Shown in pieces: positions 1-64,000 of a stretch of DNA of 64,000 bases (position 1 is its first letter; each line of letters starts with the position of its first letter). The stretch lies in the NCBI GenBank assembly GCA_951406725.2, contig OX597817.1, forward strand, positions 67,146,001 to 67,210,000, in the 5' to 3' direction. The position numbers and the translations under genes were made by a program. Below the pieces are notes generated by a model, which was given only the letters and a program-made list of their open reading frames with translations, was not told the origin of the DNA and searched no databases. The stretch is from Octopus vulgaris (taxonomy: Eukaryota).

Positions 1-1597
1 GTGCATCAGGCTATTACAGACTGGTAAATTAACTCTTGTCTGGAATAGCCCCGAGAGACATTTTTTCTATGCGATGTATTTATTTTTTTGCTCGCATTTC
101 ACCTTGTATGTATTTTTGTCGCACACACGTACACACACATAAATGCTATCTCTCACATACATACGTCACACATGCTTTTCTCGCTTGTTTTTCCATGCTA
201 AATTTGCCTTTTGTGGACACACCTCATTTCTATAGACCCTAAGGGGTCACGTATACATAGAGAGGGTTGTTTGTTCATTATAACGCGTCAGCATGTCATA
301 CTTTTGTTCCTGTGCGAACGAGGCATATAGTCGCTTAACCACTGGCATATTCATTGCTGTTTTTCGGTCTGGCAAGCCTTATTGCATTTCATGCGCCTTT
401 TGCTCCGCACGTGTACTTGCCTTGTTTTTTGCAACACGTTTGCAGTTGGCTTAATACTTTTCCCGACTCATAGGACGTCGGATGTTCACATGCGTTGCGC
501 CATGTTTAGGCGTAATTATTTTTCCCTGTTAGACCACTGTTGGTCACGTAATTAACAGAAAATTATCTGTGTCGCGCATTACACCAGCATGCTTGCACTT
601 TTGCCTTTTGTGTTACTAGCGATCTTCTGTCAATTCCATTTCCTCTCCTGCAGCAATTGATTTAACTGCTATTTTGCAGGATCAACCACCTTTAGAGAAG
701 TTGGATTTTAATTTCGCCTAGGTTCATTGACTGTGAGTTTTGCTTTCCCTCCGCTCCTTTCAGCGGAAGGGTTTATACTTTGTGACGTATACACTTTCAT
801 GCATGCACTCTTGATTTTTGCTCATTGAGTATTTTTTCTCTTTTTCCTTTAGTAAATTTCTTGTGTATGTTATAAATTTTGCCATTTTATTATATTGTGT
901 GCTATTTGGTTATCTGGTGTCCACCTTGAGTTTTGCAGTCACTACAATAAGTTTCCTTCGTGCGTACGCACTGGAGGGGAGCCTTGTAGTGATCCTATAA
1001 CGGTGTGCGCGCGCGCACCGTCCATTTTCTATTTCGCGCGTGCGAGTGTTGGTGCCTTCACCAAGGCACAGAAAGGAAGGGCCCTCTCGCGCATGCGCGA
1101 ACCACCGGAAGCGCGACCCTTTTGCCTACGTGGTAGTTAGCCAAGGCAAGGGGGTCGTAGAACGTTTGACCACTAGCAGCAGTCAGCGGGGACTTGAGAC
1201 AGCAGCGACTGAAGGCGACGGTCACGAAATATTTTCTCTCCGTCTGGACTTGATTCTAGCAGCACCTTACCAAAAGGCCTTTAACCAAATTGTTGCAGAC
1301 CAACATCGTCTCCATTGTTCGCCGCCATCTTTAACCCGTTCTGTTTTTAGCGGCTGAACATTGTAAATATTACAATCTATTAACTTTCTGCCTTGCGCGC
1401 CCAGAACCAAGGACATCAGATAACCACTTATTGTTACTGTTACCACATTAGAGAATAAAGTAGTATATATATCTTTTACGTCTGCGTCTTGTTGTTCCTG
1501 ACTGGTAGAATTCTGGATTATTAAAGCAACGGCTAGTGATTGCTTTCTTGTACCCCGAAAGTACAAGAGAAGATATACTCACACTAAGTTCGTTACA
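1..1597 (+). mobile_element. Non-autonomous LTR retroelement copy 1 (3' part; 5' end outside window): internal region 1-972, PPT 973-984, 3' LTR 985-1597
   Basis: Reverse complement aligns continuously with ~19948-21540. GGAGGGGAGCCT purine tract directly precedes the LTR, which runs TGTAGTGATCC...GTTCGTTACA (TG...CA) and has AATAAA at ~1454. Confidence 0.9.
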
Positions 1598-1701
1598 AAT
1601 GGTTAATCCAGCGCTGTACTCTACCGCCATCATATAAACAAATGATAACCAGCATTTAAAACTAACTTTGAATTAAAACTTCATAAACACACACACAACA
1701 T

Positions 1702-1765
<64 letters not shown>

Positions 1766-1857
1766 ACACACACAGATATATATATATATCTATAAACCAA
1801 AGTTTGGGCACTTAACTCATTTATTGAGAGTAACATGTATTGTTCAAACGTTATGAT

Positions 1858-1997
1858 TTTGATTCCGTGCTCCTTAAAGATTCAATACCCTCAGTAAGGC
1901 CTTTCCTCAGGCCGGTGGAAATCCGAATTTCCACTAGTGTGAGGACAGGCTCCTTTAGGGACTTTGAAACTTTAAGTAGGACAGAAGCCGAATCAAA
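1858..1997. repeat. Degenerate ~140-bp fold-back (imperfect palindrome)
   Basis: Nested inverted arms TTTGATTC/GAATCAAA, CTTAAAGATTCAA/TTGAAACTTTAAG, CCTCA/TGAGG and GTGGAAAT/ATTTCCAC around a CCGA loop. Confidence 0.65.
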
Positions 1998-2859
1998 GAG
2001 TTTTAAACAACTCACCCACACCCACACACACGCGCTCACACGCACAGGCATATTATGTATATATATAAAAGTTCAATTAGAGGTTAAATAAGCATCATTA
2101 AGGGATAATAATATCCAATGAATTTACTGGTTTATTACCTACTATTTATTTAAAAAATTAATTTTAATACTCATAAATAAATAATTAGATAAATCGAGGT
2201 TTATATTATTTAAGAAAAATAAGAAAATAGATATATCAATTAATAATTATATTTATTAATTAAAAACTAAACATAATTCTTGACAGCTGTTTCGATTCAG
2301 ATTTTAAGATTTTGATTAAAATAAATCATTATAAAGTAGAATCTCGTTGAAGGTAGAAAAAAGGATATACCATCACATTTTTATGTGTTAAATGAACAGA
2401 ACATTTCAGCTGAGTATTGTTTTATAGCTAACATTTGGTATAGACCTTATAAAGTGGGGGAAAGGATGTATATATAAAAATATAAATACGTAAAATAATG
2501 TATAATATACTCTATGTAATCATTAAGAAATATAGAGGTAAATAATATATAGTAATTTACCGTGTATTTAAGTATCGTATTATATTGGACTAAATATGTT
2601 TATAAAAATTGAAGTAATAAGGGTGTATAAATTTATAAGTAAAAATAAGAAATGGATAGAGTTATAGATAAATTCATATGTTACTACTTAGATTCATAAT
2701 CAGAAGTTTGCTTGTGCTTAAATGGTGTTCAATAAAAATACAATAGTAAATAAAGGAATCTAATTTTCTACTAAACCCAAGATTCCAAGTTCGATTCCAG
2801 GCAGTGACCTGAACAACAACGACAACAACAACAACAACAACGACGACGTCAAAAATATT

Positions 2860-3765
2860 TCTACAGAAATGATTTCATGATAAATATGATAAATAGCAAT
2901 GTTAGTATAGGCGATTTCCAGCGCAATTTTTCCCTCGCAAGTGCAGGCACTTTTGCAAAAACATGGGGAAAATTTTGCTCAGCGTCTAGTGCTTCCGAAG
3001 TGAAAGAAGCAGAGAAGGAATGTGGAGAACTAAATATTCTTGAAATTACACGATTTCCAATCAGACACACCGTTCTTCAATCACTTGATGCAAAGGAAAT
3101 TGAAATGTGGGTGCGACAGGAAGAAGAAACCACTGAACAATGTCCTGAGGAAAATAATGGTCATGAAATTAGCGACAGTGACAGCTCCCATTCAAGTAAG
3201 TCTGATGTAAATGGCCAAGAACACTCTAATGAGGAAATATCATGGGATAATGCAGAAAAGTCTATGGAGAGTGTGATAAAATTTCTAGAAAGAAATCCTT
3301 TACTGACAACTATGTTTAGCAAGCAATGTCACTTCGAAAGGATATGATCATAAAGAGACTACAGCACCAGGAAATGGAGTTTCGTGATCGCTTGAGGAAT
3401 GCAATGGCAACCCCGTGAGTTTGACAAATGAAGACAGAAACGAAAGTGAAGAAGCTCATTCAATGAATGAATAAAAGTATTCTACATAGGCGATTGGTTG
3501 TTACATGCAGATAATTTATGTAATAAATATCTAACAACTAACATTATTTAATATTAACTTATTTTAAAGTTTTTTTCCTAGAAATGATATTTAACGAGTC
3601 TTTAAAATATATAATGTACTCACCTTAATATATACATTAAATACAGAGGGGTACCCGGAAATGTAAGAGGAAATATTTTAACACCTTTATGCATTTTCTT
3701 CCCGTAATTTGAACAGCGCCCTCTAATTTAACATAGCGCGTGTTCAAATAAGAGGTGTTCTACTG
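2860..3765 (+). mobile_element. 5'-truncated Tigger/pogo-like DNA transposon (transposase C-terminal remnant, ORF 2877-3347, plus right TIR)
   Basis: Peptide ...TFAKTWGKF...EIEMWV...acidic tract...ISWDNAEKSMESVIKFLERNP resembles the post-DDE tail of Tigger/jerky transposases. Right end reads CAGTAGAACACCTCTTATTTGAAC on the minus strand and is followed by TA. Confidence 0.7.
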
Positions 3766-3884
3766 TATATATACATATATTATAATATATAAAAACATAT
3801 ATATATTATATGCATATGTATATATATAATATATATACATAATATATATTAGATATATATAAATATATACACATATATATAATG

Positions 3885-3917
<33 letters not shown>

Positions 3918-4307
3918 ATGTATATATATACGCATAATGTATATATATATATACGTATACGTATGAGTATATATATATATATATACACATAAATATACAT
4001 ACATTATGCGTGTTTATATGCAGACATATATAAACACACACATATATTCCCACGTACATATATATTCGCAGACACTCACACACAGAGACGCTAGCGCACA
4101 CACACATACACACACCCTTACACATACACACACACAAACACACAGTCACACATACAAACACACACGAATGGCTGTAGCGAAGGAACACGAGAGATGATAC
4201 AGCGAAATTCAAAGCCGTTTGCTGCATGGTCCCATTTGTATCGTATGGATGAGTACGTTTGAATTTTTATGATTAATGTCACGTAAAGTATCTCTTTGAG
4301 TGAAATG

Positions 4308-4449
4308 CGGTAAGAAGCTTACTTCCCAACCACAACCACATTGTTTCGAGTTTCCTGCTGTATGGCACCTTGGGCAATTGTCTTCTACTATAGCCACGGT
4401 CCGATTAAAGGTTTGTGAGTGGATTCGGTGGACGGAAACTGAAAGAAGC

Positions 4450-4498
<49 letters not shown>

Positions 4499-4828
4499 AG
4501 GGATGACCACTACGTGGACATCCATTATGCTAGAAGTAGATCTGCTATGGTCTTACACTAAGAAAGAATGTTCTTAAGAAAATTTTAACACACGCCAGAA
4601 CGTAAGCTTACGTTTTGGCGTTTGCTAAAATTTTTTTCGAGAACATTCTTTCTTAGTGGTAAGACCATAGCAGATCTACTTCTAGCATAATGGATGTTCA
4701 CGTAGCGGTCATCCCTCTTATATGTAATATAATTTTTTCTCTATCTTCAGATTTTAATATGCTAGACCACTGGTCTTAAATTCATATTAATAAAATGAAT
4801 ATTCAATTTTTCACCCTTATCATTTAAA

Positions 4829-4922
<94 letters not shown>

Positions 4923-5150
4923 TATGTGTGTGTCATTGTATATGTGTCAGTCCCCCTACCACCGCTTGAAACCAGCGTTGGTGTGTTTACGTTCACACAA
5001 CTTTGCTGTTCGGCAAATGGACCGATAGAATAAGTACCAGGCTTAACAAAACTAAGTACTGGGACCAATTCATTCGAGAAAAAGTTCACCAAGGTGGTGC
5101 TCCAGTATGGTTGCACTCTAATGAGAGAAGCAAGTAAAAGATAGAGGATG
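4308..5150 (+). mobile_element. SINE family A copy (CORE-like motif, internal microsatellite) interrupted by a palindromic insert and (TA)n
   Basis: Head GGTAAGAAGCTT..CACCTTGGGCAA..GACGGAAACTGAAAGAAGCCC at 4308-4451; tail ..GGTGTGTTTACG..GATAGAATAAGTAC..GGTGCTCCAG at ~4945-5140; matches the other family A copies. Confidence 0.8.
4491..4725. repeat. Spacerless ~235-bp palindrome centred on AAGCTT (4604-4609)
   Basis: Left arm ACATATAAAGGGATGACC...AACGTAAG is the near-exact reverse complement of the right arm CTTACGTT...GGTCATCCCTCTTATATGT. Confidence 0.92.
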
Positions 5151-5819
5151 AAAGAATTGGAGCTTTCTATAAATAATAAAGATAGTATACTTGCGGCATT
5201 TATATACGATCCTTTACGTTCGGAGTTGAAATCTTGCCGAAGATAATTTTGCTGGTTATCCTTCAGGAGTCGATTAAATAAAGTTCTTACTCCCATTTCG
5301 CCGCTTGTGCACAGAATAGTTTTAGTATTGTTTTCTGTATTCTAATTATTTCTAGTTCAAGGTCCTTGCACTTCAGAAACGCTAACCGTTGCCATGATAT
5401 TTTTGATCAGAAGGGAAAGCAATGTCTATCAGAGTACGAAAATTTTACATTAAAATCTTTGGTTTCGTTATCGGAGCGATTTCCTTCCATCTTGTTAGTT
5501 TTGACAGCTATGCCCCAGATTATCGTGAATACATCATTGTCAAAACTTGGGGCAACTTCTCAGTTGTCAATGTCAGAATGTCGACATATATTACCTAACT
5601 AGATTTATCTATGTACATGTATATACACACATACACATATATGTATACATATGTGGATGTGTTTGTATGTGTGTGTGTGTGACCTGAGGGAAAGGAGGGT
5701 GCAGCCAGAAATGATGAAATATGCATAGCTAATGACTTCTCATCATCATCATCATCATCATCACGTTCATTCTGACTTTAATCCGGTGATAAGCTGTTCT
5801 AATGATGTATGTGTGCATG

Positions 5820-6035
5820 TATGTGTGTGTGTGTTTGTGTGTCTGTGTTTGTACCCTCACCATCGCTTGGAAACCGATGTTGGTGTGTTTATATCCCCGT
5901 AACTTAGCGGTTCAGCTCAAGAGACCGACAGAATAAGTACTAGACTTACAAAGAATAAGTCCTGGGGTCGATTTGTTTGACTAAAGGTGGTGCTCCAGCA
6001 TGGCCGCAGTTAAATGGCTGAAACAAGTAAAAGTA
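5820..6035 (+). mobile_element. SINE family A, 3' half
   Basis: CATCGCTTG..CCCCGTAACTTAGCGGTTC..AAGTCCTGGGGTCGATTTG..GCATGGCCGCAG..GAAACAAGTAAAAG tail. Confidence 0.85.
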
Positions 6036-6041
6036 TAACAA

Positions 6042-6079
<38 letters not shown>

Positions 6080-6179
6080 CAAAATGAATATGTATAAAAC
6101 TAAGCTCACACAAGCAGACATCTATATACACAACCACACGCGCGAGCACATTAATTGCAATTGTTTTATTTATAGAATT

Positions 6180-7700
6180 CCTATTAAATACAGACGTTAA
6201 ATATTTTGTTGTGGAGAAGGGTATATTAAATCATTGTGAGATAATTCCTCGTTTCGTCTGTGGATATGATTGAGCGACATGGGAATTATACGACATTATC
6301 TCCCAATTTCTGAGTTTAGTGTTTTGAAGTATAGACAGTTTTTCTATGTATTTCAGATTGTGATTGAAATCACTTTTTGCTAAGGATTTGTAGATGTGTT
6401 GGGGCACCTTATTAAAAATTTGATACTCACCTGCTTCTGGTTTTGGTTTTCGGTTGCGGAAATGTTTGCTTGTGTTTCGATTTAATACCATACTTAGAAA
6501 ATTAGATATTCCAGGTTTGCGCATACTGTGATTTTTTGATCGTATTCTGTTTCAAAGCTTGTCTGTGTCTTGCATCTTCATATATCATAGCTAGACCATC
6601 ATCTCTATATAGTCACATCGACGAAGTGTATTTTTCTTTATTGTGTGTATTACGCATCCTCGTAGCTAACTATAGATTCGTTGATAATTTCATTTTCATG
6701 GATCTTGACAGAGACGGAGTTGTTATAAAATCGCAACGACTTTCTTGCGTTTATTATTATATCAATATTATATTAATATCTTTTCTTTCAAATTTTTGCA
6801 CAAAAATCAGCAATTTGGGGGAGAGAAGGCAGTCGAATACATCATCCCCAGTACCTGACTGATACTTATTTCATCGGCTCCGAAAGGAAGGAAGGAAGGA
6901 AGGAAAGAAAGAAGGAAGGCAAAATCGACATTGGCTGAATTTTATATTATTATATTAATACCCGTGTTTGTTAAGTTTTTCCGATTTCTAATGTCTCCAG
7001 GAGAATATATTTAGAATTGAATGTAGTTAGGTGCTTCTAGAATCCTCAAACTACTTTACTGCGGTGGAACTTCGGTTCCACTGTGCTAGTTTTTTTTTTT
7101 ATCTCATTTTAGAGTTTAAGTAGTCAGACCTGTATTTATTAATTATTAAAGATATTGAGCTTGTGTTTAATTGGATTATTTAGTCACATATTTTAGACTG
7201 AATATAAAGTTTGCCTTTCATGTTTGGTAAGGTTTCCGTGGAGTGAGGCGTTCTACCCAATATTCTATATTTAAATATATTTCTTAGGTTTATCGCTTTA
7301 TGTTTTATTTCTATTTTAAAATATATTCTTGTGATATTTGGTAATAATTTACTGTGTATAATTACGTCTGATCCACCTAAACTTTTAGCTATATCAACAC
7401 ATACATAAAGTTTTCGCTTTTAAAAGGAAATAAATGCATATTGAATGCGTTTTAGAAATTATTAGTATATTTACATCTTGCTTTATAAATTTGATGAAGT
7501 CTGTTTCTAATTTTTTAAACTGTTGTTTGGGGGAAATATTTTTGCTGCTGTTGAAGAAGAGTGCCATCCTTATCAATCTCCTTAATATCATTTCAATTTT
7601 CTATATATGACTCATATAATAAAGAACCATTTATATGCTTTGCGATATTTTTCAAGGAGTGCTGAAATATATTTTTCTATTTTCTATCTTAAAGACAAGA
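6180..7700 (-). mobile_element. Degenerate Penelope-like retroelement fragments
   Basis: Broken minus-strand frames such as IFNKVPQHIYKSLAKSDFNHNLKY..WEIMSYN and FKKLETDFIKFIKQDVNILIISKTHSI resemble Penelope ORF regions; many stops and frameshifts. Confidence 0.5.
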
Positions 7701-8310
7701 GAAAGCAACATTACTCTAAAATAGACTGTGGCTAAAAAAAGAAAGTTATAAAATGGATATGGCGTCAAGTACTATTTACAAACAACTGAACAATTCTAAA
7801 CACTATCTGTACCTGTAGAGAGGAAATATTTTCTCTTCGTTTACGCATAAAAATATTTTCAACAGTCATATTTGGAAAACAAAAAAGTAGATATTAATCT
7901 AAATACTTATTGCAGAAAAAAACAGCGACAGTTGCAGTCAAACAAAGAAGAGAAATGTTATAAATTACAAATTATCATGCAGCATCAAGGTTAAACTTTG
8001 TGTTGTAAAGAACTTTCCGTTGCCCACCAGCAAACACTTCCTGAGCAGAGAAATATTCTATCAGCTGTTCAGCAAGAACATGAAAGTGAGCGTCAGCTGT
8101 ATAAGAAACATGTAGTTATAAGTTACTATTTTCTTTATGTGGCTAGGAAAATGCTTTGCAACCTATCTCTGATGGAGCCGTAATATTCCCTTTAACTTAT
8201 AAGGGCCATTCCTATATCTGTCTGTATGTCTGTCTGTCTGTCTATCTATCTACCTACCTACCTACCTACCTACCTACCTACCAGTCTGTTTGTCTGTCTG
8301 TCCGTCCGTG

Positions 8311-8379
<69 letters not shown>

Positions 8380-8381
<2 letters not shown>

Positions 8382-8605
8382 TCCTTTACTACCCACAAGG
8401 GGCTAAACACAGAGAGGACAAACAAGGACAGACAAACGGATTAAGTCGATTATATCGACCTCACTGCGTAACTGGTATTTATTTAATCGACCCCGAAAGG
8501 ATGAAAGTCGACCTCGGCGGAATTTGAACTCAGAACGTAGCGGCAGACGAAATACCGCTAAGAATTTCGCCCGGCGTGCTAACGTTTCTGCCAGCTGGCC
8601 GCCCT
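8380..8605 (-). mobile_element. SINE family B (tRNA-like head; GCCTTTCATCCTTTCGGGGTCGAT central domain) embedded in (TATC)n
   Basis: Near-identical reverse complement of the full-length copy at 52625-52855; B-box-like GAGTTCAAATTCC. Confidence 0.9.
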
Positions 8606-8606
8606 T

Positions 8607-8785
<179 letters not shown>

Positions 8786-9324
8786 CACACACACACATAC
8801 ACACACCCATTGTAATGTGAGAGATGTAAAACATGGAGAATATATTTCAGACATTATCTTGTACAGGACTTAATAAGGTGGGGTTTGGATATGTTTATTA
8901 CACACACGAACACACATCTTAAACATAGTTTGTTCATACTTGTGGTTAGATAATTTCATCGCTATTACCGACTCTATTTCATGAACTACGTATAAATCTT
9001 CGAACACGTGATGACAGTATGATGTCCCCCTCTTATCTTCCCTTTATTCTTTCACTATTTCTGTCCCTTGTGTCAAACTTTGTATCAGTTTTCTTCCCCT
9101 GTATCCATCGTTTCCAAAGCTTGTTATTCTAATTCCTTATTTCATCTCTCGAGAGTAATTCCCTTAACATGTTAAGTACAGTATGATCCCCCGTTTTAAT
9201 GCGAGATCAAAACAAGATTTGCATTGTTTACTGATAATATTGCCTTGAATTACATTCCAAAGCGGTAGCATAACGAATCTTGTAAGTTACATGCAGAGAT
9301 AGTTGCCAGAACTGGTAGGCTTGA

Positions 9325-9474
9325 TTGTGTGGTAAGAAGTTTGCTTCTCAAGCACATGGTTCCGGGTTCAGTCCCACTGCATTGCACCTTGAGTAAGCGT
9401 CTTCCATTATGGCCTCGGACCGACCAAAACCTTGTGAGTGGGTTTGCTAGACAGAAATTGAAGGAAGCCCGTCG

Positions 9475-9524
<50 letters not shown>

Positions 9525-9902
9525 GTAGAAAAATACAAACTGGGACAAGAACGTAAAACATTTAGAAGACGATACAAAAAACACGGACAAAAGAACCGGA
9601 TCATCCTAGCAATTTCGGCTATATATATACGCGTGTGTGTGTGTGTGTGTATGTGTGTGAGTATGTGTGTGCGTGTGTGTGTGTCTGTGTTTGAATCTGT
9701 GCATGTCCTCCACTACTGCTTGACAACCAGTGTTGGTGTGTTTACGTCCCCTTAACTTAGCAGGTCGACAATGAGACCAATAGGATAAGTATGAGGCTTT
9801 AAAAAGAATATGTACTGGGTCGATTCATTCGACTAAAAATTCTTCAATACCGTGCCCCAGCATTACCAAAGTCTAGTGACTGAAACAAATAAAAGGTGAA
9901 AG
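9325..9902 (+). mobile_element. SINE family A, full length, with an extra ~100-bp insert in its internal (TA)n
   Basis: Head 9325-9475 and tail ~9690-9900 match family A; foreign segment at ~9520-9620. Confidence 0.85.
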
Positions 9903-9912
9903 ATATATTTAC

Positions 9913-9960
<48 letters not shown>

Positions 9961-10079
9961 CACACAAGCTTAAGTTAAAGTATGTCTTGAGTTTACAAAC
10001 CTTTTTTGTTAGAGATTGTTCAAGTCTCCATAACGTATGAACTGGTCGTCAGGCTGTGACAAGACTAAGCCCTTTCCAC

Positions 10080-10240
10080 AAGCTGTCGGTGGTACTTATT
10101 CTCAGCCGAGTGGACTGAAGCAAAGTGAAATTAAGTATCTTGCTGAATGACACCGCAACACACCGCCCGATCCAAGGATCAAACCTGGGGCCTAACGATC
10201 GCGAACTCAACATCTAAATATTACAGTAAGTATCTTAACA
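10080..10240 (-). mobile_element. Older tRNA-derived SINE, family C (related copy at ~53270-53400, + strand)
   Basis: Minus strand has a tRNA-like head followed by GTGTCATTCAGCAAGATACTTAATTTCAC..CAGTCCACTCGGCTG; similar to TGTGTCTTTGAACAAGGCACTTCATTTCATG at ~53337. Confidence 0.55.
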
Positions 10241-10844
10241 CACACGCACATACACATCATACAATTATATAATACCATTTTAATTATTCTTTCTATATTT
10301 ACATAATCTTTTCTTACAGAGTATTTATGAGCATTTAATTCCTAGAGAATTGAAAATGTGTTCGTTGCTTCTTTCGCTCTCCCTCCATTCTCTCACATTC
10401 TCTTCAACTTTAGCTGAAATCAACAAACTTTTTTTCCTGTTTCCTTGTTTCATTCGTATTGTTGTTTTTTTCGCCTTTTCTTTTATTTATTTGTTTAAAT
10501 TGCAACAAACATGGATTTGATAAACATTCATTTCCAGTGAACACAATATACGTGGGAAAAACAAAATAAAACAAAACACATGCAAAGATAATTTAATGTG
10601 CTTATTTTCAGTTGTTTAATTGTTTGCTTGTTTAACCCTCTTTTACCTACACCAGAGAAACTCTCTTTTTCACGCACGCACACACACACAGACACACACG
10701 CACACACACACACACATACACTCATACACACTCACACACACACACACTTATGTGTATGTATGTTTCTCAGGATTATTTTGTCTCCCACTATTTTAGTTAT
10801 TTTCACTCTCTTTTCTATCCACTCTTTTTCTGTCTGTCTGTCTG

Positions 10845-10877
<33 letters not shown>

Positions 10878-12657
10878 GTAACTCTGTTTCTCAATCCTTC
10901 TTTGTCAATCTCTCACTCTTTCACTTTCTATCCCTACTTTCGTTCAATTTGCTAATAAGATTAAAATAAGCTAAACAAACATGAACAGTTGTAGGTCTCT
11001 GGCTTTTCGACTTCAAATATATTTATATTTTAGTTCTATTATATACAATGAAGATTTCATTATACAACAAAATAAATAATGCATTTTTACAATTTTTACG
11101 ACGCGTCGTTGAAAAAGAAAGAGAAATCATGACATAAGGCAAGTTACATAAGATAATAATCTAAATTCTCAATTATTTTTTTTAAAAAGAAATAATATAT
11201 ACAAGACTTCAAGTCTGCGCATAGAATTTCAAATAAAATGAAATGTCTACAGTTTAATTCACTGATTAGACACAAATACTAACTGTAACCATTGAATATC
11301 TCTTTCAACGTAGCTTGGCGCCAAAGAAGACCTCAACAAAACTACAACAATAAAAGGACAACAGCGTAAACGATTTTCATTGTTGAAAGGTAAATCGAAA
11401 TGTAAAAGATCGACAATCTGTATGAAATGGCAAACACGTGGTAGTTTGGGAGGTGTTATATGTTGTGGTTGCCTACTCCAAATTTAGCTCTGATATATCA
11501 TACGTAAGATTAAAGTCGTTCGACCATCTTGTCCTTTGGTACATTTAACAAAGTTCACTCTGTTGCAAGCATTTAAGCTAGGTTTACGATCAGAAAATAA
11601 CTCCTACCAGCCGCGGACGCTCTGTTAAAGGATCACGTGTTCTATATTTTCGCCTCTGACCAAGTGATAAAAAAGGTATATTTTTGTATATCTTAGCTGC
11701 ATCGTTCAATGCTCGCTTCTTTCTCTCTCTCTCTCTTTCTTTTTTAAAAACAGGGTGTGTTTTTTGTAAGTGTAAGCCTCGGAATTAGTCTGAAATTTCT
11801 TCAGGTTGAGCGACTGCATGAAGGCTCCTAAGTGTCTCGTGTGTGTTAACATGCAATGCATGTGACAACGTGACACATGACAGAGGAAATAAGAAGTGAA
11901 TGTTCGTTAATTATGAAAATTTGCTGCATGTACAAACACGTTTGTGCAGACATGGTCGATAGGTTAAGAAGTTCGTTTCACTATTAGATGGCTCCGTGTC
12001 GAATTCTACTTCGTTTGTTATACATATTTTCTTTTACAAATGTAGGTTAACTTTAAAATATAAAAAACCCCTTTCAGTTAAAATGCTTAATTTAACAACT
12101 TTTTGACAAAAATCGGTAAAATTTTACTTTTTCTTCTTAAAGGCAGAAAATTGGACAGGTGTCTTTTACCTTACTTTCTGGTATATGGAATTTGTGTGTG
12201 TGTAATGTGCGCAGAATCCTGCTGGATGTGTGTTTGCGTTCGTGTGTGTGTATATATATATACATCATAAGGAAGTACAGACAAGGTCGTCGAAACAGTA
12301 CTTAATGACAGGGAGAAGTTACTTATGGTTATGACACCTGGCACCTCGTATTTGTTTGAATTTCACTTGCGGATGAGGTGATTTGAATACATAGGTGATT
12401 GAAAATCTTCTGAATAGATGGAAAAGAAAGAAAGAAAAGGAGAAAAGAGAGAAACGCCGTGTATTTTCTAGTAATAGTCCGAAACTAGGCGAAGGGGAGG
12501 TTATTACATGCTTATCTGCTGGTTGATCCTCGATACTTTTTAAGGTTACAAATTACAGGCTCAAGTGTTCATATCCACTCCGTTTATAGGCATTTCAGTG
12601 GAATTCACGCCAGTCTTAGTAGCAAACTTAGTTGCATCACAATTATTCTAGAGTTTA

Positions 12658-12823
12658 CGTTCCTAGTTCAAATTCCGCTGAGTTCGACTTTGCCTTTCAT
12701 CCTTTCGGGGTCGATAAATTAATTATCAGTTACGCACTGGGGTCGATGTAATCGACTTAATCCCTTTATCTGTCTTTGTTTGTCCCCTCTATGTTTAGCC
12801 TCTTGTGAGCAATAAAGAAATAA
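12658..12823 (+). mobile_element. 5'-truncated SINE family B with 17-bp TSD
   Basis: Direct repeat AATTATTCTAGAGTTTA at 12641-12657 and 12824-12840 flanks family B sequence. Confidence 0.92.
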
Positions 12824-12849
12824 AATTATTCTAGAGTTTATTTGTAGCA

Positions 12850-13540
12850 GATATATAAATTAAACGTTAGATAATGGATAAGAATACGATATTTAATTAT
12901 GATTCTGTATTCGTGAAATTATGTTTGTAAATATTTGTATACAAGTATATATGCAAAGTTGTACTTGTTCGAAAAAGAACTTAATAAGCAAAGAACTTGG
13001 ATGAAGATTGGAAATTGTAACTTCGGGTATTCATATCGATTATACAAGTTCCATCGAAATTTTTCAAAATGTTGAAGGTTACAGGTGGTATGTTTACTCT
13101 TTAAATGTTCTTACACGTTATCAAGATTATGGCCAAAATGATTTACATAAATTAAACGTAAATGAGCTAAGAGAAATAACATAGAAAAACAGTGGTGTGT
13201 GTTTGAATAACAAAGGGTTGTCTATTAATTACTATGCAGCGTTTATGTTTTAACGCTGTTGACACCACTGGATTAAATGGTACTGTCAAGGCGTCGAAAC
13301 CACGATGATAACTGTTAAGCAGCGGATGATGGAAACATATTTGTGCTGATTGTGAATCTATTATATCGTGTTTTCCTTCATTTTTGTATTGTTGAACTTG
13401 TTAGAAAGGTCCTTTGTTTCTTGGTTTATGGTGATTTTGTCGTTTGTATTATAACATATATTTAATGTTACACATGATTCTCCTTCATTTGAAGTCTAAT
13501 TATGGGTATGGCAATCACTTAATTAAGGGTTTCTAACTTC
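12850..13540 (-). mobile_element. Degenerate repeat, probably Penelope-like 5' region (related copy at ~42500-43130)
   Basis: TTTTAACGCTGTTGACACC..GGCGTCGAAACCAC..GCAGC at ~13250-13325 aligns with ~42885-42965; the family assignment is inference. Confidence 0.4.
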
Positions 13541-13989
13541 TGGAGGTTTTGTTGCACACATACAGAGACACAGACATATACATGCATATCACAAGCACAC
13601 ACATACACGTGCGCGCATTTGTATGTATCTCTCTATCTATCTCTTTATATATGAATATGAGTTCACCTAGCCAACAGTTTTTTTAAACCCCCACTCCTGT
13701 TTATTTACTCCAAAAGAAACAAACTTGAGATATTTTCCTGTTTTGTTCAAGTTATCGTTTATCATTGACATACTCTTACCTCTATGCTCCCTTTTCATGC
13801 TTTCTTAACCATAATCCCTGTCGAAAAGATAATATTGCGTTACACCTCTCTCAGCTTTTAGAATGGTAATTCTTAAGGATAAGTATCAGAGATGTTCTTA
13901 CACAACACGCATTACATCACAGGGGAATTTACTGATATACGCTTACTTTTCTATTTATGGGTTTAATAATAATAATAGTAATAATAATG

Positions 13990-14062
<73 letters not shown>

Positions 14063-16563
14063 TGATGATGATGATGATAATGGATGCGTGAAGTTAACTT
14101 CCTTGAATTTGACAGTTCTTATGAAAGTCCTCTGGGATAACAGCGGGCAAACCCAGCTTCGATATCAGCGTGAAATATGAAAAAAAATAAAGAAAATTTC
14201 TATATTGTTAAGCTGAGAACACGAATGAAACAGCGTAGTTTTTCTTCCTTGTGTTTAAAAATTTTTATTTATTTAAATCCTGAGCATTAAAATCCATGTT
14301 TGAAACATCTCTAATGTTTTTGTTATGTCTTTTGGGTACGATTTTACATTGATAAATAAGGAAAATTACTGTGATTTTCTTTCCCCCAATGTTAAAGAAA
14401 TCACCGGACTACTTTAGTAGTTTAAAATGACACTTAAAACAAATGGCTGTTTCATTGTCATTCTCCGCTCAATGTTAGCGTAAACGTTATATGGTGCAAT
14501 AAACTACTCCCAGTGAAATGAATACGCTGTAAAAATATGTTTGAAAAGCTTTTATTTCTTTTCCATGTATTAAATCTTTCAATACAAAATAAAGAAGGAT
14601 ATATGCACATATATATCAGAAAGCTAATCTTTTACACTAATTAAAAAATATTAAATTGAGATTATTTTTCTGTGTATTTACTGTAAAGTTAATTAACAAA
14701 CTCAATATTAATTAACAAACTCAATTAAACAGATGGTCTATAGCAGTGATTCTCAAAATGGAGAAATTCCAGCACCCTCAATGCGCGCGCGTGTGTGAAT
14801 TTTCTACAAAACCTACTCCTTTGAAGAAGGTGCGTAGCCTGTGGTTACAAAGTGGCGCTGTTGGAAATACACAGATGAATCCCATTTCATCTGTGAATCT
14901 GGTTGGTCTGCAGAAAGGGCATCCACCAATAACCTGATGGACTCTGCTGATTTGTTTGTGTTTGTATCACGGTGACATCAAAGTATTACATGTCAGGTAG
15001 TTCTATATAGTGTGTATATTCTTTGGTTGATGCAAAAATTAAAAAGAAGAATGAGCCATGTTGCAGTAGGCACATTACAAGAATCGACTTGAAAGCTTAC
15101 TTCTCAAGTTGAAACGTCTTGTATCAGGTCTATTTGGTGCAGTGTTTGGAGAAAAATGTCTCTCAGACTCCGTGTACTACAGATCTTGCTTTTTGTATTA
15201 AGTGTTGGTGACAGGATCCAGACAAAACCCCGCCTCGGTCAAAACCCCTTAGTTAAAGTGCGAAAGCGGACAAAACACCCTCGGTTATATTTTTCGGTTA
15301 TTTTTCGTTTTCCATTGAGAATTTTTCCAGCTACAGAATAACTGAAGCTAGGATTCGAGACTGAATCCACATTTTTATTAATTGTCAAACAACTTTAAAG
15401 TGCGTGTGTATATTTGACTAGAATAAAAATGACCATCTCGAAATATAACAATAAATTTTTCTCTCTGCACTTAGAGATTAATGACGATGAGTTGGCCTCT
15501 TGATCTTTCTCCAGTCATGGAAGAGTTAAGAGCATGGCTTGTCACGAATTATCTTTCGGCCAGGTGCCGCCTTGACCGAAAAAGCAGGCGCTAATGATGA
15601 TGACGATGGTGATGATTATGAAGATTTTATCCTGGCGGTATTTTCTCCAGGTCTATTTAATGCAGTTTTTGGAGCAGAATGGTCTGTTAGATACCGTGTA
15701 TTACAAGGTCTTCATTTTGGTATTAAGTGTTGCTGACACACAGTCCATGGAGTATGCAAGACTGAAGTAGTCGTTTGTCATTGATGCTGTCATTCTCATA
15801 CCGTGTCAGGCACCTTGGCCGGAAGTTATGAACAGCAGCCCTCTAGTATTGGAGTCATTAAGCCGCAGTAGCTGATCCTGGTTTGGAGTTTTCTTCGCAT
15901 CTTTTTTAATGTAGAGGTCGGAGTATGGACATTAACAAAATAAAGAGAAATTCCTCGTCGAATTTACAAGAAGATTCTGACTACTTACTAGTTGTCAAAG
16001 AAGAATTATAACCGATGCTTGTTTAGAATCTGTTAGAGTCACAGTCCAAGAGTTCTCATCTCGGCATCTGTTGGAAATTTTTGTGCGAATTATTCTAAAA
16101 CAATTTTCAGTCTTTCAATATTTTTCTGGCGCCACAGACAACAATTCCAGAAGCTTAAAAACTCTGTAATCTGAGGAATTAAATTTTGCAAACACACGAA
16201 ATATTTTAAGGAATCTGAAGAAAATGTAGATTTCAAAGTTTGCGAAGTGTAAGCAGAATAAGATCGAAAAGGCTTTGTAGAATTTTGATATCCAAATAAA
16301 AGACATGATATTATAGTACTCAACAAAGAATTAAAGGAATTTGAAAGAAAACAAGATAGTGTTAAGAATTTAGGTTAAACCTATTAATAATATGAGGAAT
16401 GAGAACAGGTGCAATGCCAATATTAGCAAACTAGGCATAATTTTCATATATATATATATATATATACATACATAATTACATATATACATACACACATAAA
16501 TTGTATGTGTGTGTGTAAATATATGTAAGTACGTATGTGTGCATATGTGTATTGAAAACTCAC

Positions 16564-16704
16564 TTCTATCATAAACAACAACAAGAGAAACATATCAACA
16601 GTAAGTATAAACTTCTTGAGACTTGCTAATGTGTAAGAAAAAAGTACAAGATGGCAGAAGGCTTTAGATCTGAAGTGATAGAAAGATGTTACACATACTT
16701 TCAT
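16564..16704 (-). CDS. Candidate alternative first coding exon (..MFLLLLFMIE, phase-0 donor)
   Basis: Open frame from ATG 16704 or ATG 16593 to GAA|GTGAGT at 16564/16563; possible acceptor CTATCACTTCAG near 16671. No homology recognised. Confidence 0.25.
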
Positions 16705-16735
16705 TTTCCAGTGAGCAACACTTAGATTTAAAACA

Positions 16736-16804
<69 letters not shown>

Positions 16805-17050
16805 CCTTTCTACCATAGGCACAAGGCCTGAAATTTTGGGGAATTACATCGACCCCAGAACTCGACTGTTATTTATTTATCGAGCCACAAAGGATGAAAG
16901 GCAAAGTCGACCCGGCAGCATTTAAATTCAGAATGTGATGACAGACGAAATCCTGCTAAGCATTTCGCCCAGCGTGCTAACGAGTCTGACAGCTCACTGC
17001 ATTAAAAACAACAACAACAACAACAACAACAATAATAATAATAATAATAA

Positions 17051-17407
17051 CAGAGAGGCAAACCTCCGTCAAGGCATCACCAACGTCCTCTCAACAGTTA
17101 GTCAGAGATAATTTTTAAAACGAGAGCATCTGAAATAAACTCGACTGCTCACACGAACGAAAATTCTGAAAATGAACCCGATCGCTCTCAAAAATTGAAT
17201 AAAGAAAACAGGAAACATAATCCAGAATCCTTTTCCGGTACCGGATTGATCCCAAAATCTAATCAGTTCGTGCCAGTAACAAGGCCAAAGAACTCTGAAA
17301 GTTCCATCCGAATCCATCCAGCGGTTCTTGAGATATCTTGTCTACGGAGAAACAAAGAAACGCGACTGAAATCAATACCTCCGCCTTCGCTAAGGCAGGG
17401 GAAATAA
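17051..17407 (-). mobile_element. Non-autonomous Crypton-like (tyrosine-recombinase class) element inside (AAT/AAC)n
   Basis: Minus strand begins TTATTTCCCCTGCCTTAGCGAAGGCGGAGGTATTGATTTC and ends GCCTTGACGGAGGTTTGCCTCTCTG. As recalled, these resemble CryptonA non-autonomous termini. No TIR or TSD. Confidence 0.55.
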
Positions 17408-17426
17408 TTATAACAACAACAACAAC

Positions 17427-17461
<35 letters not shown>

Positions 17462-17589
17462 AATGATGATGAAACAAAGAAGAAGAAGAAGAAGAAGAAA
17501 AAGAAGGGAAATATTAGAAATTTCCATTACCAGTGGCCTAGCGTGTAAAAATTTAGCCAATAGACTATATTATTCATGTAAATACAGTA

Positions 17590-18660
17590 TACGTTTAAGC
17601 ACATAAGAGGTATCCATCATAGGACTACCTGCACGCTAGAGAGGATAGTTAAATTTCAAACAACTATTAGGGATAAAATTTCGAAGAGAATGAAAAATAA
17701 AAACATTTACCATCAAACTCCTGGACCAATGGTTTCAGACTCTTTTTAGCAAATAAAATAATTTGCTAGGCGAAGCGTTCTTCAGCATGTACACCTTAGA
17801 TTAAATATATATATACACGAGGCAATCCAGTATATGCCCCCTGCTTATACATTCTAATTTTTCAAATCTACCGCGCCAAATCTGTCGGCAGTAAATAAAT
17901 ATGCCGGCTTTTCCATTTCGAAAATTATCCAAGAAAAAATAATAATTAATGATATCAAAAGGTAATGGAAATTTCTAATATTCAATTTCAAACACGTCTT
18001 CATACCTCAGTATTCCCTCTCCAATATCAACTCACGTCCATAATTCCGCTAACCACTGCTATCTTGACCACCAAACTCGCCCTTCACTCTGTCCAACTTT
18101 CTATCTTCTCTCATACTTTTCTACATACCTCAGTAATATCCCTCTGCCATTGAACTAGGCACTTTACTTCCCATAAACAATTGCCATTCCTTTTCTCACT
18201 ATCTCAACTTTCAATAATTTTATATCTATTATTCCTAAACTTTAACAAACCCAGCACAACTGACTACCATTCAAATACTATGCACCCTACCCATCTCGCT
18301 ACCTCTGATACTACCTCCCTTAATACCTTTGTTATTAACCCCTCACTCTTCTTGAACTATCTTTTCTTTTCTCAGCATTCCCTGTCTTAATACCCCCTAT
18401 AACACCACTGCCCCTTATCTCTCCACATTTAATCACCCCATCTTTGAACTTCTCTGCATTAAGATCTGAAATGTAAGACCATCTCTTCTTATCCAATGTT
18501 AATTGCATCCATACAGCCACATATTGTAATGAATTTAATCTACCAACATTATTATGGCTCACCGAGACCCAGCAAAAACTGTTGGATTATAACACCTTTC
18601 TTCCACCCCTTTAATTTTCTTTGTAGTTTGTACTCTGTGTAAGTTGGACCTATCAATATA
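17590..18660 (-). mobile_element. Degenerate Penelope-like 3' end/pLTR relic with a hammerhead-like remnant at ~17718-17790
   Basis: Minus strand reads CTGAAGA..TAGCAAAT/ATTTGCTA stem..GAAACCATTGGTC; the surrounding sequence is decayed with no intact ORF. Confidence 0.4.
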
Positions 18661-19454
18661 AATATCTATATATTTATACTTAAATATTCATAATCTGAAA
18701 GTCTCCATCTTTTGCTTTTTTCCCGTTTTGCATGTATACATATTTTGTATTTCACGCCCAAACTAATATATGTAATGTATCTAATTTGTTTATCTGCATA
18801 ATTGCCTCTTTCTCTGTCTCTGTCTCTCTCTATATATACGTATGTTTGTGTGTGTATGTGTGTTTGTGTAATCGCACATGAAGTGGTGTACATGATACAA
18901 ATCGTGAAATATTACAAATGAACCACACTGGTTCTATAAATATAATTAGAATCAAGCAAGTTATTTTGATTAATGTAAGGAAAGATGAAAAGAGTAAAAA
19001 AAATTATACATTTACATATGTATGCGTGCGTGTGTGTAAGAAAACAAAATACTGTTAGAACTAAAAGTGAAATTTACTTAGTAACAAAGGTTTAATTAAA
19101 GATAAACTTTAAAAAAAACTGAAACGTAAATACTACTGACAGAAAATATAGAAAACATCTCTTGGTTAGTATTTTGCGAACAGAACAGAGAGTAAGTCTA
19201 TATGAAAGCAAACATGATTCTGAACGAGAGAAAAAAATTATTTAAAAAAAATTATAAAAATAGAGTCGTTTATCTGTCTGCACAAGATCTGTGTGTTTAG
19301 GGAGCTCACTTTTGCGAAGACGTGGTTTTCGAGTTTAGTCCTACAACGTGGTACCTTGGGCAAGTGTCTTCTACACTAATGTCCCGGACCGAGTGCGCTT
19401 GTAGTCTGCATTACCATGGTGGATGAGAGGATTTCCATGTATATATACGTGTGT

Positions 19455-19486
<32 letters not shown>

Positions 19487-19947
19487 TTGAGCCTCCAACT
19501 GTTTGACAAATACTGTTTGTTTACATCCTCGTAACCTAGCAGTTCTACAAAAAAAGGCCGATAGTATAAATACCAAACTTTAAAAAGTTAAAAAAGTACT
19601 GGGATCGATTTGTTTGATTAAACCTTCCAATGCGGTGCCCTAGTATGACCTCAGTCCATTGATTGAAATAAGTAAAAATGGCAAATGATAATTCTTCTTT
19701 CTTGTGTCTCCAGAACGACAGATGAATGCCTTTTTTCTCTTAACCACTTCACGTAGCTGATTCAGAAAGAGAGGAAAGGTAGCAGCAATTTCCACGATAT
19801 ACTTGTCGACCTTGAAGTGATGGAATGCAAACTTGACCTCGGCGGAATTTAAATTCAGAACGTTTAGTACAAAAACTAATCCCACAAGCTAAATTTGTTC
19901 GACGTTGCAACGCTTCTGCCAATCTACCACATTTATAGTAATTCCTT

Positions 19948-22675
19948 TGTAACGAACTTCGAAAGTGAATATCTTGTCTTGTACTTTCGGGGTACAAGAA
20001 AGCAATCACTAGCCGTTGCTTTAATAATCCAGAATTCTACCAGTCAGAAACAACAAGACGCAGACGTAAAATATATATATACTACTTTATTCTCTTTCTT
20101 GGTAACAATAACAATAAGTGGTTATCTGATGTCCTTGGTTCGGGGCGCGCAAGGCTGAAAGTTAATCGATTGTAATATTTACAATATTCAGCCGCTAACA
20201 CCGGAACGGGTTCAAGATGGCGTCGAACAGGGAAGTTGAATGTGGTCGGCAACAATTTGGTTAAAGGCATTCGGCCGACTGCTGCTAGAATCAAGTCCTG
20301 ACGGAGAGAGAATATACGTGACCGTTGCCTTCGATAGCCATGTCTCAAAATTGCCGCTGCTGCTGCTAGCGGTCAAACGTTCTACGTCCCCCTTCCTCGC
20401 TAACTGCTACGTAGGCAATAGGGTTCTTCTTCCGGTGCTTCGCGCATGCGCGAGAGGGCCCTTCCTCTCTCTGCCTTGGTAAAGGCACCAACACGCGCGA
20501 AATACAAATGGACGGTGCGCGAGCGCGCGCCGTTATAGGATCACTACAAGGCTCCCCTCCAGTGCGTACGCACGAAAGGAAACTTATTGTAGTGACTGCA
20601 AAACTCAAGGTGGACACCAGATAACCAAATAGCACACAATAATATAATGGCAAAATTTATAACATACACAAGAAATTTACTAAAGGAAAAAGAGAAAAAA
20701 TACTCAATGAGCAAAAATCAAGAGTGCATGCATGAAAGTGTATACGTCACAAAGTATAGAGCCTTCCGCTGTAGGAAGCGGAGGGAAAGCAAAAACTCAC
20801 AGTCAATGAACCTAGGCGAAATTAAATCCAACTTCTCTAAAGGTGGTTAATCCTGCAAAATAGCAGTTAAATCAATTGCTGCAGGAGAGGAAATGGAATT
20901 GACAGAAGCTCGCTAGTAACACAAAAGGCAAAAGTGCAAAACATGCTGGTGTGATGCGCGACACAGATAATTTTCTGTTAATTACGTGACCAACAGTGGT
21001 CTAACAGGGAAAAATAATTACGCCTAAACATGGCGCAGCGCATGTGAACATCCGACGTCCACTGTATTTGTCGGGAAAAGAATTAAGCTAGCGCAAACGT
21101 GTTGCAAAAAACAAGGCAATACACGTGCGAAGCAAGGCGCATGAAATGCAATAGTGCTTGCCAGACCAAAAAAACAGCAAGAATATGCCAGTGGTTGAGC
21201 GATTATATGCCTCGTTCGTACAGGAACAAAGGTATGACATGCTGGCGCGTTATAATGGACAAACAACCCTCTCTATGTATACGTGACCGCTAGGGTCTAT
21301 AGAAATGAGGGGTGTCCACAAAAGGCAAATTCAGCATGGAAAAAAAAAACAAGCGAGAAAAGCATGTGTGACGTATGTATGTGAGAGATAGCATTTATGT
21401 GTGTGTACGTGTGTGCGACAAAAATACATACAAGGTGAATGCGAGCAAAAAAATAAATACAGCGCATAGAAAAAAAAATGTCTCTCAAGGCTATTTCAGA
21501 CAATGGAGTTAGTTTACCAGTCTATAATAGCCTGAAGCACAATAGCAGTTCGTTCTGTAACAGAAATGTTGAAATCACAAAATGCAGATGCCGGTTGAAC
21601 ACAATGTGTAGCGGTTGTAGCTTCGATGCTGTGACAGGTTAACTGGAACAGAAGAATCTCGTAGATAGACGGTGCTGTAAATCCTTGGTGTGCATATGCA
21701 CATGCAGCGTGCACGCTAAAGTTCCGCGAGTTGCTATGTACATCTTGTGGAGGTCGACGGTGTTGAAAGGCGACGGTGGTGGTGGAAGGCGACTGTAGTG
21801 GACTTGAGACAACATCGTTCTTAGTGATGATGGCGACGAAGATAGCGACGACGTGAAGTAGAAAGACGACGATGACGATGACGAAGGTGGAGAAAAGGCA
21901 TCGATGATGTGATGGCGTTCGTCATCATGGCTGTAGAATAAGAAAGAGGCTCCTTCTACAACTGTTTGTAGTGGCCGGAAACAAATCGTCGAAAGATGAT
22001 GCGTAGAGTTAAATCGTGTTCCGATTTCGCAGAAAAACTGGATTTTTTTGTTGTTAAGTGATCTCTGGTTTTAGACCAGAATCACGTCGGGGGGTCACCA
22101 GTGTAACGAACTTCGAGAGTGAATATCTTGTCTTGTACTTTCGGGGTACAAGAAAGCAATCACTAGCCGTTGCTTTAATAATCCAGAATTCTACCAGTCA
22201 GAAACAACAAGACGCAGACGTAAAATATATATATACTACTTTATTCTCTTTCTTGGTAACAATAACAATAAGTGGTTATCTGATGTCCTTGGTTCGGGGC
22301 GCGCAAGGCTGAAAGTTAATCGATTGTAATATTTACAATGTTCAGCCGCTAAAAACAGAACGGGTCAAAAATGGCGTCCGGGTGAAGAAGATGATTTGAC
22401 TGCAACAATTCAGGTTAAAAGTCTTCGGCCCAAAGACTGCTGCTATCAACCGGAGAGAGAGCGAATTAAACGTCTACTTCTATGAAATGCCTGCCGCTGT
22501 CTGCCGGACGCTAATGGTCAACCTTTACGCTCCCTTGCCTCTTTGTTAAGGCTCGGCTCGCGCTCCCTTGCTAAGGCCACGTCAGCAAGGCCACGTCAGC
22601 AAAATTCCCTCTTTCGGACTTCGTGTATTCGCGAGAGGGCGTTGCGCGCGCGCGCTGTTGTATAGGATCACTACA
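19948..22675 (-). mobile_element. Complete non-autonomous Gypsy-type LTR element, 2728 bp: 5' LTR 22675-22102, PBS ~22100-22080, non-coding interior, PPT 20560-20549, 3' LTR 20548-19948
   Basis: Both LTRs are TG...CA. 4-bp TSD CCTT at 19944-19947 and 22676-22679. PBS TGGTGACCCCCCGACGTGATT is complementary to the 3' end of metazoan tRNA-Trp. PPT GGAGGGGAGCCT. No gag/pol ORF. Confidence 0.93.
22080..22100 (-). promoter_or_regulatory. Primer-binding site for tRNA-Trp
   Basis: Plus strand AATCACGTCGGGGGGTCACCA versus tRNA-Trp 3' end AATCACGTCGGGGTCACCA (two extra G); lies 1 nt from the LTR end. Confidence 0.88.
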
Positions 22676-22679
22676 CCTT

Positions 22680-23480
22680 CTTCAAGAGGCACAAAGCTAT
22701 TTGTTTACATCGACCCCAGTACTCAACTGGCTCTTATTTTATCGACATCGAAGGATGAAAGGCAAAGAATTTGAACTCAGAACGTAAAACCGGAATAAAT
22801 GTCACTAAACATTTTGTCCGACTTGCTAACGAATCTGCTAGCTTGTCGCCTTTATAATATATATTTCTTTACTACCCACAAGGATGAAAGGCAAAGTCGA
22901 CCTCGGCGGAATTTGAACTCAGAACGTAACGGCCAACGAAATACCTACTTCTTTACTACCCACAAGGAGCTAAATACAGAAAGGACAAACAAGAACAGAC
23001 AAACGGATCAAGTCGATTATATCGATGCCAGTGCGTAACTGGTACTTATTTAATCGACCCCGAAAGGATGAAAGGCAAAGTCGACCTTGTCGGAATTTGA
23101 ACACAGAACATAGCGGCAGACGAAATACCGCTGAGTATTTCGCCCGGTGTGCTAACGAATCTGCCAGCTCGCCGCCTTTCGGCTTTATAATATGGAACAT
23201 GAATGTTTTAGAAGTACAATTTTTTTTCTTCTTAATTTAAGCACAACGTCTGATATTGTGTGGAAGGTGGCTAGTCGATTACATCGACCTCAAAGCCAGG
23301 CACAAGGTATGAAATTTCTCTTTTAGTGGGTCGGAGGCAGTTGATTACATCGAGTTCAGTACTTGATCCTAATAGGATCAAAGAGAAACGTGATCTTGGC
23401 GGGTTTTGAAGCTGGGACGTAAAATACCGCTAAACATTTTGTCCGATGCTCTAACGATTCTGCTACCTTGCCACCTTTGA
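22680..23480 (-). mobile_element. Cluster of at least four head-to-tail SINE family B copies of different ages
   Basis: Recurrent GGATGAAAGGCAAAG(TCGACC)..GAATTTGAACTCAGAAC at ~22753, ~22882, ~23066 and degenerate at ~23375; the copy at ~22862 is internally deleted. Confidence 0.85.
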
Positions 23481-23490
23481 CCAGCTAATT

Positions 23491-24059
23491 CAGTGGTACT
23501 CAACGATTTATTTTTTGCCTATTTTACATGGGTGGACCCTCATAGTTATTCAATGCTTAAAGGTCTTTGATTATATTTTTATAGTTAAATATTATTTGGT
23601 ATTATTATTCTTTTATTCTTTTACTTGTTTCAGCTATTAAACTGCAGCGATTATGGGGCACCACTGCCGGTCTCTTTTGCCGAACCGCTAAGTTACGGGG
23701 GACGTAAACATACCAGTACCAGCTGTCGAGCGGTGGTGGAGAAAACACAGACACACAGACGACACACATCCCAAACACACACACACACATATATATACGA
23801 CGGGCTTCTTTCAGTTTCCGTCAACCAAATCCAATCACAAAGCTTTGGTCGACCCGAAGCTATAGTAGAAGACACTTGCCCAAGGTCCCACGCAATGGGA
23901 CTGAACCAAGAACCATGCGGATGAGAAGCAAGCTTCTTACCCCACAACTACTTCTATAAAAAGAAATTAAAAAAAATATTTCGTGTATTGTGTAGAAATA
24001 TAAGCAATTCATTCGTATGGACTCCCGCAATTAATATGGACTCCCGTTGAGAACCCCTG
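23491..24059. mobile_element. hAT (Charlie-like) MITE with a nested SINE family A (~23606-23950, - strand)
   Basis: TIRs CAGTGGTACTCAAC / GTTGAGAACCCCTG; interior similar to 31357-31607. Confidence 0.7.
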
Positions 24060-24464
24060 TGCTGAATAATAATCATTGTTTCTATCATGGACACGAGGCC
24101 TGAAATTTAGTGAGAGGGGTTAATAATAACAATAATTTTAATATTGATTAAACAACTAGAGAACTAATAATTTAAAAAAACCCCTGAGCAGCCATTAAAA
24201 CAGTGACAGTAAAAATCGTATCAACAGTGGTCATCATAAGAAGTTTTAAAGAGTCCCAAATACTCTCTCTGTCTCTTACTCTCTCTGTGCCCCTTTCTCT
24301 TTCTCTTTCTCTCTGCCTCTGTCTGTCTCTCTTTCTCTCTGTCTGTCTGTCTCTCATCTTGCCTGCTTCTCACAATGGAATCAATTGTTTCCTAATTTAG
24401 ACCTTTGTCAGACTACTGGCGACACTTGGTTTATTTTGTTAGTGTAAAGAAAACGAAGACGAAA

Positions 24465-25095
24465 GAGGAGGAGGAGCAGAAGGAGGAGGAGGAGGAGGAG
24501 AAGAAGAAAGAGGAAGAAGAGGAAGAAGAAGAAGACAACTACAATTAAATTTAATGGTCATGGTGCTGGTGGTGATGATAGTGATAGCAGTGGAATAGAT
24601 GTCGTGGTGGTGGCGGCGAACATCGACGTCGTTGTTGCTGTTATAGTGATAGTTGGGGTAGTGATAATGTTGGTATGGGGTGGTGATAATGGCGTAGATG
24701 AGGGTATGTAGGTGGCGTTGATGTGGTGCTTCTTTTATAGTGATAGATGTGTTGACGGTGGTACTGGTAGTAGTTGTGGTGGTGGTGGTGGTAATAGCGT
24801 TGATGGAGGTGACAGTAGTAGGGTTGGCACTAGTGATGGTGGTAATGATGGCTGTTAGGATTGCCGTGAGGATGATAGTGATGGTGGTAGTAGTGCTGGA
24901 GTGCTGGTAGTAATGGTGGTAATGGTGGTGATGGCTGTAGTGGTAGTAATGATGATGTTGCTGCTGCTAATGTTGGTGTTGGTATGATGGTGGTGGTTGC
25001 TGTGCTAGCGGCATTGGCGGTACCGATAGTATTCAACATTTCACGATGGTCATGGTAGAGTTAGTGTAAGCGGTCGTATTACTGGTGGTCATGGT
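24465..25095. repeat. Degenerate (GGA/GAA) and (GGT/GAT) trinucleotide tract; similar tract at ~27700-28230
   Basis: Seen directly; stops in the apparent frames. Confidence 0.85.
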
Positions 25096-25303
25096 AAATT
25101 CTGAAGTTGCAGACAGTAAGTAACTGTAAGTAATGAGAGAGAGAAAGGAGAGAGAGAGAGAGAAAGAGAGGAGAAAAGTAGTGAGTAGAGAATGGACATA
25201 GAGAAAAAAAAGAAAAGACAAAGAAACAAAAAATAGAAGTTAATATATCAGTGAAAATTAGTTCAGATGGGCATACGCAAACAAACGACAGACTCACACA
25301 TAT

Positions 25304-25356
<53 letters not shown>

Positions 25357-25371
25357 TACACACACATACAC

Positions 25372-25434
<63 letters not shown>

Positions 25435-25559
25435 TTAAACCACATGGTGATAATCTCGCGTTTTTAGACCATCACACTATCGTCTGTTTTGCCGGGCTTG
25501 CCCTTTGTTTTTCTATGAAGAATTTTTCCAGCAGATCGTCGGTGTGGCCATGTGGCCTT

Positions 25560-26430
25560 ATGGGCCATGTAACCTTCTTGTACGTTATGTTGTGTCTTAA
25601 ATCATTAGTTAGTTATTGCACCTCTTTTACCCACGTTCAACTGACCACCTTAATCAACTTCATCGATTCCTTCTAGCCAGCCCTTAAATTCACTTCTACC
25701 ATATTCTCCTCCTCTGTCAATTCCTTCGACATCCCTATCACCATTGATTGTCCAAACCTCTCCCACCCCACATCTATTTTTTATTACATCAACCAACTTC
25801 CGATTCCTACTCTTAATTCGACTTCATCTCTTTGCACCCCAACCACTTCAATCCTGCATCTCCTACTCACAATTCGTACACTTTCGCTGCCTCTCAAGCT
25901 AGAATCATGATTTTGAAACCCAGTCCCCACCTGATGGCTTCCCAATTCAATCGTCGAGGTTACCCCCAGACCATTGTCAATAATACCTGTATCCACATCC
26001 ATAACTTTAATCGCATATCTGCACGCACACCTTTGACTGTTTACCTTTACATCTCTTCTACGCGCATATCTTGTCTCTTCAACGGTCTACCTTACGCATT
26101 TTCCGCCTACTCCACGTAGACTCTGTCATGTACTCTGTATTTCATGAAAAGATCCCTTCCTAATAAAAACAGACCCGTAATTTGTGTGACCTATTTGTTC
26201 GCAGCTCTTCTAACTTTCCTAACATCCCACTCGGAGCTTTTTCCTGCTCCCAAACCAGGTGTGTTACATGCCTTTACATCCAGAACTACTATTCTTCTTG
26301 GTCTCAACTATCGTCGCTTTCATATCACTGACCATTTCACCTCACAAAATACGCTATTTACTGCCTTAAATCTCAGTTTTATAGCTTCTGGAAATCTTTC
26401 GTTACATATCTGTGACCTCTTCAGTGACAC
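25560..26430 (+). mobile_element. Penelope-like RT C-terminus and GIY-YIG-proximal remnant
   Basis: Broken frames LTTLINFIDSF*PALKFTST, HPNH..PYSQF, FNRRGYPQTIV and FHITDHFT match Penelope RT thumb and linker motifs. Confidence 0.75.
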
Positions 26431-26469
26431 TTTCCGTCACCGCGTATGATCCCATTCCGCTTAACACAA

Positions 26470-27240
26470 ATTCATAAACATGGTTCCGGATTCAGTCCCA
26501 CTGCGTGGCACCTTGGGCAAGTTTCTTCTACTATAGAGTCGGGCCGACCAAAGCCTTGTGAGTGGATTCGGAAGCTGAAAGAAGCCCGTCGTATATATGT
26601 ATATATGTATGTGTGTGTTTGTGCATCTGTGTTTGTCCCTCCCAACATCGCTTGACAACCGATGCTGGTGTGTTTACGTCCCCGTAACTTAGCGGTTCGG
26701 CAAAATAGGCCGATAGAATAAGTACTACACTTACAAAGAATAAGTCCTGGGGTCGATTTGCTCGACTAAAGGCGGTGCTCCAGCATGGCCGCAGTCGAAT
26801 GACTGAAACGAGTAAAAGAGTAATATATATAGGTGCAGGTATGACTATATTAGCTTCGCAATCACGTTGTTACGGGTTTAGTCCATTCCTGTGGCAACGT
26901 GGGCAAGCGTCTTTCTAGTCTTGCCACGGATTGACGAATGCCTTGTGAGTGAATTTGGTAGACGGAAGCTGTGGAAGCTCGCCGTATAGCTTTCTATGAA
27001 TGTATGAGAGTATGCATGCGCGAAAGTTTGTGTGTTTGTACACTATCGTTTGAGAACCGGTGTTGATCTGTTTACGTTCCCGCAACTCAGCATTTTTTGA
27101 AAGAGACGGATACTACAAGTACCAAACTTAAAAAAAAAACAACAAGATTATATACTGAGCTCGATTCGTTCGACTAAACATTTCCAGGCCGTACTCTGGC
27201 ATAGCCGCAGTTCAATGATTGGAACAAGGTTAAAGACTAT
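26470..27240 (+). mobile_element. Tandem SINE family A copies (young 26470-26822; older 26833-27240)
   Basis: Canonical family A head and tail twice. Confidence 0.85.
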
Positions 27241-27756
27241 ATCTATATAATGTATATAGAAACAGAAGCAGAAGAAGAAAATAGAGTGGGTACACACACA
27301 AACAAAACGCACACACACATACAACCTCAGACACACATACACACACTCAGACACACACACAACCTCAGACACACACACAACATCAGACAGACACACACAC
27401 AAGCACACACACACAAACTCAGACACAAACATACGCCTACTCCCAATTACCCACAAATTCGTGTACGCTTGCTTACACATTATTCCACAACTATATAAAC
27501 ATCGATAGCATCATATATATTTGACACCCTATTCTGTGATCAATATCAAATATTTTCCATCAATTTTATCGAAGATTATTTTGAGACAAAGAAATAAATA
27601 ATAATAAATAAATAAATTTATAAATAAAAAAAAAGTTACTTTTTTTTAATAGTCCACAAGTTCGTCATCAGCAGGAGTAGCAACTATTAATATTTAAATC
27701 ATTCGCACCACCACCATCATCAATCATTATCATCATCATCAATCATCACCATCATC

Positions 27757-27794
<38 letters not shown>

Positions 27795-27798
27795 ACAA

Positions 27799-27842
<44 letters not shown>

Positions 27843-28510
27843 CCATCATCATCACCATCATCATTATCTGCAATACATAAATGTGGGAAAAGGTAGTGTA
27901 GTGATAGATGGTAGTATTGGTGTTGATGATGGTGGAGGTGGTAGTGGTCGTGATGGTGATGGTGGTGGTGGTGGTGATGGTGGTGATGGTGATGCTGGTT
28001 TATTGTTGCTTTGGTGGTGGTCATGGTAGTAGTGGTGACACTGAAGATTGTGAGAGATGTTACGATGACGGCAGCCGTGGTGAGGTAATGGCCTTCATGG
28101 TGATAGCGATAATGGCTAGGGTGGTGTGAACGGTGGTGGTGGCAGTGGCGGTAACGGCGGCGGCGGCAGTGGTGGTGGTGGTGGTGGTGGTGGTGGTGGT
28201 AGCACAACTCCATTGATAGTGGTGGAATCATCGACGTCACAATCAGTAGAGATTTTCATATCTCATTGCTTTCTATAGTTTCATTAATTTTGCTGTTCAT
28301 ATTTCTTTTATCAATACTGTTTTAAACGAACAAACATATGTATGTGTGTGAGAGAGAATAATATATATATATATATATATACATATACATTTTTTACACG
28401 AGTATGTATGCATATATATGTACATAAAGCTTTCTTTATCTATCTATCTATCTTTCTAAGTATGTATGTATGTATGTATGTATGTATATATGTGTGTGTG
28501 TGTGTGTGAA

Positions 28511-28554
<44 letters not shown>

Positions 28555-28648
28555 GTATATGTATATGTATATATATATATATACATATACATTTTTTACA
28601 CGAGTATATCTGCATATATATATGTACATAAAGCTTTATCTGTCTATC

Positions 28649-28721
<73 letters not shown>

Positions 28722-29194
28722 AGTATTTATGTATGCATGTATGTATATATATATGTATGTATGTATGTATGTATGCATGTATATATGTATATATATATAT
28801 ATGTAAATAATTATATTATATATATATATATGAATAATATATGAATATATCTATGTGCGTTAATATGTGTATGTGTGGGGAGGCGGGTCGGATTGTTTTG
28901 ATATTTTAGCACATTTGGTCTTCTAACGGAAGTTTCAAGTTAAACAGCTTGAGTCAAAAGATTTGTTATCGTACACAATAATCAGGTCACCAAGTGCCAT
29001 TTCCCCTTTCTTCCTCTCTCTCTCTCTCTCTCTTCTTCTTTCTCTTTTTCTCTCTCTTCTCTCCGCCTCTCTCTCTCTCTCTCTTTTTCCTTGTATTGTT
29101 TTTTTTTTTTTTTTTGCTGTTTTCTTTCTGGATGACGGAATTCTAAGCATTCCATCGATAGAAATCAATATTGCAGAACTGGAATTATGCCAGT

Positions 29195-29250
29195 ATGTTC
29201 ATAGTCTGTATCTTGTTTGTGCTCTATATCTTACTGAAGATCCTCTGTAC

Positions 29251-29252
<2 letters not shown>
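29195..29252 (+). CDS. Candidate first coding exon encoding a signal-peptide-like MFIVCILFVLYILLKILCT(G), phase-1 donor
   Basis: ATG at 29195 with an upstream in-frame stop; 19 hydrophobic codons plus 1 nt; donor CAG|GTGTGT; preceded by a CT-rich leader and a GC-box-like GGGAGGCGGG at ~28878. Confidence 0.35.
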
Positions 29253-29307
<55 letters not shown>

Positions 29308-29430
29308 TGTGTGTGTATGTATTTATGTGTGCGTGTGAGTGTGTATGTATGTATGTATATGTGTGAGTGTGTATGTATGTATGTGTGTGTATGAGTGTGT
29401 GTGTGTGTCTGTGTGTGTATGAGTATGTGA

Positions 29431-29482
<52 letters not shown>

Positions 29483-29489
29483 TGTTCTA

Positions 29490-31015
29490 TATTTCATCAT
29501 TTAAATTCTTCCTCTGAAGAAAGAGCTGGTTTCAAACAAAGACAAAAAATCTCCATCTTTGGAATGTAGATAACGAAAACAATGTTACACGTTAAACCTG
29601 AGAAAAGTCTTGTATACTTTTACTGTTCTGCTTACAGATTGAGTTTGTAACGTACGAATCCGTTGGTTAATTTCTATTTCTGAAAATCCAAGCTTATCCA
29701 GACTGACAGGGATTTATTTACAAAATACCAATTATTGTTGGTATAAATGGGAATTTGCAATCCAGATATAGAAACTGGAGGTTTCGAAGCAGATGTCCAT
29801 AGTTATCTTCTTTCTCTTTGATTCTCAAAGAGGCATTCACATCAGCTGGACAGCTGATCTATAACGGTACATACTTATTTTTTTTGTCCCAAGCAACAAT
29901 ATCCGGCCTGTTATGTTTACACTTCACACATGTTTTGATGAAAATGTTCGTGTTTTAGAGTTATTAACCTCTCCTCAAGAGCTTGTTGTGAATGGTCATC
30001 ATACAATTTTCTTAATTTGTTTATAAGATGTGACTGATGAGGTGTAAACTCATTGTCCCGCTTACATTTTATCATCGTTGTTAACCATTCAATATGGCGG
30101 CATAGATTGCTGATGTTTTCTTCAAATTTTGTTTTCAATCCAGGTTGCTTCGGTTTAATACTTTCATTATCATGTATACTGCAGATTTTTCCAAGGTGTT
30201 CTTTAAGAGTTATAGCAGCTGTGTATACGAGGGTATTAATACTCCAGTAATTAATATCACGTGATTCTATGTGCTCTCCAGCGACACCGTCGGTAACTTT
30301 CAACATTAGAACTGTTGGATTCTTTTTTAATCGTGTTAAGAACGGTCTGTTACTTAACTATAGTTTTGAGAAAGTAGAAAAGTTTTCTATGAACAGTGGT
30401 TTCAGGCTATTTCTTAGTTGAACATGTTCTACAATTGTCTCTGTTGACTCAGCTATATTTGGAGAGACACGCGAATTTAATGATGGCAGCGGTTTGTTTA
30501 CATTATTTCGATCTCTCTTTTGGCAAGTTTTGGCCAATTCTCAGTGCTTTGAGAAGATCGATTTGTATTACGAAAGCAAGTAATTTTTCTCTTAATAAAA
30601 GATGCTTGTTGTCGACATTGTTTCGCAATAAAGATGCTTGAATTGGGGTAAGATTCGTCCCGGTATTTTTTAACCGCTCCATGTATCCGGCAGAAGAGTC
30701 TTCACGGGCATTTTCATAACATCGAAGTAAATTTTTGTTTACATGTAAAGTTCAAGTAACATGAGAGGAGTACTTACATCTTTGATAGCTTACTGGTACT
30801 GTAGTGCTGTTTTCGTCGATGGTAGTGTTGTTAGTTTCAGCCATAATCGTATCAGCGAAATTCCACATGGTATCAGGTAAATCTTTAAAATCTGGTCTGA
30901 ATAACACTACGTTCGTAGATAAAAGGTGTTTTTTCTTATATATATAAAGGGAGAAATAAACCTGTTGCTGATTTAGGCTGGGGGAGTCGTCATAGATGTA
31001 GAAAGGAAGGTTCAA
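29490..31015 (-). mobile_element. Internally deleted R4/Dong-like RLE non-LTR retrotransposon (N-terminal region joined to the REL endonuclease, RT absent)
   Basis: N-terminal ..TLHVNKNLLRCYENAREDSSAGYMERLK.. and WSINTLVYTAAITLKEHLG..FEENISNLCRHIEWL are followed directly by KHNRPDIVAWDKK..ISCPADVN..KEKEDNYGHL..PTIIG (PD-(D/E)xK REL) ending KTFLRF. Confidence 0.8.
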
Positions 31016-31071
31016 AAATTTATTTTAAACGGCCCTATACATTTGAACGTCTGATGTTGACGGCACCATCT

Positions 31072-31103
<32 letters not shown>

Positions 31104-31356
31104 TGTATGTATGTATGTATGTATGTATGTATGTATGTATGTATGTATGCAATATAAGTTGAAAGGTGACTTTTGATAGTAGAAGCTGAAAGTAGTTTCT
31201 TTGCCAAATCAAATGACCAAGGTAATAAGACAACTCCTTAAACTATCGTTCGACCTTTTAGAAGAAGCAACAATATTTCCCTCAAATCACAACCTATCAT
31301 CTTAAAAAGGCAAGACACACTGGTCTATGTTTATTTCTGAAATGCTGGTTCTAGAG

Positions 31357-31607
31357 CAGTTGTTTTCAACCAATTTTTGCCTATGGACCACTCTGAGTCC
31401 TCTTTTACTCAGAGAGGCGGTCCCTCACAGCCGTTTGATGTCTAGAAGCTTTTGTTATAATTCAATGATTAAGTATTAGGAATAGTACTAAAAAAGTGTT
31501 TAAATATTTTGTGTATTGTAGAAATATAACCAGTTTATCGCACATAAAATTTTACAAAAAAAAATCTTATATAGACCCCCAATATGGACCCCAGTTGAGA
31601 ACCACTA
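31357..31607. mobile_element. hAT (Charlie-like) MITE
   Basis: TIRs CAGTTGTTTTCAAC / GTTGAGAACCACTA; decayed 8-bp TSD TTCTAGAG / TTTTAGAA. Confidence 0.75.
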
Positions 31608-31949
31608 TTTTAGAATAAGGGCATGCGTCCATGGGTTTCGCAGGACAGCTTTATAATTGATTCGGTTGCTGTGGTCACAAATTCCAAAGAAATGCGATGG
31701 TTTATACCTAGAGAGTATTTAATTTTAAATATTCTTGATCAGAGATCATAGGAAAATAATGATTAACGAGAAAATGAATTCGATATTAATCTAAATATCA
31801 GTATTCATGGCCTGTGTAAAAACTTGTAGAATCAATAGGTAGTCAGAAAGACTAGCAAGATAAAAGCCACATTTTACAATTACACTAATATACAAATCTA
31901 TATATACATTTTCCCACTAAATGACAAAGAGATATATCAGAAATATTTT

Positions 31950-33630
31950 AAGGCGTCGATCTGTCAGAATCATTAGCACGTCGGGCAAAATACTTAGGGG
32001 CATTTCGTCTGTCTTTACATTCTGAGTTCAAATTCCGTCGAGGTCCGACTTTTCCTTTCATACTTTCGGGCTCGATAAAATAAGTACCAGTTGAACACTG
32101 GGATCGACGTAATCGACTTATCCCCGAAATTGCGGGCTTTGCGCCAAAATTTAAAACCAATATTATCACAAGTATCTTATACACCACCGTTAGAATAACC
32201 ACATTAAAGCAAACAACTATATTTTGCAGTAATTGTTATGGCTTTTGTGTATTGGGTTATCGGGTAGGAGACTTAATCCGCCAGTTTTACATCGCTACCA
32301 GGTCCTTGGGTAACTTTAACAGATACCACTTTGTTGCAACCGCGTGGTTTCGAGTTCAGTCCCACTGTGCAGCACCTTTTGCAAGTGTACTATATAATCA
32401 CATGCCGACCACCAATGTCATGTGAATGAATTTGGTAAAGGGAAACTGTGTGGAAACACACATACCACACACGCACACACGCACACACACACACACACCC
32501 TCACACACATATGTATATACATACACATGTGTGTATGTGTGTTGTGTTTACTCCATCTCTGCTTAACAACTGGTGTTGGTTTGCTTACATCCCCGTAACC
32601 TTGCTGTTCAGCAAAAGAGACGGATAGAAATAAGTGCCAGACTTAAAAAGACACGTACTGGGATCGATCAACTCGACTAAAATTCTGAAGGTAGCGCTCC
32701 AGCATGGCTACAGTCCAATGACAAATAAAACAAAAATAGAAGACGTGTTTATCGTATATTATTTGGCTACTCACAACCTCATTAAAAAGGCACAGTTTCA
32801 TCACATTTCTATATTTTGCTACAGTCGGTAGGACCAAGCAGGGCTATGTAAGATGGAATACATCTGATAACAGAAGAATACTTCGATTGCAATACGGTGC
32901 ACCTAGACACGGAAATTTTGCCGCACGTATAGACATGTAGCGTCTTGGTTTGGAGTAACAGATAGGCGGATAGAGTATCAAAAAATAAACTAAAACTCTT
33001 ATTGCTTGTCTCAGTTTGCCAGCACTGCACAGCTTCGTGACAAAGAGATTAAATTTTTTTTACTGTTCAGTTAATACCGCACAATAATTCACCGTTGAGA
33101 TATTAATGCAGGTAGTAATGACAAATGTTTCGTTAAACTGTAGTAATGAGTTAAGCCTAGTTTTGCTTTATTATTTAACCTTTCAAAGAGGTGAGCTGGT
33201 AGAATTTTTGGCATGCCGGACAAAATGCTTAGCGATATTTCGTCCGTCTTTGCGTTCTGAGTTAAAATTCTGCTGAGGATAACTTTACCTTTCATCCTTT
33301 CGGACTCCATGAAATAATTACCAGTTGATCATTGGAGCCAATATAAACGATTTGCCCCTCCTAATATTCCAGGCGTTGTGCTTAATATAGAAAGGATCAT
33401 TTGACTCTCTAAGGCGGAGGGCTGGGAGAATCATTTGCACATCGATCAAAATGCTTAGCGGTATGTCTTTCTGCTCTTTACGTTCTTAGTTCGAAAATCC
33501 AGCTGAGAACAACTTTGCCTTTCCTCCTTTTGTAGCCGATAAAATAAAATACCAGTCAAATACGGGGATTGATGTAATCGCCCTCACGTCAAAATTGCTA
33601 GCTTTGTGCTAAAACTAGAAAGCATTATCT
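31950..33630 (+). mobile_element. Older SINE copies: family B at ~31950-32165, ~33190-33400 and ~33410-33630; family A at ~32330-32740
   Basis: Degenerate matches to the family consensus seen elsewhere in the window. Confidence 0.75.
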
Positions 33631-34799
33631 AACCCTCGCTAGTCAATCTTGCTTGAGAAGCCATATAATGAAGGTTGTTGCAGCCGTGATTACTTCATCT
33701 TTCCTCTCGATGTAGTGGAACGTGGACTTCATTATCCAACATGTTCTTTTATTTTAAAACGGTAGATTTGTAATGTGAGGAGAGATTAAGCAGCTATTTT
33801 TAGCAAACCCAACTATCACGTAGAAACTCCCAAGTTCCTTTCAACACTCTAGTCTCCTTGTGATCTTAGGCCGTGATTCATGTGCTCAAAATGTTGCCTT
33901 AGTTTTCACTTCTAACACCATTATTCCTTGAGTGTTACTGAAACCAAATGACTGGGCGAGTTTGGCAAATATAAAACCAATATCTCTAGCAGACGTTTAT
34001 TTTTCTTTCTTTCTTAGCGATTAAATGAGCAGACATACTTCGTCCTACTATCTGTTATGAAACGTTCATATCTTCCAATATTAATCTTAGAATTCACATT
34101 TTCTACACGCGCGCGCGCACTCACACACACACACATAAATACACACACACACACACGAGAAATAATAGAAATACAATCGCATGCACACCTATTACGATCT
34201 ATCTATCTGATTGGAAAGAAACCAAAGTAAAGAATTCCTCTACTCATGGTTACGTCAAACTGAAGCCTTGGAAAGTTATTGTGTTTTAGAGATCTATTTT
34301 TTTTACTCTCTGAGTATTTCTATGAAAGAGATTGCAATAAAGCGAGTATAACGACCTACAACCTTTTCACAGCTTAACACGAATATATATTTGAAGAAAT
34401 TGTAGATAGGCATCGTATGTCTATGCACGTAGAAACACGCGCGCACATATACAAATATATACACACATGTATGCATGCATGTATGTATGTATGTATGTAT
34501 GTATGTATGTATGTATGTATGTATGTATGTATGTATGTATGTATGTATGTATGTGTATTTGTGTGTGTAATGTAGTGGGGAAAACAGCACGGCATGTATG
34601 TTTTACAGGATTTAGTTCCGTACTTCCATGATTTTAGTTCGATTCCCGCCGGTGTAAGCTTTGCGTTTCCTATCTCAGGGGTCTATAAAGTAAATTCTAT
34701 TTATGCCAATGATTCGATTCAATAGACTGCTAAAGTGTACTCTCTCCTACTAATATGTACTTTGTTCTTATTTGGTATATTGTGCATTAATATCTGTTA

Positions 34800-34979
34800 T
34801 CTTTTACCTTTTAGTTGCTTCATTTATTAGAGTGCGGCCATGCTGGGGCCCCGCCTTGAAGAATTTTAGTTGAACAAATCGACCCCTGTACTTATCTTTT
34901 TAAAGCCTGGTACTTATTCTATGGGACTCTTTTGTCAAATCGCTTCATCAAAGTGATGGGGGACAAATACAGACACAAA

Positions 34980-35043
<64 letters not shown>

Positions 35044-35053
35044 TACACACACA

Positions 35054-35096
<43 letters not shown>

Positions 35097-35200
35097 GCTT
35101 CTTTCAGTTCCCGTCTACCAAATCTACTCACAGGGCTTTGGTCGGCCCGAAGCTATCGTTGAAGACAGTTGTCCAAGATGCAATGTGGTTTGCAGACAAC
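34800..35200 (-). mobile_element. SINE family A
   Basis: Reverse complement of the family A head and tail with (CA)n interior. Confidence 0.8.
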
Positions 35201-35667
35201 TTATATATACTTATATATGGGGGGGGGGGGCTGTGTGTGTGTATGTGTGTGTGTGTGTGTGAATCTTAAAACTGGTTGGTTGCGGTTTACTACAGCTGTT
35301 TCAGAGGTGTTCTTTATTGGATGAACAAAAGTGTTACATCATCAATAAAGAAAAGGTTTGAAACAGCTGTCGTGACCTGAAACCTATCTGTGTTATCATT
35401 TATTTTCCACCTAACTCGGAACGTTCCATACGTTTAGATCTGGAGTATGTCGTCGAATTGGAATACGTGCAGTGAGTGTACTCTGGTGTGACTTTGATGT
35501 CACATTGTGGAGTCAATTAGCTACTCATTAATGAATGGATAATTGGAAGGGCAATCCGTATCTACTCTATTAAGTACGTATATGTCAATATACATTGTCG
35601 GTACACAGATGCGCTACATCCTTGATGCTTTTACCATTTGAATACCTGATTATTTCAAATTCTGAAT

Positions 35668-35740
<73 letters not shown>

Positions 35741-35743
35741 TAT

Positions 35744-35775
<32 letters not shown>

Positions 35776-35803
35776 GTATGTATGTATGTATTTATATATA
35801 TAA

Positions 35804-35872
<69 letters not shown>

Positions 35873-36029
35873 AACAGTTTTGGGTAAGAAGTCCCGCGGC
35901 TTTCACACATTTGATAGAAAGAAAGAAAAAACTTCTTTTACAGGGCTTGCTTAGTAAAACTGAATGATTGCTGCAATAACTGTTTGAATCTGAGAGGGGA
36001 ATATGTTGGATAAATCATAATTAACTGAA

Positions 36030-36080
36030 CCTCCTGTATTTTCTTTTACCCAAAGTCAGGAACTTTTCAGCACCCCACGT
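36030..36080 (-). mobile_element. Isolated mariner-like TIR end
   Basis: Minus strand TACGTGGGGTGCTGAAAAGTTCCTGACTTT next to TA; partner TIR not found. Confidence 0.4.
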
Positions 36081-36097
36081 ATATATTATATCGTTTA

Positions 36098-37270
36098 TCT
36101 CTTATTATAAAAGGCAGATTTTATCTGCCTCCCTTTGGGAGTTATACAAATCTACAATATAGGATTTCTTCAATTACAATTTACCTAGCAGTTTTAAGAG
36201 TACAATGCATCGCGTCATGCCAGGTCCAGTTTTTAAAATTTAAACTCCAATTAAGCAAAATTTACAGAAAACTCACATTCTGGTGTGTGTGTTAAATGCT
36301 TTTCTTAGTCTGGTTTACACCACACGCAAACGCACACACACAGTGGGCAACGAATAAAATGAAAGTAAATGTAATATTTGTTTCTGTCTATCACGCTGAT
36401 AGATACATGAGTAAAATGTATGGGAAGCTAACAGATAACAGTGAGTGAAAATGTTCTTGGAAGAGAGTAAATTAGCGACAGTGATTTGAGGAAGACTAAA
36501 CTGAAACTATGAAACAGTGTTTATGTATAAACAGACGACACTTATATAAACCCTTTCGTTACCAAACCGCCCGAATTTACCTATTCATATTTAAATGAGA
36601 ATATCAGAGTAAATCTCTTTAGTACATTCGTGAAAACACGTATTATACTTCGTAAACACTTCAAATACAGTTTTGTACAAAAATCGAAGTGTAATTTTAA
36701 TTCCGTGAATTATGGGAGATTTTTTTCCGAAATTTGTTCCTATTGTGTTTTCAAAATTTGTAATTCTGACAAAAAATGGATACGAATTTCATTATATCAA
36801 GCAGCGAGTCAGAATTCGAAGGATTTTCTACTGAAGACCTTCATAAATCTAACTCTATGACTGAAAAAAAAAGCATCTTTATATAAGAGTGAAGTTGTGT
36901 GTCTGTCCCCTTCGATTTACATTCGTAATTACTCCCACATTTTGCGGTGCAGTTTAACCAAAAGCGGGTATCTTATAGTCGTGATTCATATCGAGCCCTC
37001 CTGGGTATTAGCGCGCATCTACGATGAGTCTACGATTTAAAAAAAATTTACCATCATATTTTTCCATTTTAATGCATTTTTTTCGCTTTTATATAATTGA
37101 AGTAACTCTCTAAAAATATCTACGATGTGTCAACGATTTAAAAAAAATTTACCTTAATTTTTTTTCAATTTTTAATGCATTTTTTTGCTATTTTTTGCCT
37201 ATAACTCTCTAAAAATGCTTATATAGTTATTTCCCTTACAAACCCGAGCAACGCCGGGCGATACTGCTAG
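36098..37270 (+). mobile_element. Non-autonomous Helitron, composite (two 5' TC ends at 36098 and 36876 sharing one 3' end)
   Basis: A|TCTCTTATTATAAAAG and A|TCTTTATATAAGAG starts; 3' hairpin CCCGAGCAACGCCGGG followed by CTAG|T. Confidence 0.8.
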
Positions 37271-37607
37271 TCTTATATAAAGCGATGTGAGGAACAAGCA
37301 CACACATGTTATACAATGGGCTTCAACACAGCCTCTGTCTCAAAATTCACTCACGTGTTATTGGTCAGCCGGGGTCATTGTAGAAGACACCTGCCCAAAG
37401 TGCCACTCACTGGGACTGAATCTGAATCATGTGGTTGCAAAAGCGAACTTCTTAACCATATAGCCATGAAATGCACACACACACACACACACACGTATGC
37501 ATGTATGTATGTATGAATAAATATTGATACATATAAATGTATATATAATATATATTACACATACACACACACGCACTCACACATACATACATAAAAGGCA
37601 TATGTTA

Positions 37608-37680
<73 letters not shown>

Positions 37681-38661
37681 GTGCACGCGTTTAAACTTTT
37701 AAATTGAGGTATTTTTCTGTCTCGATTGAATATCAGTCAAGTATGGTCACTCTAGATTTGAGGATAATTTAACTGTTATTTTTAGCCGATGAAGTGACCA
37801 TATAGGTTGAACGTTGGGGTTTCGACATCAAAATGTAATGTCATTAACTACCGTTTTTAAAACGAGATGATTAAGATGACATTAATCATTTTGATAATGT
37901 ATTTTTCTCATCAAATAATTATTTCTAATTAAATTTTCTATGCTCACTGCATTAAAAACGGTAATACTAACTTGACTATCGTTTTTTCCTGCGTATGGCG
38001 TCTCTGACTAACAAACCTCAGTGGTTTCTTTTTCTTTTTTCTTTCTTTTCATTTTGTTTTCTTCATCAAAATGCAGTGGTTTCATTTGTCAGAGTTATTC
38101 CTTCGCTAAATTTTTAGTTTGAAAAAAAAAATTCCTAAAAAAATTGAATTCTATATATATTTCAATGCATGTCATTCTATCTACTTAAGTACATATGTAC
38201 TCTCATCACTGGAGTTTGATCGCCATTTTCTTATATTAAAACAGTGTTTATTTACACACTTTCCGTGTGTCTATAGCAACAAAATGTACTTATTTGTTTT
38301 ATTTTTCAATTCTCAACTTACAATATTATACTGAAGTCTACAGTGAACTCAGGAAAAAAGTCAAACTTTAAAATTATAGAGGAAATTTCAAATAGAGAAT
38401 TTTGCTCAAAGGAATCCAATTACATTGTATCCAGCATTTCCTGGGCTTGCTGTAAACTTTGGTATGATATTGTAAGTAAAACGAGTGAAGAAAAAAATTA
38501 AGTACATTTTTTTTTTGCAATAGAAAGGGCAGAATGAAATTATGAAATTATGAAAATGATAAAATGAGGCGCAATACCCACTCGACCCCTGAAGTCATTT
38601 AGACATTATTTTGGACAGTGTTTCCTCTCATTTTTCCTTTTTTTAAAAAAAAAAATTCACG

Positions 38662-38810
38662 TGGTAAGTAGCTTGCTTCCCAACCACATGGTTTCAGGTT
38701 CCTTCCCACTGTGTGGCACCTTGGGTAAGTGTCTTCTACTATAGCCTCAGGCCGACCAAACCCTTGTGAGTGGATTTGGTAGACGGAAACTGAAGCCCGT
38801 CGTATATATG

Positions 38811-38853
<43 letters not shown>

Positions 38854-39026
38854 ATGTATATGTTTGTGTGTCTGACCGATGGTGGTGTGTTTACGTCCCC
38901 GTAACTTAGCGGTTCGGCAAAAGAGACTGATAGAATAAGTCCTAGGGTCGATTTGCTCGACTAAAGGCGGTGCTTCAGCATGGCCGCAGTCAAATGACTG
39001 AAACAAATAAAAGAGTAAAAGAGTAA
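38662..39026 (+). mobile_element. SINE family A, young full-length copy
   Basis: Canonical head and tail ending in (AAAAGAGT)n. Confidence 0.9.
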
Positions 39027-39032
39027 TCTTCC

Positions 39033-40420
39033 TTTTTTTTTATATTGTTTATATCATATATTATAATTTTGTCTAAAATTTCTCAACTCTTCATATTCCC
39101 TCACGAGCGGCAGGATATCATACAACACCGGCTCGTCAATCACAGCCACCAACTCACGATATGAATCCATGCATATATCGCACTCCTCGTCACTCAACGG
39201 AACACACTGACCCACCGGGCAGCCCCACCACCACCAATCCCTTCTACCTGGACACTCTCCTCTCCACCTCCACACTCCCCTCGCAAAAGATCAAGAATGT
39301 CCCATGTCCAAATTCCACCCCCCGGCTCCGCCTCTACTGCACGCGCACGCCCGAGTTTAGGCGGCTCCCACCTCCCTGGGTGCTCTCTCCGCCTCCGCTC
39401 CCCGCGAGTGTTCTCCTGATTTTTCCCCTCTTCTCCCTTTGAGACTGAAAAACCTGTCAACCCCCCCCCCACTGCCCTCGCTCCATCCTCCCTCGTACCC
39501 ACCTCTTCTGCGTCGCTGATGCACCTCGCATCTCTTTTGCCGTCTCCGTCTTTCATTGCTTCAATTTGTACTCCAATTTCCACTTCTTCTTGGTCTTTCT
39601 CCACAGCCTTCTCACTCTGAGAAGGCTTGTGCTTGGGGCACTGCGTCCTCATATGGCCTCTCACTCCGCATTCGTAACAATTCGACAACCCTCAACAATT
39701 ACTTTGAGGGAACTTTCTCTCGCAATCTCTATTTGGTAGGGGATCCTCTCAATGTCGTCGAAAGTGGCAAAAAGCCACATCTCAACACCGCATCCCTATC
39801 AGTTTAACATGCTCGTTCTTCCCACTGGTCCCAATTCGGGATTCTTCTCGGTGGAAGTCAGAATAGCTTCCACCAACCACTCTGTCTTTATTTCTGGTGG
39901 CACTCTTCCTATTTGAATCCGAACACTGCACCTGCCCCTATACGTGGGCAGCAGCGCTATCTTGTCAGAGTGTAGAATAGTGGTGGAATGTAAGGCCGCC
40001 TCTCCTTTTGTGGCAAACCTCACCTCCACCGTACCATATTTTCTTCCTCGGCTTACGAACGTTGCCTTTTTCATCAGGGGTCCCAAGCATTCCTCTATAT
40101 AGTTCTCTGATAGGATCTCTATTATACTGGTGGCGACCGCTTGCGTGCGGTACACCACCGTCCTATCGCTCTTATCGTTGACTGTTTCCTCTGGAGGGGC
40201 CAGCTTTATTGCGTCTCTCTCTCTTTGCACAAACTATTCGCTTCTTATCTCCTCCGTGTTAATTTTAACTGCTTCGCTTCCAACGGTGTAGCCGTTCTCA
40301 CTGCAGCGGTTTTTGCGTAGCTTTCTATAATAAAAGCTATTTTTCACCTCTACAATGGGGAGAAAAAGAACAAAAAACAACAACAGCAAAAAAAAAAAAA
40401 ACAATTTTCTCTGACCGCCT
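39033..40420 (-). mobile_element. ORF1-only polyadenylated L1/Tx1-like element (HAL1-like); ORF1 pseudogenised across 40330-39054
   Basis: ESYAKTAAV N-terminus, RRM-like GTVEVRFAT..VRIQIGRVPPEI, IPYQIEI..VIVEG, CCHC knuckle CYECGVRGHMRTQC and an acidic tail; stop at 39054 followed within ~15 nt by an A-tract (T 39033-39041 on +). No endonuclease or RT. Confidence 0.75.
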
Positions 40421-41029
40421 ACTTTTCTTTTTCTTATTGTGACTAGGTTACTTCATTCGTCAAGTGGGAGGGATGTACCATCTAATTCACTACAACACGT
40501 TCTAAGTTCAAATTCCGCTGAAGTTGACTTTTCTTTCTTCCTTTCGGGGCTAATAAGAGAAGTATCTGAAGAGCAGGGTTGTGGGGAGGAGCTAGTCTAG
40601 ACTACATTGAACTCACGAGTTGACTGGTAGTTTATTGCATCCAACCCGAAAAGATGAAAAGTAAATCTGAGCACGGCGGAATTTTAAACCGGAACGTAAA
40701 GAGCCGGGAAGAAATACCGCAAAGAAATTTGTCTGACGCTCTAACATTTCCTCTTTTCTAACATAGGCAAAAAGTTTTCATATTCGTCTGAGAATCTTAT
40801 TAATTCGTTATCGAACACGGGGGAACATGCAAAACATAGCACTGGCAGGAACTGCATCTTTATTGATTCTGTCATCTTCCACAGTTTGAAACATTAATGA
40901 TTGATTTTGTTTATCCCTAGATAAGTTATAATCGAATCGAACAATGATCACAGGCTTTCAAGTCATCGCCATCCCACCATTTTCTTACCTTTTTCTCGCT
41001 TTGTCTCAGACATAATGCATTTACTTACA

Positions 41030-41350
41030 TAAGCGCTTTGCTACCTATGGAGCATAAGCCATTGACGACTTTTCTTCGCTCTTCTCGACTCTAAGATGTC
41101 TTTTCTGATCTTCTCTCCCATTTCTCGTAGGTTTTGAAATGTCATCGATGCTTTTGTAACATTTCAATTTCCTTTTCCTAGGTAGGAGTGTTTGCCATAT
41201 GCCAACCCATTTTGACCTCTCCTAAAAGTTGATCTATATTAGTCTGGCTTCTATCCTTTGACCTATCTAGCATAGAAAGCCCCAACAAGGAGTTTGCACT
41301 TTGCTCGTATAGCTCTCAGGGTTACTGAGACACACTAGCCACCGTACTGC
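41030..41350 (-). mobile_element. Probable decayed RTE-like LINE/SINE fragment
   Basis: Motifs GCCTCTATCC..GACCT..GGCAT..ATAGCTCTCAGGGTTACTGAG resemble RTE 5' regions as recalled; weak. Confidence 0.3.
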
Positions 41351-42182
41351 TATATTAGTGGAAAACTCTTTCCTTCTTTTAAAACCGTAAATTCTCATAT
41401 AAATGAGATGTTACTGCTATTTCTTGCAAATCTAGAAATCTCGGAAAAGCTTCATTCTTGGCTGGAAAATGGATAATAATGACGAGGACGATGGTGTTGA
41501 ACGTTATGATGTCTTTTTTAAAAATCTTCTGACGGGTTTTCTTCAGAAGAAACGATGTCCTTTCGTTATACATTCTTATAATGACACCACTTCACGTATC
41601 CATAGCCAATAGCGATGAAAATACACAGTTCAACTGCATACAAGTGATTAAAATGTATTCAGTATTCTGTGATAACGATTTTCAGATTACGCACATAATA
41701 AACCATAGCGACAATCTTAGTGTTGTCGGACATGACATGTTTCCTAATCAAGAGGAAGCCAACGGAAGCTTCCATATTTTTTTACACGCATCACGCAAGC
41801 TTATGTGTGTTCGCCGCATATACAATGTGTTGTGTAGAATTTCAAATTAAATTAACATTGCTACACCAAATAACCTTCGTAAAAACACTGAATGTGCGTT
41901 AGTTAAGATGCCTCAGATGTAAAATAAGTCAAAGCAAAACGAGGAATCACCGAAACTTAAGAGTAAAGATATAAAATTAATATATGACACAAAACGAACA
42001 TACAAAAACAAAACCACGATTATTTCTATACTTTTTCTTTATGTTTATCTTTATTGGTTTTTATATTTATTTCGACCTTTCTTACTCTTCCCCATTCACG
42101 CTTTCTCTTTCTACATTTATATATTTCCCTTCATCTCGTCATCTTTTTTCTCACTCAATATCTGTCACATACACACCCTCTC

Positions 42183-42266
<84 letters not shown>

Positions 42267-43429
42267 GTTAATCCAAACCAGAAAGCACAAAAAAAAAACA
42301 CAACAACGCGAGAACGTGGAACAAATATAGTATTATTGGACGCTCAGGAAAGAAGGAAAGAAGTATATATGTATATATGTATGTATGTATGTATGTATTT
42401 ACATACATATATATATAAAGATTATTTAGTCTCTTTGTAATTGAGAAGTGTTAATTATTCGTTTTAATTAAAGATGTGTGTGTGTGGTGTGTGTGTAATT
42501 TGGTTGAATTCTATTTCTCTTTTCTTATTGTTTTGATAAACCAGTTTATTTGGTTAATATATTTTACACTATTGAACTTATTTCATAGATATCTATCTAA
42601 ACGTGTCCTTTTCGTTGTACATAGTTCGAGAACGTTGTTTACGAGATGTACTGTTCCGCTAATCGTTATTAGTCTCGTTTTGGGTACGATATTATGTTCG
42701 TAATGTGATGTTGGTTGAGAGACAAGGTATCTAGTTATCTACACTTGTTATATTGCCAGAATGTCCGTTTTGGAATTATTTCTTTGTCATAAGCACTATT
42801 TTGTAGCTATAAGTTATCAGTGTCTGTTTATTCTTATGTTGTTACTTGTAGTAACTAACTGATGGATTCCTAGGCAACGTTTATATTTTTAACGATGTGG
42901 ACACCCCCGGGTTGAATTGTATAGACTAGGCGTCAAAACCACAGTGATGACCGTTTCGGCAGCTAATGATAGGAATACAGATATGTTATAATCATCTTTT
43001 TATGTCTTCGATACCCTGAGTCGTCTTTCATTCTTGTAAAGTGGAAAATGTTTGTGGATTCATAGTTTGAGGGGATCGCTTACTTTGGTCTTCTTCATAG
43101 GTAACCTAATTAGGCTTGGACAAAGCTTATAAATATACATATATATATATATATATATACATATTAGAAAAAATGAGGTAATCAGATCGGATGGTTCATA
43201 TTTATACATATTTGTTTATATATTACATTTTTTACATATATATCTATCACATCATTCAGATCATATCATTCGGATTATTAGCGCTTTCTCCCAATCCAGT
43301 GGGGTTTTCAAATCAAATCAATTCCTTTGTGGGGAATTTGAACATTTTATAGAGTTTCGTAGCAGTGGGGAGGAATAAGACAGTATAAGAGGGTGAGGGG
43401 GAAGTAAGACAGAGAAAACATGTGTGTAT

Positions 43430-43519
<90 letters not shown>

Positions 43520-43805
43520 TGTGTGTGTGTGTGATTGTGGGCCAGCAGAACGTCCACTTAGTCAAAATCCGAAAACCTTAATGGTTAATAGCAGGCTACA
43601 TTGTTTGAGGGTTTTCTTCTACAACAGTGAACTTTCAGTGAGCATCTCCTTTTGTAGCCACTGGTTGACTACTCGTTTTTAAGCGGAAAATTGGTAGACG
43701 GAAGCAGTACAGAATTTCATCGTGTGTATGCACACACACACACATACACACAATTACGATAGAATTTTCTAGTTTCCGTCTACCAATTTTGTGTGTGTAT
43801 ATTAT

Positions 43806-43846
<41 letters not shown>

Positions 43847-43901
43847 CGCACACACACATACATATATGCGAGTCTGTGTAGGTAGTAAGGTTAAGCCTTA
43901 C

Positions 43902-43982
43902 TTTTGTTGACGAATGAGAAAGTGTGTACTCGATTATATGGTTTACGCAAACTAAATTCTTTTCTCGCGACTCGTGTTTCAT
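43902..43982 (-). CDS. Candidate alternative first coding exon MKHESREKNLVCVNHIIEYTLSHSSTK, phase-0 donor
   Basis: ATG at 43982 and exactly 27 codons to AAA|GTAAGG; unique sequence island preceded on the minus strand by a GA-rich leader. Confidence 0.35.
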
Positions 43983-44269
43983 GCCACAGTGTCTCTCTCT
44001 CTCTCTCTCCCTCGCCCCATCTCTCCCTCTTCCTGGATGTGTGCGTGTGTGTTGTTGTGTATGTTTGTACATGCGTACGTATATGTATTCTCTTATACCA
44101 TCGATGGAGTAGAACTGATGGCGGTAAGGTGGTGTCTATTACGATAACTACATCGTCGTCGTCATCATCATCATCATCTTTACTCGTTCGTACAATTTAA
44201 TCCGCCATCTCTCACTCTTTGACCAATAAGTGTTTCTCACTTTTGGTCGCTGAGCAGTCACAATCGGTT

Positions 44270-44946
44270 AAGTAGACCAGAATCAGACATGAAAACGTCA
44301 GAAGAAATATCTTGCAATAGCATATTGCTTCCGGTCTTTTACTCCCAGGTTTCAAATCTTGCTGAGGTCAACTTTGCTTATCATCCTTTTGGCGCAGGTA
44401 AAATAAAGTACCAGTTAAGTACTGGATTGATGGTATCAACTATACCCCACCCACACACATGACTTTCTCCAAAATTGCTGGCCTGGTAACAAAATGTGAA
44501 ACCTTTATTTCTATCAATCTAGATAGAAAATCGTTAGTGCGTAGGAAAGATACCTTTTGGTATTCATTCTGGCCCTTTAGGTTTTGAGTTCAAATCTCCA
44601 CACCGTCAACTTTGCTTTTCACTCATCGGGGGTCGATTATATAAAGTAACAGTCAAGTACTGAGGTCGATGGTATCAACTAACCCTTTTATTTAAAATTA
44701 CAAACCTTATACTCTTTACTCTTTCTCTTTTACCCTTTTACTTGTTTCAGTCATTTGGCTGCGGCTATGCTGGAGCACGGCCTTTAGTCGAGCAGCTCAA
44801 CTCCACGACTTATTCTTTGGAAGCCTAGTACTTATTCTATCGGTCTATTTTGCCGAACCGCTAAGTTACGAGGACGTAAACACACCACCATCAGTTGTCA
44901 AGCGTTGTTGGAGGGATAAACATAGACACAAACATATACACACACA

Positions 44947-45023
<77 letters not shown>

Positions 45024-45185
45024 GACGGGATTCTTTCGGTTTCCGTCTACCAAATCCACTCACAATGCTTTGGTCGGCCCGAGGCTATAGTAGAAGACAC
45101 TTGCCCAAGGTGCTACGCAGTTTGAATGAACCCAGAACCATGTGGTTAGTAAGCAAGCTACTTACCACACAGCCACTCCTGCACC
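44270..45185. mobile_element. SINE cluster: two old family B copies (+, 44270-44710) and one family A copy (-, 44712-45185)
   Basis: Matches to family motifs. Confidence 0.8.
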
Positions 45186-45644
45186 TATGTTTAATAAACA
45201 CTTATATTTATCATTCTATCAACCTGTCTACTTATGCGTATTTTTCATAATTTCCTTCTCTCACGGTCATTATTTTTATGTCTCTCACATTCACTCACTT
45301 TTTCCTCCATGTCTGAGTGCCTCTGACTTCGTATGTCAAACCCTTTCTTACACACACGTACCCAACCCGTCACTGTCTCTCCACCAGTCCCCATCTTCAG
45401 ATGCACAAAATACAGTACTGTGCAGTAGGTATATCTAACTGAGTGATATGTTATCGTGTTTGGGGAAGAAAGAAAATCGGTCTGTAACCTTCATCGCAGT
45501 AGAGAAAACGAATAAAGGTAAGGAAAAAAATATTTCTATCCAATTGATTCATGCCGACACAGACCACCACTACAAGTTCCCTCGAATGTCAATGATTGTC
45601 TCACTGAATAACAACCCGCACCACACACTCCAACGACCTTTAAA

Positions 45645-45696
45645 TATATACATACATACATACATACATACATACATACATACATACATACATACA

Positions 45697-45729
<33 letters not shown>

Positions 45730-46335
45730 TACGGACATACACATCGCACATGTAGTTAAATATAATATGTATGTATATGTATACATACATATATGTATAC
45801 ATACATATATATGTATATGTATACATACATATACATATATATATATACATACATATATAAATGAATGTGTGTAAATACATTATATGTATGTATGTATGCA
45901 TGCATGTATGTATGTATTATGTATGCATGTATGTATGTATGTATGTAATATGTATGTATGTATATATGGATGGATGGATGGATGTCTGTATTATGTATGT
46001 ATGTATGTATGTATGTATTGATGTATGTATGTATGTATGTATGTATTGATGTATGTATGTATGTATGTATGTATGTAATATGTATGTATGTATGTATGTA
46101 ATATGTATGTATGTATGGATGGATGGATGTCTGTATTATGTATGTATGTATTGATGGATGGATGGATATATTATGTATGTATGTATGTATGTATGTATGT
46201 ATGCATGCATGCATGTATGTATGTATGTATCATGTATGTATGTATCATGTATGTATGTATCATGTATGTATGTATGTATGTATGTATGTATGTATGGATG
46301 GATGGATGGATGGATGGATGGATGGATGGATGCAT
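45645..46335. repeat. Compound (TACA)n then (TATG/GATG)n microsatellite with higher-order duplication
   Basis: Seen directly; the unit GTAATATGTATG..GGATGGATGTCTGTATTATG recurs at ~45945 and ~46098. Confidence 0.9.
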
Positions 46336-46939
46336 ATTTACATATAATACGTATTCGTATTCATTGACCTAACATTTCATTTCCAAAAGGTCACGTAAAA
46401 AAATGTGTTAGGGCAAGGGAGGTGAAACCGGCTGCAGTTGTATCTACATGAAACCCTCTGATGGGGGGCACTAAGGTTCATGATCTGGCTGTGTAGATGC
46501 GTAAGCCGTCTCCTTCCTCGTTAGAGAACAAAACGCTTATTCATAGATCAGAAACGGGATTTCTTAATACATTTACTTTATATACAAATGTGTGTGCATG
46601 TGTGTGTGTGTGTGTGTGTGTGTGATTTCATTTTTACCTTCTCTTTTTCTTTTACCCTCTCTTTTTCTTCTTTTTCGTATCACCATCTCCCATTTCTCCC
46701 TCTGTATCACCACCATCACTACCATTGCCAACACCATCCACACATTCTCCAAGATCTCATGTATTGCCATGCCAACCGGACACAAACCTCTCCTCTCCCC
46801 TCCATCTTCTCAACTCCTTTCCCACCTTTTCATTAAAGGATATCGTTCAATTTTTTTTATATATATTTATATATGCTATTTTTGGAGGGGGTGGGGAAAT
46901 TCTGTTCGTTATCTTTTTTTTTATTTTGCATTCTCTTAT

Positions 46940-47006
46940 GTCATCGGTGGCGTGAGAGTGATGGTATAGAGGTTGGAGTCTATTACAATGATAACTGCAT
47001 CATCAT

Positions 47007-47062
<56 letters not shown>

Positions 47063-47164
47063 GCAACAGCAACAACAGCAGCAGCAGCAAGCAAGAACAA
47101 AAATAACAACCAGCTGATGACACAGCAGTGGATCAAGGAATAAAGCATTAGTTAACAATGGTGC
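46940..47164 (+). other. Candidate first exon: (CAT)n(CAG/CAA)n leader ending ACAATGGTGC|GTAAGT (ATG at 47158)
   Basis: Strong Kozak context ACAATGG followed by two possible donors, ATG|GTGCGT or GTGC|GTAAGT; all three frames through the repeat are closed by stops. Confidence 0.3.
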
Positions 47165-47419
47165 GTAAGTTATCCATCTATTCTTCAACAGACGTGCGTG
47201 CGTGCGTGCAGACTCGACAACTAAATATGTTAGCAATATATAAAAAAAAATGAAAGAAAGGGTCAACAAGAAAGAAACAAAGAAAAACAGATAAACAGAA
47301 ATGGAGGCAGGCAGAAAGATAAAGAAATTGATTGATAAGCAGAAAGAACGATAGGTAGATATAAGATGTAGGAAAAAGAGAGAGTAAATAAATGAATACC
47401 AAAGATAGAAAGACATAAG

Positions 47420-47456
<37 letters not shown>

Positions 47457-47508
47457 TACGCGCGCGCGCATATGTAGAGATAGCTAGCTAGATAGGTAGG
47501 TAGGTAGG

Positions 47509-47557
<49 letters not shown>

Positions 47558-47601
47558 TTCTTTATTGGCCACGCAGGGCTAAACACACAGATAGATGAAT
47601 G

Positions 47602-47658
<57 letters not shown>

Positions 47659-47680
47659 ATGGATAGATTGATAGACAGAC

Positions 47681-47783
<103 letters not shown>

Positions 47784-48032
47784 CAAATCGACAGACATCA
47801 AAGATGGAAAGAAGGAACGAGAAAGCCACGGTATTACCCGTTTTTTAAAAAAATTTTGTATGAATTTTGTGATGTGGGGTTAATTGTGTAATAAGTTGGT
47901 GGTCGAACAAGACACGCATTCAGTTGGCTGCACAGACTGAACACAAAAGGAAAAAAAATATATTGGTGATTAGACTTCTTCATAATTGCATGCACATAAA
48001 CGTTAATACTCAAAGAATTCGTGCAAATAGTT

Positions 48033-48097
<65 letters not shown>

Positions 48098-48323
48098 TAC
48101 ACGTTCTGTCTGTATCAATGTGTACTTATATCTGTTTATGTTTACGCCAAGCCTAATCGGGTTCATCTGTCACACTATCTCCATATCAGCTCGCCTGGAT
48201 TTCTCTTATACCCACTCTGGACGACGTGGATCTAATCCTGGTTAACGAATTTGGAGGTTAAGTTCAATTCCTTTGAGTACTGTAACGTTTTTTTCGATCT
48301 GCCTCTTACCTTTTGTCTGTATA

Positions 48324-48599
48324 CAGGTGCGGTGAATAAACTGTCGTCCAAATTACGCGAAAATGAAATAACATTGACGTCTCATTTTAACAGATATTCT
48401 TTTATTTATTCTTTATTTCAGTCATTTGACTATGACCATGTTGGAGTACCGGCTTTAGTCGAACAAACTGACCACTGGATAAGCCTATTACAGGATAAGC
48501 CTAGTACTTATCCTACAGTTTTCTTTTGCCGAACTACTAAGTTACGGGGTCGTAAACACACAAGTATCGGTTGTCAAGCGATGGCGGACATGGGGTACA

Positions 48600-48657
<58 letters not shown>

Positions 48658-49559
48658 CGGCGGGCTTCTTTCAGTTTCTGTCTATCAAATCCACTCACAA
48701 GGCTTTAGTCGGCCCGAAGCTATAGTAGAAGACATTTGCCCAAGGTGCCACGCATTGGGACTCAATCCGGAACCATGTGGTTGGTAAGCAAGCTACTTAC
48801 CACACCTCACCAACATTGCATAAAAATTTCTTGAAATACTAAAGAGTAAATTTATTTAAAAAAAAAACCCATTGGCTTCAACCACGTCCTCCAGACGACT
48901 TCGGAATCTCCTGCAACTCTTCTGGATGGTCTCCCTGTTTAAGTTGGTGAATGTTACCATAATCTTTGCCTTCAGTTCATCTTTGGTGTTACAAGGAGTT
49001 TTGTTGGTCCCTCGCTCAACTGCGTCCCACATATAATTATCAAGGGGGTTGCGGTCTGGCGAGATGTTTGGGATGTTGTGGTTACAGAAACTGTCTGACA
49101 GCCTTGACTGGATTCTCCTGCTTGTGTGGCATGTTGCAGAGTCCTGTGGTCAGACATAGGGTCTTCCAGCAGCCACCCGGGCAGCACTACCCACTTCAGG
49201 TATTTGATGTAGGCCTCTGTGTTGAGTCTGAGGCCGTGTGAGTAGATGAATGGAGGCATAACGTCGCCATTACTAATGAGCACTTCAAACACTATGATGT
49301 TGACTGGATATTTGATTTTTTATCACTTTCTGACACCCAGACACTCTGAAATGTTCGTGTTGGGTGCTTCCGTTGCGAATGCCAAGCAGTACAGCATGTC
49401 GTTTCCAAATTTCTGGCAGAGGGAATTGCGTCATGGTGTTGTTTTTCTTACAGATGGTGCCCAACTGACCCTACTATACTGTATAGTCGACAAAAAAAAA
49501 CAATGCGCAAGCACAAAATTTAAAATATAAAATGACGATAATTTATCCATCGTACCCTG
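48324..49559 (-). mobile_element. Deleted maT-like (DD37D) Tc1/mariner transposon with a nested SINE family A (~48405-48805)
   Basis: TA-flanked imperfect TIRs CAGGTGCGGTGAATAAACTGTCGTC / CAGGGTACGATGGATAAATTATCGTC. Transposase remnant GDVMPPFI..GRPYV*PQDSATCHTSRR..SPDRNPLDNYMW; D-D spacing is 33, or 37 if the missing WPPx is restored. Confidence 0.82.
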
Positions 49560-50100
49560 TATGTATGTGTGTCGTTCAGCTGAGAATTGAAACTTGATCG
49601 CAACATGGACAAAGATGTAGTTATGGAAGTTAGTTAATTAAAAGAGTAAGCTTCTCCTCCTTATCAAGGCGCCGAAATTAGTATTACATACACCATAGAA
49701 ATTATATACTTCTTATTGGAACTAGTCGCTTAATCAAGGAACATTGCGATTAAATTAAATACTCTATATTAGTTTCGTAAAACACACACACAAACACACA
49801 CACGAACACACACATGCACACACTCATATCTATACACACTCCCAAGCACGTGATATTGGGTTCTGTCCCGCTTCACAGCACCTTGGGCAAGTATCTTCTA
49901 CTATAACACCGAACCGACCAAAGTATTGTCAACAAATTTTGTTGACGAAAACTGAAGTGTGTGTGTGTGTGTTTGTGCGTGTGTTTGTGTGTGTGCCTGT
50001 GTGTATGCAGACGTGCGCGCGCGCCATTGTGTTTGTCTCCACCCACCTCTTAATAGTCGGTGTTGTCTTGTTATCGGCTCTGTAACATCCCTGTAAATTA

Positions 50101-50666
50101 TTGGGTTGTCCGGAAAGTTCATGCCGATTTTTAAAGGAAAGAAAAAGGTCAATAAATACTTGCCATTACATTTTTAGTCAACCATATATGAACCATTTTG
50201 TTGCACAATGCGTCTCCATCTTTCCTTTAACTTGAAAATACCCTCTTCCCAGAATTGAGGTGGTTTCATGGCAAAGAATTCATCAAGGTATCTTTTTACG
50301 TCATGCAAGGAATTGAAATTTTTACCATTCAGACTATTCTGCAGAGACCTGAATAAGTGGAAATCCGAAGGAGCAATATCTGGTGAATATGGAGTGTGGG
50401 GTAACACATCCCAGCCGAGCTGCAGCAATTTTTGTCTGGTTCCCAAAGCATCAAGTGCCGAAAATGACCTTTCTTATCTTCCATTTTAAAGGGTTACGGA
50501 ATTAACACAGATTATAGGAACATAAATCTTCTTCCACGAAAAGATAGCTTAAACTGTGCTTTAAATGGAGGTGTAGTCAAATCCTATTTAATGGACTCAA
50601 CCATGTTCTAAAATAAGTCGAAAAGTAAGCTACTATAAATCGGCACGAACTTTCCGGACAACCCAA
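50101..50666 (-). mobile_element. Internally deleted mariner (566 bp) inserted in a SINE family A copy
   Basis: 30-bp TIRs TTGGGTTGTCCGGAAAGTTCRTGCCGATTT and TA TSD; N-terminal MEDKKGHFRHLMLWE joined out of frame to the C-terminal WDVLPHTPYSPDIAPSDFHLFRSLQN (ORF 50174-50446). Confidence 0.95.
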
Positions 50667-51249
50667 TAGTTCGGCAAAAGCTATTGTGTACGGCACGTAT
50701 TTATTGTGGAATTCTACCTTTTCCTGTCGACCAACGTCTCTCTCTCTAATTGCATTCCTTGTTTTGTGCATTATAGTGTCTTCATATCTCCGACTTGAGA
50801 GCATTTTACTCGTGCACCATATGTACTGTCTAGTTATAAAGCTTATATTGAACATCTGTATTAAATTCAGAAAGTAGGTTTTATGGTTTCTAAATTTGTG
50901 GTTTCGCGACGATGAGGATGTTTTTCATTTTAGTGTTATTGTAATAAATTCTAACCATCAATTTGTGGTTTTGTGTGATACATGCTGTGATCTGTTTTAT
51001 GAGGTTTCAGAAACATATTCATCCATTCTGTAATCAAAGTGCATTTTGTTCTTATAGCTAACGTTATATATTTGTGTGTCTATTTTTAGTGAGTGTAGCA
51101 TCTATTGTATCAGTGGGGGTGAATATGTTCCGGTCTACTAATATGTTTGGCTATCCGTTATTAACTAATGTCCGTTTTACAAGTGGGACTGGCTTACTTA
51201 AAGATACTTTTGTGCATGAAAATTTAAAGAGCCTGTTTAAGAATATGTG

Positions 51250-51281
<32 letters not shown>

Positions 51282-51285
<4 letters not shown>

Positions 51286-51424
51286 CGTATATTTGCCATT
51301 TGAATATGGCTAACCCCTAAGGGTGAATGCTACTGTAGTTTGTAGCCCCAGGGGGACACCTCCTCCAGCTGGCTATAGACACACTTTCTGTGCCCTCCAT
51401 ATTCAAATGGCAAATATACGTCAC
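51282..51424. repeat. Perfect 28-bp inverted repeats enclosing an 87-bp spacer, within (TA)n
   Basis: GTGACGTATATTTGCCATTTGAATATGG at 51282-51309 and its exact reverse complement at 51397-51424. Confidence 0.9.
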
Positions 51425-51471
51425 GATGTGTTGCTGCTACTGTTTATAACTCGCTCTGAGATTTATCATTG

Positions 51472-51526
<55 letters not shown>

Positions 51527-52624
51527 TGCATGTATGTGTGTCTATGTGCGTGTGTGTGTGTGTGTGTGTGTATGTACTCACACACATATAGAAACCAATG
51601 ACATACACACGTACACACACGTCTCGTAACAATTTTCTGAGAAGTTGGTGGTGATGCTTAGTCCCAAGTCAACCCTGACCACAGATGTTATAATATTTTT
51701 AGGGAGGAGGTACGACTGCATTAGCCAATGTGACCTTTTTGTATTTAAAGCAGAAGTTTTGGTGGGGGGTGATTTGAAGAAGATTTGGTTGCTATTGTTA
51801 GCAGTTCGGGTGACCTTGTACATGCTCCTTCGTTAAGTGTCAAAATATGATGAAGACGACTGACGAATAAAACAGACGACTTCCTGTGAGGCAGGTATTA
51901 AATTTCGCTAACAGATTCTGAACGAAAATCTATGGAAAGTCTTGGCATATTTCCCTTATGACGTGACGAAACTGATACTGTATTTAAATGGAATCCCAAA
52001 TTCTCTTGATTCATTTTGCCCCCAAATGAGAAAGAAAATGGAAATTCATGCTGTCTTTTGATACTAACCTCAGTGGCTTGATGAGGAAAAGGATCTGCGA
52101 TTTACAAATAGAATTGATGGCTGCGTTCCTCCAGCTCAGAATAAGTTTGCGATCTGGTTTCAGTTCTCTGGTGCACTATTTATCCTTAAAGATCTTGACT
52201 ACCTATTACTCTTGTTGCTAAACAGTACTTGCAATGTATTCTTCATAATGGAAATGAAATAGTTGTGATGGTCCGCTTTCGGCAAATGATTGTTTCTTAT
52301 ATAGACACAAGACTTTGAATTTAGGGAGAAAGGGTTAGTCATTTAAATCAACGCCCGAGATTTCATTAGTGCTTTATGTTGTCGACATCGGAGGGATGAA
52401 GAGCAGAAGTGACTTCGTCAGGATTTGAACTCAAAACACACAAAAAACGAATAAATGCCGCGACGCATTTTGTCCGTTGCTTTTACGATTCTACCGATCC
52501 ACAAAAAAATTAAAAAATTAAAAATAAGTGTAATAAGTTTGCCTTGCTATATGAAAGTTAAGCTGTCTGATGGCTCGGATTGATTCTTTAATCACAAAGC
52601 TCGGACTGTAGCACAAGAGAGAAA

Positions 52625-52855
52625 GGCGGCGAGCTGGCAGAAACGTTAGCACGCCGGGCGAAATTCGTAGCCGTATTTCGTCTGCCGTTACGTTCTGAGT
52701 TCAAATTCCGCCGAGGTCGACTTTGCCTGTCATCCTTTTGGGGTCGATAAATTAAGTACCAGTTACGCACTGGGGTCGATGTAATCGACTTAATTCGTTT
52801 GTCTGTCCTTGTTTGTCCCCTCTGTGTTTAGCCCCTTGTGGGTAGTAAAGAAATA
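52625..52855 (+). mobile_element. Full-length young SINE family B with 18-bp TSD
   Basis: TGTAGCACAAGAGAGAAA at 52607-52624 and 52856-52873; A-box-like GAGCTGGCAGAAACGTTAG and B-box GAGTTCAAATTCC; tail GTAAAGAAATA. Confidence 0.95.
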
Positions 52856-53739
52856 TGTAGCACAAGAGAGAAATGACAGTTTTTTTGTTCATTCTTTTTC
52901 TGACAATCAATTGTTTATTACAAAAATACGATGCCAATTTATTTTAGGCTGGGTGAAATACATAATTAAGGGAAGTTAGGAGAAATGACAGTTATTTCTT
53001 GCAGGTCGAATGGCGGACGTAGAAGATGAGATCAAAAACATTCTAGCGTTGTTCCATATATTATTTCTGTTTTTAAGATAACAGCATATGATTCGAATGA
53101 GATTTTGGTTGCTAATTCTAGTGTATCAAACGACCAAATTGAAGTTCCCTTATCTAAATGTAAATATTTATTGGTGTATTGGTGATTATCATACTGCAAA
53201 GATCAAAGGACAGCTAATGACCAGAACAATTTGTAAATGAACCCAACCAGAAAATGAAGGAGCGTTTTCTTGTGGTTAGTGTGTTCGACTCACAATCATA
53301 ATATCATGGGTTCAATTTATGGATTGTGAGGTGAATTGTGTCTTTGAACAAGGCACTTCATTTCATGCTGCTCTAGTTATTCACCTCAAAATAAATAGAA
53401 ACCAAATGCTGGCGAAGTTCTAGCTCGCTCCAGTTGTTATTTTCTGGATGTTTCGTTGGGTCGAAGGGCAGTAGACTGGAGAAGGTGTCTATATCTGCTG
53501 ATGCTTGCATAGTAACCAAAAACAATAAGCGAAAATATGGTACGCATTACCAAACCATACTCGTTCGCGAGTGACGACTTGTTCGTACGACGACGAGAAA
53601 GCAATTTGTGTAAATTCTTCCGTTATAATACCATCTCACAGTATGTGAATAACTCTCACAATAAACCAATGATACTCTACTGTGAGAATTGCCTTCACAA
53701 TCTACTGATTTTATACTAATTTTCCCCCTTTTTTTTCAG

Positions 53740-53881
53740 TGGTAAATAATATTTCCAAATGAACAAGAAAACAGCAAAAGTAAACAACTAAAGCTGAAAG
53801 TTTTCACTCTGATTAATGTTCTATGGAAATTGTGCATGACGAGAGATTTGAGAATTGGTTGTTGGGGGTAGGATCAGTGAG
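53740..53881 (+). other. Candidate internal exon (5' UTR plus possible start MEIVHDERFENWLLGVGSV from ATG 53823, phase-2 donor)
   Basis: Branch-like TACTAAT, pyrimidine tract and CAG acceptor at 53739; donor GAG|GTAAAG; all frames are closed early in the exon. Confidence 0.4.
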
Positions 53882-54131
53882 GTAAAGTTTCCATATATAC
53901 TTCAGTGGGTGTGTGGGTGTTGTCGTACGTTGATTAATGGATGTGAAGTTCTCACAATTAACTTATGAAGCCTGAGCATTCCTTATGAGAAATATTCCAA
54001 TTAATACATAATTAATTTTATTTATTTTCTTCATCTCCATTCATGCCTTGACTGCACAGGCGCACATTCACACACACACATACACACACATGTCTGTATG
54101 TATATATGTATGGGTGTGTGAATATATATAT

Positions 54132-54214
<83 letters not shown>

Positions 54215-55055
54215 GTGTTCCTATTTCGTTAACAGCTCTGTAATCAATAAGAATTGAAACTACTTGTAAGTTAATTATTTAATTATTGTATTAACAAAAA
54301 CCCAGTGTCGTTTCGGCACACTGGGATTTGGCTACGATGTAAACGACGTCGGCAAGAAATCCGTTGTATAGTCAGTGTTAAATATATTTGCCGCTAGAGT
54401 TTACTGACTCCCTGGTGCGGAACAATTTGAGTACAAAACAACACAAAGCGAAAGAAAAGCAGAAAATATATAAATGAACAAATAAATAAAAAAATACATA
54501 TAAATAAAATAAAATAAATCTGTGTAGATAGTACATGAAATTTCTGTTGCTCGATACATTTCAAATAAAAAAAAAAAAAAACTCGATATAATTAATCATT
54601 TTGGAGAGGAGTTTCTGAAGCTTGCTAGATAAATTTCAATGGATATTCAGAGAAGGTATATCATTATTTGTAAACAGGGAAAGCGTTTAAAATAGGAGAA
54701 ACCCCAGATTTAAATAGCTTGCAATATTAAGGTATGTCACTTTACATTCTTGGTTTAAATTCCACAGAAATCAATTTTGCCTGCCATCGTTCCCGAGTCA
54801 ATAAAGTAAGTAATACAACTCTGGTTGTACTAGTTACTTTGGGGATCGTTTAAGTTAGCTATAATACTTGCCAGATTTGGCCGTCATTATTTTGTAGATA
54901 GTGTATATACATTATTCACATACTGAAATGAAGTAGTTTATCCCGAGAAAGTGTGGCTTTTAGAGGATAGTTCTTTGTCCTGTAGGTTCTGCACGAAATG
55001 TCAGACCTCTCTTCTTTCTCACAGCAAACTAATTCAAGCGCCATAGTAATATGAA

Positions 55056-55287
55056 GGCGGCGATCTGGCAGAAACGTTAGCACGCCAGGCGAAATGATTA
55101 GCGGTATTTCGTCTGTCTTTACGTTCTGAGTTCAAATTCCGCCGAGGTCGACTTTGCCTTTCATCCTTTCGGGGTCGATTAAATAAGTACCAGTTACGCA
55201 CTGGGGTCGATATAATCGACTAAATCCGTTTGTCTGTCCTTGTTTGTCCTCTCTGTGTTTAGCCCCTTGTGGGTAGTAAAGAAATAA
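55056..55287 (+). mobile_element. Full-length SINE family B
   Basis: Near-identical to 52625-52855. Confidence 0.92.
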
Positions 55288-55984
55288 ATATGGTCATTTT
55301 CGCACTAATTTTACTTTGATTCTTCCAACTCATTTATTTTCATTACACGTTTTGTTCACCAACGTTCATACCACTGGATCTATTCGGGGCGAGGTTACAT
55401 ATTTTTGTAAATTGATTTATAAGCTTCTTTTCCATTAATTTGTGATGAAAAGAGTCCTTAAGGTGCACTGATTTGATTAGTGTTAATCATGATCCTAGTC
55501 AGGTTCTGCCTTTAAACGAATGCTAGCGATATATATCTTACTGAGTATTTTAAATTTTAAACAATAATAAAAATTTTTAATCATAAAATTGAGCCGGCAA
55601 GCCGGACTACATCTTACCCTAAGCAAGATCCGACCTACAGGTCGTAAGTTTGATATTTCTGGTCTACATCGGCTGATAGCATATAAAATCTATTCACTTA
55701 CTGAATAAAGTAGTTTGTCTTGAGAAGGAGAGAAAGTATGGTTTTTCGAGGATAGTTCTTTGTCCAGTAGGTTCCTGTACGAAATGCCAGATCTCGCTTC
55801 TTTCTCATAGTAAACTTCATAGCAAAATCCATTCCACTTTGTGGACTGTTTGCTCATAGCCACCCTGAGGGAACAGAGCCAAGGAGGGTGTCTCTATGTA
55901 GTCGCTCAATACTAGAAATATCAGCTAAATTTCCCGTATGCAATACCCTTTGTCTTTAAACGAATAAAATGGAAGGCATTTTTT

Positions 55985-56216
55985 CTTTTCTTTTACTTGT
56001 TACAATCAATGGACTGCGACCGTGCTGGGACATCAACTTGAAGGGTTTAATTGAACAAATCGATCCCAGTGCTTATTTGTTAAAACTCTGTATTTAGTTT
56101 ATTGTTCTCATTTGCCGTAAAGCTAGGCTACAGAGCCGTAAATAACCCAACACCGGTTGCCAAGCGACGTCAAACCCAAACGCGCGCGTGCTTACGCACA
56201 CACACACATATACAAT

Positions 56217-56288
<72 letters not shown>

Positions 56289-56590
56289 AACATTTATACT
56301 AGCAATACACCCCGGCGTTGCTCGGATGTCATGACACTCAACCACATATTATTTGTTCCTTTTTATGGGCAGAATTAGCACACGAGGTGTATGAAGTATA
56401 CATTTCTTCTTCATAAACATGTTTTTCAGTCGTTTTCTTATGAACAACGCTGCAGTTTCTATCAAATTCAATCACAAGTCTGTAGTTGGCCTAGGGTTAT
56501 AGAAGAAAACACTTGCCCAAGCAGAGGAACTGAACGTGGAACCATGTGGTTGAGAAGCAAACTTCTCAACCACACAGTCATTCTTGCACC
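55985..56590 (-). mobile_element. Old SINE family A containing a Helitron 3' terminus (56299-56327) beside its (TA)n
   Basis: ACTAGCAATACACCCCGGCGTTGCTCGG is the reverse complement of the hairpin plus CTAG end seen at 37243-37270. Confidence 0.65.
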
Positions 56591-57609
56591 TAATATGTGT
56601 GTGTATGTGTGTGTTTACAATTGTTGTTGATCGAGTATTGTGTCCCACTAATTATCAAAGGTAGCAGTTCATCAAGCAGCGATCTATAAAGTAAGTGCCA
56701 GATTGAAATACGTATAGAGGTCACTATGATGAATTAAATTTTTGAAGTGATACTCCATCATAGCGACAGTCGAAAGAATAAACCCAGTAAAATCATGTTT
56801 AATTACTTAATGGCTTCAAATTTAAGGTAATGGACTACTAACCACAGGATTACGAGTTCAAAACTTCGTATTGAACTTTCACTCTATACGATAACACAAT
56901 ATGTACACTTTAGTCTACTTGACTTCCAACAATTAACATTTGTAATTTGAAGTTGAATGGTTAGCAGTAAGAAAGATGTCCAGATTTCTTTAAAAAATTA
57001 TTGGGCAAAATATTCTGAGAAAAAATATTTTTCCACTGCAATAACGTACATACACACACAGAGGTGTCTCTGTGGTAACTTGAGCTACTACAAATCGCAG
57101 CCAAATCTCTCTTAAAACACACCCTTACATAAAAAGAAAGACAGATTTACATTATTTCAGGAAGAAAGAAAAAAGAACAAACTATGCAATGTGTCGGCTA
57201 CATCAGATGCAACTCTTGGCTAAACAAAACACAGACAATCATACTTCACATTAAAAGATTATCTACTAAATAATACTAATAAAGTTGACGATATATCTTC
57301 GAAGTTTCATTCCCTGGTAAAAGCTCATGTATTTTAAACATTTTCTCATTATGCTCTAAGACAAAGATGTTTCAGGTAGAATTGCCTCCCTTATCTAAAG
57401 GCATTAAAATTGTGCGACCCGACCTCGTTTTCGGGGATATCTTTGTAGTAAAATAGAGTTGTGCAAAAAACATACTTTAGTTGGTAGCCAAAGGGTTACT
57501 GAATCTTTTGATACCCCATACGTCAAAATCGGCGATTCAATTTTCAAATCCATAAGGAACATATGCACACACACACACACACAAACTCTGCTTTATTATA
57601 TAATATATA

Positions 57610-58800
57610 TATATATGACGGGCTTTTTTCAGTTTTCGTCTACACGATTCTCTCACACGGCTTGCGTTGACCTGGGGAAATAGTAGAAGACACTCGCCCA
57701 AGGTGTCACACAGTTGGGCTGTACCTGGAATTGTGTGGTTGCTAAGTAAACTTCTAACCATACAACAACACCGGCTGACAAAAAAAAATAGGCTGGATTG
57801 TCAAAGATTGAATGTCCTTTGAACATAGTTTGTTCAATTAGGAGCAAAACAGCAGCAACAACGACATATATAATTTCACATTAATATGTTGTTGATCTTT
57901 ATATTCAATACATCAGAATTCTCATTGGTCCAGATGATATTACAGAAATTGAAACTGTTTTCAGAATTCAGATCCTGTTTCAGTAGACGTGTTTATTTTT
58001 ATAATAGCGTTTCTCCATTCTCCAGCAGAGATGAAATAAATACCAATTTTATAAAGTTGGAGAATAATTCAACTGAGCCAGCGGAGGTATTGCTGTCGTT
58101 AGCGGTACTATAAATAAATTTAAAAGATAATATTCACATTTACTGCTTTGCATACATTAAACTGGGACACATACAGCAATTACATCCAATTATTGATGTT
58201 TCTTTTTTTTTCTTTCATATGCTGGCTTATGGCTGTGTTGCTAAGAAGCTCGCTTTGCAACCACATGAACTCGGGTTCAGTCTCACTACACGGCATCATA
58301 GGCAAGTGCCTTTTGCTATAGCCCCGGGCTGACCAAGACCTTGTGAGTGGATTTGGTCGATAGAAACTGTGTTGAAGCCCGCCGTATATATACATGTTTA
58401 TACAAACTGTTCATATACTGAAATAAAGTAGTTTGTCTTGAGAAAGCGTGGCTTTTCGAGGATAGTTCTTTGTCCACGACACAGAATGACATTTCTCTCT
58501 TCTTTCTCACAGCAAACTAATTCAAGCGCCATAGTAAGATACTTATTTTCGCACTACTTTTACTGCGATTCTTCTAACGTATATACATATGTGTATGTGC
58601 TTGTATTTGTGTCTGTTCCTCCTCCGTCACTAAATAACCAGTGTTGACATTGTTACGTCGCTGTAACTAAGCGGTTCAGCAGAGAGACCTATAAAATAAA
58701 TACCGGAGTAAGTACTGGAGTTGATTTCTTCTACTAAATCCTTCAAGGTAGTTCTCCAGCATTGTCATAGTCAAATAACGGAAACAAGTAAATGATAACA
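57610..58800. mobile_element. SINE family A copies (head at 57610-57775, - strand; 58228-58795, + strand, carrying the third local-repeat copy)
   Basis: Family A motifs. Confidence 0.7.
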
Positions 58801-59329
58801 GAACCAATAATTTCCGGTTTTTTTGTTCTGATTTCGGATTTCGCCGAGGTCAACTTTGCATTTCATCCCTCCTAGGTCGATAATATAAAGTACCAGTTAC
58901 TGGTCGATGGTATCGTCTAACCCCTGCCGTTAAAAATTACTAACGTCGCACATAAATTAAATACAATTTTTAATCAATAATTAATTTTCGATAATACGTC
59001 ACAGCTAAGCAATATTTATGTCTTTCTTGCCAAACATACTGGTATATATTTTGATATAGGAGAGAATGTGATCTAAGATACAAGAGTCTAATTAGTAGTC
59101 GAACAATGAATTTATTTGACTATAATATGTGTTTTATAGTTAAGAAAAACAAATCCTTCTCTGTTTGTTTAAAGCTATAGGATTGTAAAATAATTGAGAT
59201 AAAATAACTTAGATATGATTAAGTCAAAATTGGCCCATGCCATATCTCACTTAATAGCACTACCTTATAAAATCTATGAAGTAATTTTTAAGTAACATTT
59301 TGTGATATCATGGCTCATTCATGTGGAAA

Positions 59330-59610
59330 GTTGTTGACTAAGTTGTGTCCAGGTATAGGTAGCTTGTCTATTAGTATTCCTTGATAAAATTTGTCCAGAT
59401 ATCGTTTGAAGGTAAGGGGATCGTTTTTCTTCTTTGATTTGTTTTGGGATAATGTTAAATAGAGCAAAGCCTGTTGAGGTTAACTAATTGTGTTGCAATA
59501 CGTTTATGTGTTGTGAGCTTGAATTCTGCAGATGGGTGTATGGATCAGGATCTCAACCTTGGATGAATTCTGATGTTAAGGTCAATGGGGCAATGCTGGT
59601 GGTACATTCT
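59330..59610 (-). mobile_element. CR1-group LINE 3' end remnant
   Basis: Minus-strand TSTGFALFNIIPKQIKEEK followed by a frameshifted FKRYLDKIL-like segment, typical of CR1/Crack ORF2 C-termini. Confidence 0.55.
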
Positions 59611-59815
59611 TTATACTGTTCAAATTATGTAACACTTTTTATATAGAATATGTAAAAATATATCACCTTTGTTCACAATAATATCGTTGGTTACAATTTT
59701 CCAATCAATCAATCAATCAATCAATAACTGGTTCACTGTGTTTCTTATGGCAAGAATGACAAGAGATTGCCTGAGCAACTCAGGAAGAAGAAATACCACA
59801 CATGAGATCTTTACC

Positions 59816-59886
<71 letters not shown>

Positions 59887-60516
59887 ACACACACACACAC
59901 AGAGGCACACATTTTGAGTGGATTGTAGCTGCTTTTATGTGGATGTTCTACCGTCACTGAAAGTAATGGTAATTTCAATAACTCAAGAATTTATGTTGTA
60001 TGTTATTCAATATACCGTTATTTGTACTTGTCGTTCAAATATATGCCGCTGGTCACACTGAGTTATTCCTTTTAGCTCATTTTCGTGTCATTAATATAGA
60101 GTAACGAACCCCTGCAGTTATGAATGATCATGGAATTGCACCTAGAAAGTTCCCCTCAGAGACACAAGTCCGGGCAAGGTTGTTTATGAAAGACCAGCAG
60201 TCGCCCATGCATACCAGCCTTCCCTCTCCGCGTAACTGATGTTATAATCAGATTACCTAATTCTTAAAATGTTATTCGATATATTTTCACAAGGCAGTTA
60301 ATTCTTTTTTTTTTGTTTTTTACAATTTTCAATTTTAAGTGACAAATGTTTCTTGTATACTAAACTTTTCGCGAAAGCTGAGTAAAACTTTGGTGTTATG
60401 TACGATCTTTGTTCCCGTTGGGATATAATATCAACTAACTTAAAATGGGAGAAATTAACGTAATCAAAAGACCATTAAGAATCTTGCAGTATGGTGGTTT
60501 GATAAAAGTTGAAGCA

Positions 60517-60557
<41 letters not shown>

Positions 60558-61410
60558 CAACAACAACAACAACAACAACAATAGAAAGAAAACTGGAGAC
60601 TGGAAATCGTAAAACAAAGCATCTATTGAAACAGGACTAATCTTTGGTGCTTGCAGGTACTATTTGGTTATCGCCAAGACAAAGACGTTAGCTAATAGCT
60701 AGGAAACAAACTTTCTGCCACTTTGAATGTTGTCAGAGACCGCTTAAGCACCTCGGTCAAGATGCCAACACAAATTATCTTGATAATTCCTAAATATATC
60801 ATCGCGGTTAGAGGGAAACATTAATGATACAGATAATCGCGATAACCATTTGTTATTGCAGTAATACAACAAAGTCGACGATGACGACGGGGCAGCGGCA
60901 GCGGCGGCGGTGGAAGTGGCAGCACCAATAACAACGACAGTAATAATTACAACAATGATTTTTTTTTTGGTTACAAGGACATGAAACACTGAGGATAATA
61001 CAAAGAAGTACAAACGCACAAAGCAGGTTTTATACCGAGTAGAAAGAAATCAACAAAAACAAAATATGTAACACTAAAAAATCAAACAAAAAAAATTGTA
61101 AATAGTGGGAAGGCAACTCAGGATAACTGGAGGAAAATTCGCATAAAGACCCGGATTACTCTGTTACATCTAGGTTATCAAAAATGTCGTCTCACACTTT
61201 GTTCTTTCGAAAAACATGTTCTAATAGATCCATTAAACCTCTCCAGTCTTGCCACACGCATTCAGTTTTCGCCTTCCGTTAGACATCTCTCACCTTCCTC
61301 AAGTATCTTGAAGCTTAATTAACTACTTGAACAAGCTGATATGCTAGCCTAATTTATGGCATTATATAGCTGATGGTATCTGCTACTGATTGAGGAAGGG
61401 AGCCTAATGT

Positions 61411-61460
61411 GTCTTCTCTGAGGAGCGGTCAACAAACCGTAAAACTGTCCGTCAGAAAAC
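61411..61460 (+). ncRNA. Minimal type-I hammerhead ribozyme relic (core GAAA mutated to AAAA), Penelope-LTR type
   Basis: Stem I GTCTTCT/AGAAAAC, core CTGAGGA, stem II GCGGT-caacaa-ACCGT, AAAAC, short stem III AC-tgtcc-GT, cleavage triplet GTC at 61451-61453. Confidence 0.55.
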
Positions 61461-62111
61461 TTTACCCCTCCACTTTCTTTTTTGCACTTCAATAGCATAG
61501 AAAGAATGTGTTTACACTCTTAGTTCACCCACAATGAGGTTTAGCAATATTTGAATCTACTTCAGTTCTGTTTTAGCTATGTTGTGCTCTTTGATCACCT
61601 ACAAATTCGATACTTTGAAATTGCTCGTAAACCCACTCGCCTCCCTCCGTACCATTCATAGCAAAAAATTTTACTCGTGTGGCATTCGTAAAGACATGTT
61701 GTTTCTAGAGTAAATCTAACCGGAATACATTCAGTGCTGAATTTTTTTCTGAATGAACACGTGTACCGAGTTGCAATATGAAAAGCCGGCCTTTTACATA
61801 GATATATAAGTGTGAACAATTCTATGTACTATGGTGGATACATTTGGTGTTCGTTTGGTATGTTGATTTTTATTCATTTTTGTGTGTCTTGAATTATGCT
61901 TGCACTGACGATTAAAAAGTGCCTTTTGGGCACTAATTATGAAATCATATTATATGCAGCTGAATTCTGATTTTAAAATGCTCACTTCGAGAGTTGCATT
62001 TCCTCGCGTTCGGTACAATGTGTTTATTTATTATGATAGATTTGGCTTTAAGAGTCCCTCCTAGTGTGAGGCATTTATGTATAGTAATGCCCTTAATATA
62101 AGTATATAATT

Positions 62112-62171
<60 letters not shown>

Positions 62172-62685
62172 ACACAGAACCTTTTCGTCGGTGATATAAT
62201 GCTTATAGCTTGAATTGACACTTATATGTTAATAATTTTGGAACTTCCGCTGTTTTCTCGCATCATTATGTTTTCTTGCTTGCATAATGCATATCATTGC
62301 TTGAAATGGTCACCAAATTTTCGAAACAGCTGTAAAGACGTTGCGAGGACAATTTCTTTTCTTCTTAATGATATTGATGTTTATGTACATGAGAACAAAA
62401 TTTTTGATGGCACCTATAGCTGCTTACCCACCTGTTGTTTTTTTATTATTCGCTCAGCCTATGCCTTTCTTATAGTCAACTTTTGTTAAGTTAGACATTT
62501 TTCTCGTGGTTAGTATGCTAGATTTTAAGAATTAGGTCTGGTTCGAGCACTAATTTGGCGATTATCTATTCTACAACTTTACTGAAGTTTTCTTTTTTAC
62601 ACATGTGTATAAGTGTGCGCGTGTGTGCGCATGTGAGTGTGAGTGTGTGTATACGTGTGTGTGAGTGTGTCTATGTGTACATATT

Positions 62686-62729
<44 letters not shown>

Positions 62730-63759
62730 TACATACACACATTCGCGTACACACAAAAGCACGCGCGTGTATGTTTGAGTGTGTATGTGTATATATATTT
62801 ATATATATATAAATACAAACATACGTGTACACACACACACACACAGATCCACTCGTATGGCTCCTTATAAAATTAGGACCGTTGCTCAAAGTCCTATGCA
62901 ATAAATACGAGGTAAGTGTTTGGGACCACTTGGATGCGAAGCGAATTCCCTAACCATACAGCCATGCGTGTACCAATATATTTCCTATCTTTCTCACTTT
63001 ATTCCAAATTGTATGAATTATCACATCTACCACTAACCATCTTTATTTATCTAAAAAGTAGCAATAATGTGTGTTGTAGAGAAAGAAAACTATTTAACTT
63101 TTCAGACAGAACCTTTTACTTACCAATAAATTTTGTTTTTGTTCATCTCATGACACACTAACAACATAACTCCTTTTGGAATTATAGTTGAATAGACTTT
63201 CGTCAACAAATTGCGACTAGACTCGTCAAATTCTTATCAGTCGCAGTCTTTATTTTGAGGTTCTTTTATAGTTTCTTCCCGATTTCTCTCAATATCTATT
63301 TTTCAATCTCTCCCAGCCCAGCTCTTTTCACCTCCCATCCTTCCTCTCTCTCCCTCGTCTCTCTCACAATCTTAAACACAGCTAATTTTATTTGCTAGCA
63401 ATCATACTAATAAAATAGCTGAAAAAAATGTCAAAGTTCAAAGGTCATATATAATGTTAAGTACAGAAATTCCAAAATGTTTTGAGTGTATGTGACTGAA
63501 ATCAATAAAGCGCTAAAATTAAGCTTTATTCATATCTTTCAGGTTCTTACTGCTGTCGGATATCAAGTTATTTATTGTTTTGTGTACGTGTGTGCGTGCA
63601 TGTGGATGTAATTTTGTAAATGTGTGTGTGTGTGTTAGTGTTATTTTGTATATTCTTGATCTGTGTATGAATACAATATCTTCTTATTGTGGTGTGTAAG
63701 TGTGTGTGTGTAGTGTTTGTGTGGTGGAATAGGTGAACAACAAAATAATCTGGCCTTAC

Positions 63760-63826
63760 CTCGGTTACTGACTTCCTACTCCAGGGCGTGTCAAGGTGGT
63801 CTCGAGGCAAAAATACCCGTTCTTTA
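63760..63826 (-). CDS. Candidate internal coding exon, 67 nt (x)KERVFLPRDHLDTPWSRKSVTE, phase 2 in / phase 0 out
   Basis: Acceptor CCTCTCTTCTCGTTTTCAG| and donor GAG|GTAAGG; only one open frame; GC-richer unique island. Protein not recognised. Confidence 0.5.
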
Positions 63827-64000
63827 CTGAAAACGAGAAGAGAGGTACAAATTTCAATGGCTTTCAGAAACGACGAACGCTAACCACCCTCTGGCATCTA
63901 ACTTTGTTACCATGGGCGGACATATAGATATCTGTCTATCACACAAGCTGAGCTTGATCTAAATATCTCTTTACAAAACAGTATGCTAACAAAGAATTAA

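What the first reader, a model, noticed from the sequence alone, without database searches (positions are those of the whole stretch)
19948..22675. Intact LTR insertion whose two LTRs share R/U5 but carry different U3 regions
Seen: the CCTT TSD is perfect. 19948-20198 and 22102-22352 match at all but about 2 of 251 positions by eye. The remaining ~320-350 bp of each LTR (U3 in element orientation) is strongly diverged except for the terminal ~15 bp TATAGGATCACTACA. The 3' LTR U3 instead resembles the 3' LTR of copy 1 (985-1340). Known: ordinary reverse transcription makes both LTRs identical at insertion. Inference: this arose by intermolecular strand transfer between co-packaged heterologous RNAs (for example a helper's promoter acquired by a non-autonomous element), by post-insertion gene conversion, or the family keeps specialised 5' and 3' LTRs.
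Basis: partly seen in the sequence, partly recalled or inferred. Interest (0 to 1): 0.72.

Follow-up and report, generated by a model that had tools for sequence, protein, structure and literature searches.

The report
Retrotransposon copy with two-parent LTRs
This non-coding jumping element carries, at one end only, the promoter half of the terminal repeat of its protein-coding helper element, likely picked up while it was being copied; several other copies in the genome also have mismatched ends, so the usual assumption that both ends start out identical likely fails in this family.

Summary
A 2,728-bp non-coding LTR element (minus strand, CCTT duplication, tRNA-Trp primer site) has LTRs that match at 249 of 251 distal bases but are 61% alike over the rest. 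The odd 5' part (22340-22675) comes from a ~5.7-kb Gypsy-type partner family: 3 substitutions and 3 indels from its nearest copy. The switch lies in a 43-bp block identical in both families. Specialised 5' and 3' LTRs are refuted: copy 1 and 74 of 81 scored copies have matching U3s. It is not a one-off either: 7 of 81 copies have different U3s with intact duplications, two mini-elements join a whole partner LTR to a non-coding LTR, and LTR differences pile up in U5 (replicated in 40 further copies). Most likely the plus-strand strong-stop DNA moved between co-packaged molecules during reverse transcription (about 70%); post-insertion conversion is the main rival. LTR exchange between helper and passenger is known; frequent unequal LTR pairs I did not find in 10 searches. 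The scan earlier noted fold-back copies of what may be this family (e1-9828399).

The parts
19944..19947 (.). Target-site duplication CCTT, left copy
19948..20548 (-). 3' LTR, wholly of the non-coding family (type B), 601 bp, TG...CA
20086..20091 (-). AATAAA in the 3' LTR, followed by a T/GT-rich stretch; inferred poly(A) signal, kept in both families
   Evidence: function inferred
20549..20562 (-). Polypurine tract
20549..22101 (-). Non-coding interior, 1,553 bp; longest stop-to-stop frame 143 aa; 91-97% like 29 other copies
20744..20905 (-). 162-bp interior stretch 89-90% identical to a stretch inside the partner's pol
22081..22100 (-). Primer-binding site complementary to tRNA-Trp, with two extra C against the tRNA gene
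22102..22296 (-). 5' LTR, own-family part (inferred 3' part of R plus U5); one difference from the 3' LTR
22297..22339 (-). 43-bp block identical in both families; the switch lies here; begins with a 17-bp inverted repeat
   Evidence: block present in 14 of 22 partner LTRs and in the own 3' LTR
22340..22675 (-). 5' LTR, partner-derived part (type A; U3 and inferred start of R); 3 substitutions and 3 indels from the nearest partner LTR
22372..22372 (-). Inferred 5' end of the RNA (A of GCCAT); two aberrant copies restart at the equivalent base
   Evidence: inferred, no RNA ends seen
22676..22679 (.). Target-site duplication CCTT, right copy
1..1597 (+). Copy 1 of the same family (interior end and 3' LTR 985-1597); its 5' LTR lies upstream of the window and matches its 3' LTR
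   Evidence: L019, duplication AATG

Best explanation
This is a non-coding LTR retrotransposon copy whose 5' LTR starts with 336 bases of its Gypsy-type partner family, likely joined during reverse transcription when a plus-strand strong-stop DNA carrying the partner's U3 paired with the passenger's minus strand in the same particle. Shown: the two-family make-up, the switch inside a 43-bp identical block, the intact duplication, and recurrence of unequal LTR pairs. Inferred: partner and passenger RNAs are co-packaged (at least three RNA molecules, or two rounds of priming); the second strand transfer is sometimes intermolecular; the passenger's minus strand either read through its own U5 and R before pairing, or a passenger U5 first jumped onto a partner RNA. 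Both routes need the plus strand to change molecule. The integrase then inserted the hybrid normally. A 5' U3 is not transcribed (established), so daughters of this copy would have two passenger-type LTRs.
For: (1) The 5' U3 motif belongs to a 5.4-5.8-kb family with RT, RNase H and integrase; LTR pairs in both families mostly differ by under 1%, so they were active together. (2) One switch before integration explains a foreign tract that reaches the outer end while the 4-bp duplication stays; L030 is the mirror case at the 3' end. (3) Two separate insertions (L075, L139) join a whole partner 5' LTR through a 5-base match (TGGTG, the start of the primer site) to the passenger's last 72 bases and a passenger 3' LTR; a genome-wide pattern finds these 2 and no symmetric form. 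(4) L151 holds LTR + exact tRNA-copied primer site + a second R-U5 of another haplotype + variant primer site, while its first and 3' LTR are identical over that stretch. (5) Differences between LTR pairs are enriched in U5: 0.041 vs 0.007 per base in 28 copies (cut chosen after looking), 0.012 vs 0.005 in 9, 0.041 vs 0.018 in 40 with the cut fixed beforehand, although copies differ from each other less in U5 (0.080) than in distal U3 (0.129). (6) 7 of 81 copies have different U3s, all with matching duplications; in L181 the U3 difference stops at the same base as here. (7) Intermolecular second transfer has been proposed for HIV-1 (PMC5651808, parts 1-2 of 4 read).
Against: No intermediate was observed; all of this is read from inserted copies. 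L002 has an internal partner tract and L030 needs two events, which conversion explains as easily. A test of which LTR is the foreign one was mixed both for U5 (5 vs 10 of 15) and for U3 (7 copies). The link between a variant primer site and U5 mismatch (12 of 23 vs 1 of 14, post hoc, p=0.011) did not reach significance in the planned replication (9 of 19 vs 5 of 21, one-sided p=0.11). R is mostly concordant where U5 is not, which needs an early first transfer. U3, R and U5 limits are inferred. Cell-culture work finds second transfer generally intramolecular in HIV-1 (PMC5651808).
Confidence: 0.7

Rival explanations
1. After insertion, a break in the 5' LTR was repaired from a partner LTR elsewhere in the genome (ectopic gene conversion).
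For: Keeps the duplication; donors abound (46 partner-type LTR motifs); internal tracts as in L002 and L017 look like conversion patches.
Against: The tract replaces 336 bases at about 61% identity and ends at the terminus, where only 14 bases match; random donors would leave most differences in the more variable U3, yet differences are enriched in U5; it does not make L075, L139 or L151; the nearest partner LTRs listed on the same contig are about 78 Mb away.
Confidence: 0.15
2. A partner-passenger tandem was inserted in one piece, then recombination between its first two LTRs removed the partner interior and left a hybrid 5' LTR.
For: A single crossover in the 43-bp block suffices; three-LTR passenger tandems with one duplication exist (L136, L189); solo LTRs are common; such tandems are known (PMC1950507, abstract).
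Against: No partner-passenger tandem among 13 scored partner copies or the other partner LTRs fetched; needs two rare steps, the first still a template switch.
Confidence: 0.07
3. Two finished DNA copies, one of each family, recombined at their LTRs before integration.
For: One crossover explains this copy and L030 with intact duplications.
Against: Does not explain junctions at the primer-site start (L075, L139), the tRNA-copied primer site inside L151, or the U5 bias.
Confidence: 0.05
4. The mismatch is an assembly chimera.
For: No read or contig spanning the whole element was available.
Against: In run X3 one contig joins the right flank to 27 bases of partner-type LTR start (no differences, depth 19; that start is in 24 of 26 partner LTRs and in 1 of 82 passenger LTRs, this one) and another joins the left flank to 30 bases of passenger-type end (depth 17). 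Both fall just short of the tool's 31-base rule and X3 may be the source sample. The duplication is intact.
Confidence: 0.02
5. The family keeps specialised, different 5' and 3' LTRs.
For: None found.
Against: 74 of 81 copies have matching U3s; the partner-U3 plus passenger-R motif occurs twice in the genome (here and one solo LTR) against 46 partner and 165 passenger-type hits.
Confidence: 0.01

Closest known systems
[quoted passage not shown] 2010; title seen in the reference list of PMC6894440, paper not held, content recalled)
   Same: Helper and passenger share termini, primer site and tract, and exchange LTR segments.
   Different: As recalled, the swapped LTRs are inherited at both ends; here the exchange is at one end only and cannot be inherited. 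Animal host.
Recombination during reverse transcription in ONSEN and mini-Tnt1 (PMC5668417 abstract, section 7 and passages; PMC2923131 passages; PMC6894440 passages)
   Same: Co-packaged RNAs of different members give mosaic LTRs; a mini element took U3 sequence from its helper.
   Different: The Tnt1 chimera was identical at both ends; these passages describe two identical LTRs as the product.
Intermolecular second strand transfer proposed for HIV-1 (PMC5651808, parts 1-2 of 4)
   Same: Predicts a first-generation copy whose two LTRs come from different RNAs.
   Different: Inferred there from breakpoints one cycle later; here the unequal pairs themselves sit in a genome, in a retrotransposon.
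Ty1/Ty3 plus-strand transfer with the primer site not inherited from the tRNA (Lauermann and Boeke 1997; title seen only, content recalled)
   Same: Variant primer sites persist (26 of 41 passenger copies; 0 of 13 partner copies carry the 18-base tRNA match).
   Different: My test of its expected link to U5 mismatch did not replicate significantly.
Complex insertions by template switching in Triticeae (PMC1950507, abstract)
   Same: Two parents fused into one insertion with one duplication; three-LTR tandems occur here too.
   Different: This copy has two LTRs and one interior.

Membership tests
Non-autonomous LTR retrotransposon (this element) | Two direct LTRs with TG...CA ends and a short target duplication | tested here: met
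Non-autonomous LTR retrotransposon (this element) | tRNA primer site and polypurine tract next to the LTRs | tested here: met
   tRNA-Trp genes in the genome match; tract
Non-autonomous LTR retrotransposon (this element) | No gag-pol coding; cis signals shared with a coding partner | tested here: met
   longest frame 143 aa; shared termini, primer-site start, tract and three interior stretches
Non-autonomous LTR retrotransposon (this element) | Mobilised in trans by the partner's proteins | not testable with these tools
   inferred from shared signals and from hybrids
Ty3/Gypsy (partner family) | Pol order RT, RNase H, integrase | tested here: met
   Pfam on 2 of 2 frames scanned
Ty3/Gypsy (partner family) | gag upstream of pol; clade by RT tree | not tested
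   an upstream frame with a Cys/His motif is seen but was not scanned; no tree built
TRIM or LARD size classes (limits recalled) | Under about 1 kb (TRIM) or over about 4 kb (LARD) | tested here: not met
   2,728 bp
Inherited LTR-swap subfamily (soybean type, recalled) | The swapped LTR is present at both ends and in many copies | tested here: not met
   one end only; hybrid motif twice in the genome. Symmetric copies with a partner-like R motif do exist among other copies (L186, L194, L203, L220, motif call only)
Product of intermolecular second strand transfer | Two LTRs of different parentage within one intact insertion | tested here: met
Product of intermolecular second strand transfer | Mismatch present at the moment of insertion | not testable with these tools
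   needs free DNA copies or population alleles
Ty1/Ty3-type primer-site inheritance (recalled) | RNA-derived primer site travels with its own U5 | tested here: inconclusive
   p=0.011 post hoc; p=0.11 in the planned replication

The most novel reading that the evidence does not exclude
This Gypsy system routinely builds its two LTRs from different molecules: the plus strand changes partner in roughly 1 of 12 insertions and U5 comes from another RNA in about a third, because the minus strand reads through an unprimed RNA. Identical LTRs at insertion are then not the rule, the genome holds a readable record of each strand-transfer step, and passenger copies can be born under the helper's promoter.
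Probability: 0.5. Interest if true: 0.68.

Novelty: new variant of a known kind. Interest (0 to 1): 0.47.

Why it matters
LTR-LTR divergence is the standard clock for insertion age and assumes both LTRs start identical. Here 7 of 81 copies would look very old and about a third too old for a reason unrelated to time. [quoted passage not shown] The single insertion alone is a curiosity; the family pattern carries the interest.

Tried and rejected
Specialised LTRs: rejected. RNA ends: no RNA holder listed and no raw reads; contigs of three guessed-RNA runs gave no usable start or poly(A) end. No contig spans the element. A general tRNA search was badly aimed; the first three pattern hits were tRNA fragments, two further ones were tRNA-Trp genes. 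Linkage tests of the foreign LTR were inconclusive. The primer-site association did not replicate significantly. A first classification script crashed and its partial output was used only to look. A rival start site near the TATATA run (about 22196) was considered; it fits the left edge of U5 tracts but not the L151 and L126 junctions, and remains open. The partner family shows no U5 excess (0.0065 vs 0.0047), but its U5s are nearly invariant, so this has little power. Rows left out of the 81: tandems (L026/L027/L136, L189), copies with truncated or duplicated LTRs (L029, L115, L120, L125, L126, L130, L131, L132, L135, L151, L160, L162) and 16 of 57 new loci whose ends the script could not place. 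The first 32 copies were picked by likeness to this element, which enriches partner tracts; in the 40 picked by primer-site pattern 3 had different U3s and none a partner U3. Ten paper searches listed no report of frequent unequal LTR pairs with a U5 bias; Du 2010 and Lauermann and Boeke 1997 were not held.

Full report
Observation. The element spans 19948-22675 on the minus strand (2,728 bp) between two CCTT copies. Its 5' LTR is 22102-22675, its 3' LTR 19948-20548, with a primer site at 22081-22100 and a polypurine tract at 20549-20562. The distal 251 bases differ at 2 positions; the rest is 61% identical against 50% for shuffles. The primer site matches tRNA-Trp genes of this genome with two extra C. 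The interior has no frame over 143 codons.

Two families. The whole element found 40 scored candidates of 1,060 in the genome; nearly all begin matching only after the first 100-260 bases. The odd U3 alone found a second family in pairs 4-5 kb apart. These 5.4-5.8-kb elements (one 4.5 kb) have a long frame with RT, RNase H and integrase in Gypsy order. I call them partner (A) and the 2.7-kb family passenger (B). They share LTR ends, the primer-site start, the tract and three interior stretches at 77-90%. Exact motif counts, lower bounds: 46 partner LTRs, 165 passenger-type LTRs, and 2 LTRs with partner U3 and passenger R, namely this one and a mosaic solo LTR.

Anatomy of the hybrid. The first 336 bases of the 5' LTR differ from the nearest partner LTR by 3 substitutions and 3 indels; the last 238 differ from the nearest passenger LTR by 1. 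The last partner-type base is 22340, the first passenger-type base 22296; the 43 bases between are identical in both families. Copy 1 has matching LTRs.

Is it an artefact? Only assembled contigs of public runs were on hand. In run X3 one contig carries the right flank plus 27 bases of partner-type LTR start and another the left flank plus 30 bases of passenger-type end, both at single-copy depth. Each is just under the tool's 31-base rule, and X3 may be the source sample, so this is support, not proof.

Recurrence. I scored 81 full-length passenger copies (32, 9 and 40; exclusions under Tried and rejected). Seven have 48-93 differences upstream of U5, all with matching 4-bp duplications: three with partner sequence (this one, L002, L030) and four with another passenger lineage (L022, L181, L192, L224). 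Among the 40 chosen without regard to this element the count is 3. In the others, differences cluster in the last 120 bases: individually significant (uncorrected p<0.05) in 12 of 28, 1 of 9 and 14 of 40; pooled 0.041 vs 0.007, 0.012 vs 0.005 and 0.041 vs 0.018 per base (0.036 vs 0.008 in the 36 with at most 15 upstream differences). The cut was chosen after looking at the first set and fixed for the later two. Copies differ from one another more in distal U3 (0.129) than in U5 (0.080), so neither ageing nor random donors predict this bias. Many mismatched U5 tracts are haplotypes seen in other copies.

Frozen intermediates. L075 and L139 are separate insertions in which a complete partner LTR continues through TGGTG into the last 72 bases of a passenger interior and a passenger LTR; the junction pattern occurs twice in the genome. 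Since a 5' U3 is not transcribed, each must have formed anew, which is what a partner plus-strand strong-stop DNA pairing with a passenger minus strand would give (inference). L151 has a full LTR with an exact tRNA copy joined to a second R-U5 with about 20 U5 differences and a variant primer site, while its first and last LTR agree over that stretch; this suggests the minus strand can read through an unprimed RNA to its 5' end (inference). L151 and L126 restart at the same base, my basis for placing the RNA start near 22372; no RNA data confirm it.

Mechanism. Most likely a plus strand with partner U3 completed the 5' LTR of a passenger minus strand inside one particle, pairing in the shared block, and the hybrid was integrated normally (0.7). 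Against: intermediates were not seen, two linkage tests were mixed, the primer-site link seen post hoc (12 of 23 vs 1 of 14) was not significant on replication (9 of 19 vs 5 of 21), and L002 and L030 are equally open to conversion. Rivals: ectopic conversion 0.15, tandem then deletion 0.07, recombination of finished DNA copies 0.05, assembly error 0.02, specialised LTRs 0.01.

Comparison with what is known. Mosaic LTRs from co-packaged RNAs are documented for ONSEN (PMC5668417: abstract, section 7, passages) and for a mini-Tnt1 and its helper, where both LTRs were identical (PMC2923131: passages), and reviewed in PMC6894440 (passages). LTR transfer between helper and passenger by conversion or template switching is proposed for wheat (PMC9744471: passages). 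Intermolecular second transfer is proposed for HIV-1 against a generally intramolecular rule (PMC5651808: parts 1-2 of 4). Microhomology-driven second-strand priming is described in bioRxiv 10.1101/2022.09.25.509424 (abstract, passages). PMC1950507 (abstract), PMC10886601 and PMC11302176 (passages) added little. The soybean LTR-swapping and Ty1/Ty3 papers were not held and are recalled. Ten searches listed no report of frequent unequal pairs with a U5 bias; the library lacks most subscription journals, so this is weak.

Verdict. A real helper-passenger hybrid, the most visible case of a family-wide tendency to unequal LTRs. Ingredients are known; the frequency, the one-ended form and the preserved intermediates in an animal Gypsy system make it a new variant. 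Interest 0.47.

Noticed in passing
L075 and L139: Two 1.25-kb mini-elements: whole partner 5' LTR, the same 72-base remnant of the passenger's 3' interior, passenger 3' LTR; different target sites (one exact 4-bp duplication, one with a mismatch).
   Followed up: yes
L151 (minus strand, from 1009) and L126 3214-3931: Aberrant copies that both restart at the A of GCCAT in the LTR; L151 has two primer sites and two different U5s, L126 a 118-base duplication in the 3' LTR only.
   Followed up: partly
L077 (minus strand, from 1071): Solo partner LTR followed by an 18-base exact tRNA-Trp copy and a repeat of its last bases, although partner elements carry only about 10-11 matching bases.
   Followed up: partly
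L029, L120, L125, L130, L167: Copies with intact or near-intact duplications whose 5' LTR keeps only its first 22-310 bases and then jumps to the LTR end or the interior.
   Followed up: no
L162 995-2301; L226: Head-to-head LTRs joined just after the primer site (L162); L226 has two primer sites in opposite orientation. Resembles earlier finding e1-9828399.
   Followed up: no
L136 and L189: Tandems of three LTRs and two interiors under one 4-bp duplication.
   Followed up: partly
window 19968-19988 and 22122-22142 (U5 of both LTRs): A 7-bp stem with paired changes between haplotypes (CTTGTAC/GTACAAG, CTTGCAC/GTGCAAG), suggesting a kept RNA hairpin; not folded or counted.
   Followed up: no
window 20744-20905: 162 bases of the non-coding interior are 89-90% like a stretch inside the partner's pol; possible packaging or pairing signal.
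   Followed up: no
window 20589-20597: An inverted copy of the LTR's first bases lies about 45 bases before the polypurine tract in both families.
   Followed up: no
L064, L065, L071, L138, L165: Partner copies whose two U3s differ in the number of short internal repeats.
   Followed up: no
window 19637-19888, minus strand: An 84-codon open stretch next to the insertion that may hold a host exon; not established.
   Followed up: no
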